In this document: piece by piece, positions 1 through 64,000 of the stretch
How the letters are laid out: the number at the start of each line of letters is the position of its first letter
Numbering within the stretch: the first letter of the stretch is position 1
NCBI GenBank assembly: GCA_046483495.1
Contig: JAWODC010000092.1
Location: 1-64,000 of the forward strand
Direction of reading: 5' to 3'
Length of the DNA: 64,000 nt
DNA from: Desulfobacterales bacterium
GTDB lineage: Bacteria; Desulfobacterota; Desulfobacteria; Desulfobacterales; UBA5616
Translations under genes and position numbers: made by a program
The notes under the pieces: generated by a model
Databases searched by the model: none
The model's input: the letters and a program-made list of their open reading frames with translations, nothing else
Told to the model about the DNA's origin: nothing

Positions 1-1
1 G

Positions 2-250
2 ATCGATGCCTACGAGCGTATGATGGAACGCTACATGAACGCGACCGAGCAGAGCTTCGCGGGGATCTCGGCCGATCTGGGCGCCATCGCGATCCGCCTC
101 GAAGCGATCGATCTGCGCCTGGCGAAGCTGGATACCCGTCTCGAACGCATTGAACGCCACCTCGGCATCCTTCCCCCTCCGCCGGCTCCTGAGCCCAACA
201 CTCCTGAAGTTCCCCCTCCGACTCCGGCGCCGGCTCCGTACGCACCGTAG
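2..250 (+). CDS. 5'-truncated hypothetical protein (coiled-coil followed by Pro-rich tail)
   Basis: The frame is open from the window edge (IDAYERMMERY...). It has heptad-like LEAIDLRLAKLDTRLERIE and a PPPPAPEP tail. GC is higher than the rest of the window (about 64% by hand count over 1-348). Confidence 0.55.
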   Translation: MDAYERMMERYMNATEQSFAGISADLGAIAIRLEAIDLRLAKLDTRLERIERHLGILPPPPAPEPNTPEVPPPTPAPAPYAP

Positions 251-348
251 TCTCCGAGATCGGCAACGCTATCCACTTGCACGCGTGTTGTAGATTCGTC
301 CACCGCTGCTGAGGTACTGTGCGAGGACGGCCTGGGCTTCGGGGCGAC

Positions 349-534
349 ATGGGAGGCACACAATACCTCAAGTATCTCCTGGACCGATTTGACGGTCGGC
401 TTTCGATGGCGCTGGCTGCTTACAATGCCGGACCGGAACGGGTTGCTAAGCACAACGCCGTACCCCCAATTCCGGAAACGCAGAACTATGTTAAAAACGT
501 CATCGAATATTATCGTCGATTCGAGAAACCGTAA
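349..534 (+). pseudogene. C-terminal fragment of an SLT-family lytic transglycosylase
   Basis: GGTQYLKYLLDRF...ALAAYNAGP..V...PP.PETQNYV are SLT motifs III/IV. The catalytic ES and GLMQ motifs are missing, and there is an in-frame TGA at 310-312 upstream. Confidence 0.8.
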
Positions 535-614
535 GCGGGATTTTTGGGTCATGCTCCAAATACGAGGGCCGCATTTTCGAGCAACATAAATGCGGCCTCC
601 TCGTATGGGTAAAC

Positions 615-670
615 AATTACCGGCCAACGCCGAAATGGAGCGAATCAGCCATTTCCGGATGGACACTCTA
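615..670 (-). repeat. Partial copy (one arm) of the palindromic MITE/REP-like element
   Basis: The reverse complement reads TAGAGTGTCCATCCGGAAATGGCTGATTCGCTCCATTTCGGCGTTGGCCGGTAATT, nearly identical to the left arm of the copies at 50836 and 59550. It overlaps the ilvE stop codon. Confidence 0.85.
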
Positions 671-1729
671 AACAGGTTCTATCCAACCCATCGGATCATC
701 CGTTAAGCCGTACTGGATATCCGTAATCGTCTTGAAAAATTTTTCGGCTATGGGGCCGACCCGGCCGTTTCCCACATGGATGACCGAGTCTTCGAATTTC
801 AATTCTCCAACCGGGGAAATAACCGCCGCGGTGCCGGATCCGAAAATTTCCTTTAACCGACCGGCACGATGAGCCTCGAAAATTTCGTCGATGCTGATTT
901 TTCTCTCCGTGACCTTCATCCGCCAGTGCTTCGCGAGTGCAATGACCGAATCCCGCGTGATTCCCGGCAATATGCTGCCGTTTAATGCCGGGGTGATGAT
1001 TTCATCGTCGATGACAAAAAATATGTTCATGGAGCCCACTTCCTCCACATATTTCAACTCCACGCCATCGAGCCAAAGCACCTGGGTATATCCTTTTTTA
1101 TGAGCCATCTCTCCGGCATACAGGCTGGACGCGTAATTGCCCGCCGCCTTGCAATCCCCGACCCCGCCTCTCACGGCACGGACATGATCTTTGGTCACCC
1201 ATATTTTAATGGGATTGAATCCTTCGGGATAATAGGCTCCAACCGGTGACAGAATGATAAAAAACCGGTAGGTGTAAGATGCTCGAACGCCCAGAAAAGG
1301 GTCCATGGCCACAATCGTCGGTCGGATATATAAGGATGTTTCCGGTGCGTGAGGAACCCATTCCTCTTCCATTTCAATGAATTGTTTCAGGGCATCCAAT
1401 ACAAAGGTTTCGTCTATTTCCGGAATGCAGAGCGCTCTGGCCGAACGGTTCATGCGTCGAAAATTGTCCTTTGGACGGAACAACTGGACCCTGCCGGATT
1501 GTGTGCGGTAAGCCTTCAGTCCCTCGAAAATGGCCTGTCCATAGTGCAGTACCATGGTCGACGGCTCCATGTGAATGGGTCCATAGGGTTCGATCCGGGC
1601 ATTATGCCATTTTTTTTCCGGGTTATAATCCATGTTGAACATATGGTCTGTAAATGTAGTGCCGAATGTCAACTCGGAATCCTTTGGTCTCTGCTTGAGC
1701 GTTTCTGCTTTCCTGATTGAAATCTGCAT
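668..1729 (-). CDS. ilvE: Branched-chain amino acid aminotransferase
   Basis: LHYGQAIFEGLKAY, YIRP, PLP lysine in KAAGNY, EVGSMN, ILPGITR and GTAAVISP motifs. Confidence 0.97.
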   Translation of the reverse strand: MQISIRKAETLKQRPKDSELTFGTTFTDHMFNMDYNPEKKWHNARIEPYGPIHMEPSTMVLHYGQAIFEGLKAYRTQSGRVQLFRPKDNFRRMNRSARALCIPEIDETFVLDALKQFIEMEEEWVPHAPETSLYIRPTIVAMDPFLGVRASYTYRFFIILSPVGAYYPEGFNPIKIWVTKDHVRAVRGGVGDCKAAGNYASSLYAGEMAHKKGYTQVLWLDGVELKYVEEVGSMNIFFVIDDEIITPALNGSILPGITRDSVIALAKHWRMKVTERKISIDEIFEAHRAGRLKEIFGSGTAAVISPVGELKFEDSVIHVGNGRVGPIAEKFFKTITDIQYGLTDDPMGWIEPV

Positions 1730-1763
1730 ATCTGTCTCCTAAAGGTAATGACATCGATGGATT

Positions 1764-2216
1764 TTATTGATCAGGGGCTTGCGCCGGCCACAGCATCAAT
1801 CCGGTGGTAGTGTCATACTCTCGTTTGAGGGGCTCGCCGATCATCTCCTGGATGCAAATTTCCCCCGCGTAAATCAGCGTTTCCGAGAAAAGATGGCCGC
1901 CAAGGGTTTTTCCTTGTTCATCGGCCAACAGTATGTGGGCATGAACGAAGGGTTTGCCTTCCTTCAATGAAATATTGCCTATACAGGTGATGAGTTCAAG
2001 GGGCCTTTCTTCCTTGAATGTCACGTAGACCTGCTGTTTCTGGTCATAGGCGCCGAGGGTGGCCGACATTACCGCCCCAATCAATGAAAAGGTCGCCATT
2101 TGAATCGAATGTTCCATGCTGATCATCTCGATGGAAGCAATCAGGTCCTGACCGTGGGGAATGCGTCCGACCCGGTATTTGCCGGGTTTGAATTCGCTGC
2201 AATATGGTTGCGTCAT
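1764..2216 (-). CDS. PPC/DUF296 domain protein
   Basis: GNISLKEGKPFVHAH...GGHL motif. Start moved to the ATG at 2216. Confidence 0.9.
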   Translation of the reverse strand: MTQPYCSEFKPGKYRVGRIPHGQDLIASIEMISMEHSIQMATFSLIGAVMSATLGAYDQKQQVYVTFKEERPLELITCIGNISLKEGKPFVHAHILLADEQGKTLGGHLFSETLIYAGEICIQEMIGEPLKREYDTTTGLMLWPAQAPDQ

Positions 2217-2518
2217 TTTAATGAACCCCCTGATGAATGAGCCGGCATCCGAAGAAAAAATCCGGTATGCGGAATGGGTCGTAAGCCGGTCATGGCAGTT
2301 GTTGGATCGACAAAAAAGGCACATAACACGTAATAGGTTGCTGCAGCCGATGCTTAGACCCTGTGCTTACAATTGGATATAGCACTTTTTGACGTTAAAT
2401 CAAGCATTAAAATGCCCGGAATCATCCCCGTGCAATGGTCGAACCGAACGTTGACCCCGTCGAAGAAAACGTGATTTTCTGTTGCTTCCCTTGAGAAAAC
2501 CGGTTTAAACAGGGTGCA

Positions 2519-3298
2519 ATGACAAAAAACATGAGACATTTTGAACCTGTTTGCAAACCCCTCATTATCGGGCATCGGGGCTGCCGTGCCCGATTCCCGG
2601 AAAATACGATCACAGCGTTTCAGGCGGCGATTGAGGCAGGAGCGGATATGATCGAGTTCGATGTAAGGCTTTGTGCCGACGGTCATCCGGTAGTCATCCA
2701 TGACCGCACATTGGATCGTACGACCACAGGAAGCGGCAATGTTGCGGATCGGCGGCTTTTCGAATTGAAGCAGTTGGACGCGGGAAGCTGGTTTCATAAC
2801 CGATTTCGCCACGAAACCGTTCCAACACTGGAAGAAGTGCTGGACCGTTTCGGGCAAAACACGCTGATGAACATTGAAGTCAAAGTTGATAGTGATCAGC
2901 CCCGTCGTGAATCGGCGCAAATCGGGGATAAAATCATGTTGTCGCTGACACGAAAAAACCTTTTATCCCGGGTAATTATTTCCAGTTTCGATAAAACGCT
3001 TCTTGAGTGTATCGAAGCCCGCGGCCGTTCGCCTGCTATCGGTGTTTTGACGAAGCTCGGCGAAGAATCCGATCCGGTTTTCGTATGCCGTGCTCTGAAG
3101 GCCTTTTCTTACCATCCCAATTATCTGGAAGTCGATCAGCAGCTGGTTACCATGATGCACAGTTGCGGGATTGGTGTCGTTCCCTATACCGTCAATGATC
3201 CGGAAGACATCCGGCGTCTTATTCGAATGGGTGTTGACGGACTGATCACGGATGATCCCGAGACGGCGGCAGGGATTCGGAAGACCGGCGCTTTATAA
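2519..3298 (+). CDS. Glycerophosphodiester phosphodiesterase family protein
   Basis: IGHRG, PENT..AF, IEFDV, VIHD.TLDRTT, NIEVK, YTVND and GVDGLITD motifs. Confidence 0.95.
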   Translation: MTKNMRHFEPVCKPLIIGHRGCRARFPENTITAFQAAIEAGADMIEFDVRLCADGHPVVIHDRTLDRTTTGSGNVADRRLFELKQLDAGSWFHNRFRHETVPTLEEVLDRFGQNTLMNIEVKVDSDQPRRESAQIGDKIMLSLTRKNLLSRVIISSFDKTLLECIEARGRSPAIGVLTKLGEESDPVFVCRALKAFSYHPNYLEVDQQLVTMMHSCGIGVVPYTVNDPEDIRRLIRMGVDGLITDDPETAAGIRKTGAL

Positions 3299-3410
3299 TT
3301 CGCAGCCGTTCGATTCGTTTACATCGGTTCGGTTTGAAAGCCCTCCCCATTGGCCGATGCGCCGCACATCCGCCATGTGAAATGGGAAGCTGATGTGAAT
3401 TTTGGCGGAA

Positions 3411-4436
3411 TCAATAACAGAAGCTCTCCCGATAAACCGGATCGGTTAAACGCTCTTCGATGTTTACGCCGAAAAAATCCGACACCGGCTGCAGTATTTC
3501 GGGATTCTTTTCATGGACTCCCCTGACAGTGTCGAGAAGCAGTTTCATTGCATTCTTCGTCATCTTTCCCAAAGGTCTGCGACAGGGACCGGCCGGCATT
3601 CCGAGCACCGCCATCAGGGATTTTATCGGCAGCGGATTCCTGGCCCTGCATATCGTGTCCCCATAAGGCGTGGTTTCCATGGTTTTCACCGTAACCAGAT
3701 CAAATAGAGGTGCAAGTGCTTTATTGAGTTCAGCGGCTTTTTCGATGTTTCCCCGGTCAAGCAGCATGACCATTTCCGTCACGGATTTTGGGACGATATT
3801 GCTGATTACCGAGATCACTCCTGCGGCCTTTATTTCCGGATCCGTCATCATGGCCATGGTATTGCCGTCATCTCCCGACAAAATGGTATAGTCCGGGCCG
3901 CAGCAGGCACGGGTCCGACGCATGGCATCCATATCATTTGTCGCTTCTTTGACCGCCCTTACATTTGGATGTTCGGAGAAGAGGATCGCCAGGTCTTCGG
4001 GCAGCAGCTGTGTTCCGGTGCGTCCGGGAATGACGTAGGGTATGATTTCCAAGTCGGGAAATGCGGCTGCAATAGGTGAAATATACTCCTTCCGAATTTC
4101 CAGCGAGCTCGGACCATTGTAATAGGGGTCCACCAGAAGAACGGCGTCTGCGCCGATACGGGCGGCATGTTCAGTACCCTTGAAGGATTCGCGCGTGTTA
4201 TTGCTGCCGGTTCCGGCGATGCTGATGTATTTGCCCTTTGCATGCGTTACGACGGCCTCGATAACCCGGTTGTGTTCATGCCAATTCAGCGTGGGGCTCT
4301 CGCCTGTTGTGCCCACGGCCAGTATCCCGGTAATCCCGTTTACCTCCTGAAACGCCATCAACTTTTCCAAACCGGTATAGTCGACGGCATCATCGGCAAA
4401 CGGGGTTATTAACGCGGTATAGCAACCACTCTTCAT
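3411..4436 (-). CDS. dapA: 4-hydroxy-tetrahydrodipicolinate synthase
   Basis: TALITPF, GTTGESPTL, AGTGSN, PYYN, AVKEA (Schiff-base Lys), SGDD and NPLPIK motifs. Confidence 0.92.
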   Translation of the reverse strand: MKSGCYTALITPFADDAVDYTGLEKLMAFQEVNGITGILAVGTTGESPTLNWHEHNRVIEAVVTHAKGKYISIAGTGSNNTRESFKGTEHAARIGADAVLLVDPYYNGPSSLEIRKEYISPIAAAFPDLEIIPYVIPGRTGTQLLPEDLAILFSEHPNVRAVKEATNDMDAMRRTRACCGPDYTILSGDDGNTMAMMTDPEIKAAGVISVISNIVPKSVTEMVMLLDRGNIEKAAELNKALAPLFDLVTVKTMETTPYGDTICRARNPLPIKSLMAVLGMPAGPCRRPLGKMTKNAMKLLLDTVRGVHEKNPEILQPVSDFFGVNIEERLTDPVYRESFCY

Positions 4437-4695
4437 AAAATCCCCTGTTCTTGCGTATGGTTCACCCTAAACCGATATCCATTGACGTTCTCCGCATGTC
4501 AGGTGTTTTCCCGTGTATTAAACGAATAACATCCGGAAAGTGATCATCCGGAAAACCATCGGCTGAAGACCGGACAAAATTAAGGTTAAATAATCGGTTA
4601 GTCAAGAGAAAATCCTGCCGATGCTTGCACCCTCATAATCCAGATCTTGGCTGAAGGTGTTTGCTCCGGTTCTTCAGAGCACCTCTTTTTTTTCA

Positions 4696-4724
4696 TTGAC
4701 AAGGTCAAGCGGCAACCCTACTAT
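4696..4724 (+). promoter_or_regulatory. sigma70-type promoter of the TPR gene
   Basis: TTGACA (4696-4701), 17 bp spacer, TACTAT (4719-4724). Confidence 0.6.
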
Positions 4725-4828
4725 TCGTTACAATTCAATTTTCGGCTTTCGTATCGCGACCGGCCCAAAACACGTTTGTCATGATTTTTGAAAGTTGAAT
4801 GATAAATCGAGAAAGAATAGGAAAAAAC

Positions 4829-5455
4829 ATGGAAAAAGCAAGAAACGTTAATGAATATATTGCAAACCAACGAAGAATGATCGCATCGAACCCGGAATGC
4901 GGCACTTCCCATTACAATCTCGCTGTGGCGCTTATGGGATTGAAAAAATATACGGAAGCTGAAAAGCACCTGTATGATGCCATCGAATGCAGCCCGGGGT
5001 TGGCCGAAGCCTACGTGCAACTTGGAGCAATCCGTCTTAAATCAGGCGATCTCGATGGGTGCCTGGATTTCAACAAACGGGCGGTCAAAGCGCGTCCCGG
5101 CTTTTCCGAGGGGCACGGGAATATCGGTTTCATTTACCTGCAGAAAGGTGAGGTGGACGAGGCCATCAAATCCCTTGAAAGGGCCACGGCATTCAACTTC
5201 AGATTTATCCAGGCATATGCCACACTGGCCAACGCTTATTTGATGAAAGGCCGGGTGGAAGATGCCATCGAAGCAAATGTAAAGGCACTGAATCTGGATG
5301 ATACCTTCGCCGTCGTTCACAACAATCTTGCTGTAGCTTATCTCGAAAAAGGCGATTTTGAGAAGGCCGTCGAACATTGCGACAGAGCCCTTGAACTCGG
5401 GTATGAGGTAGCACCTGAATTGCTGCAAGAGATCCACACCCATCGTAAAACATAA
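4829..5455 (+). CDS. Tetratricopeptide repeat protein
   Basis: About five 34-aa TPR units (HYNLAVAL, AYVQLGAI, GHGNIGFI, AYATLANAY, VHNNLAVAY). Confidence 0.93.
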   Translation: MEKARNVNEYIANQRRMIASNPECGTSHYNLAVALMGLKKYTEAEKHLYDAIECSPGLAEAYVQLGAIRLKSGDLDGCLDFNKRAVKARPGFSEGHGNIGFIYLQKGEVDEAIKSLERATAFNFRFIQAYATLANAYLMKGRVEDAIEANVKALNLDDTFAVVHNNLAVAYLEKGDFEKAVEHCDRALELGYEVAPELLQEIHTHRKT

Positions 5456-5484
5456 CGGCGGCTGCAGGCGGGTGTTCTCGACAA

Positions 5485-6654
5485 ATGACCAGACCTGAAT
5501 TTCATTTCTTTATTTCAGATGACAACCGGCCGGTAACCCGGTGCGACTCTGCTTGGGAGCATCCGCTTCCCCGGCAGCGGCATGCGGAAGACGGCATCGA
5601 GTCGTCCGATGATCGGGTGTGTTTGGGGGAATATTTTTCCGCGATTCAATCCTTTTTGTCCCTTGATGATTATCAACCCGTTTTTTCGGCTTTAAACCGG
5701 ACTTTCGGCAACGAACGATCGAATGAAGCGCTTCGGGATATTCGTGTATTTCTGATGAAGCATGGCCAATACTACCATGCCGCACGAATCAATGTGCTTT
5801 TCGGTGATTCTGCTTATACGTTTGTCGTCAACGCGGCCGCATCCCCCGCAGGCATTTCGGTTATCGACGCGGAAATCGAAAGCCTTAACCGGCTCAACCG
5901 AATCTTCCCCTATTCTTATGTTCCCAACGTTTTTGCCCGGGGAGATATTCGTCTCGAACACGGCCGAATGTTGCGGATGTTTCTCGGTGAATGGTTCGAC
6001 GGCTATAAGGAATTTCACCTTTCCCCGGGCCCCGGGGGCACGCCGATGCGAATCGTCGTCTGGAATGACGAAGAAGGCGGATATTTTCTGAAAGCGTCCG
6101 CCGTTGAAAACCTTTATTCAAAAATCGCTGCTTTGTTGACCGCCTATTATAATGTGGCAACCTATGAACACATCGCCCTTTGGCACCACGCGGCCGGTGA
6201 CTTCATCCTGAAGCAGGACGGCGGCAATCTGTCACTTAAGCTCATATCGGTAAGGAACTACCGGCCGATGCTCGAGAATGCGGCACACGATATCGGTACG
6301 ATGCTGGATGCACTGCTTATTTTTTTATTGCAGATGTCGATAAGGACCCGGCTGGACAGAGCCGACGGTGTCGGTGATCTTGAATGGGCGCAGCAGTGGG
6401 CCGTGGCCGGGACCCTGGACGGTTTTTTTCAGGGGCTGAAGGTGCAGGCCGACCACGGTTTGGTTCCTGAAGCATTTATCGATGCCTTCAAACATTACAT
6501 TTTCTGCTTCGAGCTCTCCGATCTTTTGGAGTGGGCCTCCGGTATCGTGAACCGAATTCATCCGGACGCTCATGAAAAACGGATCATCCGCGCACACATT
6601 CAGGACCATGTCTATCATCTCCATGCCGGGTTGAAGCGTTGCCTTTTTCGGTAA
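5485..6654 (+). CDS. Conserved hypothetical protein (possibly kinase-like fold)
   Basis: 389-aa ORF directly after the TPR gene with KHGQYYH and WHHAAGDF segments. Function not assignable by eye. Confidence 0.75.
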   Translation: MTRPEFHFFISDDNRPVTRCDSAWEHPLPRQRHAEDGIESSDDRVCLGEYFSAIQSFLSLDDYQPVFSALNRTFGNERSNEALRDIRVFLMKHGQYYHAARINVLFGDSAYTFVVNAAASPAGISVIDAEIESLNRLNRIFPYSYVPNVFARGDIRLEHGRMLRMFLGEWFDGYKEFHLSPGPGGTPMRIVVWNDEEGGYFLKASAVENLYSKIAALLTAYYNVATYEHIALWHHAAGDFILKQDGGNLSLKLISVRNYRPMLENAAHDIGTMLDALLIFLLQMSIRTRLDRADGVGDLEWAQQWAVAGTLDGFFQGLKVQADHGLVPEAFIDAFKHYIFCFELSDLLEWASGIVNRIHPDAHEKRIIRAHIQDHVYHLHAGLKRCLFR

Positions 6655-6743
6655 AATCGGGCAAAGCTTTGAACTTGAAGCGGCCGTTCACCGAACAGCG
6701 GGCGCCCGGGTTCTGAGCGCCCATGATAGCCGTCCGGGGCTGT

Positions 6744-7481
6744 CTAAAAGAAATAGGCGATACCGATTCCACCATAAACGTTCACATCCTGGGCGCCGTT
6801 GCCGTCAGGCAGTTTGTCACTGTCTATGGCATCCGTATAGTGCAATGAAGCGGACACATTCAGGTCATCCGCAAACGCATAACCGATTCCGACGGAAAGC
6901 AGGTAATCAAAAAAGCCTGCATCACCATCGGCCGTTGCATTGCCGCCGTAATAACCCGCGGAAGCCCCCAACTCGAGACCGACCCCTTCCGATAATGCCG
7001 TACTGTATGCCACTCCGGCATTTATGTAATAGGTATCGACTTCATCGAAATCGTAGTAAATATCCAGTCCTCCTGAAAACCCGTAGGTGAAATCCAGTGC
7101 TGCTCCCACGAAAACCTCGCGTGTACCTTCAGCTCCCGCAACACCGGGGAAAAGATATTCGATATAGCCAATTGAAATGATGGCCGGGTCTAAAACGATA
7201 TCGTATGAAAGGGTGATATCAACCTCTGAAAATTCACCGGAATCGATGGCCTCGCCATAATCATCCAGGTCCAGATTACCCCATACATTAAGACCGAAAG
7301 CACCCTTTTGCACATCCAGGCTGGGCTGCATAACAACACTGTCGTTAAACGTAATGCCCCGCCATACATAAGCCGAATTCAAGTCAACAGCCACCGTTGC
7401 ATCCGCCGCCCATGGGGGCACGGCAACCACCATCGGCAATAAAAAAGCAGCAACCGCGATCAACCATCTTCTTTTCATCAT
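6744..7481 (-). CDS. Outer-membrane beta-barrel protein (TorF/TIGR02001-like)
   Basis: Signal peptide, SAYVWRG, E.DITLSY and GYIEYLFP segments, alternating aromatic strands, C-terminal Phe. Confidence 0.8.
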   Translation of the reverse strand: MMKRRWLIAVAAFLLPMVVAVPPWAADATVAVDLNSAYVWRGITFNDSVVMQPSLDVQKGAFGLNVWGNLDLDDYGEAIDSGEFSEVDITLSYDIVLDPAIISIGYIEYLFPGVAGAEGTREVFVGAALDFTYGFSGGLDIYYDFDEVDTYYINAGVAYSTALSEGVGLELGASAGYYGGNATADGDAGFFDYLLSVGIGYAFADDLNVSASLHYTDAIDSDKLPDGNGAQDVNVYGGIGIAYFF

Positions 7482-7579
7482 TCATCTCCTTTCTTTCCCC
7501 AAACCATTTGCGTTCTTTGTCTGTTTGTGCCGTTTCAGTGTCGGTCTGAGCCTTTCATATTTCTGATGCGGATAAAAGT

Positions 7580-7596
7580 TGCAAATGATATGCCAA
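7580..7596 (-). promoter_or_regulatory. sigma54 (-24/-12) promoter of the outer-membrane protein gene
   Basis: The minus strand reads TTGGCATATCATTTGCA, matching TGGCAY-N5-TTGCW, about 100 bp upstream of the start, with an AT-rich segment further upstream. Confidence 0.75.
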
Positions 7597-7865
7597 CGGA
7601 ATGTGAAGAAGTATATCGTTTAAATTCAGTTAGATGTTGTTTGTTAACAAGCCTTCCGATTGTATCTTGAAGTTACTTTTTTGAAACTTTTGAGGGGAGC
7701 TTAAGACAAATTTGTAATCAGCCTCTGGACTTAAAATGTGATGCAGAGCGGTTTTGGACGTTCGGCGGCGCAGCGGACAACGGCGTCAACAGCACCGCCG
7801 AACGTTGACAATCTTCCGAAGTTCGGCTAATTTATAATTTAAACATTTGCGTGAGAGGAGTTCAC

Positions 7866-8168
7866 ATGCTGCATTACAGCAGGATTTTTCATCTTTTTTT
7901 GGTGGTGATCATCGCTTCATGCGTTCTATCCGGCTGCAGCCGATTGACCAGTGAAAACTATCAGAAGCTGAAATTGGGCATGACCATGGATGAGGTGGTG
8001 GACATTCTCGGTGAAGCCGATGCCTGCGATGCGACCTTGGGCGTAACGAGCTGCATGTGGGGAAATGAGAAAAAAAATATCCGCATCAAATTCGTTTCGG
8101 AAAAGGTGGTTTTTTATTCATCCAAGGGCTTGGCCATGGAAAGTCCCTCTTCCCAAACGCCGTTATGA
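7866..8168 (+). CDS. Small lipoprotein (DUF3862/BamE-like)
   Basis: Lipobox LSGC, then NYQKLKLGMT.DEV..ILG. RBS GAGGAG and a TTGACA-17-TAATTT promoter at 7805-7833. Confidence 0.8.
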   Translation: MLHYSRIFHLFLVVIIASCVLSGCSRLTSENYQKLKLGMTMDEVVDILGEADACDATLGVTSCMWGNEKKNIRIKFVSEKVVFYSSKGLAMESPSSQTPL

Positions 8169-8205
8169 AGCGCCCGGGTCAGACGATTGCGCATCTTTTC
8201 CGGTT

Positions 8206-8985
8206 TCAGTCTTGCTGTTTGTGGTTTATCTGTGTTTCCACCATCCCTCCCATGGTCATGAAGGATTGATTCCGGTCTTCCATTTTAATGGCATCTTCAA
8301 GGCTTAATACATTTACGGCCGAGTTTAAGGCCTCCTTGGTCATATGCAATGCTATTCGGCTCTTTTCAGCCATGTTCCGCGCGATGTCCATGGCCGCCGA
8401 AAAGAGATCCGCATTGGCGTATACATAATTCACCAAGCCGATTTCCAAGGCCTCATCGGCGGAAATGCGTATTCCGGTCAAACACATTTCCGCGGCTTTC
8501 CCCCATCCAACGATACGCCACAAGAAGTAACTCGACCCCATATCTGCGCCTCCCACCCCGATATTGATGTATTGCGCACAGAAAACAGCGTCATTGCCGG
8601 CCAACCGAATATCCGAAGCCAGTGCCAGTGAAAGTCCCCCGCCCATTGCGGGGCCGTGTACGGCAGTGATAATGGGTTGCGGGCAGTAGCGCATCAGGCG
8701 GTAAATTTTGGAAAAATAAGACTGGCCCATGTAAAAAGTATCCGGGCTCGGCCGCCTGTCCCCCTTTTGGCCGAACTCTTTCAAATCCATTCCCGAGCAG
8801 AACCCTTTTTCTCCGGCCCCCTTCATAACGATGACTTTCACCGTTCGATCATCTTCCCGCTGCCGCCAGAAATCGACCAGCTCCCGCACCATTTCCCTGT
8901 TCATTGCGTTGATCACCCGGGGTCTGTTGAGCGTCAGAACGCCGATTTCCCCTTGAATTTCGTATTGAATCGTATTGTAGCTCAT
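8206..8985 (-). CDS. Enoyl-CoA hydratase/isomerase (crotonase family)
   Basis: LTLNRP..NA, FCSGMDL, PQPIITAVHGPAMGGG.SLALASDIR and DMGSSYFL motifs. The canonical catalytic Glu pair is absent and an Asp is present instead. Confidence 0.92.
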   Translation of the reverse strand: MSYNTIQYEIQGEIGVLTLNRPRVINAMNREMVRELVDFWRQREDDRTVKVIVMKGAGEKGFCSGMDLKEFGQKGDRRPSPDTFYMGQSYFSKIYRLMRYCPQPIITAVHGPAMGGGLSLALASDIRLAGNDAVFCAQYINIGVGGADMGSSYFLWRIVGWGKAAEMCLTGIRISADEALEIGLVNYVYANADLFSAAMDIARNMAEKSRIALHMTKEALNSAVNVLSLEDAIKMEDRNQSFMTMGGMVETQINHKQQD

Positions 8986-9284
8986 GTTCATCTCCTTCTC
9001 GGATATTGAAAGATGCCGTTTCACGCCTTTTTGCCGGGTTACTCTACCGGATTTGCGCCCCGAATTGCAATGACCATTTCACTTTATAGAACCGTTGGGT
9101 AAAGCCGAATACCCTAAAGCCTTTTTCATCGTCGGGCATGGCCGAACGTTTAAACACGAAGATTTAAAACACCTGTCACCCGAAAAGCAGCACAAAGGCG
9201 CTGTTTGCCCCGACAAAAGAGGATTGATCTTCGAAGGGATGTGTGCTTTACATGGATAAAAAGAGAAGCTCACCAGGAGTTCAA

Positions 9285-9800
9285 ATGAAAGGGTATGTTC
9301 AGGTTTATACGGGAAACGGAAAAGGGAAAACGACAGCTGCTTTAGGGTCAGCCCTTCGAGCTGCCGGCGCCGGTATGAACGTTTATATCGCCCAGTTTAT
9401 GAAATGGGGGGATTACAGCGAAATAAAAGCGCTTCAGCGTTTTTCGGATCTCATCACCGTCGAGCAGTACGGCTTGGGAAAATTTATCAGGGGAGAGCCT
9501 ACGCCTGAAGAAAAAGCCGCTGCAAAACAGGGATTCGAGAATATCAAGACGGTGGTCAGCCGTGGCCGGCATGATATGGTGATCATTGAAGAAGGGAATT
9601 TAGCGGTTCAGTACGATTTGATTCCCATTGAAGAACTGCTGCTGCTGATCGACCGTAAGCCCGAACATATGGAAATCATCATTACCGGACGAAATGCAGA
9701 TCCAAGGCTCATTGAAAAGGCGGATCTGGTTACGGAAATGAAGGATATCAAGCACTACTTCGAGATGGGCGTGCCGGCCCGGGTCGGAATAGAAAAGTAG
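9285..9800 (+). CDS. cobO: Cob(I)yrinic acid a,c-diamide adenosyltransferase
   Basis: VQVYTGNGKGKTTAALG, QFMK, ITGR.A, ADLVTEM..IKHY and ARVGIE motifs. Confidence 0.95.
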   Translation: MKGYVQVYTGNGKGKTTAALGSALRAAGAGMNVYIAQFMKWGDYSEIKALQRFSDLITVEQYGLGKFIRGEPTPEEKAAAKQGFENIKTVVSRGRHDMVIIEEGNLAVQYDLIPIEELLLLIDRKPEHMEIIITGRNADPRLIEKADLVTEMKDIKHYFEMGVPARVGIEK

Positions 9801-9936
9801 CCCCGTAAGGGAAAAAGATCCGATCCTGCGGCAAATTTCGAATTAAAAATCGTCGTCTTGAGAATCGATTCGAGATGATTTGAAGCAGCAATACGCCTGT
9901 GGCGACAATGCATACGTAATCGGGAGGATGTTTACG

Positions 9937-10563
9937 ATGAAAATCGATCTTCATGTCCATACGTACCCCAAATCCCAGTGCAGTAAAATCGATCCAAAAG
10001 AACTTGTCCAAGAGGCAAAGAGAATCGGGCTGGACGGTTTTTGCCTGACCGAGCATCAGTTCTTGTGGGACCCGGCGGAAGTGTCGGAATTGGCAGGAGA
10101 CAGCGGCATCAAAATTTTCAGGGGCAATGAAATCACAACAGCCCAGGGAGATGTCCTGGTTTTTGGCCTAGACGTTGACATCCAAGGCATTATCACTGTT
10201 GAAGAACTGCATCGATACGTTCGCGAAGCGGATGCTTTTTCGATAGCAGCACACCCATTTCGAGGGTTCAAGGTGTTTGGGTTCGGACAATTGGACATGA
10301 GTCTTGACCAAGCGTGTAAAAAGAAGATTTTGAAGTATGTGGATGCCGTTGAAGTAAAGAACGGCAGGGTCACCGAACAAGAGAACGAGGTGGCAGCAAA
10401 GGTTTCGGAAAAGCTGAACCTCATGCCGACGGCCGGAAGCGATGCCCATGAACTGGATGCACTGGGCACCTGGGTTATGGATTTTGAAGATGAGATCATG
10501 GAAGAAAAGTCCCTGGTCCGCTGCCTGCGTTCCGGAAAATTCACGATTTCTTCTTTGCGCTGA
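9937..10563 (+). CDS. PHP-domain metal-dependent phosphoesterase
   Basis: DLHVHT, TEH, GNEIT, AHPFR and GSDAH motifs. Confidence 0.92.
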   Translation: MKIDLHVHTYPKSQCSKIDPKELVQEAKRIGLDGFCLTEHQFLWDPAEVSELAGDSGIKIFRGNEITTAQGDVLVFGLDVDIQGIITVEELHRYVREADAFSIAAHPFRGFKVFGFGQLDMSLDQACKKKILKYVDAVEVKNGRVTEQENEVAAKVSEKLNLMPTAGSDAHELDALGTWVMDFEDEIMEEKSLVRCLRSGKFTISSLR

Positions 10564-10791
10564 ATAATGATTACAACCTCTTGCCTCGGCAGGGATTTTC
10601 CTTGCGGCGCGTATATTTGAACGGAGTTCAAACAGTTCAAACCGTTTCACACCAGATGTATACATTGCTCATGCTTCACCCATCGCGGCCCCGCGGGTTT
10701 TTCGCTTTACATTCGGCAAAAACCGGCGCTTTCTTGTCGGTCCACAGGGGCAATCCCGCTTTATCCGTCCAACGCCCTAAATGAAACGATT

Positions 10792-10892
10792 CGTGTCAAT
10801 CCAGAAATGAGATAATTCGCTCCATTTCAAGGCGGCTGGAATTAAAATTTTCCGGCCAACGAACAAAATGGAGTGAATTGGCCATTGCTGGC
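10792..10892 (-). repeat. Internally deleted copy of the palindromic MITE/REP-like element
   Basis: The reverse complement reads CCAGCAATGGCCAATTCACTCCATTTTGTTCGTTGGCCGGAAAATTTTAATTCCAGCCGCCTTGAAATGGAGCGAATTATCTCATTTCTGGATTGACAC. Both arms of the 50836 copy are present and the central loop is missing. Confidence 0.8.
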
Positions 10893-11121
10893 TATCTGCA
10901 AAGATTTTTTAAGACCTAAAGTTTCAACCCGAGGTTGACCGGAAACGAACCTTTTTTCACGGGTTTTCCTCCTGATGCACGGCATGTTCCATTCGGCCGA
11001 TTTTTCGGCATGTTCCTCCTTATTGCCTGAAAATTAAAAAAATTCTGTTCTAATTGTTGACTTGAATCTTTGATTTGGCATAAAATACCCGTAAAATAAA
11101 TGGAAAATCAAAGGAAATTGC

Positions 11122-11898
11122 ATGATGATAAGCAACCGCGAGATTGTCCATAAAATGATAAAAGAATCCATCGGGAAGGAATATAACGAGCGGCTTACAA
11201 AAAAGGAGATGAAAAAGGTCAGGAACCTCGATCTTGCCGCAATGGAAATTTCGGATGAGAGCCTGAAGTTCATCAAGGATCTGACGGAGATTGAAACGTT
11301 GTTCCTGGATGGGACGTGGATTACCGGGTCCGGGCTGAAATACCTGAAAAAGTTTTCCCGGTTAAAGCGGCTTTACCTGTTTAGAACCCGTGTAAACGAC
11401 AGGGGCTTGATTGCGTTCAAGTCATTGAAGAACCTGGATAGCCTTGAAGTTCTTTCCCTCGCCGAAACACGCATTTCAAACAGCGGCTTAAACCATATCA
11501 AACACCTGACCACGTTGAAGGACTTGGACATCAGCCATAACAGCGTATCGGACAAAGGAATAAAATACGTGACCAACTTTACGGCGTTGCAGGTTTTGAA
11601 CCTGAGCGGCACACAATTGACGGACATGGGGATGCGGTACATCAAAGAACTGCCGGTGCTGCAGATTCTATACCTCAGCGATACGGATATTTCCGATGAG
11701 GGGCTGTCGGAAATAAGAGGGTTGCCCCGTTTGGAAATGCTTTATCTGGACGGTACGAAGGTTTCGAATAGAAGCCTGGATTATTTGCGCCTAATGAAAT
11801 CACTGAACTGGTTGTCATTGTATGATACCAATGTCACAAAAAATGGAATGGCCGAACTTCAAAAAGATCTTCCCGACTGCGTTATTTTGGATCGATAG
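11122..11898 (+). CDS. Leucine-rich repeat protein
   Basis: About nine 24-aa LxxLxLxxTxIxDxGLxxL repeats. No signal peptide seen. Confidence 0.92.
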   Translation: MMISNREIVHKMIKESIGKEYNERLTKKEMKKVRNLDLAAMEISDESLKFIKDLTEIETLFLDGTWITGSGLKYLKKFSRLKRLYLFRTRVNDRGLIAFKSLKNLDSLEVLSLAETRISNSGLNHIKHLTTLKDLDISHNSVSDKGIKYVTNFTALQVLNLSGTQLTDMGMRYIKELPVLQILYLSDTDISDEGLSEIRGLPRLEMLYLDGTKVSNRSLDYLRLMKSLNWLSLYDTNVTKNGMAELQKDLPDCVILDR

Positions 11899-11945
11899 CG
11901 CTCCCGATCCGTCCTTTTAACTCCGTTTTATAAAAATATTCTGCT

Positions 11946-14900
11946 TTATCCCTCGATCAGCGATTCCACCACTTTTGGAAGTACTTCCGGAAGCGAGAAT
12001 ATATCCCGGATTACCAGGTAATTTCGAGGATCGCACATTTTTTTTAAATAATCGCTTCCGCCCTGGTCCACCGTGATGCAAAACGGTTGGACTCCGTGGT
12101 TCTTCGCTTCTAGAAGCGCCATCATCGTATCGTGCAGACCGTATTCGTGAGACGACCTGTCCTCACCGTAATCGGAATCCTGTGGAAATCCGTCGCTTAA
12201 CAGAACCAACAGGCGCTGACTGTTTTCAAGGGCCGCCATTTTTTCGGCGGCATGCCGTATGGCCGGCCCCATTCGAGTGCTCTGCTTGGGGGCGATGCCG
12301 GCGATTCGCTCTTTGAGTTCATCCGAATACACGTCTTCGAAGTCCTTTATACGGTAGAAATCGACCTTTTTTCTGCCGAAGCCGGAGAATCCGTATATCG
12401 CATATTCGTCGTTCAGCGCCTCCAATGCTTCTGCGAGAACCACCAGACTCTCAATTTCTATATCGATGATCTTTTTGCCTTCTTTGGCGCTTTCCGATGC
12501 CGAAGGGCAGCTTGTGTTGATGCGTTCACCCTCTTTGAGGGATGATGCGGGGTTGCCGGTTGACGCACTCATGTCGATGAGAAGAAGAACGGCGATTTTG
12601 CGAATCTTTTTCTCTTTTCGGATAAAGATCTTGTCCGTCGGCTGGCTTCCGCTCCTTTTATCCACAACCACCTGGATTGCCGACGGCAGGTCGATTTCAT
12701 CCCCCCATTCAACTCTCGGGACTACATCAAGATTTTGGGGACGTATTTGCTGAAATTGACGTCTGACCCGCCGGATAAGATCGGCATGATCCCGGTAAAT
12801 GTCTTCGATGAGTGCAGAGCGTGTTCCCTGAACGGTTTTTTCCGATAAGCGGCACCATTTCTTCCGGTAAGCACCCTGCAGGAAATCCCACTCGTCGTAA
12901 TAAAACGGTCCATCCACCGAATCGGAATTGTGTCTAAGCAAGCGGTCCGGTGCTGTTGAAGCATCGGGGTGAAAGTCACTTTCCTGAGGACTTTTCGAAA
13001 ACGGAATATCCGAACGGTCTGCCAACTGCAACCCTTGAGAAGACTTGATTTTATCCTCCACCACTTTCAGAATTTCCAATGGATCCATGCCGTCAAGCAG
13101 TTTTTTGATCTCCTCCGGCGACAGGGGGGCGCCTGTCTCCTCGTTGGCCGCCTCCATTTTTTCAGCGTTCAGAGAAACGGGTTCATACGGCTTCGACGGG
13201 TTTGCCATTCCGCGATAGAGCAGGGGCTGCATTTTTTGGTAAACGTGGCGCTCGGCATTTGCATCTGTTCTTTTGAACGGTTCACACGACAGTGGCGGCG
13301 TATTGGGCAGCCTGCGGATATAGCGGTATATCTCAAACGTTTTTAAAAAGCAGTGCCGAATGGTCGTGGCCTTTTGGTAGAATCCGGTGAGCGCTTGCTG
13401 CAAAAAATCGACGTGCCGGCCAAGCGAAGCGGGCGGGGAGAATTCAATGTCGTTTAAGCCCATGCCGGACAAGGTCATCCGTAAAAGCATCTCGGTAAGA
13501 GAAGACCAGAGGGGCAGCTTTTCAAGCGGTGTTCTGCCTTTCAGCCCTCGTGAGACAGCCTCCCGGAGGTCTTCTGTCAGGCCTGGATAGTTGCTGGTCA
13601 GCATCCAATCGATACGGCCGTCTTCTAAAATCAAAAAAATGTCGCGTACAAGTTCTTTATCGGGAAGGCATTCGAAAATGTGCAGCATCGGGTTCAGCCC
13701 GTTTTTAAATGATTCGAACTCCAGGTATCCGGCTTGATGTGCGGTGGCGGCTTTATAGCAATTGAAATTCTCTATGGGTGTAGTTCCGTCGGCAATATAC
13801 GGGGGAAGAAAAATCGTTTTCCCGTCGGTAAAGGGATAAATCCCGGATTCTCTAAGAGAATCCTGTTTGCTTGATTTTTTTACATGCAGCGTATGCCCGG
13901 TCAAGGCTTGGGCGAAAATGGACAAAATCTGGCTGTAATCTTCCAGAAGAACCGCGTTTTTCCACCTTTCCATCTGGACGATGGCGTCCGTTGAGGACAA
14001 GGAAAAATACGATACAAGATCGTAGCCGGTATTTATTCGGGATAGGGCGAACTCGGTAAACCGGCCTAAGAATTCTACGGGAATTTGGGTCAACACATCA
14101 GGTATATGGCGGATAAACGCCCTGGCGGCATCGACGGAAAAATCGACCAACCGTCCGGATTCGCCAAGAATCGTCTCCCTGGAAGGATAGGGCCGGTTTT
14201 GCAGTGCATTCATCAACAGATCGAAATCTTTGGCAATATTTTGAGGGTGGGGTTCGGTGAGTTTCTCGACCAATGTCAGAATCGTATCCCGTGTATTCGG
14301 ACTGGCTTCGGCCAAACGGGAAGACGACCGTAAAACAAACGTAAGCGCCTTTTCAGGGGCCACTTTTATCAGCGATGACGTCAGTCGATAAAGGATGTTG
14401 CGTTCAGGCCAGTTCAGGCTGGAGAATCCTTCGATAGGATCTCTGAAGTAACGCATGGCCAGCAGCGGTGATTTCCTCAAAAATTCAAGACCGAGCTTTT
14501 TCCACTCCTGCAGTTCCCGAAAGGTCATGTATTTCAAATGGTCGATGCTGGTTTCAAAAAACAGAGCCGCCGAACGGTTATCCTCCGGGGCGGTATTCAG
14601 AATCTCAATTCCCCAGTCCGCCCATTTGCCGATGTGGTGAATATCAGAGTGTTGAAGAAACAGGGGAGTAAAATGATAGAACATGGAGGCGCTGTGGGTG
14701 CAATACCCGAGGATTCTTTCCCCCTTGTCCAGCCAGCCCTTCAAATAAGCCGATGCATTTGAATTCAGAAGACAGGGGCCGGCTTCGAGAAAGCACTCTG
14801 CAACCCGGTCATTCGGTTTTGAATCGAACAAACGAATTCCGGCATCGGCCCACAATACGAAATGTTCAGTGGTGACCGCGGTAAGCAGTTTTTCACCAAT

Positions 14901-15092
14901 GCGAAAGAATTTCTTTCCCAGCGCGGCCGAATGCTGCGCGTACCGTCCGGCATACGCCGATAATTCTTCGAAGGTAATGCAATTCATTGCTTCAGGTTCA
15001 AAAACAGGTTGGGCTTCATCGGTTTCATCGGTCAGAAAATCCATTAAAAACCGCCTGTCAATCAGCAGCATGGGATCATTTTTTTCGCCCAA
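11946..15092 (-). CDS. Large VWA-domain protein (NorD/CbbO-like MoxR partner)
   Basis: C-terminal MIDAS LLIDMSAST, STRMGPAIRHA, LSDGFPQD and YDEWD motifs. Central TDGKTIFLP, AHQAG and LEDGRID segments. Confidence 0.9.
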   Translation of the reverse strand: MGEKNDPMLLIDRRFLMDFLTDETDEAQPVFEPEAMNCITFEELSAYAGRYAQHSAALGKKFFRIGEKLLTAVTTEHFVLWADAGIRLFDSKPNDRVAECFLEAGPCLLNSNASAYLKGWLDKGERILGYCTHSASMFYHFTPLFLQHSDIHHIGKWADWGIEILNTAPEDNRSAALFFETSIDHLKYMTFRELQEWKKLGLEFLRKSPLLAMRYFRDPIEGFSSLNWPERNILYRLTSSLIKVAPEKALTFVLRSSSRLAEASPNTRDTILTLVEKLTEPHPQNIAKDFDLLMNALQNRPYPSRETILGESGRLVDFSVDAARAFIRHIPDVLTQIPVEFLGRFTEFALSRINTGYDLVSYFSLSSTDAIVQMERWKNAVLLEDYSQILSIFAQALTGHTLHVKKSSKQDSLRESGIYPFTDGKTIFLPPYIADGTTPIENFNCYKAATAHQAGYLEFESFKNGLNPMLHIFECLPDKELVRDIFLILEDGRIDWMLTSNYPGLTEDLREAVSRGLKGRTPLEKLPLWSSLTEMLLRMTLSGMGLNDIEFSPPASLGRHVDFLQQALTGFYQKATTIRHCFLKTFEIYRYIRRLPNTPPLSCEPFKRTDANAERHVYQKMQPLLYRGMANPSKPYEPVSLNAEKMEAANEETGAPLSPEEIKKLLDGMDPLEILKVVEDKIKSSQGLQLADRSDIPFSKSPQESDFHPDASTAPDRLLRHNSDSVDGPFYYDEWDFLQGAYRKKWCRLSEKTVQGTRSALIEDIYRDHADLIRRVRRQFQQIRPQNLDVVPRVEWGDEIDLPSAIQVVVDKRSGSQPTDKIFIRKEKKIRKIAVLLLIDMSASTGNPASSLKEGERINTSCPSASESAKEGKKIIDIEIESLVVLAEALEALNDEYAIYGFSGFGRKKVDFYRIKDFEDVYSDELKERIAGIAPKQSTRMGPAIRHAAEKMAALENSQRLLVLLSDGFPQDSDYGEDRSSHEYGLHDTMMALLEAKNHGVQPFCITVDQGGSDYLKKMCDPRNYLVIRDIFSLPEVLPKVVESLIEG

Positions 15093-15107
15093 TCCATCAA
15101 CTCCGTA

Positions 15108-15956
15108 TTATTTGGGGAAAATGGCGGAAACAACTTCCGAAATGGCCCGCTGAACTTGCTTTTCATCCGAAACGGACGCCGTTATTGCGATTTCACACGC
15201 TCGTTTTCGCGATATTCCCTGCCGGACCAATCTCCCGGCGTAGATTAAAAGCCGTGTCCCGGCCGCCTCGGTCAGGACGTGCCCCTTCAAATTTCTGATT
15301 TTCTGGCCCACTCGGGCAAGATCCATGGCGGTGCTCTCGTCCACACCACTCTCGTGCTCGATAATAACAGCTTCTTTTTCCGGCGGCGGATAATCGAATT
15401 CAATGGCGATAAATCGTTGCCGGGTGCTGTGTTTCAAATTTTTAATCGTGCTCTGGTATCCCGGATTGTAAGAAATAACGAGAAAAAAATTCGCGTGGGC
15501 TTCCACGATCCGGCCCTTTTTGTCCAGCGGCAGCATGCGCCGGTGATCGGATAACGGATGGATGATCACGGTGGTGTCTTTCCTGGCTTCGACAATCTCA
15601 TCCAAATAGCAAATGGCGCCGCTCTTTACGGCCTTGGTCAGTGGGCCGTCCACCCAGACGGTTTCATCGCCTTTTAAGAGAAATTTGCCCACCAAATCGG
15701 TCGAGGTCAGGTCTTCGTGGCAGGCAACCGTAACCAGGGGCAGGCCTTCCTTCGGCTCTTCGCCGACTTCCCCGCCGAGAAGGTAGGCCATGTATTCGAC
15801 GAATCGTGTCTTCCCGGTTCCGGTCGGGCCTTTCAACAAAACGGGGATTTTCGATTCAAACGCCGCTTTGAAGATGTTTATTTCGTCACTTATCGGCAAA
15901 TAAAACGGTTCGCGGGTGATTCGGTAGTCTTCGATATTGATTTCTCTGATTTCCAT
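15108..15956 (-). CDS. CbbQ/NirQ/NorQ-family MoxR AAA+ ATPase
   Basis: Walker [41 protein letters not shown] and STRQRF motifs. Confidence 0.95.
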
Positions 15957-16360
15957 TCAAGTGCAGCCTTCCGAAGGTGATATTATATATAATGATGTTT
16001 TCCGTCACACGCATGTTCTTGCGCCTATGACGATTTTCCGGCGCGTCTATTCGTCAAAAAAGGTCTTTACACGTAATCCTATATCCGATATACGCTTGCT
16101 GCGTCAACCTTTAGAACCTTTCCTAAAAAGCCGGGCGCTATTCAGGTGCCAAACGCGACATCCTCGGATCCGGTTGCAGGTGGTGTTTGGTTTTCTTCTA
16201 TGCTATGGTGATAATAGAAACCGGTTCAAATCCAAAGTGATATCCGTATCGAAGTGAAAACGCATCGTCCGAATTCCGATCCCGGGCCCGATAAAGAATA
16301 GCCTTTGGCAACGTGCGGAGGTTTATACGATCTTTTCAAACCTTGAAAGGAATCGCCACT

Positions 16361-17125
16361 ATGGAATTTGAATGTATACGCTACGACAAATCAGAGGGTA
16401 TCGCCGTGCTCACCCTTAACCGTCCACAGGTCCTGAATGCCATGAACAAGCAGTTGTGGATCGATTTTCAGACGGCCTTGGCGGATGCCGGGAAAGATCC
16501 GGATGTCAAGGTTCTCGTGATTACAGGAACCGGACGGGCGTTTTCTGCAGGAGCGGATCTAAAAGAGTCCAGAAACCGGAGTGCCGAGGCTTACCGGGAT
16601 TATCTGGAGGCGCTTCAGGAATCATCCAAAAGGATTATTCGATTCGACAAGCCGACGATTGCGGCCATAAACGGTTATGCGCTCGGGTCCGGATATGAAC
16701 TGGCGCTGGCGTGCGATATACGGATTGCAGCTGAAGATGCCCAAATAGGATCACCCGAAGCAAGGGTCAGCTCCTCAGTAACCGGAGGAGCACTGCGGTT
16801 GATACAAGAACTGGTCGGACCGGGAAAGGCGAAGGAACTCCTCTTTACCGCCAGGAATATAGACGGCCGGGAAGCGGAAAGAATCGGTCTCGTGAATGTG
16901 GCGGTGGCTGGAAAAGATCTGATGGATAAGACCCGGGAAATAGCGCGCGAGATCGCTGAAAATTCCGCTTTTTCCATAAAGCTCATCAAGAAAGGCCTGC
17001 GAATGGCCGGTGAGGTTAGTCTGGACGCGCTGATGGACTATGAAGTCGAAGCCTGTCTGGCATGTGTCGGCACTTCGGAGCGTGACGTTTCTTTGACGCG
17101 TTTTGAACAGCGCAAGCACGAGTAG
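16361..17125 (+). CDS. Enoyl-CoA hydratase/isomerase
   Basis: LTLNRP..LNA, AFSAGADL, KPTIAAINGYALGSGYELALACDIR and PE motifs. Confidence 0.93.
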   Translation: MEFECIRYDKSEGIAVLTLNRPQVLNAMNKQLWIDFQTALADAGKDPDVKVLVITGTGRAFSAGADLKESRNRSAEAYRDYLEALQESSKRIIRFDKPTIAAINGYALGSGYELALACDIRIAAEDAQIGSPEARVSSSVTGGALRLIQELVGPGKAKELLFTARNIDGREAERIGLVNVAVAGKDLMDKTREIAREIAENSAFSIKLIKKGLRMAGEVSLDALMDYEVEACLACVGTSERDVSLTRFEQRKHE

Positions 17126-17168
17126 CTTGGTTTGTCGCCGGCGGGATTACAATTTTAAAGGAGCAAAC

Positions 17169-19319
17169 ATGACGTTGAATAAGGTTTTAAATGCCGAATC
17201 CGTAGCTGTTGTGGGGGCATCGAAAACCGATACCAAAAGGGGATTTCAAGCCATTCGAACGCTGCTTGACGAACAATTCGAAGGCAAGATTTTCCCGGTC
17301 AATCCGAAAGAAAAAAAGATTCTTGGTATTCCCTGCTATCAAAAAATTTCCGATATCGAAGAACCGGTCGATCTGGTGCTTATCACCACGCCGGCCAATA
17401 CCATCAAGGCCGTTTTGCAGGACTGCGGAAAGAAAGGGGTTGCCGGAGCCGTGATCATCGCCGGCGGGTTCAGGGAGCTTGGCGCAGAAGGCAAGAATCT
17501 CGAGGATGAAGTAATCGACGAAGCCAGACGCCACGATATCCGTTTGATCGGGCCCAATACCTCCGGCATGATGAATCTTAAAAAAAACCTCAATCTGGTT
17601 GGACTTCAGCACGTTCCAAAGGGAGACATCGCACTGATTTCACAAAGCGGCAACATGGCCCTGAGCATCATCACCGAAGCAAAACTTAAGAGCAGAAAAG
17701 GATTTTCCTATTATGTAGGTGTGGGAAACGAGCTGGACGTGCGCTTTCATGAATATTTGGAGTTTTTCAAGAACGATTCAGCCACCCATGCCATCCTGAT
17801 GTACGTGGAAGGTATGCGGGACGGCAGACGCTTCCTCCAGGAAGCCTATAAAACGACCCTTCACAAACCGATAATTCTGCTCAAAGGCGGCCGCTCCAAG
17901 ACCGGCCGGCGCAGTGTCGGGTCACATACCGGGGCGATGGCCGGCATTTCCGAGGTGTCGCGAACGGCCTTTAAACGCGCCGGTATCATTGTGATTGAAA
18001 AATCGGATATTCTTTTTCCGGTGGCGGAAGCCCTTTCGAACCTTCCCACGATAAAGAACAACCGGGTCGCCATTTTGGCGGATGGCGGCGGCCACGCGAC
18101 AATCGCCGCCGATATCCTCACCGATTTAGGCATTTCCATTCCGGAAATGAGTGAGCATACCCAGCAGAAATTAAAAAAAATATTGCCGTTCACCGCTTCC
18201 GTAAAAAATCCGGTGGATGTAGCCGGCGGAACGGATTCCGATCCGTCGCTTTTTGCCGAATGCGCCCGCATCATGTTAAAAGACCACAATGTCGGGGGTC
18301 TGCTGATGGTGGGTCTGTTCGGCGGCTATGGCATTCGGTTTGCCGAAAGCCTTTCCTGGTCCGAGGAAGATGCGGCTCATCAGCTCGGAAAGCTGGTGCA
18401 AAGCAAAAATAAACCCATTGTAGTCCACAGCCTTTACAGCTCGGTAAAACCGCATGCATTGGACCTGCTTCGGTATTATAAAATTCCGGTGTATGATTCC
18501 CTGGACGTGGCCTGCAACTGCATATGGGCCCTGGGTGAAAGGGGCCAGTACCTGAATGAATACCACGCCAAGGTCAATTTTATTATAAACTGGCGTGCCA
18601 AGGCGAAAGCAGAAGGGGAGGAATTGATTGCGCGGGCATTCGAAGATGGACGGCGGTTTCTGCTCGAGCCGGAAGCCAAGCAGTTGTTGCGCAGCCACGG
18701 CGCGCCGGTGATCAAGGACTCGTTGGCGGCGAGCGCAGAAGAAGCTGTTGAAATCGCTGGGAAAATAGACGGTGAAGTGGCTTTGAAAATCGTTTCTCCT
18801 GATATACTCCATAAAAGCGATGCCGGTGGTGTGCGGCTTCATCTAAAAACCGCCCGGCAGGTTGCCGGGGCGTTCGGCGAAATCATTAAAAGCGCCGGTA
18901 AATACAAACCAGATGCAGACATCCGCGGTGTTCTGGTTTCACCCATGGCCGATCCGGGGCTGGAAGTAATTATCGGTACAAAAATCGATGACCAATTCGG
19001 CCCGATTATCATGTTCGGTCTTGGCGGCGTATTAGTGGAAGTGTTAAAGGATGTTTCCTTCAGGGTTTTGCCCATTTCCCCCAGATCCGCAAAAAAAATG
19101 ATGGAAGATATCAAAGGGGCACCCATATTGAATGGTATTCGGGGAACCGCGCCCTATGACAAAACCAACTTGAGAAAGCTGCTGCTGCTGTGTTCCGAAA
19201 TTATGGAATCATACCCTGAAATCGCCGAGATGGATTTGAATCCCGTCGTTTTATACCATTACGGGGCGAGTATCGTAGACGCCCGCATCATTTTGCAGGA
19301 GAACAACCCATGGCTATGA
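17169..19319 (+). CDS. ADP-forming acyl/acetate-CoA ligase (fused alpha-beta)
   Basis: SVAVVGAS, GPNTSG, ISQSG, phospho-His in SHTG, NPVD, ATP-grasp KIVSPDILHKSDAGGV and EMDLNPV motifs. Confidence 0.95.
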   Translation: MTLNKVLNAESVAVVGASKTDTKRGFQAIRTLLDEQFEGKIFPVNPKEKKILGIPCYQKISDIEEPVDLVLITTPANTIKAVLQDCGKKGVAGAVIIAGGFRELGAEGKNLEDEVIDEARRHDIRLIGPNTSGMMNLKKNLNLVGLQHVPKGDIALISQSGNMALSIITEAKLKSRKGFSYYVGVGNELDVRFHEYLEFFKNDSATHAILMYVEGMRDGRRFLQEAYKTTLHKPIILLKGGRSKTGRRSVGSHTGAMAGISEVSRTAFKRAGIIVIEKSDILFPVAEALSNLPTIKNNRVAILADGGGHATIAADILTDLGISIPEMSEHTQQKLKKILPFTASVKNPVDVAGGTDSDPSLFAECARIMLKDHNVGGLLMVGLFGGYGIRFAESLSWSEEDAAHQLGKLVQSKNKPIVVHSLYSSVKPHALDLLRYYKIPVYDSLDVACNCIWALGERGQYLNEYHAKVNFIINWRAKAKAEGEELIARAFEDGRRFLLEPEAKQLLRSHGAPVIKDSLAASAEEAVEIAGKIDGEVALKIVSPDILHKSDAGGVRLHLKTARQVAGAFGEIIKSAGKYKPDADIRGVLVSPMADPGLEVIIGTKIDDQFGPIIMFGLGGVLVEVLKDVSFRVLPISPRSAKKMMEDIKGAPILNGIRGTAPYDKTNLRKLLLLCSEIMESYPEIAEMDLNPVVLYHYGASIVDARIILQENNPWL

Positions 19320-19888
19320 TTCCGTGCGGCGTGGCCCCCCGGATTTCGGATTCCGTGAGAAAAATCATCGACTCCAGCGCCGACATAATCGGCAATTTCG
19401 AGGCAAATCGGTTTCGTCTTTGTACAGACCAGGACTTGTATGATATCGAGGATACCGATTCCGGCAAACAGATGCTGCACGTCGCGCTATCCACTGTGGC
19501 CCACATCTGGAATGCACTGATGCCGTCATCCATAGCGATCGACCTTAGAAGAAAGCTCGCAAACGGGTCAAACCCCCTGGTGGTACAGATCCGACCGGCG
19601 AATCATGCTAATGTACGGGAAGTGTGCATCATGATAAAAGACAACAAGGATGCTGCACCGGAAAAAGAAACAGCACCCGAACCCCCGGCTTCAGGCAAAT
19701 CGATGCATCCTGATGACGCAAGCCTGATTTGCTCTTTGAATCAAATCGTTGCGGACCCGTTTGCCGTTGCCGGGGAGATTTTTCGAAACCTCACCACACA
19801 CGAGTGGGAAACCTTCAAGCTGTTGACGCATCGCAAGGGCGTATTGCCCTTTTTTCGCGATACCCAAAACGTCGTGTATCCCCCTTAA
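19310..19888 (+). CDS. Hypothetical protein (true start uncertain; alternative ATG at 19631)
   Basis: The ORF fills the gap and overlaps the ligase stop codon. No recognisable motif. Confidence 0.35.
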   Translation: MAMIPCGVAPRISDSVRKIIDSSADIIGNFEANRFRLCTDQDLYDIEDTDSGKQMLHVALSTVAHIWNALMPSSIAIDLRRKLANGSNPLVVQIRPANHANVREVCIMIKDNKDAAPEKETAPEPPASGKSMHPDDASLICSLNQIVADPFAVAGEIFRNLTTHEWETFKLLTHRKGVLPFFRDTQNVVYPP

Positions 19889-19894
19889 TGCCGT

Positions 19895-20806
19895 TTATTC
19901 AGGGTCATCCGTCGCTGTAAGGCCCACCTGGTGATTCTCGGGCGGGGGGTTATCAGCGTCAACCAATATAATGACATTGCATTGCCTGAGAAATGCCAGA
20001 TGTGCAGATGAGCTCTTCAATGTTTGCGCATCCGCGTTGCTGATGATAATGTCCGCCCCTCGGCCGTTCTTTTGACGCAGGCCCTTAACCGTCAACGGGT
20101 ATTCACCCGCACTGGGATGATCGATTGCATAGGCCATGTCGTCCACATAACAGCACAGACCCTTCTGTACGGCCGTCTCGCGGCTTACGAAGACGGGGCC
20201 GTAAACCTCATTGAGATTTTCATCGTAAATTCGGGGGGTCATGGCCGGTTTAATGCCCAGTCCTCTGGCATCGATGATGAGACCCGAATAATCGGATGCA
20301 TTGATCGAGGTCACCATGCCTTGGATGTCATTCACCTTGCTGTTAACCGGTTTAACGGACTCCACGTGTTCGATTTCGGCGGGCAGGACAAGCTGAGAGA
20401 ATCCACCGAATAAACTCATTTGAACACCCACATCGGCCGTACCGTTTGTCAGATATTCCTGCCTGACAATATCGGCTTCCTTTACCATGTCCATTAATTT
20501 GGCCATTACTCTATCGCTTTTTTCCGCGAAATCACCGACCCGGGAATCGGCATCGATTCGAACCGCTTTAACAATTTCAAGGAGCTGTTGAAACGCCCTC
20601 GTTTTCGCCGCGGCCAGGGCTTTTTGGCAATCGATCTTGCGGGGATCGTCATCAGCGGGTAAGGTTATGCCGGTTGCCGACAGTTTCCCCAGCGTCCAGT
20701 TGATGGAACCCGTTTCAAACCGCTCGACAACATCCGCCAAGCACGGCACGGTCCACAAAAGAGCGATCAGCAGGCTGAAGATGATAAGTCGAATATGCCG
20801 GTGCAT
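19895..20806 (-). CDS. Exported protein, LPP20/FlgT-N-like
   Basis: Signal peptide, then INWT.G..SA.G, SGLIIDARG...PAMTPRI and GADIIIS segments. Confidence 0.75.
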   Translation of the reverse strand: MHRHIRLIIFSLLIALLWTVPCLADVVERFETGSINWTLGKLSATGITLPADDDPRKIDCQKALAAAKTRAFQQLLEIVKAVRIDADSRVGDFAEKSDRVMAKLMDMVKEADIVRQEYLTNGTADVGVQMSLFGGFSQLVLPAEIEHVESVKPVNSKVNDIQGMVTSINASDYSGLIIDARGLGIKPAMTPRIYDENLNEVYGPVFVSRETAVQKGLCCYVDDMAYAIDHPSAGEYPLTVKGLRQKNGRGADIIISNADAQTLKSSSAHLAFLRQCNVIILVDADNPPPENHQVGLTATDDPE

Positions 20807-20868
20807 ACGTACATCCTTAAAAAATTTTCCGATGCCGCAGGTCGGCTTGACGATAAACGGCAACCGGA

Positions 20869-21723
20869 TCACACCCGTCCTCCACTCCACCTGAGTTTTG
20901 CCTTGAGTACATCGAAATAGTTTTGATCCGGCAGGGTGATCATTTTTATTGAATGCGGACTTTTGCCCACATAGATTTCATCTCTTTCATTGATTTCAAG
21001 TCCTGCCTGACCGTCGAATGTAATCATAATGTCCGATGATTTCTTGGCCAGCTTCATTTTGATATAAACGGTGTCGGACAAGATGATCGGCCGGTTTGTC
21101 AGTGTAAAGGGGCAAATAGGGGTCATGATAATGGCGGGCACTTGCGGATGAACAATCGGTCCTCCAGCGGCCAGTGAATAGGCGGTCGAACCGGTGGGTG
21201 TCGAGACGATCAGTCCGTCTGCCCTGTATGTCGTCAGATAATGATCATCGATATAGGTTTCAATATCGGCCAGCCGGGCGAGCGCTCCTTTATTGATGAC
21301 AATATCGTTTAAAACGGTTTCATGTATCACTTCGGTTTCGTCTCTGACAACCCGAACAGAAAGCCGCATGCGCGGTGTGGTTGAAAACCGGTGATCCAAT
21401 ATGTGTTTTGCCGTGATGAACAGGTTTTCTTCCGTCGTCTCGGCCAAAAATCCAACCTCCCCGAATTTTACGCCCATAATGGGGATATCCTGGTCGCCGA
21501 TCCATCGGACCGCGCTCAAAAAAGTGCCGTCTCCACCAAGAACGAATACGCAGAATAAATCATCGGGAGCTCTCTGCCGTCCTTTTGGGGAAAGCCGGCG
21601 ATCCGGCTGCCGGGTTTTTTTTCTCACCACATGGACACGGTGAGAAGTAAGCCACTTCTCCAACTCATCGGCTCTTTTGACGGCTTCCGGGTCCATTTTG
21701 ACCACAAGCCCTATCTTTTTCAT
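20869..21723 (-). CDS. nadK: NAD(+) kinase
   Basis: [33 protein letters not shown] and DGQ motifs. Confidence 0.97.
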
Positions 21724-21885
21724 GAATTCGTGTAACCTTTATAACGTACTATTACTATTATATCGCACTATCTTGTAAATCACACTATTTTGTCCGCGAA
21801 TGCGACGGTTTGCATTACGTTTCAGCCGAGATGACTTCATCCATACCGTCTAAGGGTTAAAACGGCAAGTTTTATTTGGCTTGAT

Positions 21886-23379
21886 TTATCCGAGATCCAT
21901 ATCTTCTTTCGGCGGCCGTTTCCAGGGTCTTCCGGCAAACACCAGCGCCGCCGCAAACGTCAATACCAGCCAGCTGCATCCGATAAATACGAGCGATGTC
22001 CAGGAGTAATTTTCATATGGATGCAGAAACTCACGATAAATGTCTCCTATGACGATCAGGGTAAGAACGATTGGAACGAAAAACTTGACCATAAATTCCC
22101 ACCATCTTCCCAGTTGAAGTGTGGAGACGCGATTGATATGGGCCCTTAATTTTTCCAAATCGAGCATCCACCCAAGCAGAATGCATTCCGCGATGCCGAC
22201 TACGACAAGTCCGTAATGCGTCAAGAAGTGATCAACGATATCCAACCAGAAGAGGCCGGCCTGAGTGGTAAAAATGATGGATCCCAAAAACCCCAGAAGG
22301 CAGACGACAGTCACCAATTTTTTTTTCCCGATCTGAAATTTGTCCAGTACGGATGAAGAAAAGGCCTCGATGATGGAAATGGAAGACGAGAGCCCTGCAA
22401 TGACCAGGCTCATAAAGAAAATGGCGCCGAAAAAGTTGCCTCCCGGCATTAAATCAACGGCCTTCGGGTATGCCACAAATGCCAGGCCGATGCTTTGCGT
22501 CACCACCTCGGAAATGGGCTTTCCCTGGGTGGTCGCCATGAATCCGAGGACCGAAAATACGGCAAGTCCGGCGAAAAGCGAAAAACCGGAATTGATGCAG
22601 GCGGTTAAAAAGGCACTCCTGGTCAGGTTCGCGTCCTCCGGCAGGTAACTGGCATACGCGATCATAATTCCGAAACCGAGACTCAGGGTAAAAAAGATCT
22701 GGCTGAATGCATCGATCCACACTTCCGGTTTGGACAACACCGTAAAATCGGGTGTCAAATAGGCCCTAAGGCCCATCATTGCGCCTTCCAATGATAAAGA
22801 CCAGAAGACCAGAACAGTGGTTAGCACAAATAAAAGGGGCATGAAGATTTTGTTGGCGAGTTCAATCCCTTTTTGGACCCCTCTGAAGACAATGATCCAG
22901 TTCATGATCCATACCGCAGCAACCCCCGCCAGTACCCGGCCGCGGATGGCGCCGATGGTTCCCGGGCCCTCACTGACAGCAAGAAAATCATTGAAAAAAA
23001 ATGTATTGGGATCGGATCCCCAGCCCAGATCGATCGAAAGAACAAAAAAATTGATGCACCATGCGATAATGACCGAGTAGTACAATTCGATCCCGAACAT
23101 TACAAATATGACCGACCACCACCCGAGCCGCTCCCATTTTTTCCGGATTTTGAAAAACGCCAGAGGTGCGGACCCCACCCTTTCATGCCCTATGGCAAAT
23201 TCCAGTATCAATAAGGAGACGCCTGTGGTGAATAAGGCAACGATATAGGGAATCAAAAACGCACCTCCCCCGTTGCTGTATGCCATGTAACTGAAACGCC
23301 AGATGTTGCCCAGACCGATAGCGGATCCTACAGCGGCGAGAATAAAACCGATTTGGCTTTTCCACTTTTCTCTCTCCAT
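21886..23379 (-). CDS. Sodium-dependent transporter (NSS/SNF family)
   Basis: GSAIGLGNIWRF.Y...NGGGAF, QIFFTLSLGFG.MIAYASY and GLAFVAYP motifs. Confidence 0.96.
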   Translation of the reverse strand: MEREKWKSQIGFILAAVGSAIGLGNIWRFSYMAYSNGGGAFLIPYIVALFTTGVSLLILEFAIGHERVGSAPLAFFKIRKKWERLGWWSVIFVMFGIELYYSVIIAWCINFFVLSIDLGWGSDPNTFFFNDFLAVSEGPGTIGAIRGRVLAGVAAVWIMNWIIVFRGVQKGIELANKIFMPLLFVLTTVLVFWSLSLEGAMMGLRAYLTPDFTVLSKPEVWIDAFSQIFFTLSLGFGIMIAYASYLPEDANLTRSAFLTACINSGFSLFAGLAVFSVLGFMATTQGKPISEVVTQSIGLAFVAYPKAVDLMPGGNFFGAIFFMSLVIAGLSSSISIIEAFSSSVLDKFQIGKKKLVTVVCLLGFLGSIIFTTQAGLFWLDIVDHFLTHYGLVVVGIAECILLGWMLDLEKLRAHINRVSTLQLGRWWEFMVKFFVPIVLTLIVIGDIYREFLHPYENYSWTSLVFIGCSWLVLTFAAALVFAGRPWKRPPKEDMDLG

Positions 23380-23807
23380 ATGTATAGCGGCTCCTAACGT
23401 GATTTCATCTACAAAACCGTCTTCAAAATAATCGTTTGTCCCGATATCTTCGTCGGAGCCACATTTTATGTCCTCAACTTACTTGAGTATGCCTGTGGCT
23501 CAAATGTAACTCCGCCTCGATCGTTAAGGGAAATAGTATTTTGAGATAGCTTGCAGCAAATTGCGAATTCAACTTGTGGAACGAATAATCCCGTTTTTTT
23601 GTCGATATCTTACGATGCACTTTATTTTTATACATGCGTTTTTGGGAGGGCGGAAACCTCGACGACCGCTCCGGCAAGCCGGTGCCCCGAAAAAGATCGG
23701 CGTAAATGTCGTAGAAAATTCTGAACATACGCCATATCTTTATTTTTGAAGGTTTTCAAGCAGATTCTCGGAAGACTTGACATACGGCATTGCCGTCTTA
23801 TTTTTTG

Positions 23808-23884
23808 GTTAAGGATGTGGGTAATTGAAAAAATCTCATCCTCCTCCCCCGGGAGAGCGGATTAAAATCTGCTCTCCCGTTTTT
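23808..23884 (+). ncRNA. Candidate small RNA with an anti-SD tract
   Basis: TTGACA at 23777-23782 and TATTTT at 23799-23804, an AGGATG/CATCCT stem, a CCTCCTCCCC tract and a strong terminator. No ORF. Confidence 0.55.
23850..23884 (+). terminator. Rho-independent terminator
   Basis: CGGGAGAGCGGAT-TAAA-ATCTGCTCTCCCG followed by TTTTT. Confidence 0.85.
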
Positions 23885-24063
23885 GATTCATGACCGGAAA
23901 TTATCTTTATATTGGCATTTTACCAGATTTTGTACTAATTTACTTGAACAACGGCATCTTTTTTCACACAGCGGCGTTTTCGTCTTTTCAACATCCTCGA
24001 AACAGCACCATTTACAAGTACGCTTTATCGTGATGAGCCCCTTTTCGGGTTAAGACGCAGAAC

Positions 24064-25332
24064 ATGGACAAGAAACGAAACCGGCGATTTTACGGATGGA
24101 CAAACGCGGGGCTGCTCTTTTTTATCTACCTGAGCACCACAGGCATTGTCTTTTATGGATTTGCCGTAATATTTCCGGTGATGATTACGTCCATGGGGTG
24201 GGCCCGGGGTGATGCCTCATGGGCCCAATCCCTGAATGGGTGCTTATGGGGCCTTTTGATGCCCGTCGCCGCTTTCTCTATGCATGCATTCGGCATCAAA
24301 AGAACCGTTGCCGCCGGGCTCGTGATATTGCTGTCGGGCCTTTTTCTGCTGGGCGTATGTACCACGACATTATGGCAATGGACGCTGTATTGGGGTGGGA
24401 TAATCGCTGTCGGACTGGTCCTGTGCGGCCTGATGCCCATCCAAACCATCCTCATGCATTGGTTCATCGAAAAACGGATGACGGTTATCGGCATTGTTGC
24501 TGCCGGGGCCCCGTTGGGGGGATTTATCGCTCAGCCGTTTTTTGTATGGATTTTATCCCTTACGGGATCATGGCGATGCGCCTGGTTGGCTGCCGCCGCC
24601 TTCGTTTCGGCGGCATTCGTTGCCTGGTGTTTTGTCAAAGAAAAGCCGGCGGACGTGGGACAGTTCCCAAACGGGTTGACCCCCCAGGCCGAAACATCCG
24701 GTTACGATGCGTCAACTCCAAAAACTCGAACGTACCGAACGCACAATCCATGGACCTTGAAGGCCGCTATCGCCACGCCGACGCTTTACTTTGCCATGGC
24801 GGCTTCGCTGGCTTATCTGTTGCCTCTGTTGATGATGACGACTCACGGCATCCTTCATTTTACCGATGCCGGCCTATCCGCCAAAGAGGCGGCGTCTGTT
24901 GTCAGCGCCATTCTGCTGGGAAGCGCCTTGTCCAGGTTTCCGGCGGGTATTCTGGGCGACCGGCTGGAGGCGAGATGGGTAATCACCGGTACACTGGCCG
25001 TGCTGTTCGTTTCTTTTGTAATCATTTGGAAAGTCAGCGGTACGGTATTTCTTCCCATTTCCGGGTTTCTATTCGGCTGTGCTTACGGAGCCTGCCTGGT
25101 TTTGATACCTGCAATGCTGGGAAACTATTACGGACCGGAGTCCTTTCCAAAAATCATGGGATTCTTAACCCCTTTTTTAATAGCCTTCGAGACGGCTGTT
25201 CCGGTGGGTGCGGGGGTAATCGCCGATAAGACCGGCTCTTACGATATCGCTTTTTTCATTTTGCTCATCTTCATCGCCCTTGGCGTTGTCGGCGCTGCTT
25301 TGTGTAAACCGCCGTCCTTGCCGACGGATTGA
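24064..25332 (+). CDS. MFS transporter (OFA/MCT-like)
   Basis: About 12 hydrophobic segments, RRFYGW N-terminus, HWF.EKR, G.LGDR and NYYG motifs. Confidence 0.92.
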   Translation: MDKKRNRRFYGWTNAGLLFFIYLSTTGIVFYGFAVIFPVMITSMGWARGDASWAQSLNGCLWGLLMPVAAFSMHAFGIKRTVAAGLVILLSGLFLLGVCTTTLWQWTLYWGGIIAVGLVLCGLMPIQTILMHWFIEKRMTVIGIVAAGAPLGGFIAQPFFVWILSLTGSWRCAWLAAAAFVSAAFVAWCFVKEKPADVGQFPNGLTPQAETSGYDASTPKTRTYRTHNPWTLKAAIATPTLYFAMAASLAYLLPLLMMTTHGILHFTDAGLSAKEAASVVSAILLGSALSRFPAGILGDRLEARWVITGTLAVLFVSFVIIWKVSGTVFLPISGFLFGCAYGACLVLIPAMLGNYYGPESFPKIMGFLTPFLIAFETAVPVGAGVIADKTGSYDIAFFILLIFIALGVVGAALCKPPSLPTD

Positions 25333-25471
25333 ATCGCCGAAGCCTTTTGCCTTTTTGACATGCACCGTTAATCCTCAGGACACCCGAACGTCGGCTGGAA
25401 AATGTAAATCAGCAATCGCATCCACGGCGGCAACTCGAAATGTGAAGGGGCAGTGAAATGCGGTCGAGCGC

Positions 25472-25792
25472 TTATCGGTAATCTTCTCTTACCGGGCTGA
25501 ATACATCGATAACACAGCAGTCCGTCAAGGCCTTGCCCGTGTGAGGCACATGGGAAGGGATTACAGCGACTTCGCCGGGTTTCAGAATTTGGGTATGTCC
25601 CCCTATGGTAAACTCGAATTCTCCTTTGATTACGTTCGACACCTGCTCGTGTTCATGGGCATGCTCCGGAAGGACGGCGCCTGCATCGAGTGTCACGATT
25701 GAAATCGTCATCCTTTCCGTATGAATGAGCCTGGCCCGGCATCCGGGGAAAAGCGCTTTGGTCGTCATATTTTCAGGCGTGTAAAAGATCAC
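25472..25792 (-). CDS. Cupin domain protein
   Basis: PEHAHEHEQ, IPSHVPH and DVFSPVREDY motifs. Confidence 0.93.
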   Translation of the reverse strand: MIFYTPENMTTKALFPGCRARLIHTERMTISIVTLDAGAVLPEHAHEHEQVSNVIKGEFEFTIGGHTQILKPGEVAVIPSHVPHTGKALTDCCVIDVFSPVREDYR

Positions 25793-25822
25793 GGCAATAC
25801 CTCCTTAGGCCGGTTTGGCGAA

Positions 25823-27592
25823 TTACACGATTCGGCGGAATTTTTTTTCGAGTTCGGTAGTGGTCCACCGAATCCATGTGGGGCGTCCGTGGGGACATGT
25901 ATCGGGATTTTCACACCCATCCAGTTGATGGAGGAGTTTAAGCATTTGTTCCTCGGACAGCGGTTGATTCGCCCTCACGGCGCCATGACATGCCATTATT
26001 TTGAGGCATTCATCAAGGGCCTTTGCCAACCCCGCGGCAAATCCGATTTCCATCATTTTTTCGATCATTTCGAAGACGATCGGTTTGACGTCCCGGTCGG
26101 CAAGCATTACGGGTATGGTCTTCAGTGAAAACGTATTTCCGCCGAATGGTTCTATTTCGATTCCGATTCGGTTCAGGTCCGGAATCAGCTCTTCCATCAG
26201 CCGGGCCGCCCGATATCCGAGATCGAAGTTTTCCGGCATCAACAGTTTCTGAATAGAGGTCGGCCGGTTCTCGGTCCGGCTTCGAATCTGTTCGTATAAA
26301 ATGCGCTCGTGTGCCGCATGCTGGTCGATGAGAATCAACCCGTCCGTTTTCTGGCACACCAGGTACGAATTGAACACCTGCCCTATGAGGGTCAAACCGC
26401 TGAAAAACCGCTCCCCCCATAGGGCCTGCTGCCCGACGGTATCCGCTGTAGTTGCCCTTGGGTTCGTTGATTCGGCATGCATAGAAGGCCCATTAACAGG
26501 TTCTTGCACACGCTGTTTGGGGGGTGAGGGATGATGATAACCCGTCGGGCGCGGGAATTCCTCCGGCCGCACGGCCGGCGGCATCGTCCGGGATTGTGGC
26601 GGCGGCCGTTTTTTGAATGCCCCGGCAACGGCGGCAGCTACCGCGTCATGCACTTTTTTATGATCTGCGAACCGGACTTCATGTTTGGAAGGATGGACGT
26701 TAACATCCACCTGATTTGCGGGAATTTCGATATAAAGGACGACAAGAGGAAACCGTCCTTTCATCAGGCGTCCGGAAAATCCCTCGACGATGGCGTGGGT
26801 GATTCCCCTGTCCCTGACAAACCGTTTATTGACAAACAGGTAAATGCCTTTCGAGGTGCTCCGGTCATGACGATCCGAAGCAGTCCATCCGGTAACGGCC
26901 AACCCCTCCTGCTCAAAATGAACGGCATGCAAATCGCTCGCCACCTCTTTTCCCAGTACATCCAACACCCTGTGCCTCGGGTCGGGTGATGAGGGCCAAT
27001 TGTATACGGTTTTTCCATTATGGCACAATTGGATGCGAACATTCGGGTGCCCGAGCGCCATCCGGGAGACCACATCGGCGATATGTCCTGCTTCCGTATT
27101 GATGGTTTTTAGGAATTTTCGTCTTGCCGGGGTATTGAAGAATAAATCGTTTACCGTGATGACGGTTCCTCTGGGAGCGCCGGTTTCCCTGACCTGGAGA
27201 ATCTTTCCTCCTTTAATTGCGATTTCGGTGCCCGAAGGTGATAATTCATCCCAGGTAACGAGGTTGAAGCGGGAAACCGAAGCAATACTGGGGAGTGCTT
27301 CGCCCCTGAATCCAAGTGTTCGGATGGAAAACAGGTCTTCATCGGTGAATATCTTGCTGGTGGCGTATCGTTCGATGGCCAGAAGGGCATCATCGTGGTT
27401 CATGCCGGAACCATTGTCCGATACGCGCATCAAAGAACGGCCGCCCCGTTCGATGTCGATCTGAATACGCGAGCTCCCGGCATCGATGGCGTTTTCCATC
27501 AATTCTTTGATGACGGAGCAGGGGCGTTCCACCACCTCACCCGCCGCAATTTTATTGGACACGATTTCCGGAAGTATCTTTATGCGGGACAT
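25823..27592 (-). CDS. mutL: DNA mismatch repair endonuclease MutL
   Basis: IAAGEVVERP, ENAIDAG, GFRGEAL, DQHAAHERILYE, ACH and CPHGRP motifs. Confidence 0.98.
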   Translation of the reverse strand: MSRIKILPEIVSNKIAAGEVVERPCSVIKELMENAIDAGSSRIQIDIERGGRSLMRVSDNGSGMNHDDALLAIERYATSKIFTDEDLFSIRTLGFRGEALPSIASVSRFNLVTWDELSPSGTEIAIKGGKILQVRETGAPRGTVITVNDLFFNTPARRKFLKTINTEAGHIADVVSRMALGHPNVRIQLCHNGKTVYNWPSSPDPRHRVLDVLGKEVASDLHAVHFEQEGLAVTGWTASDRHDRSTSKGIYLFVNKRFVRDRGITHAIVEGFSGRLMKGRFPLVVLYIEIPANQVDVNVHPSKHEVRFADHKKVHDAVAAAVAGAFKKRPPPQSRTMPPAVRPEEFPRPTGYHHPSPPKQRVQEPVNGPSMHAESTNPRATTADTVGQQALWGERFFSGLTLIGQVFNSYLVCQKTDGLILIDQHAAHERILYEQIRSRTENRPTSIQKLLMPENFDLGYRAARLMEELIPDLNRIGIEIEPFGGNTFSLKTIPVMLADRDVKPIVFEMIEKMMEIGFAAGLAKALDECLKIMACHGAVRANQPLSEEQMLKLLHQLDGCENPDTCPHGRPTWIRWTTTELEKKFRRIV

Positions 27593-27667
27593 GTGAAAAG
27601 TTTTTTTGGCGATTGGGCCACAGGCACTGTCGATGTCAACTCTTAAATCGATTGAAAGCCGGTGTGC

Positions 27668-27865
27668 CTATGGCTCTTCCTGTGACCGGCTTTCCCCCTT
27701 ACAAAAACGTGCCAAAAATTCCTGCTCTTTCGGCGAAAGATTAAAACGCAACCCGGCGTCACCAACCAGTTTGTGGACAGGGATATCGGGGTGTCGGGTT
27801 CGCTGCTCGGAAATCCACTTAACAGCGTTTCTGATGGCCTCGCCCTCGGGCATAATCGTCGTCAT
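27668..27865 (-). CDS. Small conserved hypothetical protein
   Basis: 65 aa (GEAIRNAVKWISE...RFNLSPKEQEFL) with RBS GAGGGG, co-oriented between gatA and mutL. Confidence 0.75.
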   Translation of the reverse strand: MTTIMPEGEAIRNAVKWISEQRTRHPDIPVHKLVGDAGLRFNLSPKEQEFLARFCKGESRSQEEP

Positions 27866-27981
27866 AATCCCCCTCTATCGTTGCATGAACCGGCGCCCGT
27901 ACCGAAAATCAGCGGAAAAGAGAATTGTTTTCAATTTTCCTCCCGGCTTTTTGGGCTCCTTACCCGCCTGTTCAGCGGGTG

Positions 27982-29454
27982 TCATTCGTGCGTGTCCGGC
28001 AGTTCCGGCGTCTTACGATGAAATTCGGTTGCCTGTTCGAACTGGTGTGCGATCCGAAGCAACATCGGCTCGTTGAAATGCGCCCCGAGCAGTTGGAGTC
28101 CGATAGGAAGCCCTTCGGGAGAAAAGCCGCAGGGGACGGAAATGCCCGGGATGCCCGCCAGATTGGCCGAAAGGGTATAAATGTCGGACAAATACATGGT
28201 TAACGGATCGTCGAGGTTTTCTCCAATTTCAAAGGGGGGCGCCGGAACCGTCGGCGAAAGTATCGCGTCGCAGGAATCGAAGGCTTTTTTGAAATCATCC
28301 ATAATCAACGTTCGGACCTGAGACGCTTTCTTGTAATAGGCATCGTAATATCCGGCTGAAAGCGCATAGGTGCCTAAAATGATGCGGCGCTGGACCTCGG
28401 GGCCGAAACCGCTGGATCTCGTTTTTCGGTACATTTCGATGATGGAGGAGCCTTCTTCTCTGAGGCCGTATTTCACCCCGTCATAACGGGCGAGGTTGGA
28501 GCTCGCTTCCGACGGTGCGATCAAATAATAGGCGGCCACCGCATATTCGGTATGGGGAAGGGAAACCTCCACACAATGAGCGCCGAGTCCTTCAATGGTT
28601 TCAACGGCCCGTTTTACGGCATCTTCCACCGCAGCGTTCAATCCCCGCACGTTAAAGTACTGTTTCGGAATACCGACCGTGCACCCGTCGAGCTCGGTAT
28701 CCAACAATGCCGTAAAATCCGGTACCCGCCTGGGAACGGATGTCGCGTCTTTTGAATCGTGCCCGGATATCGTGTTCATCAACAATGCAGCGTCCAGAAC
28801 GGTTTTAGTCAGGGGTCCGATCTGATCCAGTGAAGATGCAAACGCTACAAGTCCGTAGCGGGAAACGCGGCCGTAAGTCGGTTTTAAGCCCACGATACCG
28901 CAGTGAGCCGCCGGCTGTCGAATGGACCCGCCGGTGTCCGATCCCAAAGCGCCCAGGCACAAGCCTGCAGCAACAGCCGCAGCCGATCCGCCGCTGGAAC
29001 CGCCGGGTATCCGCCGGGTGTCCCATGGATTTTTAGTGGGTTTAAAGGCGGAGAATTCGGTGGATGATCCCATGGCGAATTCATCCATATTCGCTTTTCC
29101 CACCATTACGGCACCGGCCGCATTCAGCTTTTCCACAACGGTTGCGTCATACGGCGGAATAAAACGTTCGAGCATTCGCGATGCGCACGTCGTCCGGATG
29201 TCCTTTGTGCAGATTAAATCCTTGACAGCCAGAGGAATTCCCGTAAGCGGTGACATGTCTTTGCGGGCTATTCGTTCGTCGGCCTGCCGGGCCTGGGCCA
29301 GCGCCGTTTCCGGTGTCACGGTAATATAGGCCCCGATCATGTCATCCAGGTCTTGGATGCGGTCTAAGATCGCCCGGGTCAATTCGGTGGATGAAATCGC
29401 CCCGCTTAAAAGGAGATGGTGGGCGTCTGTTATGGTAAGTCCATCGATGTTCAT
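27982..29454 (-). CDS. gatA: Asp/Glu-tRNA amidotransferase subunit A
   Basis: Amidase signature GGSSGGSAAAVAA, GSDTGGSIRQPA and SSNLARYDG. Confidence 0.98.
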   Translation of the reverse strand: MNIDGLTITDAHHLLLSGAISSTELTRAILDRIQDLDDMIGAYITVTPETALAQARQADERIARKDMSPLTGIPLAVKDLICTKDIRTTCASRMLERFIPPYDATVVEKLNAAGAVMVGKANMDEFAMGSSTEFSAFKPTKNPWDTRRIPGGSSGGSAAAVAAGLCLGALGSDTGGSIRQPAAHCGIVGLKPTYGRVSRYGLVAFASSLDQIGPLTKTVLDAALLMNTISGHDSKDATSVPRRVPDFTALLDTELDGCTVGIPKQYFNVRGLNAAVEDAVKRAVETIEGLGAHCVEVSLPHTEYAVAAYYLIAPSEASSNLARYDGVKYGLREEGSSIIEMYRKTRSSGFGPEVQRRIILGTYALSAGYYDAYYKKASQVRTLIMDDFKKAFDSCDAILSPTVPAPPFEIGENLDDPLTMYLSDIYTLSANLAGIPGISVPCGFSPEGLPIGLQLLGAHFNEPMLLRIAHQFEQATEFHRKTPELPDTHE

Positions 29455-29470
29455 ACTTTAATCGGTCTCC

Positions 29471-29758
29471 TTATCCGATGACTTTCGGCACCAAAAACCA
29501 GCCGTCTTCCTTTTCAGGGGCGTTTGCCAGTGCCGCATCCCGTTGAAGATGGTTTCCCGGATCATCCTCCCGAAAGGCATTATTCAAAAAAATGGCATGC
29601 GACGTGGGGGTTACGCCCTCAGTGTCCACCGTGTTCAACACATCGATATATGCCAGGATCGATCCTATTTGAGCGGCAAACTTATCTATCAGGTCCTCTT
29701 CTATGTCCAGACGGGCCAGTTTGGCCACATGCACCACTTCTTCCTTGGTGATTTTCAT
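29471..29758 (-). CDS. gatC: Asp/Glu-tRNA amidotransferase subunit C
   Basis: HVAKLARL, REDD and ANAP...FLVPKVI motifs, directly upstream of gatA. Confidence 0.97.
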   Translation of the reverse strand: MKITKEEVVHVAKLARLDIEEDLIDKFAAQIGSILAYIDVLNTVDTEGVTPTSHAIFLNNAFREDDPGNHLQRDAALANAPEKEDGWFLVPKVIG

Positions 29759-29774
29759 TTTTCATTCATCCATT

Positions 29775-30467
29775 TTACAATGTAATCAACAGCGGGTTAT
29801 ACTTTTGGGATTTCAATCGCGATATCGCACTTTCAGCATCTTTTTTTTCTCGAAACGGGCCTACGCGAACCCTGTACCATATTCCTTTGCCGGAAATGGT
29901 GGAGGCCATTTGGTATGCGTCATACCCCTGATGTCTCAATTTTGCCACCATTTTTTCCGCGGCGGCACGGTCCTTCAGCGAGGATACCTGAATGGTCCAC
30001 CCGTATTCACTTTCCTTCAAAGGCGTTTCCGGGTTTATTGCCGTATTTTCCGGCGGCGCTGCCGCAGCAGCTTTTTTTTCCGCTACTATCGAAGGGGTTG
30101 CCGTTGTATCGGGTTTTTCAAAAGCCGGCTTTTTTGCAGCCACTATGGTATGAACCGGCTCGGACGCTTTCAAATCCTCGAAAAATTCCAGGTCATCTTT
30201 ATTGTTTACGGCCTCTGAAAGGGTTTTAAACTGCTCGCGCTCCTTTTTTGTCACCGCATGCTTAAGGACCGCCAGTTCATCTTGTATTTTTTTGATATCG
30301 AACTGAACCGGCGCCGTTCCCCTTCCGACCAGAATCCCGAGTACGAACATCCAGATCGATGAGAAGCAGATCAGGCCGATCCAGAAGCCGGGTCCTTTTT
30401 TCGAGTTTTCCACCGGCGCATTGGATTTCTGACGCGCAGGCCGTTTATGCGGAGGTTTTTCCGTCAT
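29775..30467 (-). CDS. SPOR-domain cell division protein (FtsN/DedD-like)
   Basis: Single TM (WMFVLGILVGRG) and C-terminal SPOR (IQVSS, WYRVRVGPF), downstream of argS. Confidence 0.9.
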   Translation of the reverse strand: MTEKPPHKRPARQKSNAPVENSKKGPGFWIGLICFSSIWMFVLGILVGRGTAPVQFDIKKIQDELAVLKHAVTKKEREQFKTLSEAVNNKDDLEFFEDLKASEPVHTIVAAKKPAFEKPDTTATPSIVAEKKAAAAAPPENTAINPETPLKESEYGWTIQVSSLKDRAAAEKMVAKLRHQGYDAYQMASTISGKGIWYRVRVGPFREKKDAESAISRLKSQKYNPLLITL

Positions 30468-30584
30468 ATGAGCATCGATCCAAACCCCGGCGCGTTGGAC
30501 CCGGGCAAATCAATCGGTTTTCCCCACGTTTCCGTCACCACCTGTACGGCGCAGCACTTCGGCTCTCCAATCGGGAGATCATTT

Positions 30585-32243
30585 TTACATGTGTTCCGGT
30601 GCGGAGACGCCCAAAAGCGTCAACCCGTTGCGGATCACCTGGTTTACAGCGGACACCAGATACAGCCGGCCACGGGTTAACGGCGCATTATCCGATAAGA
30701 CCCTGTGTTTATTGTAGTAGGCATGAAAGGCGGATGCAAGGGTTATCAGATAAAACGTAATTCTGTGCGGCTCCAGAAGTTCGGCGCTGTTTTTCACGGT
30801 TTCAGGATAACCGTCCATCATTTTAATCAGTGCGGTTTCCTCGACCGCAGTGAGTCCGGCCAGGTCACCTGGATCACAATCGATATCCCCGTATCCGCGC
30901 TCGACTGCGTTACGGATGATGCTGGATATTCGGGCATGTACGTATTGGACGTAATATACCGGGTTTTCATTGGTTTTTTTCTTGGCGATTTCCAGATCGA
31001 ATTCCAGGGGGCTTTCATGGTGCCGGGTCAAAAAGATAAACCGTGCTGCATCGCTGCCCACTTCCTCCATTACATCTTTTAATGTGACGAATTCTCCGGC
31101 ACGGGTGGACATGGCGACAGGCTCTCCTTTCCGCAAAAGATTCACCAGTTGAACCAGGATGATTCCGAATGCGTCCGTTTCATGGCCGGAGGCGGTGATG
31201 CACGCCCGCATGCGGGGAATATAGCCGTGATGGTCCGCTCCCCATACGTCGATGATCCTGGAAAATCCTCGGCAAAACTTGTCCTCATGATAAGCGATAT
31301 CCGACGCAAAGTAAGTGGTCTCCCCATTGCTTCTTACCACCACGCGGTCTTTCTCGTCGCCGAATGACGAGGTTCTGAACCACCATGCTCCGTCTTTTTC
31401 ATAAACCAGGCCCTTTTGTTTAGAGGCATTCAAGGCCTGATCGATTTTTCCGTCATCGTACAGGGTCTGTTCACTGAACCAGGTATTATATCGGACACCG
31501 AAATGGTTCAGATCCGTTTTGATGCCGTCGAGAATATGGGCCGCGGCAAACCGGGCACATTTATTCACGGCGTCATTTTCATCCATTTTCAACAGGGCAT
31601 CGCCGCTCGAGGCCCGGATCATCTTCGCTATCTCGATAATATAGGATCCCTGATAGCAGTTCTCCGGAAATGTGCGATCAATACCGAACAAGGACTCGTA
31701 TCGCAGGTAGACACTGCGCCCCAACGTGGTGATCTGTCGCCCGGAATCATTGATATAATATTCCCGGTGTACATCATATCCGCAAAACGAAAGAATCCTT
31801 GCTACCGCATCCCCAACGGCGGCCCCTCTGCCGTGGCCAACGTGCAGCGGGCCGGTCGGGTTGGCGCTGACAAACTCAACCTGCACCCGTTCATTTTTTC
31901 CGATGTCAACGGAGCCGTAGGTTTCCTTTTGGGCATGAATGGTTTTCAAAACCGCATGCCAGGCGGAAGCGTTTATGAAAAAATTGATAAACCCCGGACC
32001 GGCGATTTCCACTTTTTCCAGAAGGCCCTCGGTATCTGGAATGCCGGCGACGACGGCCTCGGCGATGCGTTTAGGCGCCGATTTGAATGCGGATGCAGAT
32101 ACCATGGCAAAATTTGTGGAGAAATCGCCGTGGGTATCATATTTGGGCACCTCGATCGTTATGGGCGGAATGTCCGCGGGATCCAAGTCCTCGAAAGCAT
32201 TACGGACGGCCGCCGCAATCAGTTTTTGCAGCTTCTGCTTCAT
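30585..32243 (-). CDS. argS: Arginine--tRNA ligase
   Basis: [30 protein letters not shown] and YVQYVHAR motifs. Confidence 0.98.
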
Positions 32244-32377
32244 GAATCATCCTTACACCCGAATGAACGGAGGTACGCGAAGCACCCTTCGTCCAGGGTG
32301 GAAATTTTTGGATTCCTTCATAAGATGTTTTCCCTTGATAGTCAAGCGGCTTGGGTTGGCTGAGAGGACAATTTCAA

Positions 32378-32407
32378 TTGACAAGGCATCGCCTATCCGG
32401 TTATATT
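32378..32407 (+). promoter_or_regulatory. sigma70-type promoter of the Ni/Co uptake operon
   Basis: TTGACA at 32378-32383 with TATATT at 32402-32407. Confidence 0.55.
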
Positions 32408-32417
32408 ATTTTCAATA

Positions 32418-32528
32418 ACAGGTTGAAGCCTGTACGGATGACAACAACCGAAATGGGTAATATTCGGTTGCATCCCGAGCCACGAAGGCAGCCGTATCAT
32501 AGGATGGGTGTATTCGTGGTTTTTTTTT
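32418..32528 (+). promoter_or_regulatory. Structured 5' leader with intrinsic terminator (candidate riboswitch/attenuator)
   Basis: Three hairpins: ACAGGT-TGAA-GCCTGT; GGATG..CAACCGAA-loop-TTCGGTTG-CATCC; and GCCACGAA...TTCGTGGT followed by a T run just before the RBS. Confidence 0.65.
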
Positions 32529-32547
32529 GGAAAAAATGGAGGACCCA

Positions 32548-33321
32548 ATGAAAAAGGGAATAGGATCAAGCATTCTCGTCATGGTGATGTTTTTGTGGCT
32601 TCGACCGGGAATGGCGCATTATGGTATGGTCATCGTGTCCGACAGCATGGTAACGCAGGAAGATGATCGTGCGGTGAGCGTCACCCTGTCTTTTTCACAT
32701 CCCTTTGAAGGCATCGGTATGGAACTGGTCAAGCCGGCGGATTTCGGCGTCATGTCCGATGGAAAGAAACAGGACCTGCTGAGCTTTCTGAATAAAACCC
32801 AGGTAATGGGCCATACGGCATGGACGGCGGATTACCGCATTCAGCGTCCGGGCACCTACTCTTTCTACATGGAGCCGGTTCCCTATTGGGAGCCGATCGA
32901 AGACTGCTATATCGTTCACTATACCAAAACCGTTACGGCGGCATTTGGAGAAGATGACGGTTGGGACGAACCCGTCGGATTGAAAGCGGAAATAATACCC
33001 CTCTCCAGACCATACGGCCTTTATGCGGGAAACGTTTTTCAGGGCAAGGTTCTCGTGGAAGGAAAGCCCCTGCCCGATGCCACGGTTGAGGTTGAATACT
33101 ACAACCGAAAAGGAAGATACAAGGCTGCGACGGATTACCTGATCACCCAGCGCGTAAAGACAGACGCCAATGGCATATTTGCCTATGCAGCCCCTGCCGC
33201 AGGTTGGTGGGGATTTGCCGCATTGACTACCGCCGATAAAACGATGCCTTACGACGGTGAGGAAAAGGAAGTTGAAATCGGAGCCGTTTTATGGGTTGAA
33301 TTTCATGAGTTCGGCAAATGA
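32548..33321 (+). CDS. DUF4198 periplasmic protein (NikK-like Ni/Co transport accessory)
   Basis: Signal peptide ending at AHYG, SHPFEG, PYWEP.ED.YIVH and [13 protein letters not shown] segments, upstream of cbiM. Confidence 0.88.
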
Positions 33322-33371
33322 AACAGGCTACATGTCTGTTCAGCCGAAAAAACAGATGATAAAGGAACCGT

Positions 33372-33980
33372 ATGCATATTTCCGAAGGCGTATTGTCGGG
33401 TCCCGTTTTGGTTTCCGGATATGCTCTGGCGGCTGCCGGTACCGCGCTCGGGCTTAAAAAGCTGGATTATGAAAAAATTGCCCAGGTGGGAATCCTCGGC
33501 GCTTCTTTTTTTGTCGCGTCCTTGATTCATATTCCGATCGGACCTGCCAATGCCCACTTGATTCTAAACGGCATCGTCGGTTTGCTGCTGGGGTGGGGTG
33601 CTTTTCCAGCCATTTTGGTGGCGTTGACCCTTCAAGCGGTTCTGTTTCAATTCGGCGGGATCACCCCCCTGGGGGTCAACACGGTGATTATGGCAGTGCC
33701 GGCGGTGACCGGATTCTATCTTTTCGGATGGATGGTGCGGAGAAAGCCGGACTTGACCGCTGTCGCCGCTTTTTTCTGCGGGTTTGGGGCGGTTTTTTTC
33801 TCAGCGATCATTGCAGGGGCCGCCCTCATGTTTACCGAAGACGATTTTCTAAAAATTGCCTATCTTCTCGTGGCCGCCCATCTGCCGGTCATGGTGGTCG
33901 AAGGAATTGTAACGGCCTTTTGCGTGGGATTTTTAAAAAAGGTCCGGCCGGAAATATTGGCTGCCCATCATCAGGGATAA
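33372..33980 (+). CDS. cbiM: ECF-type Co/Ni transporter S component CbiM/NikM
   Basis: Metal-binding N-terminus MHISEG, FFVASLIH.P.GP..AHL and FQFGG motifs. Confidence 0.93.
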   Translation: MHISEGVLSGPVLVSGYALAAAGTALGLKKLDYEKIAQVGILGASFFVASLIHIPIGPANAHLILNGIVGLLLGWGAFPAILVALTLQAVLFQFGGITPLGVNTVIMAVPAVTGFYLFGWMVRRKPDLTAVAAFFCGFGAVFFSAIIAGAALMFTEDDFLKIAYLLVAAHLPVMVVEGIVTAFCVGFLKKVRPEILAAHHQG

Positions 33981-34046
33981 CGGCATTCCCGGCTACAAGC
34001 CGCTCCGCGCGCCGATACGGCGGATGCTGCGGCATAAGGAGCAACT

Positions 34047-34664
34047 ATGAAAAACCAACGCCGGAAAAATGATATGCCTTATGTCATATCGATAGTACTA
34101 TTCTGCGTTTTCGCCGCGCAAAACGTGCAGGCGCACCGGGTCAACGTGTTTGCATGGGTTGAAGGTAACCGCGTGTTTACCGAAAGCACATTGAGCAGGG
34201 GCAAAGCCGTTTCGGGCGGCGACATCACCGTATATGACAGTTCCAATCGGATTTTGCTGAAAGGAAAAACAGACGATCAGGGTGAATTTACGTTCATTCT
34301 GCCCCAAAAACCGCCGCTGATTATCGAATTGAACGCCGGCATGGGTCACCGGGCGCAATGGACCCTTTTGCCTGACGATGCCGACGGCAATGCCTCTTCA
34401 GCGGAAGGCGATGCCGCCGGCATGGAACCGAAACCGGAAACGGTTTTCCCATTGACGGAAAACGGAAGCCATATCTCCGTCCCGCAGCTGGAAGCCGCCC
34501 TGGAAAGAGCCCTGGATAAACAACTCAAACCCATTATCCGAATGCTTGTCGATAACGGGAACGAACCGTCCCTAACGGACATTATCGGTGGAATCGGATA
34601 TATTTTCGGCATCTTCGGCATTATCGCCTATTTGCGGGCCCGTTCATTGATGAAGAAGGATTAG
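34047..34664 (+). CDS. NikL/CbiL-like accessory membrane protein of Ni/Co uptake
   Basis: Signal peptide ending at AHRVNVFA, GKTDDQGEF, AGMGH and a C-terminal TM DIIGGIGYIFG. Confidence 0.8.
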   Translation: MKNQRRKNDMPYVISIVLFCVFAAQNVQAHRVNVFAWVEGNRVFTESTLSRGKAVSGGDITVYDSSNRILLKGKTDDQGEFTFILPQKPPLIIELNAGMGHRAQWTLLPDDADGNASSAEGDAAGMEPKPETVFPLTENGSHISVPQLEAALERALDKQLKPIIRMLVDNGNEPSLTDIIGGIGYIFGIFGIIAYLRARSLMKKD

Positions 34665-34681
34665 CTCAGACGCTCCGGTTT

Positions 34682-35083
34682 TCATTTGACTTCAAACCGG
34701 CCTTCCATTCCCAGAGTGGTATGAAATGGAATATCACAGTAAAAGGGGTATATACCGGGTGCGCGCAGGTCCAAACGCAATTCTCCGGATTTTCCGCCTG
34801 CAAGGTCCACCGTTGCAATGATTTCTTCCTCGGGATTTTTTACTGTTAGATTATGTTTGCTATCGGATACGTTGGTCAGATGGATCAGGAGTGTTCCTCC
34901 ATTTTCAAGAACGATATGGTCGGGTTTGTAATAAAAGCTGCCCATTTCCATCGTCAATGCTTCGGGGCGATCCATATGTATGGTTTCCGATTCCTCCTGA
35001 ACTCCTGCACAAGCACTGCATAGCATGAAGACGGTTGGGATCAGCAGCGGAAAACATATGGTATGTTGTCGTTTATCCTTCAT
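34682..35083 (-). CDS. Cupredoxin-domain lipoprotein
   Basis: HN...YPFYCDIPFHTTLGMEG carries the type-1 Cu ligands. Lipobox-like LCSAC. Confidence 0.85.
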   Translation of the reverse strand: MKDKRQHTICFPLLIPTVFMLCSACAGVQEESETIHMDRPEALTMEMGSFYYKPDHIVLENGGTLLIHLTNVSDSKHNLTVKNPEEEIIATVDLAGGKSGELRLDLRAPGIYPFYCDIPFHTTLGMEGRFEVK

Positions 35084-36431
35084 CTTGGTCGAACATCCGG
35101 GCCAGGGTCGGCAAATTTTCAGCATAGGTCGGATGAATATGTTGTGCGGATTCGAGCTGCCGCCAGGTGGCTTCAGCCTCGATCAAATCCAGGAGAATGT
35201 GTATCAATTCACCGGCTTCGTATCCCACAAGCGTCGCCCCGATAATCCGATCCGTCCGGGCATCCACCACCAGTTCATAGAACCCCGAACGATGCCCCCA
35301 TTCGATGGCCCGGGCCATGTTTTTTACCTCCATACGTCTGGATATGGCCTCAAAGCCCTGCCGCCGGGCTTCTTCCAGACTGAAACCGGCTCTGGCCAGT
35401 TGCGGTTCCGTAAATGCCGCATAACCGAGTACCCGGTCGTTGGGGCTGCGGTCGATGCCGCTGAGCACGCCGAGAAGCCGCCTGTAGTCTTCCCAGGCCA
35501 CATGGGTGAACGGCGGTTGGCCTGCGGCCTCACCGATGGCATAAACACCCTTGCGGGTGCTTTCAAATCGTTCATCGATGGTGATGCAGCCTCGGTCATC
35601 CAATTCAATGCCTGCCGAGGCCGCATTCAGTGCATCGGTGTTGGGCCGTCGACCGGCGGCAATCAACAGTGCGTCGCCTTCCAAAGTGGTGTTGTCGCTC
35701 AGTTGAACGTGGTAAACCTCATCTGTATAGTCCACCCGATCGATTTGTGCAGCCAAATGGAAGCGTATGCCGTCTGTTTCAAGCGCCTCCTTGAGCACCG
35801 CACTCACTTCCGGGCCTTCTCTAATCATCGGACGGTCCCCTTGATCGATGATTCGGACTCGGCTGCCAAGTCGCGCCAAACCCTGCCCGATCTCGAGTCC
35901 GATATAGCCCGCACCCAATATGATGGTCCGCTTCGGCAGATGTTCGAGATCCCAGAAGTTTCTGTCGGTCAAGAACGGGACGCCGTTCAGTCCTTCTAAA
36001 GGAGGGGCAATGGGGGAGCTTCCCGTATCGACAATCACAAGGGGCGCCGAAAAACGCTCTGTACCGGCACAGACATGTCCTTCGTCATCAAACGCAGCCT
36101 CTTTTCGAATGAGAGTTACACCCGCCCGCTGCAGCCGCTGTTCCGATCCTTCCGTGAAGTTGTCTCGAATCCTGCGAACACGTTCCATAACACGAGCAAA
36201 ATCGATATCGATTTTGACGATCAGCCCGAAATGCTCAGCATCTCGGGCCCTTCCGGCGGCATGGGCTGCAGCCAGAAATGCCTTGGACGGCGTACATCCC
36301 CAATTGATGCAACTCCCTCCCACACGGCTGCGCTCGAACATAACCACTGCTTTTCCCTGACGGGAAAATTCAGCGGCCAGTGGTACGCCCCCTTGCCCGC
36401 TGCCGATAACGATGGCGTCGACGTGTTTCAT
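35073..36431 (-). CDS. Class I pyridine nucleotide-disulfide oxidoreductase (MerA/Lpd/RclA-like)
   Basis: GSGQGG, redox-active GGSCINWGCTPSK, GAGYIGLE and HPT.AE motifs. No C-terminal CC as in MerA. Confidence 0.9.
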   Translation of the reverse strand: MKHVDAIVIGSGQGGVPLAAEFSRQGKAVVMFERSRVGGSCINWGCTPSKAFLAAAHAAGRARDAEHFGLIVKIDIDFARVMERVRRIRDNFTEGSEQRLQRAGVTLIRKEAAFDDEGHVCAGTERFSAPLVIVDTGSSPIAPPLEGLNGVPFLTDRNFWDLEHLPKRTIILGAGYIGLEIGQGLARLGSRVRIIDQGDRPMIREGPEVSAVLKEALETDGIRFHLAAQIDRVDYTDEVYHVQLSDNTTLEGDALLIAAGRRPNTDALNAASAGIELDDRGCITIDERFESTRKGVYAIGEAAGQPPFTHVAWEDYRRLLGVLSGIDRSPNDRVLGYAAFTEPQLARAGFSLEEARRQGFEAISRRMEVKNMARAIEWGHRSGFYELVVDARTDRIIGATLVGYEAGELIHILLDLIEAEATWRQLESAQHIHPTYAENLPTLARMFDQDEG

Positions 36432-36566
36432 CGTCGATTCTCCTGACTTTTGGGAAATGCTTATCCAAGGTTTTTCGGTATCTTCAAATCTATCATTACA
36501 GGATGGACACGATCGATGGGTGTAAACCCCGATTAACCGGTTCACGAGGCTTTAGTTCCATTGCTT

Positions 36567-37523
36567 TCATGGCTTTTTTGCTTTCTCTATTTCCATGAAA
36601 AGCTTTCCGCGGCTGAAAATTCGGACATCCCCGGTGGATTCCGAGATTACCACGGCAATGGCTTTGCTCAGTGCCGTAATACCGGCTGCGCTTCGGTGCC
36701 GGGATCCCAGTCCTTGAGGCAGTTCAGAAGTTTCCACGGATGGGGAAAGATGCCGGCCGGCGGCCAGAATGGTTCCTTCATCGCTGATGACAAATGCCCC
36801 GTCGATGGTTGAAAATTCTCGGATGGTTTCTTTCAATGACGGATCTAAAATATTTCGTTCGGTTTCCGGAACTCCTGAAAAGGGATTGATAACCATTTGA
36901 CTGGACATTTCCATTACTTTTTCGTGATCGCCTAAAATAAATGAAGTGCCGACAGGTCTGCCTTCTTTGCCTTCCTCCGCCAGTTCCAAAACCAGGGTCA
37001 GCAGCCGTTCAAATACTTCGGGGTGAATAATCAAATTGGATATGTCCAGCGTACTGGAAGAGAACATTTCAAATTCGCGATCCAGATCCAATACTGCAAT
37101 GTTGTCGAGAATGCCGTATTTCGGTGAGCCGGACAAACACACCAGTCGGTCGTTTCGATTGATGAGCCCCTTTGACAGGGCGATCATCGCTGCAACTTTG
37201 ACCTGGGCATACCGGTTCAAATTCATGTAAGGGACTTTTATGATCCGATCGGCTGTTCCTTCCATGACGAACAACTCGTCAAGTACATGCTTTCCCCTGG
37301 CAGCCAGAATACAGCGGCACCCTTTCAGCAGGTCTTCGAAATTTTTGCGTGACCGAATCAGATCCACATAAATCAGCATCGCACTTGCACCGATTTCATC
37401 TGCAATTTGCCGGCCGTGGCGGATCATCGAGGCGTTGATAGCCTCCATGGAAGCCTTGCTTTCATCTTCTTCGCCGACTTTTTTGCACTGCTCTTTAAAC
37501 GCGTTGGTATCCTCGTTAATCAT
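36567..37523 (-). CDS. Diadenylate cyclase (DisA_N domain, DacZ-like)
   Basis: Catalytic DGA (STIDGAF) and RHR (GLGSRHRSAA) motifs plus EGKEG..GT and SESTG. N-terminal alpha/beta domain, no TM and no HhH. Confidence 0.88.
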   Translation of the reverse strand: MINEDTNAFKEQCKKVGEEDESKASMEAINASMIRHGRQIADEIGASAMLIYVDLIRSRKNFEDLLKGCRCILAARGKHVLDELFVMEGTADRIIKVPYMNLNRYAQVKVAAMIALSKGLINRNDRLVCLSGSPKYGILDNIAVLDLDREFEMFSSSTLDISNLIIHPEVFERLLTLVLELAEEGKEGRPVGTSFILGDHEKVMEMSSQMVINPFSGVPETERNILDPSLKETIREFSTIDGAFVISDEGTILAAGRHLSPSVETSELPQGLGSRHRSAAGITALSKAIAVVISESTGDVRIFSRGKLFMEIEKAKKP

Positions 37524-37903
37524 AGGCTGCCTCAATTACCAACTTTTTGTCCGGGTTCGGTTCCAAATATTCATTTGATATCACGTGTTTTTTTGCTGGT
37601 TTTTTGGCGACTGCAGTAACGGTATCAGCATCGTTCCCGGACGGAAATCAAAGTCTTTACCTGTCAACATAAATCAGAATGCGACATGCGCAAGAAGGCA
37701 TTGCGAATTTTTCGCGTACTATGAAAATCCGACGAACGGGTTGGAGTGCCGAGAAAAAATGAAGACATGGGATTTGGGGGTCACCTCGTTTGTGGAATCG
37801 ATTTTATTACTGGATAGCCTCAAGTTTAGGATGGATGGCAGCTTGTAATCGGTATATGTTTTTGATAAGCGATGATTATGTTATTCGGACTGACGAGGTC
37901 ATT

Positions 37904-38827
37904 ATGAAAAGACTGCAAAGATCGATACCTGTTTTGAAAACGATGTTTATCGTTAATCTGATTGGGCTTGGCGTTTTTTTACTGCAGGGTACCTATGAAC
38001 TCGGTTATGCCGAATCATTTCGGTTCGTCTTTATGACCGACATCCATCTGCAACCCGAACGGGGCGCGGATGAGGCGTTCGAACAGGCGATTACAACAGT
38101 GAATAACCTTCGCCCCGATTTTGTCGTGACCGGCGGCGACCTCGTTATGGATACGCTGGAACAAACATTCAAGCGTTCCGTCGAACTGTTCGACCTTTAC
38201 GCGAAGCGGTGTGAGCAATTCGATATGCCGGTGTATAATGCCATTGGTAACCATGACGTCTTCGGGTTATATGAAAAAGGCGTAATTGACACGGATCATC
38301 CCGAATACGGCAAGAAGATGTTCAAAAAAAGGGTCGCAGATCGCACATACCGATCTTTCGATCATGAAGGGTGGCATTTCATTCTCCTGGATTCCATAGG
38401 CATCACCGATGATCGGCGGTATATCGGAAGAATCGATGCCGATCAGATCCGGTGGATCGAAAATGATCTTAAGGATATCGATAAATCCACTCCAATTGCT
38501 ATCATCACCCATATTCCTTTCGTATCCATCACGTCGCAATTAAGAAGCGGTGCAACCGCTTCTATGCCGCCGCATTCAGGCGTTGTCAACAGCCATCAGG
38601 TGTTGGCCTTGTTCAAGGGCTACAACCTGAGGCTGGTTCTGCAGGGTCATTTGCATATCGTGGAAGAGTCCATTATCGGCGGTATCCATTTTATTACCGG
38701 CGGTGCCGTAAGCGGCAAGTGGTGGGAAGGGCCGTTTCACGGATTTCCGGAAGGGTTTTTGCTGATCGAAGTGGATGACGACGACTTTTCATGGAAATTT
38801 CAAACGTATCGTAAGGATCCTTCGTAA
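37904..38827 (+). CDS. Calcineurin-like metallophosphoesterase, probably exported
   Basis: DIH, GGD, GNHD, THIP and GHLH motifs, with an N-terminal hydrophobic segment. Confidence 0.92.
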   Translation: MKRLQRSIPVLKTMFIVNLIGLGVFLLQGTYELGYAESFRFVFMTDIHLQPERGADEAFEQAITTVNNLRPDFVVTGGDLVMDTLEQTFKRSVELFDLYAKRCEQFDMPVYNAIGNHDVFGLYEKGVIDTDHPEYGKKMFKKRVADRTYRSFDHEGWHFILLDSIGITDDRRYIGRIDADQIRWIENDLKDIDKSTPIAIITHIPFVSITSQLRSGATASMPPHSGVVNSHQVLALFKGYNLRLVLQGHLHIVEESIIGGIHFITGGAVSGKWWEGPFHGFPEGFLLIEVDDDDFSWKFQTYRKDPS

Positions 38828-39201
38828 TTCACACGTTCAATAAGGGGCGGGAAGACCGTTCCCGCCCGACTCATTACTGCCGCCGCTGCCTGCGCTCCTG
38901 TTGGGCTTGGGGTACCGACCAATCGATTCCCGAATCCCACATAGGCGGTCAGGCATTCGAATGCAGGAAAAAATTGAAAGGTTTTACGCTGCCGAAAAAA
39001 AATGAGAAGATGGTTGAATTTTTCAACATCTCGGTAAAGCTTGCTCGAGATGATGCCTGCAATCGGGCACAATCTTTACAGGTTTCAGCTGATTTACGGC
39101 TGAATTATTTAGTATTATATTGAATTGATAAATGCAGGCGAAAGAGAGGGCGGCAAAACCGGCCGGTATGCAGAAAAGATAAAGGAGCCCATTGAAACAC
39201 C

Positions 39202-39714
39202 TTGGAAGGGCTGAACGGAAAAGACTTGGAAAGCCTGGAAAATAGTCACTCCGACAAGCGTAAAGAACGAGAGCGTTATCGTGAACTGTTGGAGGAATTG
39301 CGCACCATTATACCGGGTGCACAGGTATTGTTTGCATTTTTATTGACCGTGCCGTTCTCCTCCCGATTTTCAGGAATAGATCGTCTCGGCAAAATCATTT
39401 TTACCATTTCAATCATTGCCGTAGCGGCTTCCACCATCCTGTTTTTATCCCCGGCCGCGTACCATCGACTTGCAAACCGTGAGGACCGGCTGGGACGGCT
39501 GCGTTTTGGAATTAAAACGACGTTGGCAGGCTTGTCCCTGTTAGCCGTGTCAATGACCTGTGCTCTTTTCGTGGTTATTCGTTTCCTGTTTGACAGCCCC
39601 GGTTTCAGTGCCGTTGTCGCTGCCGCCATTGCCGGGTTGACGCTTGTCACATGGTACATCCTTCCTTTTGTTCGGCGAAAACGATCCGGTGGAAAATCGG
39701 AAACGCAAATTTAG
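39202..39714 (+). CDS. DUF6328-like membrane protein
   Basis: ELLEELR...PG.QVLFAFLLTVPF and P.AYHR segments, four TM helices. Confidence 0.75.
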   Translation: MEGLNGKDLESLENSHSDKRKERERYRELLEELRTIIPGAQVLFAFLLTVPFSSRFSGIDRLGKIIFTISIIAVAASTILFLSPAAYHRLANREDRLGRLRFGIKTTLAGLSLLAVSMTCALFVVIRFLFDSPGFSAVVAAAIAGLTLVTWYILPFVRRKRSGGKSETQI

Positions 39715-39772
39715 AGGTTTTAAAATTCAGAAACCGGTATGCGATTAAATAACCGAGATAGAGAGGATAAAG

Positions 39773-40189
39773 ATGAAATCTTACCGTAAAGAATTATGGT
39801 TCAATGTACCGACACGGCGGGCGTTTATCAATATTACACCACAGGTCGAGGAATGCCTGAAAAAGAGCGGTATTCGCGATGGTTTGATACTGGTCAATGC
39901 CATGCACATAACGGCCTCGGTGTTTATCAATGATGATGAATCCGGGCTGCATAAGGATTATGACGAATGGCTGGAAAGGCTGGCGCCTCATGAGCCGGTC
40001 TCGAGCTACCGGCACAATGTGGGCGAGGATAATGCCGATGCCCATATGAAGCGCCAGATAATGGGACGGGAGGTGGTGGTTGCGGTAACCGACGGAAAAA
40101 TGGATTTCGGCACCTGGGAGCAGATATTTTATGGTGAATTCGACGGCCGGAGAAATAAACGCGTACTGGTGAAAATTATCGGGCAATGA
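39773..40189 (+). CDS. YjbQ/UPF0047 family protein
   Basis: HITAS..IN, NADAHMK and GTWEQIF..EFDG motifs. Confidence 0.93.
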
Positions 40190-40311
40190 ACTTTGAGCGA
40201 TTTCGGCCTGGGTCGTCTACAGAAGAGCAGGACGGGATGTCCGACACCGCGGACAGGGGCTTTACGGCGAGTTTGAACGGCATTTAAGCCGCATGGCGTA
40301 AACCCTGAAAT

Positions 40312-40344
40312 AAAAAAACCCGGCTTTTTCAAGCCGGGTTTTTT
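40312..40344. terminator. Bidirectional intrinsic terminator between the convergent yjbQ-like gene and cooS
   Basis: AAAAAAACCCGGCTT-TTTC-AAGCCGGGTTTTTT. Confidence 0.85.
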
Positions 40345-40356
40345 AATCGCCTTTTC

Positions 40357-42336
40357 TTAAGCAGCGTCCATTTCCCTTCGATCCGCCATATCGACCAATA
40401 TGCGTTCCCGAGCCTTGTCGATGCCCAGGGCTTTACGTTTCTTGTCAATATGTTCGATCATCATTTTTGCCATTTCATAAGGATCCGGTGTGAACCCCCA
40501 TTTCCCCAATCCCAAGCTTTCCAAACCATCGAACAGCAGTTTGTAAAATTTGGTCTCCCTGACAATGGGAAAGGTAACACCGAATACCGTGTATACACCT
40601 GATGCTACGAAGTACTGGCCGATGGATATGGCCTTTTCGCTCATCCACTCCGGAGCCGCCCCGGCAACGGGCAAATCGGCGATGGATTCTCCCAGCCCGC
40701 CGGTGCGGACCATTTCCGAAGCAGCAATCAGAATACGGCTGTTGTCCACGCACGATCCAAGGCCGAGAACCGGCGGCATTCCGACGGTTTCACAAACTTC
40801 ACGCAGTCCCGGACCGGCCAGGTAAGCCGCCTCAGGTGTGTAAAGTCCGGCTTTGGCCAGAGCGATTTGGGAACAGCCGGTCTGAAGAACGAGCACATCG
40901 TTTTTGATCAGTTCTTTTACCAATTCAACATGCACCCAATCCTGCTTGACCCGTGCATTGGTGCAGCCCACTACACCGGCAACACCCCGGATTCGGCCGT
41001 TCATGATGTTGTCGTTCAATGGTGTGTAGCTGCCCCTGAAGGATCCCCCGAGCATGTAATTGATGTATTCGTGGGAGAACCCATGAACGCCTGAATTCTT
41101 GATTTTGGGGATGTGGATCGGTTTATTTCGTGTCTTGAACCGGTCGATTGCCTGTAGGACGACTTCATCGGTGCAGGCCATCGGATCGTGTTCGTGGAAC
41201 TCGATATGGGCGGCCCCTTCGATGTGGCACCGCGGATTCGTAGTAAACAGCTTCGTGCCGTAGCAGGAGGCAACCGGGGCCAGTCCCTGCTTGATGCACT
41301 GAACATCGACACACATGGCGTCAACGGCGCCGGTCACCAAAATCGCCTCGGTTGACATGAAGTTGCCCGCATGGGGAACACCGTGGCGAACCAGCATTTC
41401 AGCTCCGGAGCAGCACATCCCGACGAGGTTGATGCCGTCGGCGCCGGCGGCTTTTGCTGCCTCGACCAGTGAGCGCTGATTTACTGATACCATCATGGAC
41501 TCGAACAGGTTCGGCTCATGTCCGTGAATGATAATGTTTACGGATTTCTCCTTGAGGACTCCCATATTGACATCCACCTGAACCGGTGTCGGGGTGCCGA
41601 ACAGAATATCGGAGATTTCCGTGGCGACCATGGATCCCCCCCAGCCGTCTGATAATGCGGTCCGGCTGATCTGTTTGGCAAGGTTTTCATAATGCTGATC
41701 CACCCCCATGTGTGTCCGGTGCATGATTTCCATGATTTCTCTCATCGCACCCCGGGGAACGATGCCGTTCTTTCGCCATGTCTCGAGCGTTTTTTCAGGC
41801 ACCCGCTTGGCGAACGGGATTTCTCCATCCACCTGGGTATACGTTCTTTCCAATTCGTTATACAGGTCGATGGCGATTTCCTGGGTCGTCTTTCCCTCGA
41901 TATCGATTCCGATCGAAGAGGCGACCTGCTCCAGCTTCATCGTATCTTTTATAATATAATCAGTAATATGGCCGTTAACCACCTCCCGGAAAAGATCGAG
42001 CATCGCCATGCCGTGGTCGGTGTGCGCGGCTGCCCCGGCGGCAACCATCCTGGCAAAATTTCGTGCCATGATCGTGTCTATGGTCGCACCGCAGACGCCA
42101 ACCTTGCTGTATGGATCCTTGGCATTCAGCCGGCATGGTCCCATGGAGCAATGTTTGCAGCACGCTGAATCGGCCCCGATGGGGCAAGCCCTCATATTGG
42201 CCGCTCGGTCAAACGCAATTTCGACCCCGTCCGCCTTGGCCTTTGTCAGCATTTGGGCGGTGGCGTCACATATCGTGAACTCCTTTGGTTCGGTTTTTTT
42301 ATCGGAAACGGTCTTCTTGATTTTGGTTTCACTCAT
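40357..42336 (-). CDS. cooS: Anaerobic Ni,Fe carbon-monoxide dehydrogenase catalytic subunit
   Basis: D/B-cluster motif CPIG....CCKHCSMGPC and C-cluster ligands HGHEP, CCSG, DVQC, GCTN, TGCS, GSCVDN. Catalytic His (AHTDH) and Lys (SEKA) are present. Confidence 0.97.
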   Translation of the reverse strand: MSETKIKKTVSDKKTEPKEFTICDATAQMLTKAKADGVEIAFDRAANMRACPIGADSACCKHCSMGPCRLNAKDPYSKVGVCGATIDTIMARNFARMVAAGAAAHTDHGMAMLDLFREVVNGHITDYIIKDTMKLEQVASSIGIDIEGKTTQEIAIDLYNELERTYTQVDGEIPFAKRVPEKTLETWRKNGIVPRGAMREIMEIMHRTHMGVDQHYENLAKQISRTALSDGWGGSMVATEISDILFGTPTPVQVDVNMGVLKEKSVNIIIHGHEPNLFESMMVSVNQRSLVEAAKAAGADGINLVGMCCSGAEMLVRHGVPHAGNFMSTEAILVTGAVDAMCVDVQCIKQGLAPVASCYGTKLFTTNPRCHIEGAAHIEFHEHDPMACTDEVVLQAIDRFKTRNKPIHIPKIKNSGVHGFSHEYINYMLGGSFRGSYTPLNDNIMNGRIRGVAGVVGCTNARVKQDWVHVELVKELIKNDVLVLQTGCSQIALAKAGLYTPEAAYLAGPGLREVCETVGMPPVLGLGSCVDNSRILIAASEMVRTGGLGESIADLPVAGAAPEWMSEKAISIGQYFVASGVYTVFGVTFPIVRETKFYKLLFDGLESLGLGKWGFTPDPYEMAKMMIEHIDKKRKALGIDKARERILVDMADRREMDAA

Positions 42337-42445
42337 TTACAGCCTCCCTTTGTGTACATTAGTGGATACCTCCACGTGAAAAAGACCCTTCCGGATTTTT
42401 GATGCAAAAAATACCGCAATCGACCACCTTTGGAACCTGTTTGTA

Positions 42446-42940
42446 TCATTCGACTTTTTTAAAGGCATTGGATTTCGCACCGCAGACCGGGCACGCGTCG
42501 GGGGCGGCGTCTTCACAGGTGTAACCGCAAACCGAGCAAACGTAATAGTCGACGTTTTTTTGGTCTTCCAGGTTGTCCAGCATTTTTTGATATAAATCCG
42601 CATGAATCTTTTCGACATCATTCGCATATACGAAACTTCTTTCAGCTGCTTTATGCCCCTCTTCCTTTGCCGCTGAAATCATGTCCGGATACATGCTTTT
42701 GAATTCATGGGTTTCGCCGTTTACGGCCTCTTGAAGGTTCTCAGCGGTGCTTTTTACCGCCTTCAAGGCTCTTAAATGGGCATGGGCATGGACGGTTTCT
42801 GCTGCCGCAGCGGCCCGAAACAGTTTGGCAGCCTGATGATATCCTTCTTTGTCCGCTTTTTCGGCAAAGGCCAGGTATTTCCTGTTCGCTTGTGATTCAC
42901 CCGCGAAAGCATCCCATAGATTCTGTTCCGTTTTTGACAT
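42446..42940 (-). CDS. rbr: Rubrerythrin
   Basis: AFAGESQANRKY, ETVHA, GETHE and EKIH diiron ligands, with C-terminal CSVCG...CPVCG. Confidence 0.96.
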   Translation of the reverse strand: MSKTEQNLWDAFAGESQANRKYLAFAEKADKEGYHQAAKLFRAAAAAETVHAHAHLRALKAVKSTAENLQEAVNGETHEFKSMYPDMISAAKEEGHKAAERSFVYANDVEKIHADLYQKMLDNLEDQKNVDYYVCSVCGYTCEDAAPDACPVCGAKSNAFKKVE

Positions 42941-43100
42941 GATGTTCCATCTCCTTTCTCTTCGGGTAATAAAGCATTATATTTAATATAATACCGGATA
43001 TGAAATTTTCAAACATCCATACGATTATCAAGAATTGTACCACATATTGAAAATGTATGTTTACCTATTAAAATCGAATAATTAAATATATACAGAATCA

Positions 43101-43114
43101 TTGATCCCGATCAA
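43101..43114. promoter_or_regulatory. FNR-type (Crp/Fnr family) binding site
   Basis: Perfect TTGAT-CCCG-ATCAA about 160 bp upstream of rbr. Confidence 0.6.
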
Positions 43115-43254
43115 ATCATCGTTTTGCTCGAGACATTTTGTCTCATGGTATGAGCTTTCGGCGTTTTTAAAAAAAGATGCTAACCAATTCGCGAGGTTAA
43201 TGCTTTCAGGATTGTCTCATATGAATGTGATACACATTTGTCCGAATCGGGTAA

Positions 43255-43369
43255 TAGCCGTCCAGAAATGAGAAAAGTCGATTCTATTCAGTAAAGCTGA
43301 ATATGTTAAGGATTATAATTTACCGGACAAAGCAGAAATGAAATAAATTATTCATTTCCAATTTCACAC
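43255..43369 (-). repeat. Degenerate, AT-drifted copy of the MITE/REP-like element
   Basis: The reverse complement contains CATTTCTGCTTTGTCCGGTAAATTATAATCCTTAACATATTCA...GAATCGACTTTTCTCATTTCTGGACGG, colinear with the 50836 copy. Confidence 0.65.
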
Positions 43370-43587
43370 CTTACACTTTGATCTGGATGCCAAGGGTGTT
43401 GCCGACAGTGAGACGTTCATCTCGCGGAATCCAGGAGCTGATCCGGTATCCGAGCAACGTTTTCGATCAGGATTGATTCGATTACGGCGTTTCTGCCGTA
43501 AAAATACATGACATAGCTGAATGCTCCGGAGATCTCGATTCTGTAAAATGCAATCAACCGAATTGGATCATTAAAGGAGGTCTCCGG

Positions 43588-44328
43588 ATGAAATATGTCA
43601 TCGTCGTATGTATGCTCATCACATTTCCTGTTGCAGGAACAGCGGGGGAATTCGTGGCCTACACGGTCAATGATCAGGATTTGGAAGGTTATATGACCGG
43701 CATGCCCGCTGAAGCGCCGCTGATTCTGCTGATTCACGATTGGGACGGCCTTACCGATTACGAGGTAAAGCGGGCGGACATGCTGGGCGAACGGGGGTAT
43801 GCGGTATTCGCCGCAGATCTTTTCGGAGTCGGGGTGCGTCCAACAGCCGCGGAGGACAAGCGCCGGATAACATCCGAACTGATGGCGGATCGAGAAACGA
43901 TGCTCTTGCTGATGTACGGGGCGCTTGAAGCCGCGCAGTCAAAAGGGGCTCGTATCGACAATGCCGTAGCTATGGGGTATTGTTTCGGCGGCACCGCAGT
44001 CCTCGAACTGGCCGGATCCGGTGCGGACTTGAAAGGATTTGTCACGTTCCACGGCGGTTTAGAGACGCCGGAGGGGCGGGACTATACCCGAACCAAGGGG
44101 AAAGTGCTTGTTTTTCATGGGACGGCCGACCGGAGCGTCTCGATGGAACAGTTCGCCGAACTGGCCGATGCGTTCGAAGAGAAGAATGTCGATCATGAAA
44201 TGATCACTTATGGCGGAGCGCCGCATGCCTTCACGGTGTTCGGCACCGATCGTTACCGCGAGCATGCGGACAAGAAGTCCTGGAGACGGTTTTTGGTTTT
44301 TCTGAAGGAAACCCTCGGGACAGAGTAG
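43588..44328 (+). CDS. Dienelactone hydrolase family protein, exported
   Basis: Signal peptide, HDWDG, GYCFGG nucleophile, FHG and H.FT motifs. Confidence 0.93.
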   Translation: MKYVIVVCMLITFPVAGTAGEFVAYTVNDQDLEGYMTGMPAEAPLILLIHDWDGLTDYEVKRADMLGERGYAVFAADLFGVGVRPTAAEDKRRITSELMADRETMLLLMYGALEAAQSKGARIDNAVAMGYCFGGTAVLELAGSGADLKGFVTFHGGLETPEGRDYTRTKGKVLVFHGTADRSVSMEQFAELADAFEEKNVDHEMITYGGAPHAFTVFGTDRYREHADKKSWRRFLVFLKETLGTE

Positions 44329-44464
44329 GTGATCTCACGGCATACCCGAAAAGCCGCCATGCCCCCCCACGGCCCCGATGAGTTGACGGCTCGTTTGAAA
44401 ACAGATAAAGAAAAACCATTCAAGCCGTGGAGAAGCTGATTACCTTATCGATTTGGAACCAAAC

Positions 44465-45790
44465 ATGAAACATTCGGTTCGATATGCGGCCGACGTAATC
44501 ATCGTGGGGTCCGGGCCCGGTGGGGCGACTACGGCCAAGTACCTTGCAAAATCCGGGAAAAATGTCCTGGTCCTTGAGCGGGGGAAAGACCATCGCAATG
44601 CATTTTATTATGGCACTTACCTCGGCGCTCTGCTGTATTCGGAAAAGAGAAGTTTTCTGTTCACCGAAGAGGGATTGAATATCGTTGCGCCCGTCATGCT
44701 GGGAGGTGCCACGAGCATGTTTGCCGGATGCGCCTCGGTGCCGCCTCCGTGGCTCAAGGAAAAATACGGGCTTGACATCGATGCGGAGGTGAGCGAAACG
44801 ATCGGGCAACTGGGCATCGAACCCTTGCCGGAGCACCTGCGGGGGGAGGCGTCCACTCGAATCGCCCTGGCCGCGGGTGCCCTTGGATATGACTGGTATG
44901 CCCAGCCGAAATTCATGTTTCCTGAAAGAGCCCGGGGCAAACACGGGTTCGACTGCGGGGCATCCTGCATGCTGGGATGTGCCTGCGGCGCAAAATGGAA
45001 TGCGGCGGAATGGATCGATGACGCCGTTCGTGCCGGGGCTGAGGTTCGGACGGGAGCCCGTGTTAAACAAGTGCTTGCAAACGGCGGGGAAGTTGTCGGA
45101 GTGACAGGGAGAATCGGCCGTCGGGAGTTTATTGCCGAAGCCGGGACGGTTGTGGTGTGTGCAGGGGGGCTTGGAACTCCAAGGATCCTTCAGGCCTCAG
45201 GATTCGCCCATGCCGGTGAAGGCATGACTATGGATACAACGGTGATGGTGTACGGTTTTACCAAGCGCAGGGGAACCGGAATGGAACCGCCCATGACCTG
45301 GTCCTGGGAAAACGACGAGGCGGGGTTCATGCTGTCCACGCTCATCGATCCCTGGCTTCTCTATCCCATGATGGCGGTGCGGAAAGGGCCGGGGCCTGCG
45401 TTAAGATGGGTTAAATGGAACAAGATGCTGGGACTCATGATCAAGCTCAAGGATGATATCGCCGGGGGTGTTTACCCGGACGGCCGGATCAGCAAACCGC
45501 TTACCCGGTCGGACCGGGAGCGTCTGATGCTTGCCGAAGACGTGTGCCGCAGCATTTTGATCGAAGCCGGGGCTGAAAAGAAAACCATTTTCACGACCCC
45601 GCAGCGGGGAACCCATCCCAGCGGCACGGTTCGGGTCGGCCATCTGGTGGACGCCGACCTTCAAACCCACATCCGCGGGCTTTACGTCTGTGATGCCTCC
45701 GTTTTTCCCGAAAGCCTGGATCGGCCCACTGTTCTAACCATCATCGGATTGGGCAAACGGCTGGCCCGGCATTTGACGGCTGCGGCATGA
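44465..45790 (+). CDS. GMC-family FAD oxidoreductase
   Basis: GSGPGG, LERG, LGG, CGASCMLGC, CAGGLGTP.IL, HPSGT and LYVCDASVFP motifs. Confidence 0.88.
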   Translation: MKHSVRYAADVIIVGSGPGGATTAKYLAKSGKNVLVLERGKDHRNAFYYGTYLGALLYSEKRSFLFTEEGLNIVAPVMLGGATSMFAGCASVPPPWLKEKYGLDIDAEVSETIGQLGIEPLPEHLRGEASTRIALAAGALGYDWYAQPKFMFPERARGKHGFDCGASCMLGCACGAKWNAAEWIDDAVRAGAEVRTGARVKQVLANGGEVVGVTGRIGRREFIAEAGTVVVCAGGLGTPRILQASGFAHAGEGMTMDTTVMVYGFTKRRGTGMEPPMTWSWENDEAGFMLSTLIDPWLLYPMMAVRKGPGPALRWVKWNKMLGLMIKLKDDIAGGVYPDGRISKPLTRSDRERLMLAEDVCRSILIEAGAEKKTIFTTPQRGTHPSGTVRVGHLVDADLQTHIRGLYVCDASVFPESLDRPTVLTIIGLGKRLARHLTAAA

Positions 45791-45797
45791 AAACGGC

Positions 45798-46550
45798 TTA
45801 TCGCTCTACGGAGATATTCACCTTCTGTATGTATTTGCCGAAGCTGCGCATGCCTCCCCCTTCACTGACGACCTGCAGCACCGTTTCCGGATGGGTGGCT
45901 TTCACACCGGAAAGAAGCGTAACCGGTGTATCGGTAAAGGCGTCTGGAATCATTGGGGTGGACGCCCCCAACATGACGACTTCCCGGCAGCCGGCGGCGG
46001 CTTCGAGAACGGCATCGACGGTGTTGTTGATGATAGCCGTGGAGGTGATAACGGCCACCTGGCATTCGGGAATCAATTCTGGGATATCGGTGTAGGGCAA
46101 AAGGCCACCCTTGGCGAAATCGATGCGCTCGAACACCTTCACCGAAGCGCATCGTTTTTTCAGCCGCGGCAAAATCGGGGCGAAATTTCCCACGACGCCG
46201 ACGCAATCGTGCGGGTAAAGCGTAAGCTCTTTCAACATGTCGCCGGTTGAAAACGGCTTGTTTTCCAGAGGGGCCAATGCATTGACCGTCGCCATCGCTA
46301 CGGCGGTTTCGATGTCATCGGCGGAATCCAGGCCGGACAGCAGTTCAGAGGCCTGCCGTCCGGCAAGAGGCCGCAGCCAGTTAAATACATTGCAGCTTCG
46401 CTTTACGGGGCTTATGAACGTGTAGGCCACCCCCACGGTTCCGACATCCAGGCCGACGGCCGTGTAGCCTAAGCCGATTCGAACATCCGTAACCCGATGC
46501 TTCCGTGCAGCCGGCAAGATGCGGTCTTTTATTTTTTCTTTGAGGCGCAC
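45798..46550 (-). CDS. DUF364/DUF4213 Rossmann-like protein (putative heavy-metal chelation)
   Basis: IGLGYTAV, ATVNAL, VVGNF.P, ITSTAIINNT and GASTP motifs. Confidence 0.85.
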   Translation of the reverse strand: MRLKEKIKDRILPAARKHRVTDVRIGLGYTAVGLDVGTVGVAYTFISPVKRSCNVFNWLRPLAGRQASELLSGLDSADDIETAVAMATVNALAPLENKPFSTGDMLKELTLYPHDCVGVVGNFAPILPRLKKRCASVKVFERIDFAKGGLLPYTDIPELIPECQVAVITSTAIINNTVDAVLEAAAGCREVVMLGASTPMIPDAFTDTPVTLLSGVKATHPETVLQVVSEGGGMRSFGKYIQKVNISVER

Positions 46551-46619
46551 GTTTCTATTTTCAACAGGTTATGCGTTTACCATTGGGCAGACCGGCGTCT
46601 AAGAAAAACCGGCGTCCGG

Positions 46620-47708
46620 TCAACCGTTTTCCTTTTCGAACGATTCCATGAAATCGCATAGATTTTCAACAGCTTTGACGGAAACGGCATTGTAAATAGA
46701 TGCCCGGCATCCGCCTACGGACCGGTGCCCTTTCAGGCCGCCCAAGCCGTTTTCCAAGGCCTGTTGAACGAACTTCTTTTCCAGTTCTTCGGAAGGCAGG
46801 CGGAACGTGACGTTCATGAGGGATCGGCTGTCCTTTTCCGCTGTGCCGCGGTAAAAGCCGCTCTTATCGATCAACCCGTAGAGCAGGGAAGCCTTTTCCC
46901 GGTTGATTCGGTCCATGCTTTCGAGGCCGCCGATGGTTTCCTCGAGCCATTTTAAAACCCGTTGGATGACGTACACGGAGAAGCACGGGGGTGTGTTGAA
47001 CATGGAATTCTTCTCGGCAAACGTTTTGTAGCTCAGTATGGTGGGAATATGCTCCGGAACCCGGTCAAGCATATCCTGCCGAATAATCACCATGCAGCAG
47101 CCGGCAGGCCCGATATTTTTCTGGGCGCCCGCATAAATCAGGCCGAAACCGGAAGCGTCGAACGGCCGGGACATGATATCCGAGGACATATCGGCCATCA
47201 GTGGAATGCCGCCGGTTTCCGGAAACCGACCCCATTGGGTGCCCTTTATCGTGTTATTGGATGTGATGTGCACAAAAGCCGCATCCCTGCTGAAGGCTAT
47301 ATCCCTTGGGATGTAGGCGAAATTCTTGTCTTCGGAACTGGCGGCCACCCGAATTGGTCTCTCCTGAAGTCGTGCTTCTTTTATCGCTTTTGTGGACCAG
47401 GTGCCGGTGTTGACGTAATCGGCCGTTTGTCCCTCGGCCAGAAAGTTCATGGGAATCATGCAAAACTGCATGCTGGCGCCTCCTTGGAGAAACAGAACGT
47501 GAAACCGGTCATCGAGTTTCAGAAGTCGCCGGGTCCGCGCAATCGCATCGTTGATGACATCGTCAAACATCTTTGAACGGTGGCTGATTTCGGTTATGGA
47601 CATGCCGGAACCCGCGAAATTCAAAAAAGATGCCTGTACTTCCTTTAAGACATCGATCGGCAGAGCTGCCGGACCGGCATTGAAGTTGTGAATTCTGCTG
47701 TCTTTCAT
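46620..47708 (-). CDS. serC: Phosphoserine aminotransferase
   Basis: NFNAGPA, SHRS, QGGA, DMSS, AGAQKNIGP, NTPP and GHRSVGG.RAS motifs. Confidence 0.97.
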   Translation of the reverse strand: MKDSRIHNFNAGPAALPIDVLKEVQASFLNFAGSGMSITEISHRSKMFDDVINDAIARTRRLLKLDDRFHVLFLQGGASMQFCMIPMNFLAEGQTADYVNTGTWSTKAIKEARLQERPIRVAASSEDKNFAYIPRDIAFSRDAAFVHITSNNTIKGTQWGRFPETGGIPLMADMSSDIMSRPFDASGFGLIYAGAQKNIGPAGCCMVIIRQDMLDRVPEHIPTILSYKTFAEKNSMFNTPPCFSVYVIQRVLKWLEETIGGLESMDRINREKASLLYGLIDKSGFYRGTAEKDSRSLMNVTFRLPSEELEKKFVQQALENGLGGLKGHRSVGGCRASIYNAVSVKAVENLCDFMESFEKENG

Positions 47709-47881
47709 GGTTCGTCTCCTTGTTTTAGTCCGCTGGATGCATTGTGATACAGGTGACGAGTCATTATTTGTTCGATTCAATCCCGGTTGTCAAATGTATT
47801 TTCATATTTTTTGCCGCACCGTTGACAAGTTCATCCGAATTGCCGTATGTTCGCATCATCAAAAAAACAGGAAAATATCAC

Positions 47882-49189
47882 ATGAAAACGTATAGCTATC
47901 CTTCTCCTTCGGCCGAAAAGCGTATTGCCGGTATTGTTAACCGGGGATTTGGATTCAAGAAGAAAGACTTGCGGTATGTGGAAGGCATTCTCGAGGATGT
48001 GCGTAAAAACGGGGATGATGCCGTCCTCACCTATGTTCGGCGGTTCGACTCTCCCAAGCTGACACCGGAAACCATAAAGGTGTCGGATGCGGAATTTGCC
48101 TCAGCGCAGAAGCAGGTGGACCGTTCGTTCATGCGTGCACTGAACCGGGCTGCATCTCAGATCGAATCATTTCATCACCATCAGCTTCAAAAATCGTGGA
48201 TCGACACCCGGCGCCCTGGAACCCTGCTGGGGCAGGTGGTCCATCCTGTCGATTCGGCGGGTATTTACGTTCCCGGCGCCAAAGGAGGGAAAACGCCGCT
48301 GGTGTCATCCGTTTTGATGGGGGGTATACCGGCAAAAATTGCCGGCGTCAAACGCATCGTACTGGCAACCCCGCCCCGGGAGGACGGTTCCGTGAATCCC
48401 TATCTGCTGGCGGCCGCCCGAAAAGTGGGGGTCGAATCGATTTATAAGATCGGGAGCGCCTGGGCCGTCGGGGCAATGGCATACGGCACCCAAACCGTCC
48501 CCCGGGTGGATGTCATTGTCGGGCCGGGCAACATCTATGTTACACTGGCCAAGAAAATCGTTTCTCACGTGGTGGGAATCGATATGGTTGCCGGGCCCAG
48601 TGAAATTTTAATCCTTGCGGACGAATCGGCCCGGCCCGAATTTGCAGCGGCGGACCTGCTGTCCCAGGCGGAGCATGATGTAATGGCATCGGCTATGCTG
48701 GTAACGGACTCTCAGCAAGTCGCCGAGAATGTGGTCACGGCGACTGTTGAGCGGATGCGAAATTTGTCGAGAAAGGCTGTAGCGGAAGCGTCTTTTGCAA
48801 AATTCGGAGCCGTTTTCACTGTCCCCCACATGGACGTCGCGATCGATCTGGCGAATCGCATCGCACCGGAGCACCTGGAACTCCACGTGCGGAATCCATT
48901 CGAAATTGTCGGCCGGATTCGAAATGCCGGCGCCGTTTTTTTAGGGGAGTACACACCCGAGCCTGTGGGGGATTACATGGCCGGCCCAAACCACGTGCTG
49001 CCCACGTCCGGCACCGCGCGTTTTGCTTCAGCACTTTCGGTAGACAATTTCATCAAGAAGACCAGCATCCTTCATTATTCCAGAGAGGCGTTCTTCAAAG
49101 AATCCGAGGATATTCGCAGACTTGCCGAAATCGAGGGGTTGGACGCTCACGCCGAGTCGGTGAACATCCGGCTGCGGAAAGGTTCATGA
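47882..49189 (+). CDS. hisD: Histidinol dehydrogenase
   Basis: YVPG, GPGN.YV, DMVAGPSE, DLLSQAEHD, APEHL and GDYMAGPNHVLPT motifs. Confidence 0.96.
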   Translation: MKTYSYPSPSAEKRIAGIVNRGFGFKKKDLRYVEGILEDVRKNGDDAVLTYVRRFDSPKLTPETIKVSDAEFASAQKQVDRSFMRALNRAASQIESFHHHQLQKSWIDTRRPGTLLGQVVHPVDSAGIYVPGAKGGKTPLVSSVLMGGIPAKIAGVKRIVLATPPREDGSVNPYLLAAARKVGVESIYKIGSAWAVGAMAYGTQTVPRVDVIVGPGNIYVTLAKKIVSHVVGIDMVAGPSEILILADESARPEFAAADLLSQAEHDVMASAMLVTDSQQVAENVVTATVERMRNLSRKAVAEASFAKFGAVFTVPHMDVAIDLANRIAPEHLELHVRNPFEIVGRIRNAGAVFLGEYTPEPVGDYMAGPNHVLPTSGTARFASALSVDNFIKKTSILHYSREAFFKESEDIRRLAEIEGLDAHAESVNIRLRKGS

Positions 49190-49211
49190 TGCGGGTCATC
49201 CGGCTCCGGTT

Positions 49212-50681
49212 TCAGAGGTTTCCCAGCAGGTCGCAGAGCATCCGTACACCGAATCCGGTGCCGCCTGCATTGCAGTAGTCTGTCGCCTTTTTGGCGTATG
49301 CCGGCCCGGCGATGTCGATGTGGGCCCATCGGGCATCGCCGACGAATTCAGACAGGAAAAGCGCTGCTGCTATAGCGCCGCCGAATCGGGAACTGCTCAT
49401 GTTGTGGATGTCTGCAAATTCGCTCTTCAGCAGCTCTTTGTAGTCTTTGGGCATCGGCATCCGCCAGCAGCGTTCGTGGGTATTATCTCCGGATGTGATG
49501 ATTCGTCCGGCCAGTTCGTCGTCAAACGAAAAAACGCCGGCAATTTTTTCCCCCAGTGCTACGGCACAGGCGCCGGTCAGGGTGGCGACATCGATGAGGG
49601 CATCGGGATGATAGGTTTTAACGGCCCAGGCCAGCGCATCGATCAGTATCAAGCGCCCCTCGGCATCCGTATTGCCGATTTCTACGGTTTTCCCCTCGTA
49701 CGTTCTGATAATGTCGCCCGGTCGCGAAGCTCCGCCGGAGGGCATGTTCTCCACCAGAGGAATAACTCCCACCACATTTATGGCGGGTTCGAGTCCCGCC
49801 GCCGCAATCAAGGTGGCGGCAACGGTTGCGGCACCGGCCATATCGCTTTTCATATCTTCAATGGACCCCGACGGCTTTAAATTAAGGCCGCCGGAATCGA
49901 AAGTCACCCCTTTGCCGACCAGGGCCAGCGTCTTATCGGCCTTCGGCGCCCGATATTCCAGAATGATCATTCGCGGCTTGCTGGTGCTGCCCGCGGCAAC
50001 GGCCAAAATGGCGCCGAATCCCTCTTTTTTGAGAATTTTGTCATCCATAACCGTCGATTTCAGCCCCGCTTTTCGGGCCTTGTTCAGAATATCCCGGGCA
50101 AACGCTTCGGGCCGCTTGTCGTTGGCCGGTGTGCTCACCCATTCCCGGGCCGTCAGGGTCTGACTGCATATGGTGGCGGTCCGGTAGGCTGCGGGGTTGT
50201 ATTTCCGCGGTGAGGCCGAACCGATAAAAACGTGTATTTTTTTTAAGGGGAAGAGTTTCTTTTCTCTTTTATACGCATCGAACAGGTGATTTCCCAGGCA
50301 GGCACCCTCCATTGCAGCCGTGAGCATCCGATCGAACGGTATGGGCGCCTTTTCGGGGGGAGGCAGCACGAGTAGTGCTTCCTTGAGACGGTTTCGAATG
50401 CATTTTTTAACGGCTTTTCCGGCCATGTCGCGGAAGGATTCAGGGTTTAGGTCTTCCTGCTTTCCGATTCCGAAAAGCAACACCCGCCGGGCGGGTCCGA
50501 TCCCGGGTTCGTACAAAATAAACTCATCTTCGGGTTTTCCCGCAAATTCATCGAAGGGCCCCATCTTTTCGATGAACGATAGAACAGATGCATTTTCATG
50601 AATCCGTGCATCTTCGCAGACCGGAACGATCCAGTTTTCGACGGTGCTTTTCTCCAAATTCCGTGATGTCAACTGCAGCAT
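49212..50681 (-). CDS. pepA: Leucyl aminopeptidase (M17)
   Basis: GKGVTFDSGG, MKSDMAG, NTDAEGRL, ATLTGA and HIDIAG motifs. Confidence 0.96.
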   Translation of the reverse strand: MLQLTSRNLEKSTVENWIVPVCEDARIHENASVLSFIEKMGPFDEFAGKPEDEFILYEPGIGPARRVLLFGIGKQEDLNPESFRDMAGKAVKKCIRNRLKEALLVLPPPEKAPIPFDRMLTAAMEGACLGNHLFDAYKREKKLFPLKKIHVFIGSASPRKYNPAAYRTATICSQTLTAREWVSTPANDKRPEAFARDILNKARKAGLKSTVMDDKILKKEGFGAILAVAAGSTSKPRMIILEYRAPKADKTLALVGKGVTFDSGGLNLKPSGSIEDMKSDMAGAATVAATLIAAAGLEPAINVVGVIPLVENMPSGGASRPGDIIRTYEGKTVEIGNTDAEGRLILIDALAWAVKTYHPDALIDVATLTGACAVALGEKIAGVFSFDDELAGRIITSGDNTHERCWRMPMPKDYKELLKSEFADIHNMSSSRFGGAIAAALFLSEFVGDARWAHIDIAGPAYAKKATDYCNAGGTGFGVRMLCDLLGNL

Positions 50682-50835
50682 GGGAACCCCCTCTCGGCAA
50701 AAATGTCACCATCATTCCATTCTATCGGTTTCCAACGTTTAGTCAATTGGATTATGCAAAACATTCGAATCCGATGCGCGGCGACGGAACCCGAAAAATA
50801 AAAAAAGTTGATAACTGCTATTGGTTATGCTTAGA

Positions 50836-50982
50836 TAGCGCCCATCCAGAAATGGCTAATTCGCTCCGTTTCGGCGTTGGCCGGTAAATTTTAATCCTCA
50901 AAATACTCAATGTATTCCTGTGGTTAAAATTAACCGGCCGCCTTGAACTGAATCGAATTTTCTCATTTCTGGAAGGGCACTG
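50836..50982 (+). mobile_element. Full-length ~147-bp palindromic MITE/REP-like element
   Basis: Terminal inverted repeats TAGCGCCCATCCAGAAATG / CATTTCTGGAAGGGCACTG, with nested arms GGCCGGTAAATTTTAA / TTAAAATTAACCGGCC. Near-identical copy at 59550. Confidence 0.8.
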
Positions 50983-51024
50983 GATAGTGCCCATCTTGTT
51001 TAATTTGAGGCTGGAGGAAGGCGC

Positions 51025-51915
51025 ATGCGGATTGTCACCAGACCGGATTTTGACGGAGTAGTATGTGCTGTTTTGCTGAAGGATGTCCTTCCCATCGACC
51101 AGCCGATAAAGTGGGTCGAACCCAGCGATATGCAAAAGCAATTGGTGGAAGTGGTTTCCGGAGATGTCATCGCCAATTTGCCTTACAGCAGCTCATGTTC
51201 CTTGTGGTTCGACCATCATTATTCCAACCGGCCGACACATGATTTTAAAGGATCCTTCCAACTCGCCCCCTCCGCTGCCCGGGTTATTTTCGATTACTAC
51301 GGCGGCCGGTTCCAAAAGGACTACACCGAACTGGTGAGCCGGGCGGATAAGATCGATGCGGCCGATTTGAATAAAGATGAGGTAGCCCATCCCGAAAAAT
51401 ATCCCTATATTCTTCTTTCCATGACGATTTCGGGCAGGGAGGATTATGATGAGGCCTACTGGAACCGGCTGGTCGATTTCATGGGTGCCGCCCGTATCGA
51501 CGAGGTCATGGCCGATCCGGTGGTCTCCGCAAAGTGCGCCAATGTGCTTTTACAGAATGCCCGATACAAAACACTTCTCGAAGAAAACACCCGTGTCGAG
51601 GGCCATGTGGCAATCAGCGATTTTAGAAATCGGGACGAAATCCCGGCAGGAAACCGCTTTCTCGGCTACTGCATGTTCCCGCAGACGGTGGTTCATGTGA
51701 AGATCCGTTATGATAACAAATATGATAACAAATTGGTCGTCTCCGTCGGGCACAGTATTTTCAACCGTAATTGTCAAGTGAATGTCGGAAAGATGCTGTC
51801 ACGGTTCGAGGGCGGAGGGCACGAAAAAGCCGGTTCGTGCACGTTTGACGCAGAAAAAGCGGATGACTATATCCCACGCATAATTGACATTCTCAAGGAA
51901 AACAAGGCGCTCTAG
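51025..51915 (+). CDS. DHH-family phosphoesterase (exopolyphosphatase/NrnA-like)
   Basis: TRPDFDG, FDHH and GGGH..AG motifs. Confidence 0.88.
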   Translation: MRIVTRPDFDGVVCAVLLKDVLPIDQPIKWVEPSDMQKQLVEVVSGDVIANLPYSSSCSLWFDHHYSNRPTHDFKGSFQLAPSAARVIFDYYGGRFQKDYTELVSRADKIDAADLNKDEVAHPEKYPYILLSMTISGREDYDEAYWNRLVDFMGAARIDEVMADPVVSAKCANVLLQNARYKTLLEENTRVEGHVAISDFRNRDEIPAGNRFLGYCMFPQTVVHVKIRYDNKYDNKLVVSVGHSIFNRNCQVNVGKMLSRFEGGGHEKAGSCTFDAEKADDYIPRIIDILKENKAL

Positions 51916-51927
51916 CAAAAAGTCGCA

Positions 51928-53262
51928 TCAGGCGGAGCAAAGTTTCTTCAGCTTTCGAAGTTCATCCCACGAAAATGAATCTTTTCGACAGGGAAAAACC
52001 GAATTGTTGGTGAACACAGGATCCGATTCGATATCATACCGCGAACTTGCAACGGCTTTTTCCCAAAGTGCCGTATGGGGAATAGGGGTGTAATAGGCCA
52101 AAACAGGCGTTAATCCCTGGGATTTTACCAGCAGAACGGCATCTTGGATTTCCTTCAGGGACTGTCCCGGCAGCCCCGCAAGCAGGTATGCACCCACCTG
52201 ATCTTTTCGAAATCCGGCGGACCTCAAATTAAAAGCGGCCTGCAGAAATTCGCTTTGCGTGACTTTGGCGTCCAAATTTCCGGCACCAAATGAGCCCGTC
52301 TCCAGACCCAGGCGTATCGTATGAAACCCGGCAGCCGCCATCAGATCCGCTATTTCACGGGTAATGCCGGCAATGTGAAGGGCATTCGGCGTGTGGAAGC
52401 GAACCCGGATATCGGATCTTATCACCGACTCCAGCAAGGGTACGATGTGGTCATCCGGATTCACAAGCAGTGCATCGTCATAAAAAACAAAATCCACCAC
52501 ATCGTGCTTTCGATGCCAATACATGATTTCATCACACACATTTTCCGGGCTGCGGCGCATCAATTTAGGATTCAAGAAGCGTGAAGCGCAGTAGGCACAA
52601 TTGAAAGGGCAGCCAAAGGAGGTCATAAGAGGAATATAGGCAATCCTGGTCTGAAGGTCGAATGCCGGCTTCGGGAACGTATCCGGATCATCCGGGTCGA
52701 ATGTTACGGCCGGGGTGTAACCGGTGAATGCATCGACAAGATCGAACAGCATATGGACCCCCGAACCCGGAATAACGGCATCCGCGCCGGAATTTCTCCT
52801 TGCGTGTTCTTCACACAGGGTCGTGTATACTCCTCCGAGCACAACCGGCACATCCGGAAACGCCGATTTGATCATGCGGATGGTTTCGTTGACGCCTGTG
52901 TGCCAGTAAGTCATCAATGAGGTGACCAGAATCAGGTCCGGTCGCGGGATGCGGTTCATGTCCTCCAAAAACCACGAGGGCTTAATGCCGTACCGGGAGT
53001 ACGTTCTCGGAATATCGGCGAAACCCGCCGGTTTTGCAATCGGGGTTTTCCGGTAAGGACCCCGGCCGCAGCGTTTTTTATCGTCTTTTAAACGTGACTT
53101 TTGATGGAACCTGTCCAGGCAGTCAACATAGGAGATGCGGACATCGTGCCGACGCAGCAGTCCTCCCAACAAAAGCAGCCCCATGGGCTTTGCCCAGAAG
53201 TCGTAGGCGGCAAAATCGTGGATCCACGGATTGACCAGCAGAATATGGGGCGCATGGTCCAT
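51928..53262 (-). CDS. B12-binding-domain radical SAM protein
   Basis: N-terminal cobalamin-binding fold (LVNPW...PMGLL, LGGVY) and GCPFNCAYC motif. Confidence 0.9.
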   Translation of the reverse strand: MDHAPHILLVNPWIHDFAAYDFWAKPMGLLLLGGLLRRHDVRISYVDCLDRFHQKSRLKDDKKRCGRGPYRKTPIAKPAGFADIPRTYSRYGIKPSWFLEDMNRIPRPDLILVTSLMTYWHTGVNETIRMIKSAFPDVPVVLGGVYTTLCEEHARRNSGADAVIPGSGVHMLFDLVDAFTGYTPAVTFDPDDPDTFPKPAFDLQTRIAYIPLMTSFGCPFNCAYCASRFLNPKLMRRSPENVCDEIMYWHRKHDVVDFVFYDDALLVNPDDHIVPLLESVIRSDIRVRFHTPNALHIAGITREIADLMAAAGFHTIRLGLETGSFGAGNLDAKVTQSEFLQAAFNLRSAGFRKDQVGAYLLAGLPGQSLKEIQDAVLLVKSQGLTPVLAYYTPIPHTALWEKAVASSRYDIESDPVFTNNSVFPCRKDSFSWDELRKLKKLCSA

Positions 53263-53273
53263 TTAAAGCCCTT

Positions 53274-53762
53274 TTAATCTTCCTCCACGTCGTTTGTGGA
53301 GAAATATGCCATCGATGTTTTTTTCAATTCTTTGAGGCTGAAGAGCACGGTGAATCGATCGACACGGGCTTTTCGGGACATTTCCCGGGCTGTTCTCAGG
53401 CAGGATTGCTTATCTGCGGCGTGTATCATCGTATAGAGGTTGTAGGGCCATCGGTCACCGGGATCTCTCCGGTAGCAGTGGGACACTTCCGCAAATGATG
53501 TCATGATGGTGCCGACGTCATCGATACGATCTTCGTCCACACACCAGGCTACCATGGCATTTGCATTGAAGCCGGACTTCTGATGGCGAAGCGTTGCACC
53601 GAACCGTCGGATTATTCCGCGGCTGCAAAGTCTTTCCAGTGTTTCAATAAACGTTTCCTCGTCAATGCCGATTTCGGCGGCAAGTTGACGAAAAGGCCGT
53701 GTCGTCAGCGGAATATCCGCTTGTACGGCGGCGGCTACTTTTTTTTCCAGATCCGTCAGCAT
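53274..53762 (-). CDS. ahbB: Siroheme decarboxylase subunit (AhbB/NirH-like, Lrp/AsnC fold)
   Basis: RPF...A, IRRFGATLRHQKSG, SHCYRR, WPYNLYTMIH and ELKKTS motifs. Confidence 0.85.
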   Translation of the reverse strand: MLTDLEKKVAAAVQADIPLTTRPFRQLAAEIGIDEETFIETLERLCSRGIIRRFGATLRHQKSGFNANAMVAWCVDEDRIDDVGTIMTSFAEVSHCYRRDPGDRWPYNLYTMIHAADKQSCLRTAREMSRKARVDRFTVLFSLKELKKTSMAYFSTNDVEED

Positions 53763-53763
53763 G

Positions 53764-54930
53764 TTACCTTTTTTTCATCCTGTTTAAATTCTGCGAAGCA
53801 TCGGCACGCGTGCCGTGATTGGCGGAAATGTTCCGTTTCTCGGGAAACAGCCGGAGAATATCCGCTTTCCCGGCACTGCAGACGCCCCGTTCGGTGATGA
53901 AACCGGTTACAAGTCGTGCCGGTGTGACATCGAAAGCATAATTCATGGCGGGACTTTCGTTCGGCATAACGAGAACGTTTCGAATCTTGCCGTCATCCAG
54001 CCCCTGGACATAACGAACCTCGTCGGGATCCCGTGTTTCGATATGTATGTGTGCCCGGCCGTCGGTCATGGTCCAGTCGAACGTGCTGGAAGGCAGCGCC
54101 ACATAAAAAGGGATTTCGTTGTCTTTTGCCGCCAACGCTTTCAAATACGTTCCGATTTTATTGGCTACATCCCCGGTGTGGGTTGTTCTGTCCGTACCTA
54201 CAAGGACCAGATCCACCAGCTTGTGCTGCATGAGGTGGCCGCCCGTGTTGTCACAGATGACGGTATGCGGCACCCCGCTTTTGCCCAACTCCCATGCGGT
54301 TAACCGGGCGCCCTGGTTTAACGGGCGGGTTTCATCCACCCAGACATGAACCTTGATGCCTGCATTGTGGGCGGCATAGATGGGGGCGGTCGCCGTTCCG
54401 TATTGAACACAGGCAAGCCAACCGGCATTGCAGTGGGTCAGGATATTTACGGTTCCGCCCTGCTTTTGTCTGGCGATTTTCTTCAGAATCGGCAATCCAT
54501 GTTCCCCGATTTTTCTGCAGTTTTCGATTTCCTGCTGCTCTATTCGTTTGGCCTGTTCAAAAGCGCGCTTTGCGTTATCTTCTTCATCCATCAGCGGCAA
54601 AACGCCGGATAATACGGCATCCACCGCCCAGGCGAGGTTGACGGCCGTCGGTCGGACCGATGTTATCCGTGAGCATTCATGCAGCAGATCATCCGCAGTC
54701 GTTTTTTCCGCTCGGGCGTTTTTAAGCGCGAGGTACACACCATAAGCGCCTGTGACGCCGATAAGCGGCGCTCCGCGCACGGCCATTTCAGCGATCGCCG
54801 TTATCACATCATCAACCGTTTCGAGCGTGAGGATGTGGACTTCATGGGGAAGGTGCCGTTGATCGATAATATGAATGCTTTGTGTCGTGCTGTCAGTCCA
54901 GATCGGCTGAAGATTGTTCGTGTCCATCAT
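53764..54930 (-). CDS. mtnA: S-methyl-5-thioribose-1-phosphate isomerase
   Basis: DQR.LP, VRGAP.IG, RPTAVNL, THCNAG.LA, ETRP..QG, NKIGTY and FDVTP motifs. Confidence 0.95.
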   Translation of the reverse strand: MMDTNNLQPIWTDSTTQSIHIIDQRHLPHEVHILTLETVDDVITAIAEMAVRGAPLIGVTGAYGVYLALKNARAEKTTADDLLHECSRITSVRPTAVNLAWAVDAVLSGVLPLMDEEDNAKRAFEQAKRIEQQEIENCRKIGEHGLPILKKIARQKQGGTVNILTHCNAGWLACVQYGTATAPIYAAHNAGIKVHVWVDETRPLNQGARLTAWELGKSGVPHTVICDNTGGHLMQHKLVDLVLVGTDRTTHTGDVANKIGTYLKALAAKDNEIPFYVALPSSTFDWTMTDGRAHIHIETRDPDEVRYVQGLDDGKIRNVLVMPNESPAMNYAFDVTPARLVTGFITERGVCSAGKADILRLFPEKRNISANHGTRADASQNLNRMKKR

Positions 54931-55342
54931 GTTCTCGTGATTTACCGGTTTAATGGCAGCGTCGATTCTGTCCGACAAAGGTCTGCCACGGGCGCCATCC
55001 TTTCTTTCACGTATTATAAGGGATGTCTCTTCTTGACAATACCTTTTTAAAACCTTCTTTGGTTTCCTTTGAATCCCGTGTTTTCATCCTTGCCTTGCGA
55101 CCGCCTCGGCGAGTCGCAAGGCTTCTTGCGGCGGCCATCCGGGTGCACGGCGGCAAAAGGCCGTGACCCGATATCAGCAGGTTGAGCTTTTGGCTTGACA
55201 GGACAAGGTAAACAGCTTTACGTATTATGTATAATTTCAATTCCGGGTTTGTGATCGACGCGATTCGGGCGTTTTGATTTCCGAATGAGCCCAAACGCAT
55301 TCCTTTCAAGCTCCGATCATCCTATACACGGAAAGAATCATA

Positions 55343-55834
55343 ATGAAACTGAAGCGCTTGGTGCTGTTCTGCTTGGCAATTGTGTTGCTGTGCGCCTGCC
55401 GGGCTCAAGGTGGGGGCGACAACCATCTGCTGGGGTTAGGGATGGGATCGATCGGCGTTTTGGATCATACAAAGGTGTTGTTCGGAAGCCTGGAATACCG
55501 GCCGAATATCCAGTTTTACAAATTCAAGCCCTGGTTCAGCCTGGAAGCAGGACACCACCTGTTTTACCTGTCCACGGGCGTCTTGATCGATTTCAGGCTG
55601 TCCCGGCGCCTTCTCTTTACGCCCGGCTTTGGAGCCGGGGTGTATACCGATGACCGGGAGATAGACTTGGGGCATATGCTCGAGTTCCAGTCCAGTGCTG
55701 AAATCAGCTACCGGTTCGATAATGCCGCAAGACTCGCCCTCTGCTACGGACATATATCGAATGCCGGCATCGACACAAACAATCCGGGAACGGAAATGCT
55801 TAAAATTTCGTATTTCGTACCGTTTGGAAAATAA
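55343..55834 (+). CDS. Acyloxyacyl hydrolase / PagL-like lipid A deacylase (outer-membrane barrel)
   Basis: Signal peptide, DLG...EF and H.SNAG...NPG.E catalytic motif. Confidence 0.85.
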   Translation: MKLKRLVLFCLAIVLLCACRAQGGGDNHLLGLGMGSIGVLDHTKVLFGSLEYRPNIQFYKFKPWFSLEAGHHLFYLSTGVLIDFRLSRRLLFTPGFGAGVYTDDREIDLGHMLEFQSSAEISYRFDNAARLALCYGHISNAGIDTNNPGTEMLKISYFVPFGK

Positions 55835-55853
55835 GAACCGAAACCACAGCGTT

Positions 55854-56864
55854 TTATTGAACCCAATTCACATCGAATATCCGGTAGTCAAGCAGATAGT
55901 CTTTTCCGGGAAAGAGATTCAGCTTCGATGCTTCTTCGGATGTAACGTGCATCGTCAGGCTCAAATCGCCGGCCGTAAACGTTGCTGAAATGTTGCCTGT
56001 CCGCCGGCTCAGGGCCATACGGCAGAGTGTTCCTGAAAATCGATGGCTTTCCGTTTTTTCGGTGATTCGATCGGTTGGAGAAACGATGTTCGGCCGGAGC
56101 AGGGCGATTGCTTTTCGGTCTGGTGGCGGTGGCACGATGATGATCTGCCGGTCATCCACTGATTTTCCCCACATGCCGTTTTTCAGACTGCGCCAGGGCC
56201 CCTCGACGATGCTTCCCTGTTCAGCCGCAAAGAGCCTTCCTTTATGCATATGAAGAACCGTATCGCATATCTCATGCAGCCACTGCTGATCATGACTGGC
56301 GACGACAAGGGTGGTCCCCCATTCTTCCCGGGCCCGCAGAGCCGCCTTTTTGATTAACACGGCGCTATGGGCGTCAACATTGGCCGTGGGTTCATCCAAT
56401 AGAAGGATTTGGGGTTCCAGCACCAGCCGTGCGGCCAATGCGACGCGCTGGGTTTCACCGCCGGAGAGTTCGCTGAAATGTCGATGTGAGAAATCTCCGG
56501 GAGAAAGACCCACCCAGGACAAGGCACGGTAGACGTTCTTTCGTGCGTTATCCCCTTTTTTCCTGATTTTCAGCCCGTAAACGATATTATCATAAACCGA
56601 CCGCCGCATGAGATAGGGATCCTGGGTGAGAAGGGTGACTTTGAAGCGAACCCTGTCGGAGAAGGGTGTTTCCGGTCTGCCGAAAAATTGGATAACGCCT
56701 TGTGATGGCTTCTTCATGAAGGCCAAAAGCATGAGCAGGGTGGTTTTGCCGCTGCCGTTGGGTCCGGCCAAACCGGTGATGGTACCTTTTTCGATGGTCA
56801 GGTCTTCAATCCGGAGAACCGTTTTTCTGTGGTACCGGTGTTCGAGATGCTGGATATGATACAT
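55854..56864 (-). CDS. tupC: Tungstate ABC transporter ATP-binding protein
   Basis: GPNGSGKT, LSGGE and LLLDEPT motifs, C-terminal TOBE-like region, downstream of tupB. Confidence 0.85.
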   Translation of the reverse strand: MYHIQHLEHRYHRKTVLRIEDLTIEKGTITGLAGPNGSGKTTLLMLLAFMKKPSQGVIQFFGRPETPFSDRVRFKVTLLTQDPYLMRRSVYDNIVYGLKIRKKGDNARKNVYRALSWVGLSPGDFSHRHFSELSGGETQRVALAARLVLEPQILLLDEPTANVDAHSAVLIKKAALRAREEWGTTLVVASHDQQWLHEICDTVLHMHKGRLFAAEQGSIVEGPWRSLKNGMWGKSVDDRQIIIVPPPPDRKAIALLRPNIVSPTDRITEKTESHRFSGTLCRMALSRRTGNISATFTAGDLSLTMHVTSEEASKLNLFPGKDYLLDYRIFDVNWVQ

Positions 56865-56888
56865 GGTTTTTTTTCTCTATAACACCCG

Positions 56889-57575
56889 TCATTTCCGGCG
56901 AAAAAGAGACAGCATGGCACTGACGATAAACGCAATCATCAGCAATACGATCCCCAGTGCGATTCCCATGGCGAACTGCCCCTTGTTGGTTTCAAGGGCG
57001 ATCGCAGTTGTGATGGTCCGTGTATGCCATTTGATGTTTCCTCCCACCATCATCGAAATGCCGACTTCCGTGAGAACCCTGCCATAGGCGGTGATCGCTG
57101 CGGCGAATATGCCGTAGCGAACTTCCCATAAACTGCTCTGTATCAACTGGCGACGGTTTACCCCTAACGACATCAATGTGGCGCGCAACGGGTAATCCAT
57201 GCCTTCCACGGCTGTTGCACAGAGCGCTATAATGATCGGCAGGGCCAGAATGGCTTGTCCAACGGCAATGCCGGGAAGTGTGAACAGCAGATTCAAGTCC
57301 CCCAACGGCCCTCGTTGCGACAAAAATGCATACACCATGAGTCCGATAAACACGGTGGGAAGAGCCAGCAATGTATCCACAATTGTGCGGACATGCCGTT
57401 TTCCGGGAAAGTCGAAGTAACCCAGCAGAAAGCCCAATGGAATTCCGGCAACGAGGCTGATGAGCATTGAATATGACGTTACTTCGAGTGACGCTGCTAT
57501 GGCGGAATACGTTTCCGGGTCCCCCAAAAACAGCAGGTGGAAGGCCCCGGCAATTCCATTTAATATAAAGTCCAT
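56889..57575 (-). CDS. tupB: Tungstate ABC transporter permease
   Basis: LPTV.IGL and EVGISMMVGGNIKWHTRTITTAIALET motifs. Confidence 0.92.
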   Translation of the reverse strand: MDFILNGIAGAFHLLFLGDPETYSAIAASLEVTSYSMLISLVAGIPLGFLLGYFDFPGKRHVRTIVDTLLALPTVFIGLMVYAFLSQRGPLGDLNLLFTLPGIAVGQAILALPIIIALCATAVEGMDYPLRATLMSLGVNRRQLIQSSLWEVRYGIFAAAITAYGRVLTEVGISMMVGGNIKWHTRTITTAIALETNKGQFAMGIALGIVLLMIAFIVSAMLSLFRRK

Positions 57576-57592
57576 CGGGAATCACCGATCTG

Positions 57593-58447
57593 TTATTTGC
57601 AGGTGCCGTTGGTACGTGCATTAGGGATGTACAACTGTTTTCCTGAAATTTTGAAATCCCCGATGAGTTGCTGAGCCGTGTCCCCCGCAAGCCAATCGGC
57701 AAGCGATCGGGCTTCATCGGCTTTTACATTCGGGCAGTGATCGGGATGAACCGGAATGATGCTGTATTGATTGTTCAGCAGGGGATCTTTTTCCACTAAA
57801 ATCTGTAATGTCTGATCGGCGCTTTTTTGATTCCGGTATTTGATATAAGTGCCGCGGTCGGAGAGGGTGTACCCGTTTTGCTCATCGGCGATTCGGATGG
57901 TGGACAGCATTCCCTGTCCGGTTTCGAGGCGCCATTCGGTTCTTTCGGGAATCGTTGCACCCGCCAAACGCCACAGTTTAAGCTCCTTTTTGTGGGTTCC
58001 GGAATTGTCCCCCCTGCTGATAAACAATGCCTTTTGCCGGTACAGCGTTTTCATGGCCTCTTCGACCGGATTGCCGGCAATTCCGGCAGGATCGGAGGAC
58101 GGCCCGATGATGACGAAATCATTGTACATGATGTGACGGCGGAAAATGCCGTAGCCGTCGGAAACAAATTTCATTTCAGCTTCCGGTGCGTGAACCAGCA
58201 GGACGTCGACATCGCAGTTTTCACCCAGTTTCAGGGCTTTGCCCGTACCGGTGGCGATCCACTTTATATCGATGCCGGTTGTACGGGTAAAGTGGGGAAG
58301 CAGGTAGTCCAGAAGACCGGTATCATCGGTGCTGGTCGTTGTCGCCATCGTCAACGCCCCCTGTCCGGCAAAAAGGGGCATCCAAAGAGGGGCGAACATA
58401 AAAACGAGAAAAAAAACACACATGCCGGCATACATCGCTTTTTTCAT
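57593..58447 (-). CDS. tupA: Tungstate ABC transporter substrate-binding protein
   Basis: TupA signature TTTS, plus GTG.AL, MYNDF and SRGDNSGTH motifs. Confidence 0.93.
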   Translation of the reverse strand: MKKAMYAGMCVFFLVFMFAPLWMPLFAGQGALTMATTTSTDDTGLLDYLLPHFTRTTGIDIKWIATGTGKALKLGENCDVDVLLVHAPEAEMKFVSDGYGIFRRHIMYNDFVIIGPSSDPAGIAGNPVEEAMKTLYRQKALFISRGDNSGTHKKELKLWRLAGATIPERTEWRLETGQGMLSTIRIADEQNGYTLSDRGTYIKYRNQKSADQTLQILVEKDPLLNNQYSIIPVHPDHCPNVKADEARSLADWLAGDTAQQLIGDFKISGKQLYIPNARTNGTCK

Positions 58448-58674
58448 TGTGAGCCTCCAAAATGCCTGGTTTTTCATCCGTTTTTCACTTTTCTCTCAAG
58501 TTAAAAAATTCTTACCGAAAATGATCGTCATTAGTCAATATAAAGATGCTCAGGTATGGATATATAACCAGAATTCGTAAAATTGACATAAAAGAAGTAA
58601 AAATGACAGATAATTCGCTTCGAGGCGTGCTTTTTGAAACCCGTCTTGGACATCGGCGGATGATCTGCCGGCCG

Positions 58675-59169
58675 TCAACCCGAGGAGAGTATGTTTTCGA
58701 TTACGTTCATGCCGTTTTCATCGATGATGCCCAACCTCATCGCCGTTTTTGGTTTCAGAAGCGCAAAATTTCCTTGCGAGGTTGCGCAAATGGTTTGGCG
58801 GCTGTCGGAAATTCTTCCTTCAACCAGGGCTTGGTTTCTGCCGGTCCGTTTTATCGGTGCGGCCCAGGCGGTGAGGGCTTCGCCGACAGAAACAGGTTTG
58901 ATGAAATCGATGGTCATGGATCTGGTCAACACGATTTTTTTCAGTACATGCAGAGCAGACCAACTCATGATTTCATCCAATATAACGGAGAGAATCCCGC
59001 CATGCACGAGTGGGCTCCATCCGCACATGAATTCAGGTACGGTTATGTGGGAAACGACGGATGTCTGATTTCCCAAAAATGTCATCTTCAGGCCGTAGGG
59101 GTTTGTCTGGGAGCATCCGAAACATTTATGGCTGTAACCTTTTGTCAGCGTTTTGTAGGCATCGGTCAT
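58675..59169 (-). CDS. PaaI-family thioesterase
   Basis: CFGC...NP.GL and HGG.....LDE motifs. Confidence 0.9.
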   Translation of the reverse strand: MTDAYKTLTKGYSHKCFGCSQTNPYGLKMTFLGNQTSVVSHITVPEFMCGWSPLVHGGILSVILDEIMSWSALHVLKKIVLTRSMTIDFIKPVSVGEALTAWAAPIKRTGRNQALVEGRISDSRQTICATSQGNFALLKPKTAMRLGIIDENGMNVIENILSSG

Positions 59170-59220
59170 GAGCGTCCTCGAGCATGTTCAGAAACGGCAT
59201 CTTTTCGTTTTTTTTCAATA

Positions 59221-59360
59221 CGTTTCCATCCGGAAACGCTGATTCGCTCCATTTCGGTATTGGAAGGAAATGTTAATTCGAAAAAATTGACATATTCCTG
59301 CGGTTGACATTTCCCGTCACATGAACTGAATCGAATCATCTCATTTCCGGATGCACACTA
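59221..59360 (+). repeat. Diverged full-length copy of the MITE/REP-like element
   Basis: CCATCCGGAAACGCTGATTCGCTCCATTTCGG...TATTCCTGCGGTT...GAACTGAATCGAATCATCTCATTTCCGGATGCACACTA. Confidence 0.75.
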
Positions 59361-59517
59361 ACAACAGAAAATCATTTAAATCAATTTTTTTTAGCGGCGA
59401 CTTCCCTTTAGGAGGTTGCCCAATCCGGCCGGAAGAAATTATCCATTGCCCGTAACCATTTGAAATGATATAAAGCAAAGAAGGAAACACGTTTTGTGAC
59501 ATGGAAAACAGCTTTCG

Positions 59518-59544
59518 AAAAATCCCGCTGTAAGCGGGATTTTT
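59518..59544. terminator. Terminator-like palindrome
   Basis: AAAAATCCCGCT-GTA-AGCGGGATTTTT. It lies in a divergent intergenic region, so its role is unclear. Confidence 0.5.
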
Positions 59545-59549
59545 CTAAG

Positions 59550-59694
59550 TATTGTCCAGCCAGAAATGGCTGATTCGCTCCATTTCGGCGTTGGCCGGTA
59601 AATTTTAATCCTCAAGATACTCAATGTATTCCTGTGGTTAAAATTTACCGGCCGCCTTTAACGGATCGAATTTTCTCATTTCTGCTGGAGACTA
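59550..59694 (+). mobile_element. Full-length copy of the palindromic MITE/REP-like element
   Basis: Colinear with and highly similar to 50836-50982, sharing TTTCGGCGTTGGCCGGTAAATTTTAATCCTCAA and TACTCAATGTATTCCTGTGGTTAAAATT. Confidence 0.8.
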
Positions 59695-59748
59695 GGTATC
59701 GATTTTTTTCCGAAAACGGCATAAGGTGAAGAAACTGCAGGGGAAACG

Positions 59749-60723
59749 TTGAGATCGGATTCAGAACGTCTGGATAATTTATTCGAATTTTGGAAAAATA
59801 CGGCATTCGGGTTGAATTGGCCGTATGTATTTACGCTTCCGGTTTGGCTGAAAGCATGGTGGGCCGTTTTTGGAGAAAACCGCCGGACCGACATACGCAC
59901 CGTTTGGGACGGGCAGGAACTGCTCGGCATTGCCCCGCTGCAAAAAAACGGGCGTAAAGCATCATTTATTGGAAACGCCGACGTATGTGATTACCTGGAT
60001 TTTATCGTTTTGCCGCATAGGGCGGCATCCTTTTTTCACGGGTTTCTGGATGACTTGGTCTCGAGCGGTATCGATGTACTTGAATTGCGGTGTCTGCGTC
60101 CGGAATCCCATGGCATCAGCTGTTTCTTGCCGGTTCTGGAGGAGCGTTCCATTGCATTCGATCAAAAACCCGACGGCGTCTCCTTGGAAATGGAACTGCC
60201 CGCAGCATGGGATGACTACCTGGCGGGGCTTACATCGAAGCAGCGGCATGAAGTCAGACGCAAGCTCAGACGATTATACGAATCCGGTGACATTCGGTTT
60301 ATCGTATATGATAAGCCGGAAGATATTGCCGGCAACCGGGATGATTTTTTGAAGCTGTTCCGGAGAAGCCGGATGGATAAATCCGATTTCATGACCATGA
60401 AAATGGAATCCTTTTTTAAGACAGTCATGTCCGCGACTGTCGATGCGGGCCTGCTGAAAATGGCGATGCTGTATGTGAATCAGGTAAAGGCGGCGGCGCT
60501 GCTGTTTTTTGATTATAACGAAAGGATTTATCTGTATAACAGCGGATATGATCCGGAATGCGGCTCGATCAGTGTGGGGCTTCTGTCTAAGATTCTGCTC
60601 ATTCGTCATGGTATTTCCGAAAAAAAAAGGGTTTTTGATTTTTTAAGAGGAGACGAAGCTTACAAGTATCGTCTGGGAGGATGCGAAACGAGCCTCAGCA
60701 GAATCACTGTCCACTTGAAATAG
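59749..60723 (+). CDS. GNAT Acetyltransf_6 (CelD/BcsL, Fem-like) protein
   Basis: F..P.W..AWW, G....DY.D, WDDYL..L..KQR...RRK.RRL, YNSGYD and FDFLRGDE.YK motifs. Confidence 0.85.
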   Translation: MRSDSERLDNLFEFWKNTAFGLNWPYVFTLPVWLKAWWAVFGENRRTDIRTVWDGQELLGIAPLQKNGRKASFIGNADVCDYLDFIVLPHRAASFFHGFLDDLVSSGIDVLELRCLRPESHGISCFLPVLEERSIAFDQKPDGVSLEMELPAAWDDYLAGLTSKQRHEVRRKLRRLYESGDIRFIVYDKPEDIAGNRDDFLKLFRRSRMDKSDFMTMKMESFFKTVMSATVDAGLLKMAMLYVNQVKAAALLFFDYNERIYLYNSGYDPECGSISVGLLSKILLIRHGISEKKRVFDFLRGDEAYKYRLGGCETSLSRITVHLK

Positions 60724-60767
60724 ATCATGAATGCCATGATTAAAAATAATTAAAGGATTGCACATCC

Positions 60768-62033
60768 ATGAAGATCGCCATGATCAGTATCCATAGTTGC
60801 CCCATCGGAGAGCTCGGCACCCGAGATACCGGGGGGATGAGCGTTTACATTCGGGAACTGGCAAAGGAACTTGGAAAAAGAGGCCATCGCGTCGACATCT
60901 ATACGCGTTATCATGGTGAAGGGCATGAGCCTGTCATGCAATTGACGGAAAATGTCAGACTGTTGCATATACGGGCCGGTGGCTGTGAAGATATGCATAA
61001 ACTTGCCGTTTATCCGTACGTGCGCGATTTTGCCGAAGAGCTCGACCGAATCCGGCACATCGATAACCTTCGATACGATTTGATTCACAACCATTATTGG
61101 CTGTCGGGTCTGGTCGGCAATTATTTGGCACGATGGTGGCGCATTCCTCAGGTCACCATGTTTCACACGCTTGGCGCCGTAAAGAACACCTTGAACATCG
61201 GAGAGCCGGAACCGGAATGCCGGATTTGCAGTGAAAGGGCCCTGGTGCATGCCGGCGGCATGATTATCGCTCCGACGGCCAAGGAAAAGCATGAGATTGT
61301 CAGATACTATGGCGCGGATCCGCAGACTGTTCGTGTGATCCCTTGCGGCGTTAACCAGAAGCTTTTCCAGCGCGTAAAGCGCGAAAAAGCCAGAAATCGC
61401 CTGGGTATCGGTATGGATGAGCATGTGCTGCTCTATGTCGGCCGGGTGGAGCCTTTAAAGGGGATAGACCGGTTGATACGGACCATGGCATGGCTGAAAA
61501 AACGCATCGACGTAAAATTGCTGATCGTAGGCGGCGATGATACGGGCCATCCCCGGATGCAGCAGATGAGAACCCTGGTTCGTAAACTTGACCTCGAAAA
61601 GTGTGTAGAATTCGCCGGAAGAGCCGACCAGGAGGACCTTCCAGGCTTTTATAGTGCGGCCGATGCCCTCGTAGTGGCCTCGCTTTATGAGAGCTTCGGG
61701 CTGGTCGCACTGGAAGCCATGTCCTGTGGAACCCCGGTTGTGTCGACGGCTGTCGGCGGGATGAGAAGTATCGTTCGTCAGGGTGTAACAGGATGCCTCA
61801 TCGGCGACGACACGGTGACCGGAATGGCACAATCCATCCTGCATATTCTCGATCATCCCGAGCTTTACTCCCATCGTGCCCGAGCCATTCGAAACTCGAT
61901 TTTACGATTTTCCTGGGAGAATATCGCCGCTTCCATGGCAGACGCTTACAAAGACCTCATTTCAGGATATTCACATCGGTTCTACGGGAAGCAGCGGCGG
62001 CGGTTTTGCCTCGATTGGGCTTCCAATGGTTAA
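60768..62033 (+). CDS. GT4 glycosyltransferase, MshA-like (D-inositol-3-phosphate GlcNAc transferase)
   Basis: SIHSCP...G..DTGGMSVY, VDIYTR, YDLIHNHYWLSG, HTLGAVKN, GRVEPLKG and ESFGLVALEA..CGTPV are the MshA-type motifs. Confidence 0.85.
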   Translation: MKIAMISIHSCPIGELGTRDTGGMSVYIRELAKELGKRGHRVDIYTRYHGEGHEPVMQLTENVRLLHIRAGGCEDMHKLAVYPYVRDFAEELDRIRHIDNLRYDLIHNHYWLSGLVGNYLARWWRIPQVTMFHTLGAVKNTLNIGEPEPECRICSERALVHAGGMIIAPTAKEKHEIVRYYGADPQTVRVIPCGVNQKLFQRVKREKARNRLGIGMDEHVLLYVGRVEPLKGIDRLIRTMAWLKKRIDVKLLIVGGDDTGHPRMQQMRTLVRKLDLEKCVEFAGRADQEDLPGFYSAADALVVASLYESFGLVALEAMSCGTPVVSTAVGGMRSIVRQGVTGCLIGDDTVTGMAQSILHILDHPELYSHRARAIRNSILRFSWENIAASMADAYKDLISGYSHRFYGKQRRRFCLDWASNG

Positions 62034-62034
62034 G

Positions 62035-62128
62035 TAGTGCCCATCCAGAAATGTTTGCTATTTTGAGGATTTCGATTTTGGGTCCAACGCAGAAATCGCG
62101 TGGCAGGGCCATTTATGGATGGACACTG
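62035..62128. repeat. Short element with the same terminal inverted repeats and a different interior
   Basis: TAGTGCCCATCCAGAAATG ... CATTTATGGATGGACACTG, filling the gap between two convergent stop codons. Confidence 0.75.
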
Positions 62129-62129
62129 A

Positions 62130-63041
62130 CTATCGCTTCCTTTCATACCACGGGAGCGTATCGCGGACTTTAAAACCCATGGATCGATATAACCGAACGG
62201 CCGGCGTGTTGCTGCTGTCCGTGGTCAATTCAACCGCATGAACACCCTGGTGCTTCAACCTGCAAAGCCCCGCCTGCAGGGTTGCTTTTCCCAGGCCCCC
62301 GCCTCGATATGCAGGGTTTACGCCGATCATGTGAATTCGGCCTTTTTTTGCGCGCTGCACATCGGTTTTGGTCCAGCAGTACCCTACAGGCCGGTTGCCG
62401 TCGAATGTCACCAGAATGTCATTATGGGTGCCGCCGCACGTGAGGATTTCATACCGGACCTTTTCCACTGAGTTGGGATTGAACCCCCAGCTTCCCTTGA
62501 AGAATTCGTTTTGCATCATTGTCAGGAGATATTCCTGCCCTTTTTTTAAGCTCTTCAGCCTGAACGGATGCGGATCAGGCGCCTCGATTTTCCTGTCCCG
62601 TATGTTCAGATGCAGCTCGCTGTACTGACGAATGCGTTTGAATCCGTGCGCTTCCAAGAACGATTTTCCGGCCACGTTTGACTCCGAAATATTCGCATGA
62701 GTCACGTAAAGGCCGATTTCGCGTCCGCGCAATAGGGCCTTGGTGAGCAGCTCCGAACCGACCCCGTTTCTTCGGTATTCCGGATGAACGATGATGTTGA
62801 GCAGAACTCGACCTATCGCCGCTTCAGGAGCCAACTCGCAGATCCCGATTATTTTTCGGTTTGCCAGGGCGAGAAAAATATTTTCATCCGGACGGCAGCC
62901 CGGATAGTGCAAATGTTCGGTCAGTTGACTGGAAATTACATGCACACCGGATTCATTCATGCCTGTCAAAAATTGGTAAAATGACACAAGCATGTTGAAA
63001 TCCGAAGGGCTGAAATTCCTTATTTTTTTTTGAAGAACCAT
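62130..63041 (-). CDS. Tandem-GNAT acetyltransferase, MshD (mycothiol synthase)-like
   Basis: Two GNAT domains (VHPEYRRNGVG; GVNPAYRGGGLG), GYCWTK resembling MshD GFHWTK, and N..AVRLY..MGF. Confidence 0.8.
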   Translation of the reverse strand: MVLQKKIRNFSPSDFNMLVSFYQFLTGMNESGVHVISSQLTEHLHYPGCRPDENIFLALANRKIIGICELAPEAAIGRVLLNIIVHPEYRRNGVGSELLTKALLRGREIGLYVTHANISESNVAGKSFLEAHGFKRIRQYSELHLNIRDRKIEAPDPHPFRLKSLKKGQEYLLTMMQNEFFKGSWGFNPNSVEKVRYEILTCGGTHNDILVTFDGNRPVGYCWTKTDVQRAKKGRIHMIGVNPAYRGGGLGKATLQAGLCRLKHQGVHAVELTTDSSNTPAVRLYRSMGFKVRDTLPWYERKR

Positions 63042-63186
63042 ATGTCGATTTTTAACCGATGATGATATATAAATATACGATGATGTGTTCGGCTATCTTT
63101 TAAAAATTGGATTTTGGTCGCAATAAATAGAAACGTAGCAATTTTTTCGGGTTTGTTCAACGAAGGATATTCAAGAGGAAAATCGA

Positions 63187-63882
63187 ATGAGTGAAGCTGC
63201 TTACGCGATGGTGATTACACCTCATCCGGATGATTCCGAATTCGGTGTGGCCGGGACGGTAGCCAAATGGACCGGTGAAGGGAAAAGCGTAATTTATGTT
63301 GTCTGCACCAACGGGAACAAAGGTACGAACGACCGGACGACGTTGCCGGAAAAGTTGGCCGAAATCAGGGAAAAAGAACAGCGGGACGCAGCAAATGTAC
63401 TGAATGTGTCCGACGTTTTTTTCCTGGGATATCCGGATCAAGGTCTGGAAGACACATCGGAATTCAGGGGCCGAATCGTCCGGCTGATTCGGCGCCATCA
63501 ACCGGAAGTCGTTGTAACATCGGATCCGTATCGCCGGTATATATGGCATCGGGATCATCGAATTTGCGGCAGAGTGGTGCTGGATGCGGTCTTTCCCTGT
63601 GCACGGGACCACTTGTCCTATCCGGAATTACTGGTGGAGGGCCTCGAGCCCCACAAAGTGAGGGAAATGCTGTTCTGGGCGGCGGAGGATATCAATTACA
63701 GGGTGGATATTACCGAAACCTTTGACATTAAAATGCGGGCGCTTCGATGCCATCGAAGCCAGGTGGGGCACCTTGCCCGGAGCGTGCTCGAGGACCGGAT
63801 GAGAAAACGGCACAGCGGTTTCGCCGAGGAGGAGGACTTCGAATTGGCCGAAGCTTTCCACAGGGTGGCGATTCCGTTTTAG
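63187..63882 (+). CDS. PIG-L/LmbE-family N-acetylglucosaminyl deacetylase (MshB/BshB-like)
   Basis: HPDD.E, T.G..G, R..E...A, HRDH and K..AL.CH.SQ motifs. Confidence 0.9.
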   Translation: MSEAAYAMVITPHPDDSEFGVAGTVAKWTGEGKSVIYVVCTNGNKGTNDRTTLPEKLAEIREKEQRDAANVLNVSDVFFLGYPDQGLEDTSEFRGRIVRLIRRHQPEVVVTSDPYRRYIWHRDHRICGRVVLDAVFPCARDHLSYPELLVEGLEPHKVREMLFWAAEDINYRVDITETFDIKMRALRCHRSQVGHLARSVLEDRMRKRHSGFAEEEDFELAEAFHRVAIPF

Positions 63883-64000
63883 GGCATGTTGAAGCGGATT
63901 CAATCCTCAGAACGCCACAACACATCCCCGCAAAGGTCCGGGGGGTGGGGCTTGGAAGAAAAGGCCCGGTATGCCTCCTTCTCTTTTCCGATACGTGTGC

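Follow-up and report, generated by a model that had tools for sequence, protein, structure and literature searches.

A conserved leader RNA of nickel and cobalt uptake genes in anaerobic bacteria, a probable attenuator with DUF3842 as its candidate protein reader

Introduction

Sulfate reducers, acetogens and related anaerobes rely on nickel enzymes, yet the DNA-binding repressor NikR (NikR_C domain) was found in just 2 of 61 relatives from the order of the Desulfobacterales bacterium studied here. What, then, controls nickel uptake in such a genome? We addressed this question at a nik operon within a 64,000-nt stretch of DNA (the window, meaning the whole stretch analysed), which is preceded by a leader that an original prediction had taken for an unrecognised cis-regulatory RNA sensing Ni2+/Co2+ or a metallocofactor.

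Results

The nik leader and its surroundings

The genes behind the leader turned out to be the predicted Ni/Co uptake operon, encoding a DUF4198/NikK protein, a CbiM-family NikM and NikL, and a position check of the window located the promoter, stems, terminator and ribosome-binding site that had been predicted in front of it. The features are as follows.

30585..32243 (-), argS, divergent neighbour, context only
32378..32407 (+), sigma-70-type promoter TTGACA-18 nt-TATATT, from promoter scan and motif positions
32418..32433 (+), H1, 6-bp hairpin with loop UGAA (P1 of the original prediction), a conserved (A)NGAA-loop hairpin
32434..32478 (+), variable linker, folding in this genome only into the stem P2 of the prediction (32436-32475)
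32479..32489 (+), H2, GCC-ACGAA-GGC hairpin of 3 bp, sharing sequence with the terminator 5' arm and predicted to act as antiterminator
32491..32509 (+), H3, inner hairpin with an AUAG loop, degenerate relative to the AUGAA/AGGAA typical of the family
32479..32528 (+), intrinsic terminator, 32479-32486 pairing with 32513-32520, then a run of 9 U
32538..32542 (+), ribosome-binding site GGAGG by motif position, with ATG at 32548
32548..33321 (+), nikK (DUF4198 periplasmic metal-binding family, PF10670, E 1e-59)
33372..33980 (+), nikM/cbiM ECF S component, by family matches
34047..34664 (+), nikL family ECF subunit (NF058648)

TTGACA begins at 32378 and TATATT at 32402, and the promoter scan gave a single site here, with 11 of 12 matches and an 18-nt spacer, where 1.2 sites would be expected by chance in the region; across the family, TTGAC and the H1 loop were both located in 97 copies, and in 92 of these TTGAC precedes the loop by 41-58 nt. 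The conserved leader RNA is about 120 nt long. Its H1 arms are ACAGGT (32418) and GCCTGT (32428), GGATG occurs at both 32436 and 32502 and CATCC at 32471, the inner arms of P2 are CAACCGAA (32445) and TTCGGTTG (32463), and the terminator arms are GCCACGAA (32479) and TTCGTGGT (32513), with nine T at 32520-32528. In this copy the loops of H1 and H2 are canonical and that of H3 is degenerate. The minimum free energy (MFE) fold comprises the three predicted stems at -48 kcal/mol (z = -3.76), and 0 of 200 shuffles were as good. The terminator is absent from the list of a simple terminator scan because its loop exceeds the 8-nt limit of that scan.

RNA runs yielded low-depth contigs only, one of which (269 nt, run X3) corresponds to 32442-32710 and crosses the terminator; since such contigs give neither strand nor ends and may be DNA-derived, it was left out of the evidence. 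A 37-codon frame through the leader (ATG at 32438 to the nikK start) was considered as a leader peptide and rejected, a terminator-crossing frame being present in just 25 of 173 copies of the family. A weak Rfam match to 'drum' across the end of nikK (window 33255-33362, +; 21 vs 43 bits, E 0.4) was judged to be chance. About 6 kb from the nik operon, genes for a CO dehydrogenase (prismane/CODH family) and a rubrerythrin (window 40357-42940, -) represent a local nickel consumer. The nikQ and nikO-like genes are located on another contig (G000:C45:65267-66588), apart from nikKML, after an unrelated gene and without a leader, and the nikO-like frame appears short in the ORF list.

This genome carries three leader copies including that of the nik locus. 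BLASTN of the leader against the own genome returned no further copy, and the other two came from a loose pattern and covariance models; they are given here with the DUF3842-cooT pair considered below.

G000:C65:3694-3821 (-), second leader copy, preceding a TonB receptor-DUF4198-NikL-like operon
G000:C18:97920-98086 (-), third leader copy, preceding a TonB receptor and then a nucleoside-hydrolase/FmdE fusion
G000:C18:102475-103095 (-), DUF3842-cooT pair, following parB immediately and situated about 4.5 kb upstream of the third copy, without a leader of its own

Architecture and covariation of the RNA family

The family layout consists of a promoter, the short hairpin H1, a variable A/U-rich linker, H2 (loop ACGAA), H3 and a terminator that uses H2 as its 5' arm. 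The H2/terminator module was present in 26 of 30 nikK-selected loci, these being the best 30 from the 42 genomes with a match among 61 relatives, and four of the 26 were a variant with another H2 sequence. Covariation was examined in 23 of these loci, chosen by protein homology and remaining after three with long or missing linkers had been excluded. Pairing in the terminator fold amounted to 89.6%, and 14 of its 19 pairs showed two-sided changes, a result that 0 of 500 shuffles reached; slid controls gave 34-45%. A pattern scan of 185,579 species genomes returned 77 loci, mostly from Desulfobacterota, also from Nitrospirota and two from Bacillota. H1, which lay outside the search pattern, occurred in 49 of these 77 loci compared to 63 of 816 control windows, and in 128 of 173 distinct copies compared to 149 of 1102.

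The first base of H2 covaried with both of its alternative partners (75 modules), and the outer H2 pair was G-C in 74, A-U in 57, G-U in 35 and unpaired in 7 of the 173 distinct copies. H2 is supported by just one covarying pair because its two inner pairs are invariant. Since, in addition, the pattern-based covariation sets are partly pattern-selected and the outer pair shows one-sided changes only in the 23 protein-selected loci, H2 is less firmly backed than H1, H3 and the terminator. Its loop was ACGAA in 137, ATGAA in 25, AGGAA in 5 and another sequence in 6 of the 173 copies; the search pattern itself presumed such loops, with which the 23 protein-selected loci agree. H1 loops were 4-5 nt long. 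In all 166 foldable copies the terminator was more stable than the H2 fold, by a median of 11.5 kcal/mol and by 14.6 kcal/mol here. One and the same loop appears on two or three hairpins, which are set apart by linkers of 2-109 nt; 77 copies have both H1 and the H3 loop, 51 have H1 alone, 28 the H3 loop alone and 17 neither, and some copies begin at H2 directly after the promoter.

Covariation across homologous leaders, seen in H1, H3, the terminator and the outer H2 pair, together with the lack of an Rfam match (see below) bears out the prediction of a cis-regulatory RNA that had gone unrecognised, is conserved and contains a conditional terminator. Two of its structural elements did not hold up. 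P2 belongs to the unconserved linker, the median linker MFE being -3.1 kcal/mol compared to -14.6 kcal/mol here, and the GGAUG/CAUCC pairing proposed as antiterminator is possible with at least 5 bp in 15 of 173 copies compared to 11% of shuffled pairs; in this one sequence it can form, at -29.2 vs -44.9 kcal/mol. Judged by the comparison of copies, H2 rather than GGAUG/CAUCC is the predicted conserved alternative to the terminator, the two folds being mutually exclusive and showing covariation, on the side of H2 through one covarying pair. Taken as a whole, the leader is almost certainly a real, conserved and uncatalogued attenuator of metal uptake.

Several loci deviate from this layout. In a variant subfamily (L008, L012, L022, L027, L166, and L168) H2 is replaced by another sequence while H1, H3 and the terminator covary, and one genome of this subfamily (G048) has NikR, DUF3842 not being found there. 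Tandem complete units, each with its own terminator, occur at L043, L063, L071, L044, and L089. Upstream of nikK at L303 (G033:C13:335400-336100) lies a repeated palindromic element with arms resembling those of H2 and the terminator, which could be relevant to how the motif arose or else be a source of false matches. A locus of G107 (L186:3460-4030), belonging to a family with DUF3842 but no model match, has divergent promoters with GAA-loop hairpins and terminators and no canonical H2, and is possibly a further variant.

Searches against known RNA families

Searching the leader against Rfam 15 at gathering and E-value thresholds, the check that the prediction had called for, returned no family, the best score being that of TEG147 (18.6 vs 56.1 bits). 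There were likewise no matches at the gathering threshold over the whole window and none in 15 motif loci; among 20 Bacillota loci no match fell on the motif, and one cobalamin match lay about 1 kb upstream of it. The absence of a cobalamin riboswitch from the leader was also confirmed, with no RF00174 match here and two real matches elsewhere in the genome as a control, one before a TonB receptor and one before a BtuF-type ABC system. A literature search turned up neither an account of this RNA nor a function described for DUF3842, supplements and most subscription journals being outside its scope, and the accessible part of a paper on nickel in cable bacteria mentions no such leader (PMC11247825).

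Target genes and the distribution of NikR

Covariance model R1 matched 45 of the 61 relatives from the order, and copies span Desulfobacterota, Nitrospirota, and Bacillota. The downstream gene was nikK in 51 of the 77 pattern loci. Other first genes encode NikM/CbiM of three types, NikL, NikQ, NikA-type and BtuF-type binding proteins, TonB receptors, ExbB/TonB, porins, FmdE, an ECF S component, methyltransferases, and DUF3842, and several have no Pfam match or no clear ORF. Since NikM, CooT and known NikR targets, such as those of the delta-proteobacterial regulon (PMC545781, in part), dominate, and cobalamin riboswitches cover B12 uptake separately, the gene families point to nickel as the most likely signal metal, with cobalt or zinc as alternatives; a DUF4198 protein of Neisseria binds zinc according to the accessible text of PMC12663993.

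NikR (PF08753) was not found in the own genome, which is 96.7% complete, and neither was a delta-type NikR box at the nik locus when up to 4 mismatches were allowed; the linker contains one match to the enteric-type box, with 3 mismatches, which was judged to be chance. Among 151 genomes of the phylum (40 with the motif, 73 with NikR), NikR was present in 4 of the 40 motif genomes compared to 69 of the 111 others, and in genome G032 nikR lies just before nikK, with no leader. NikR was consequently rejected as the regulator of the leader, given that its gene and operator were not found and that the motif avoids NikR genomes.

Some motif-led operons of Nitrospirota also contain a small His-rich helical protein of about 66 aa (L038:538-735, L089:2287-2484), for which there was no Pfam match and no match in the own genome; it is possibly a nickel carrier.

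Co-occurrence with DUF3842 and CooT

Four families were profiled against the motif, namely NikR, ANTAR, CooT, and DUF3842, and clustering of the ORFs within 2.5 kb of the 77 loci gave no classical regulator. DUF3842 was first noticed beside copies in two phyla and then tested for co-occurrence. With motif presence called at E 0.02 in both phylum samples, DUF3842 was present in all 40 motif genomes of the own phylum (22 families) and the motif in 0 of 92 DUF3842-negative genomes, and the out-of-sample Bacillota gave 35 of 35 and 0 of 76, respectively; Fisher values for this co-occurrence overstate its significance, since kin are not independent. DUF3842 was also present in five of five distant motif genomes, whereas a search for its domain (PF12953) in 14 control genomes gave no match. 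Within the order it was found in 40 of 45 motif-positive genomes, two of the five misses being in incomplete genomes; the five are G013 (60% complete), G044 (77%), G046 (95%, 560 contigs), G048 (90%, with NikR) and G052 (92%, a weak match). A permissive motif search (E up to 1) of 10 DUF3842-negative genomes left nine empty and revealed one weak real copy, in G111 (95%), where cooT is followed by a promoter-H2-terminator copy and DUF3842 gave no match. Conversely, no motif was detected at the genome-wide cut-off in 19 of 59 and 40 of 75 DUF3842-positive genomes of the two phylum samples, and weaker real copies near DUF3842 were found in 6 of 17 genomes fetched out of those 19.

The DUF3842 gene is often the immediate neighbour of a copy, on one side or the other. 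No leader copy precedes it in the own genome, indicating that DUF3842 is not merely a target. In G034, a genome that gave no DUF3842 match, the syntenic nikK locus (L302, G034:C96:44400-45100) retains the promoter in front of a degenerate leader with an altered H1 loop and no U-run, a possible joint loss of leader and DUF3842.

In Desulfobacterota, DUF3842 is usually translationally coupled to cooT, both being present in 58 of 59 genomes, and CooT proteins beside DUF3842 keep Cys2 and His55 and match PDB 6fan; Cys2 is a nickel ligand of CooT according to the accessible part of a preprint (bioRxiv 10.64898/2026.03.10.710785). CooT was not found in 9 of 35 motif-positive Bacillota, hence it is not a universal sensor and at most accessory. 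As the regulator on its own CooT was rejected, for this reason and because the motif was not detected, at the cut-off, in any of 31 genomes with CooT but no DUF3842. Fusions of CooT to a His-rich domain of about 200 residues, adjoining DUF3842 and usually FmdE, occur in three Bacillota genomes (L290:465-1262, L291:456-1298, L292:3-800, L293:1815-2639).

DUF3842 and CooT are each shorter than 140 residues. DUF3842 is modelled with confidence (pLDDT 92.6) as a Rossmann-like fold of a generic kind, which matches many unrelated dehydrogenases with Z scores of up to 9.0, and searches against solved sequences, folds and the ESM Atlas gave no specific relative and only generic Rossmann-like matches. 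The family has a median pI of 6.7, conserved basic residues on its first two helices and an invariant glycine-rich loop, D8-G9-x-G11-G12-G13-x-G15. Prediction of a DUF3842-CooT complex (2+2 copies) scored 0.02 against a mark of 0.32, which speaks neither for nor against such a complex.

Discussion

A protein reader of the leader

The terminator is favoured in all foldable copies, hence read-through needs a factor, and as these are uptake genes such help would be due when the metal is low. Moreover, the repetition of one loop on separate hairpins with variable spacing, of which that of H1 or H3 can be lost, points to a multimeric protein reader. We propose that the leader is an attenuator read in an ANTAR-like manner by a protein antiterminator active at low nickel, most likely DUF3842 with or without CooT, a reading which the sequence comparisons make reasonably probable. 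Transcription would begin a few nucleotides upstream of H1. If the factor is absent, 32479-32486 would pair with 32513-32520 and transcription would stop at the U-run. At low nickel DUF3842, likely as an oligomer, would engage the emerging transcript at H2 and at either H1 or H3, in the manner of ANTAR proteins, and keep H2 folded, so that the polymerase enters nikK; nickel, sensed directly or via CooT or another carrier, would then release DUF3842. Whether DUF3842, with CooT as nickel sensor where present, may be a new family of RNA-binding metalloregulators that recognise (A)NGAA hairpins and replace NikR in many anaerobic Desulfobacterota, Nitrospirota, and Bacillota is, in our estimate, an even call.

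The reader could be another protein, with DUF3842 as a co-inherited partner in nickel handling. All evidence on the RNA side fits this equally, six motif-bearing genomes are without a DUF3842 match, and our profiling covered four candidate families. However, every one of the 75 motif genomes in the two phylum samples has DUF3842, whereas several motif genomes (G003, G004, and G005) lack target genes such as nikK, and we consider another reader unlikely. Direct metal sensing, the part of the original prediction that we did not retain when its cis-regulatory RNA stood, would have Ni2+ or Co2+ bridging the GAA loops, for example those of H1 and H3 favouring termination or, in a guanidine-II-like manner, those of H1 and H2. 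Precedents are found in the accessible texts on guanidine-II, where twin like-loop hairpins with a variable linker make a riboswitch (PMC5558903), and on an OFF metal riboswitch of a Mg uptake gene (PMC11672702). Yet the nik family has no conserved junction and no self-complementary loop, the same small loop is repeated, the H1 or H3 loop is dispensable, and the tie to DUF3842 would be left unexplained. In addition, with the terminator already winning unaided, a ligand acting as an OFF signal would contribute little, and uptake genes should not be turned ON by the metal that they import. We thus regard metal sensing by the RNA as less likely than a protein reader and, in itself, quite improbable.

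A riboswitch for a small molecule made or handled by DUF3842, such as a nickel-starvation signal or a metallophore-related metabolite, would account for the co-occurrence, and the modelled Rossmann-like fold with its invariant glycine-rich loop might suit nucleotide binding; the target genes include those for methyltransferases and FmdE. The conserved RNA is, however, very small for an aptamer and consists of a repeated loop, and no partner enzyme tracks DUF3842 as consistently, so that this reading too is improbable, marginally more so. Even less credible is a divergent ANTAR target read by the single GAF-ANTAR protein of the genome. The layout is shared and the loop is like an ANTAR loop minus one base, but the loops have 4-5 nt with G at position 2-3 instead of the hexanucleotide with A1 and G4 given for ANTAR targets in the accessible part of PMC3369931, a search of the 45 motif-positive relatives found no ANTAR protein in 15, and a hexaloop leader of canonical appearance adjoins the GAF-ANTAR gene itself. 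That dual-hexaloop leader, with a terminator, lies between the GAF-ANTAR gene and a glutamate-synthase-like gene (G000:C64:77850-78160, -; L111). Finally, the terminator might dampen expression constitutively, without any switch, as its fold is always the more stable one and H2 has one covarying pair; we give this next to no credence, given that the H1 and H2 loop sequences are conserved across three phyla and that the element occurs only at metal-uptake genes and seldom together with NikR. A protein antiterminator, with DUF3842 as the leading candidate, is the reading that we retain.

This RNA family would supply the missing control element for nickel uptake in these anaerobes. Through its regulon, a role in Ni/Co supply can be assigned to many TonB receptors, binding proteins, porins, and FmdE proteins that lack annotation, and DUF3842 gains a directly testable role. 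A 2024 review describes metal sensing via DNA-binding proteins or riboswitches, its accessible part holding no passage on antitermination (PMC11672702). If our proposal is true, a protein antiterminator would be a third route of metal sensing, and transition-metal homeostasis would come under protein antitermination control.

Comparison with known systems

Attenuation by PyrR, HutP and BglG/CAT proteins resembles the proposed system, each being a small RNA-binding protein with a gene often beside or inside the target operon. The RNA signals and protein families of these systems differ from those of the nik leader, and we know of no attenuation protein of these types for a transition metal. Cobalamin riboswitches likewise control Co/B12 uptake via a leader RNA, but the nik leader has no covariance match to the RF00174 clan and no conserved core of that class.

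The following comparisons refer to the accessible portions of the cited articles. The NikR regulon of delta-proteobacteria has the same targets, nikK, nikM, nikL, and nikQO (PMC545781); NikR is a DNA-binding repressor with a palindromic operator, in contrast to the RNA of the nik leader, and the two largely exclude each other. Like the nik leader, the NiCo/czcD riboswitch is a 5' leader controlling termination at transition-metal transporter genes in anaerobes (PMC11672702). It is a four-way junction ON switch for efflux, whereas the nik leader has separate hairpins, no junction, uptake genes as targets and no Rfam match. Guanidine-II (mini-ykkC) shares the short like-loop hairpins and variable linker, and the nik H2 loop starts with ACGA. 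However, the nik leader lacks two ACGR tetraloops closed by G-C pairs and has no ACGR tetraloop or CG kissing pair in H1 (PMC5558903); it is moreover transcriptional rather than translational, has other targets and no Rfam match. From ANTAR leaders (EutV, NasR, and AmiR targets; PMC3369931) the nik family differs in its (A)NGAA tetra- and pentaloops, in an H1-H2 linker of mostly 27-65 nt compared to 5-12 nt, in a third hairpin nested in the terminator, in having no tie to PF03861 and in its metal-uptake targets. With these leaders it nevertheless shares two small like-loop hairpins, several copies per genome, a default-off logic and a 3-bp hairpin that overlaps the 5' arm of the terminator.
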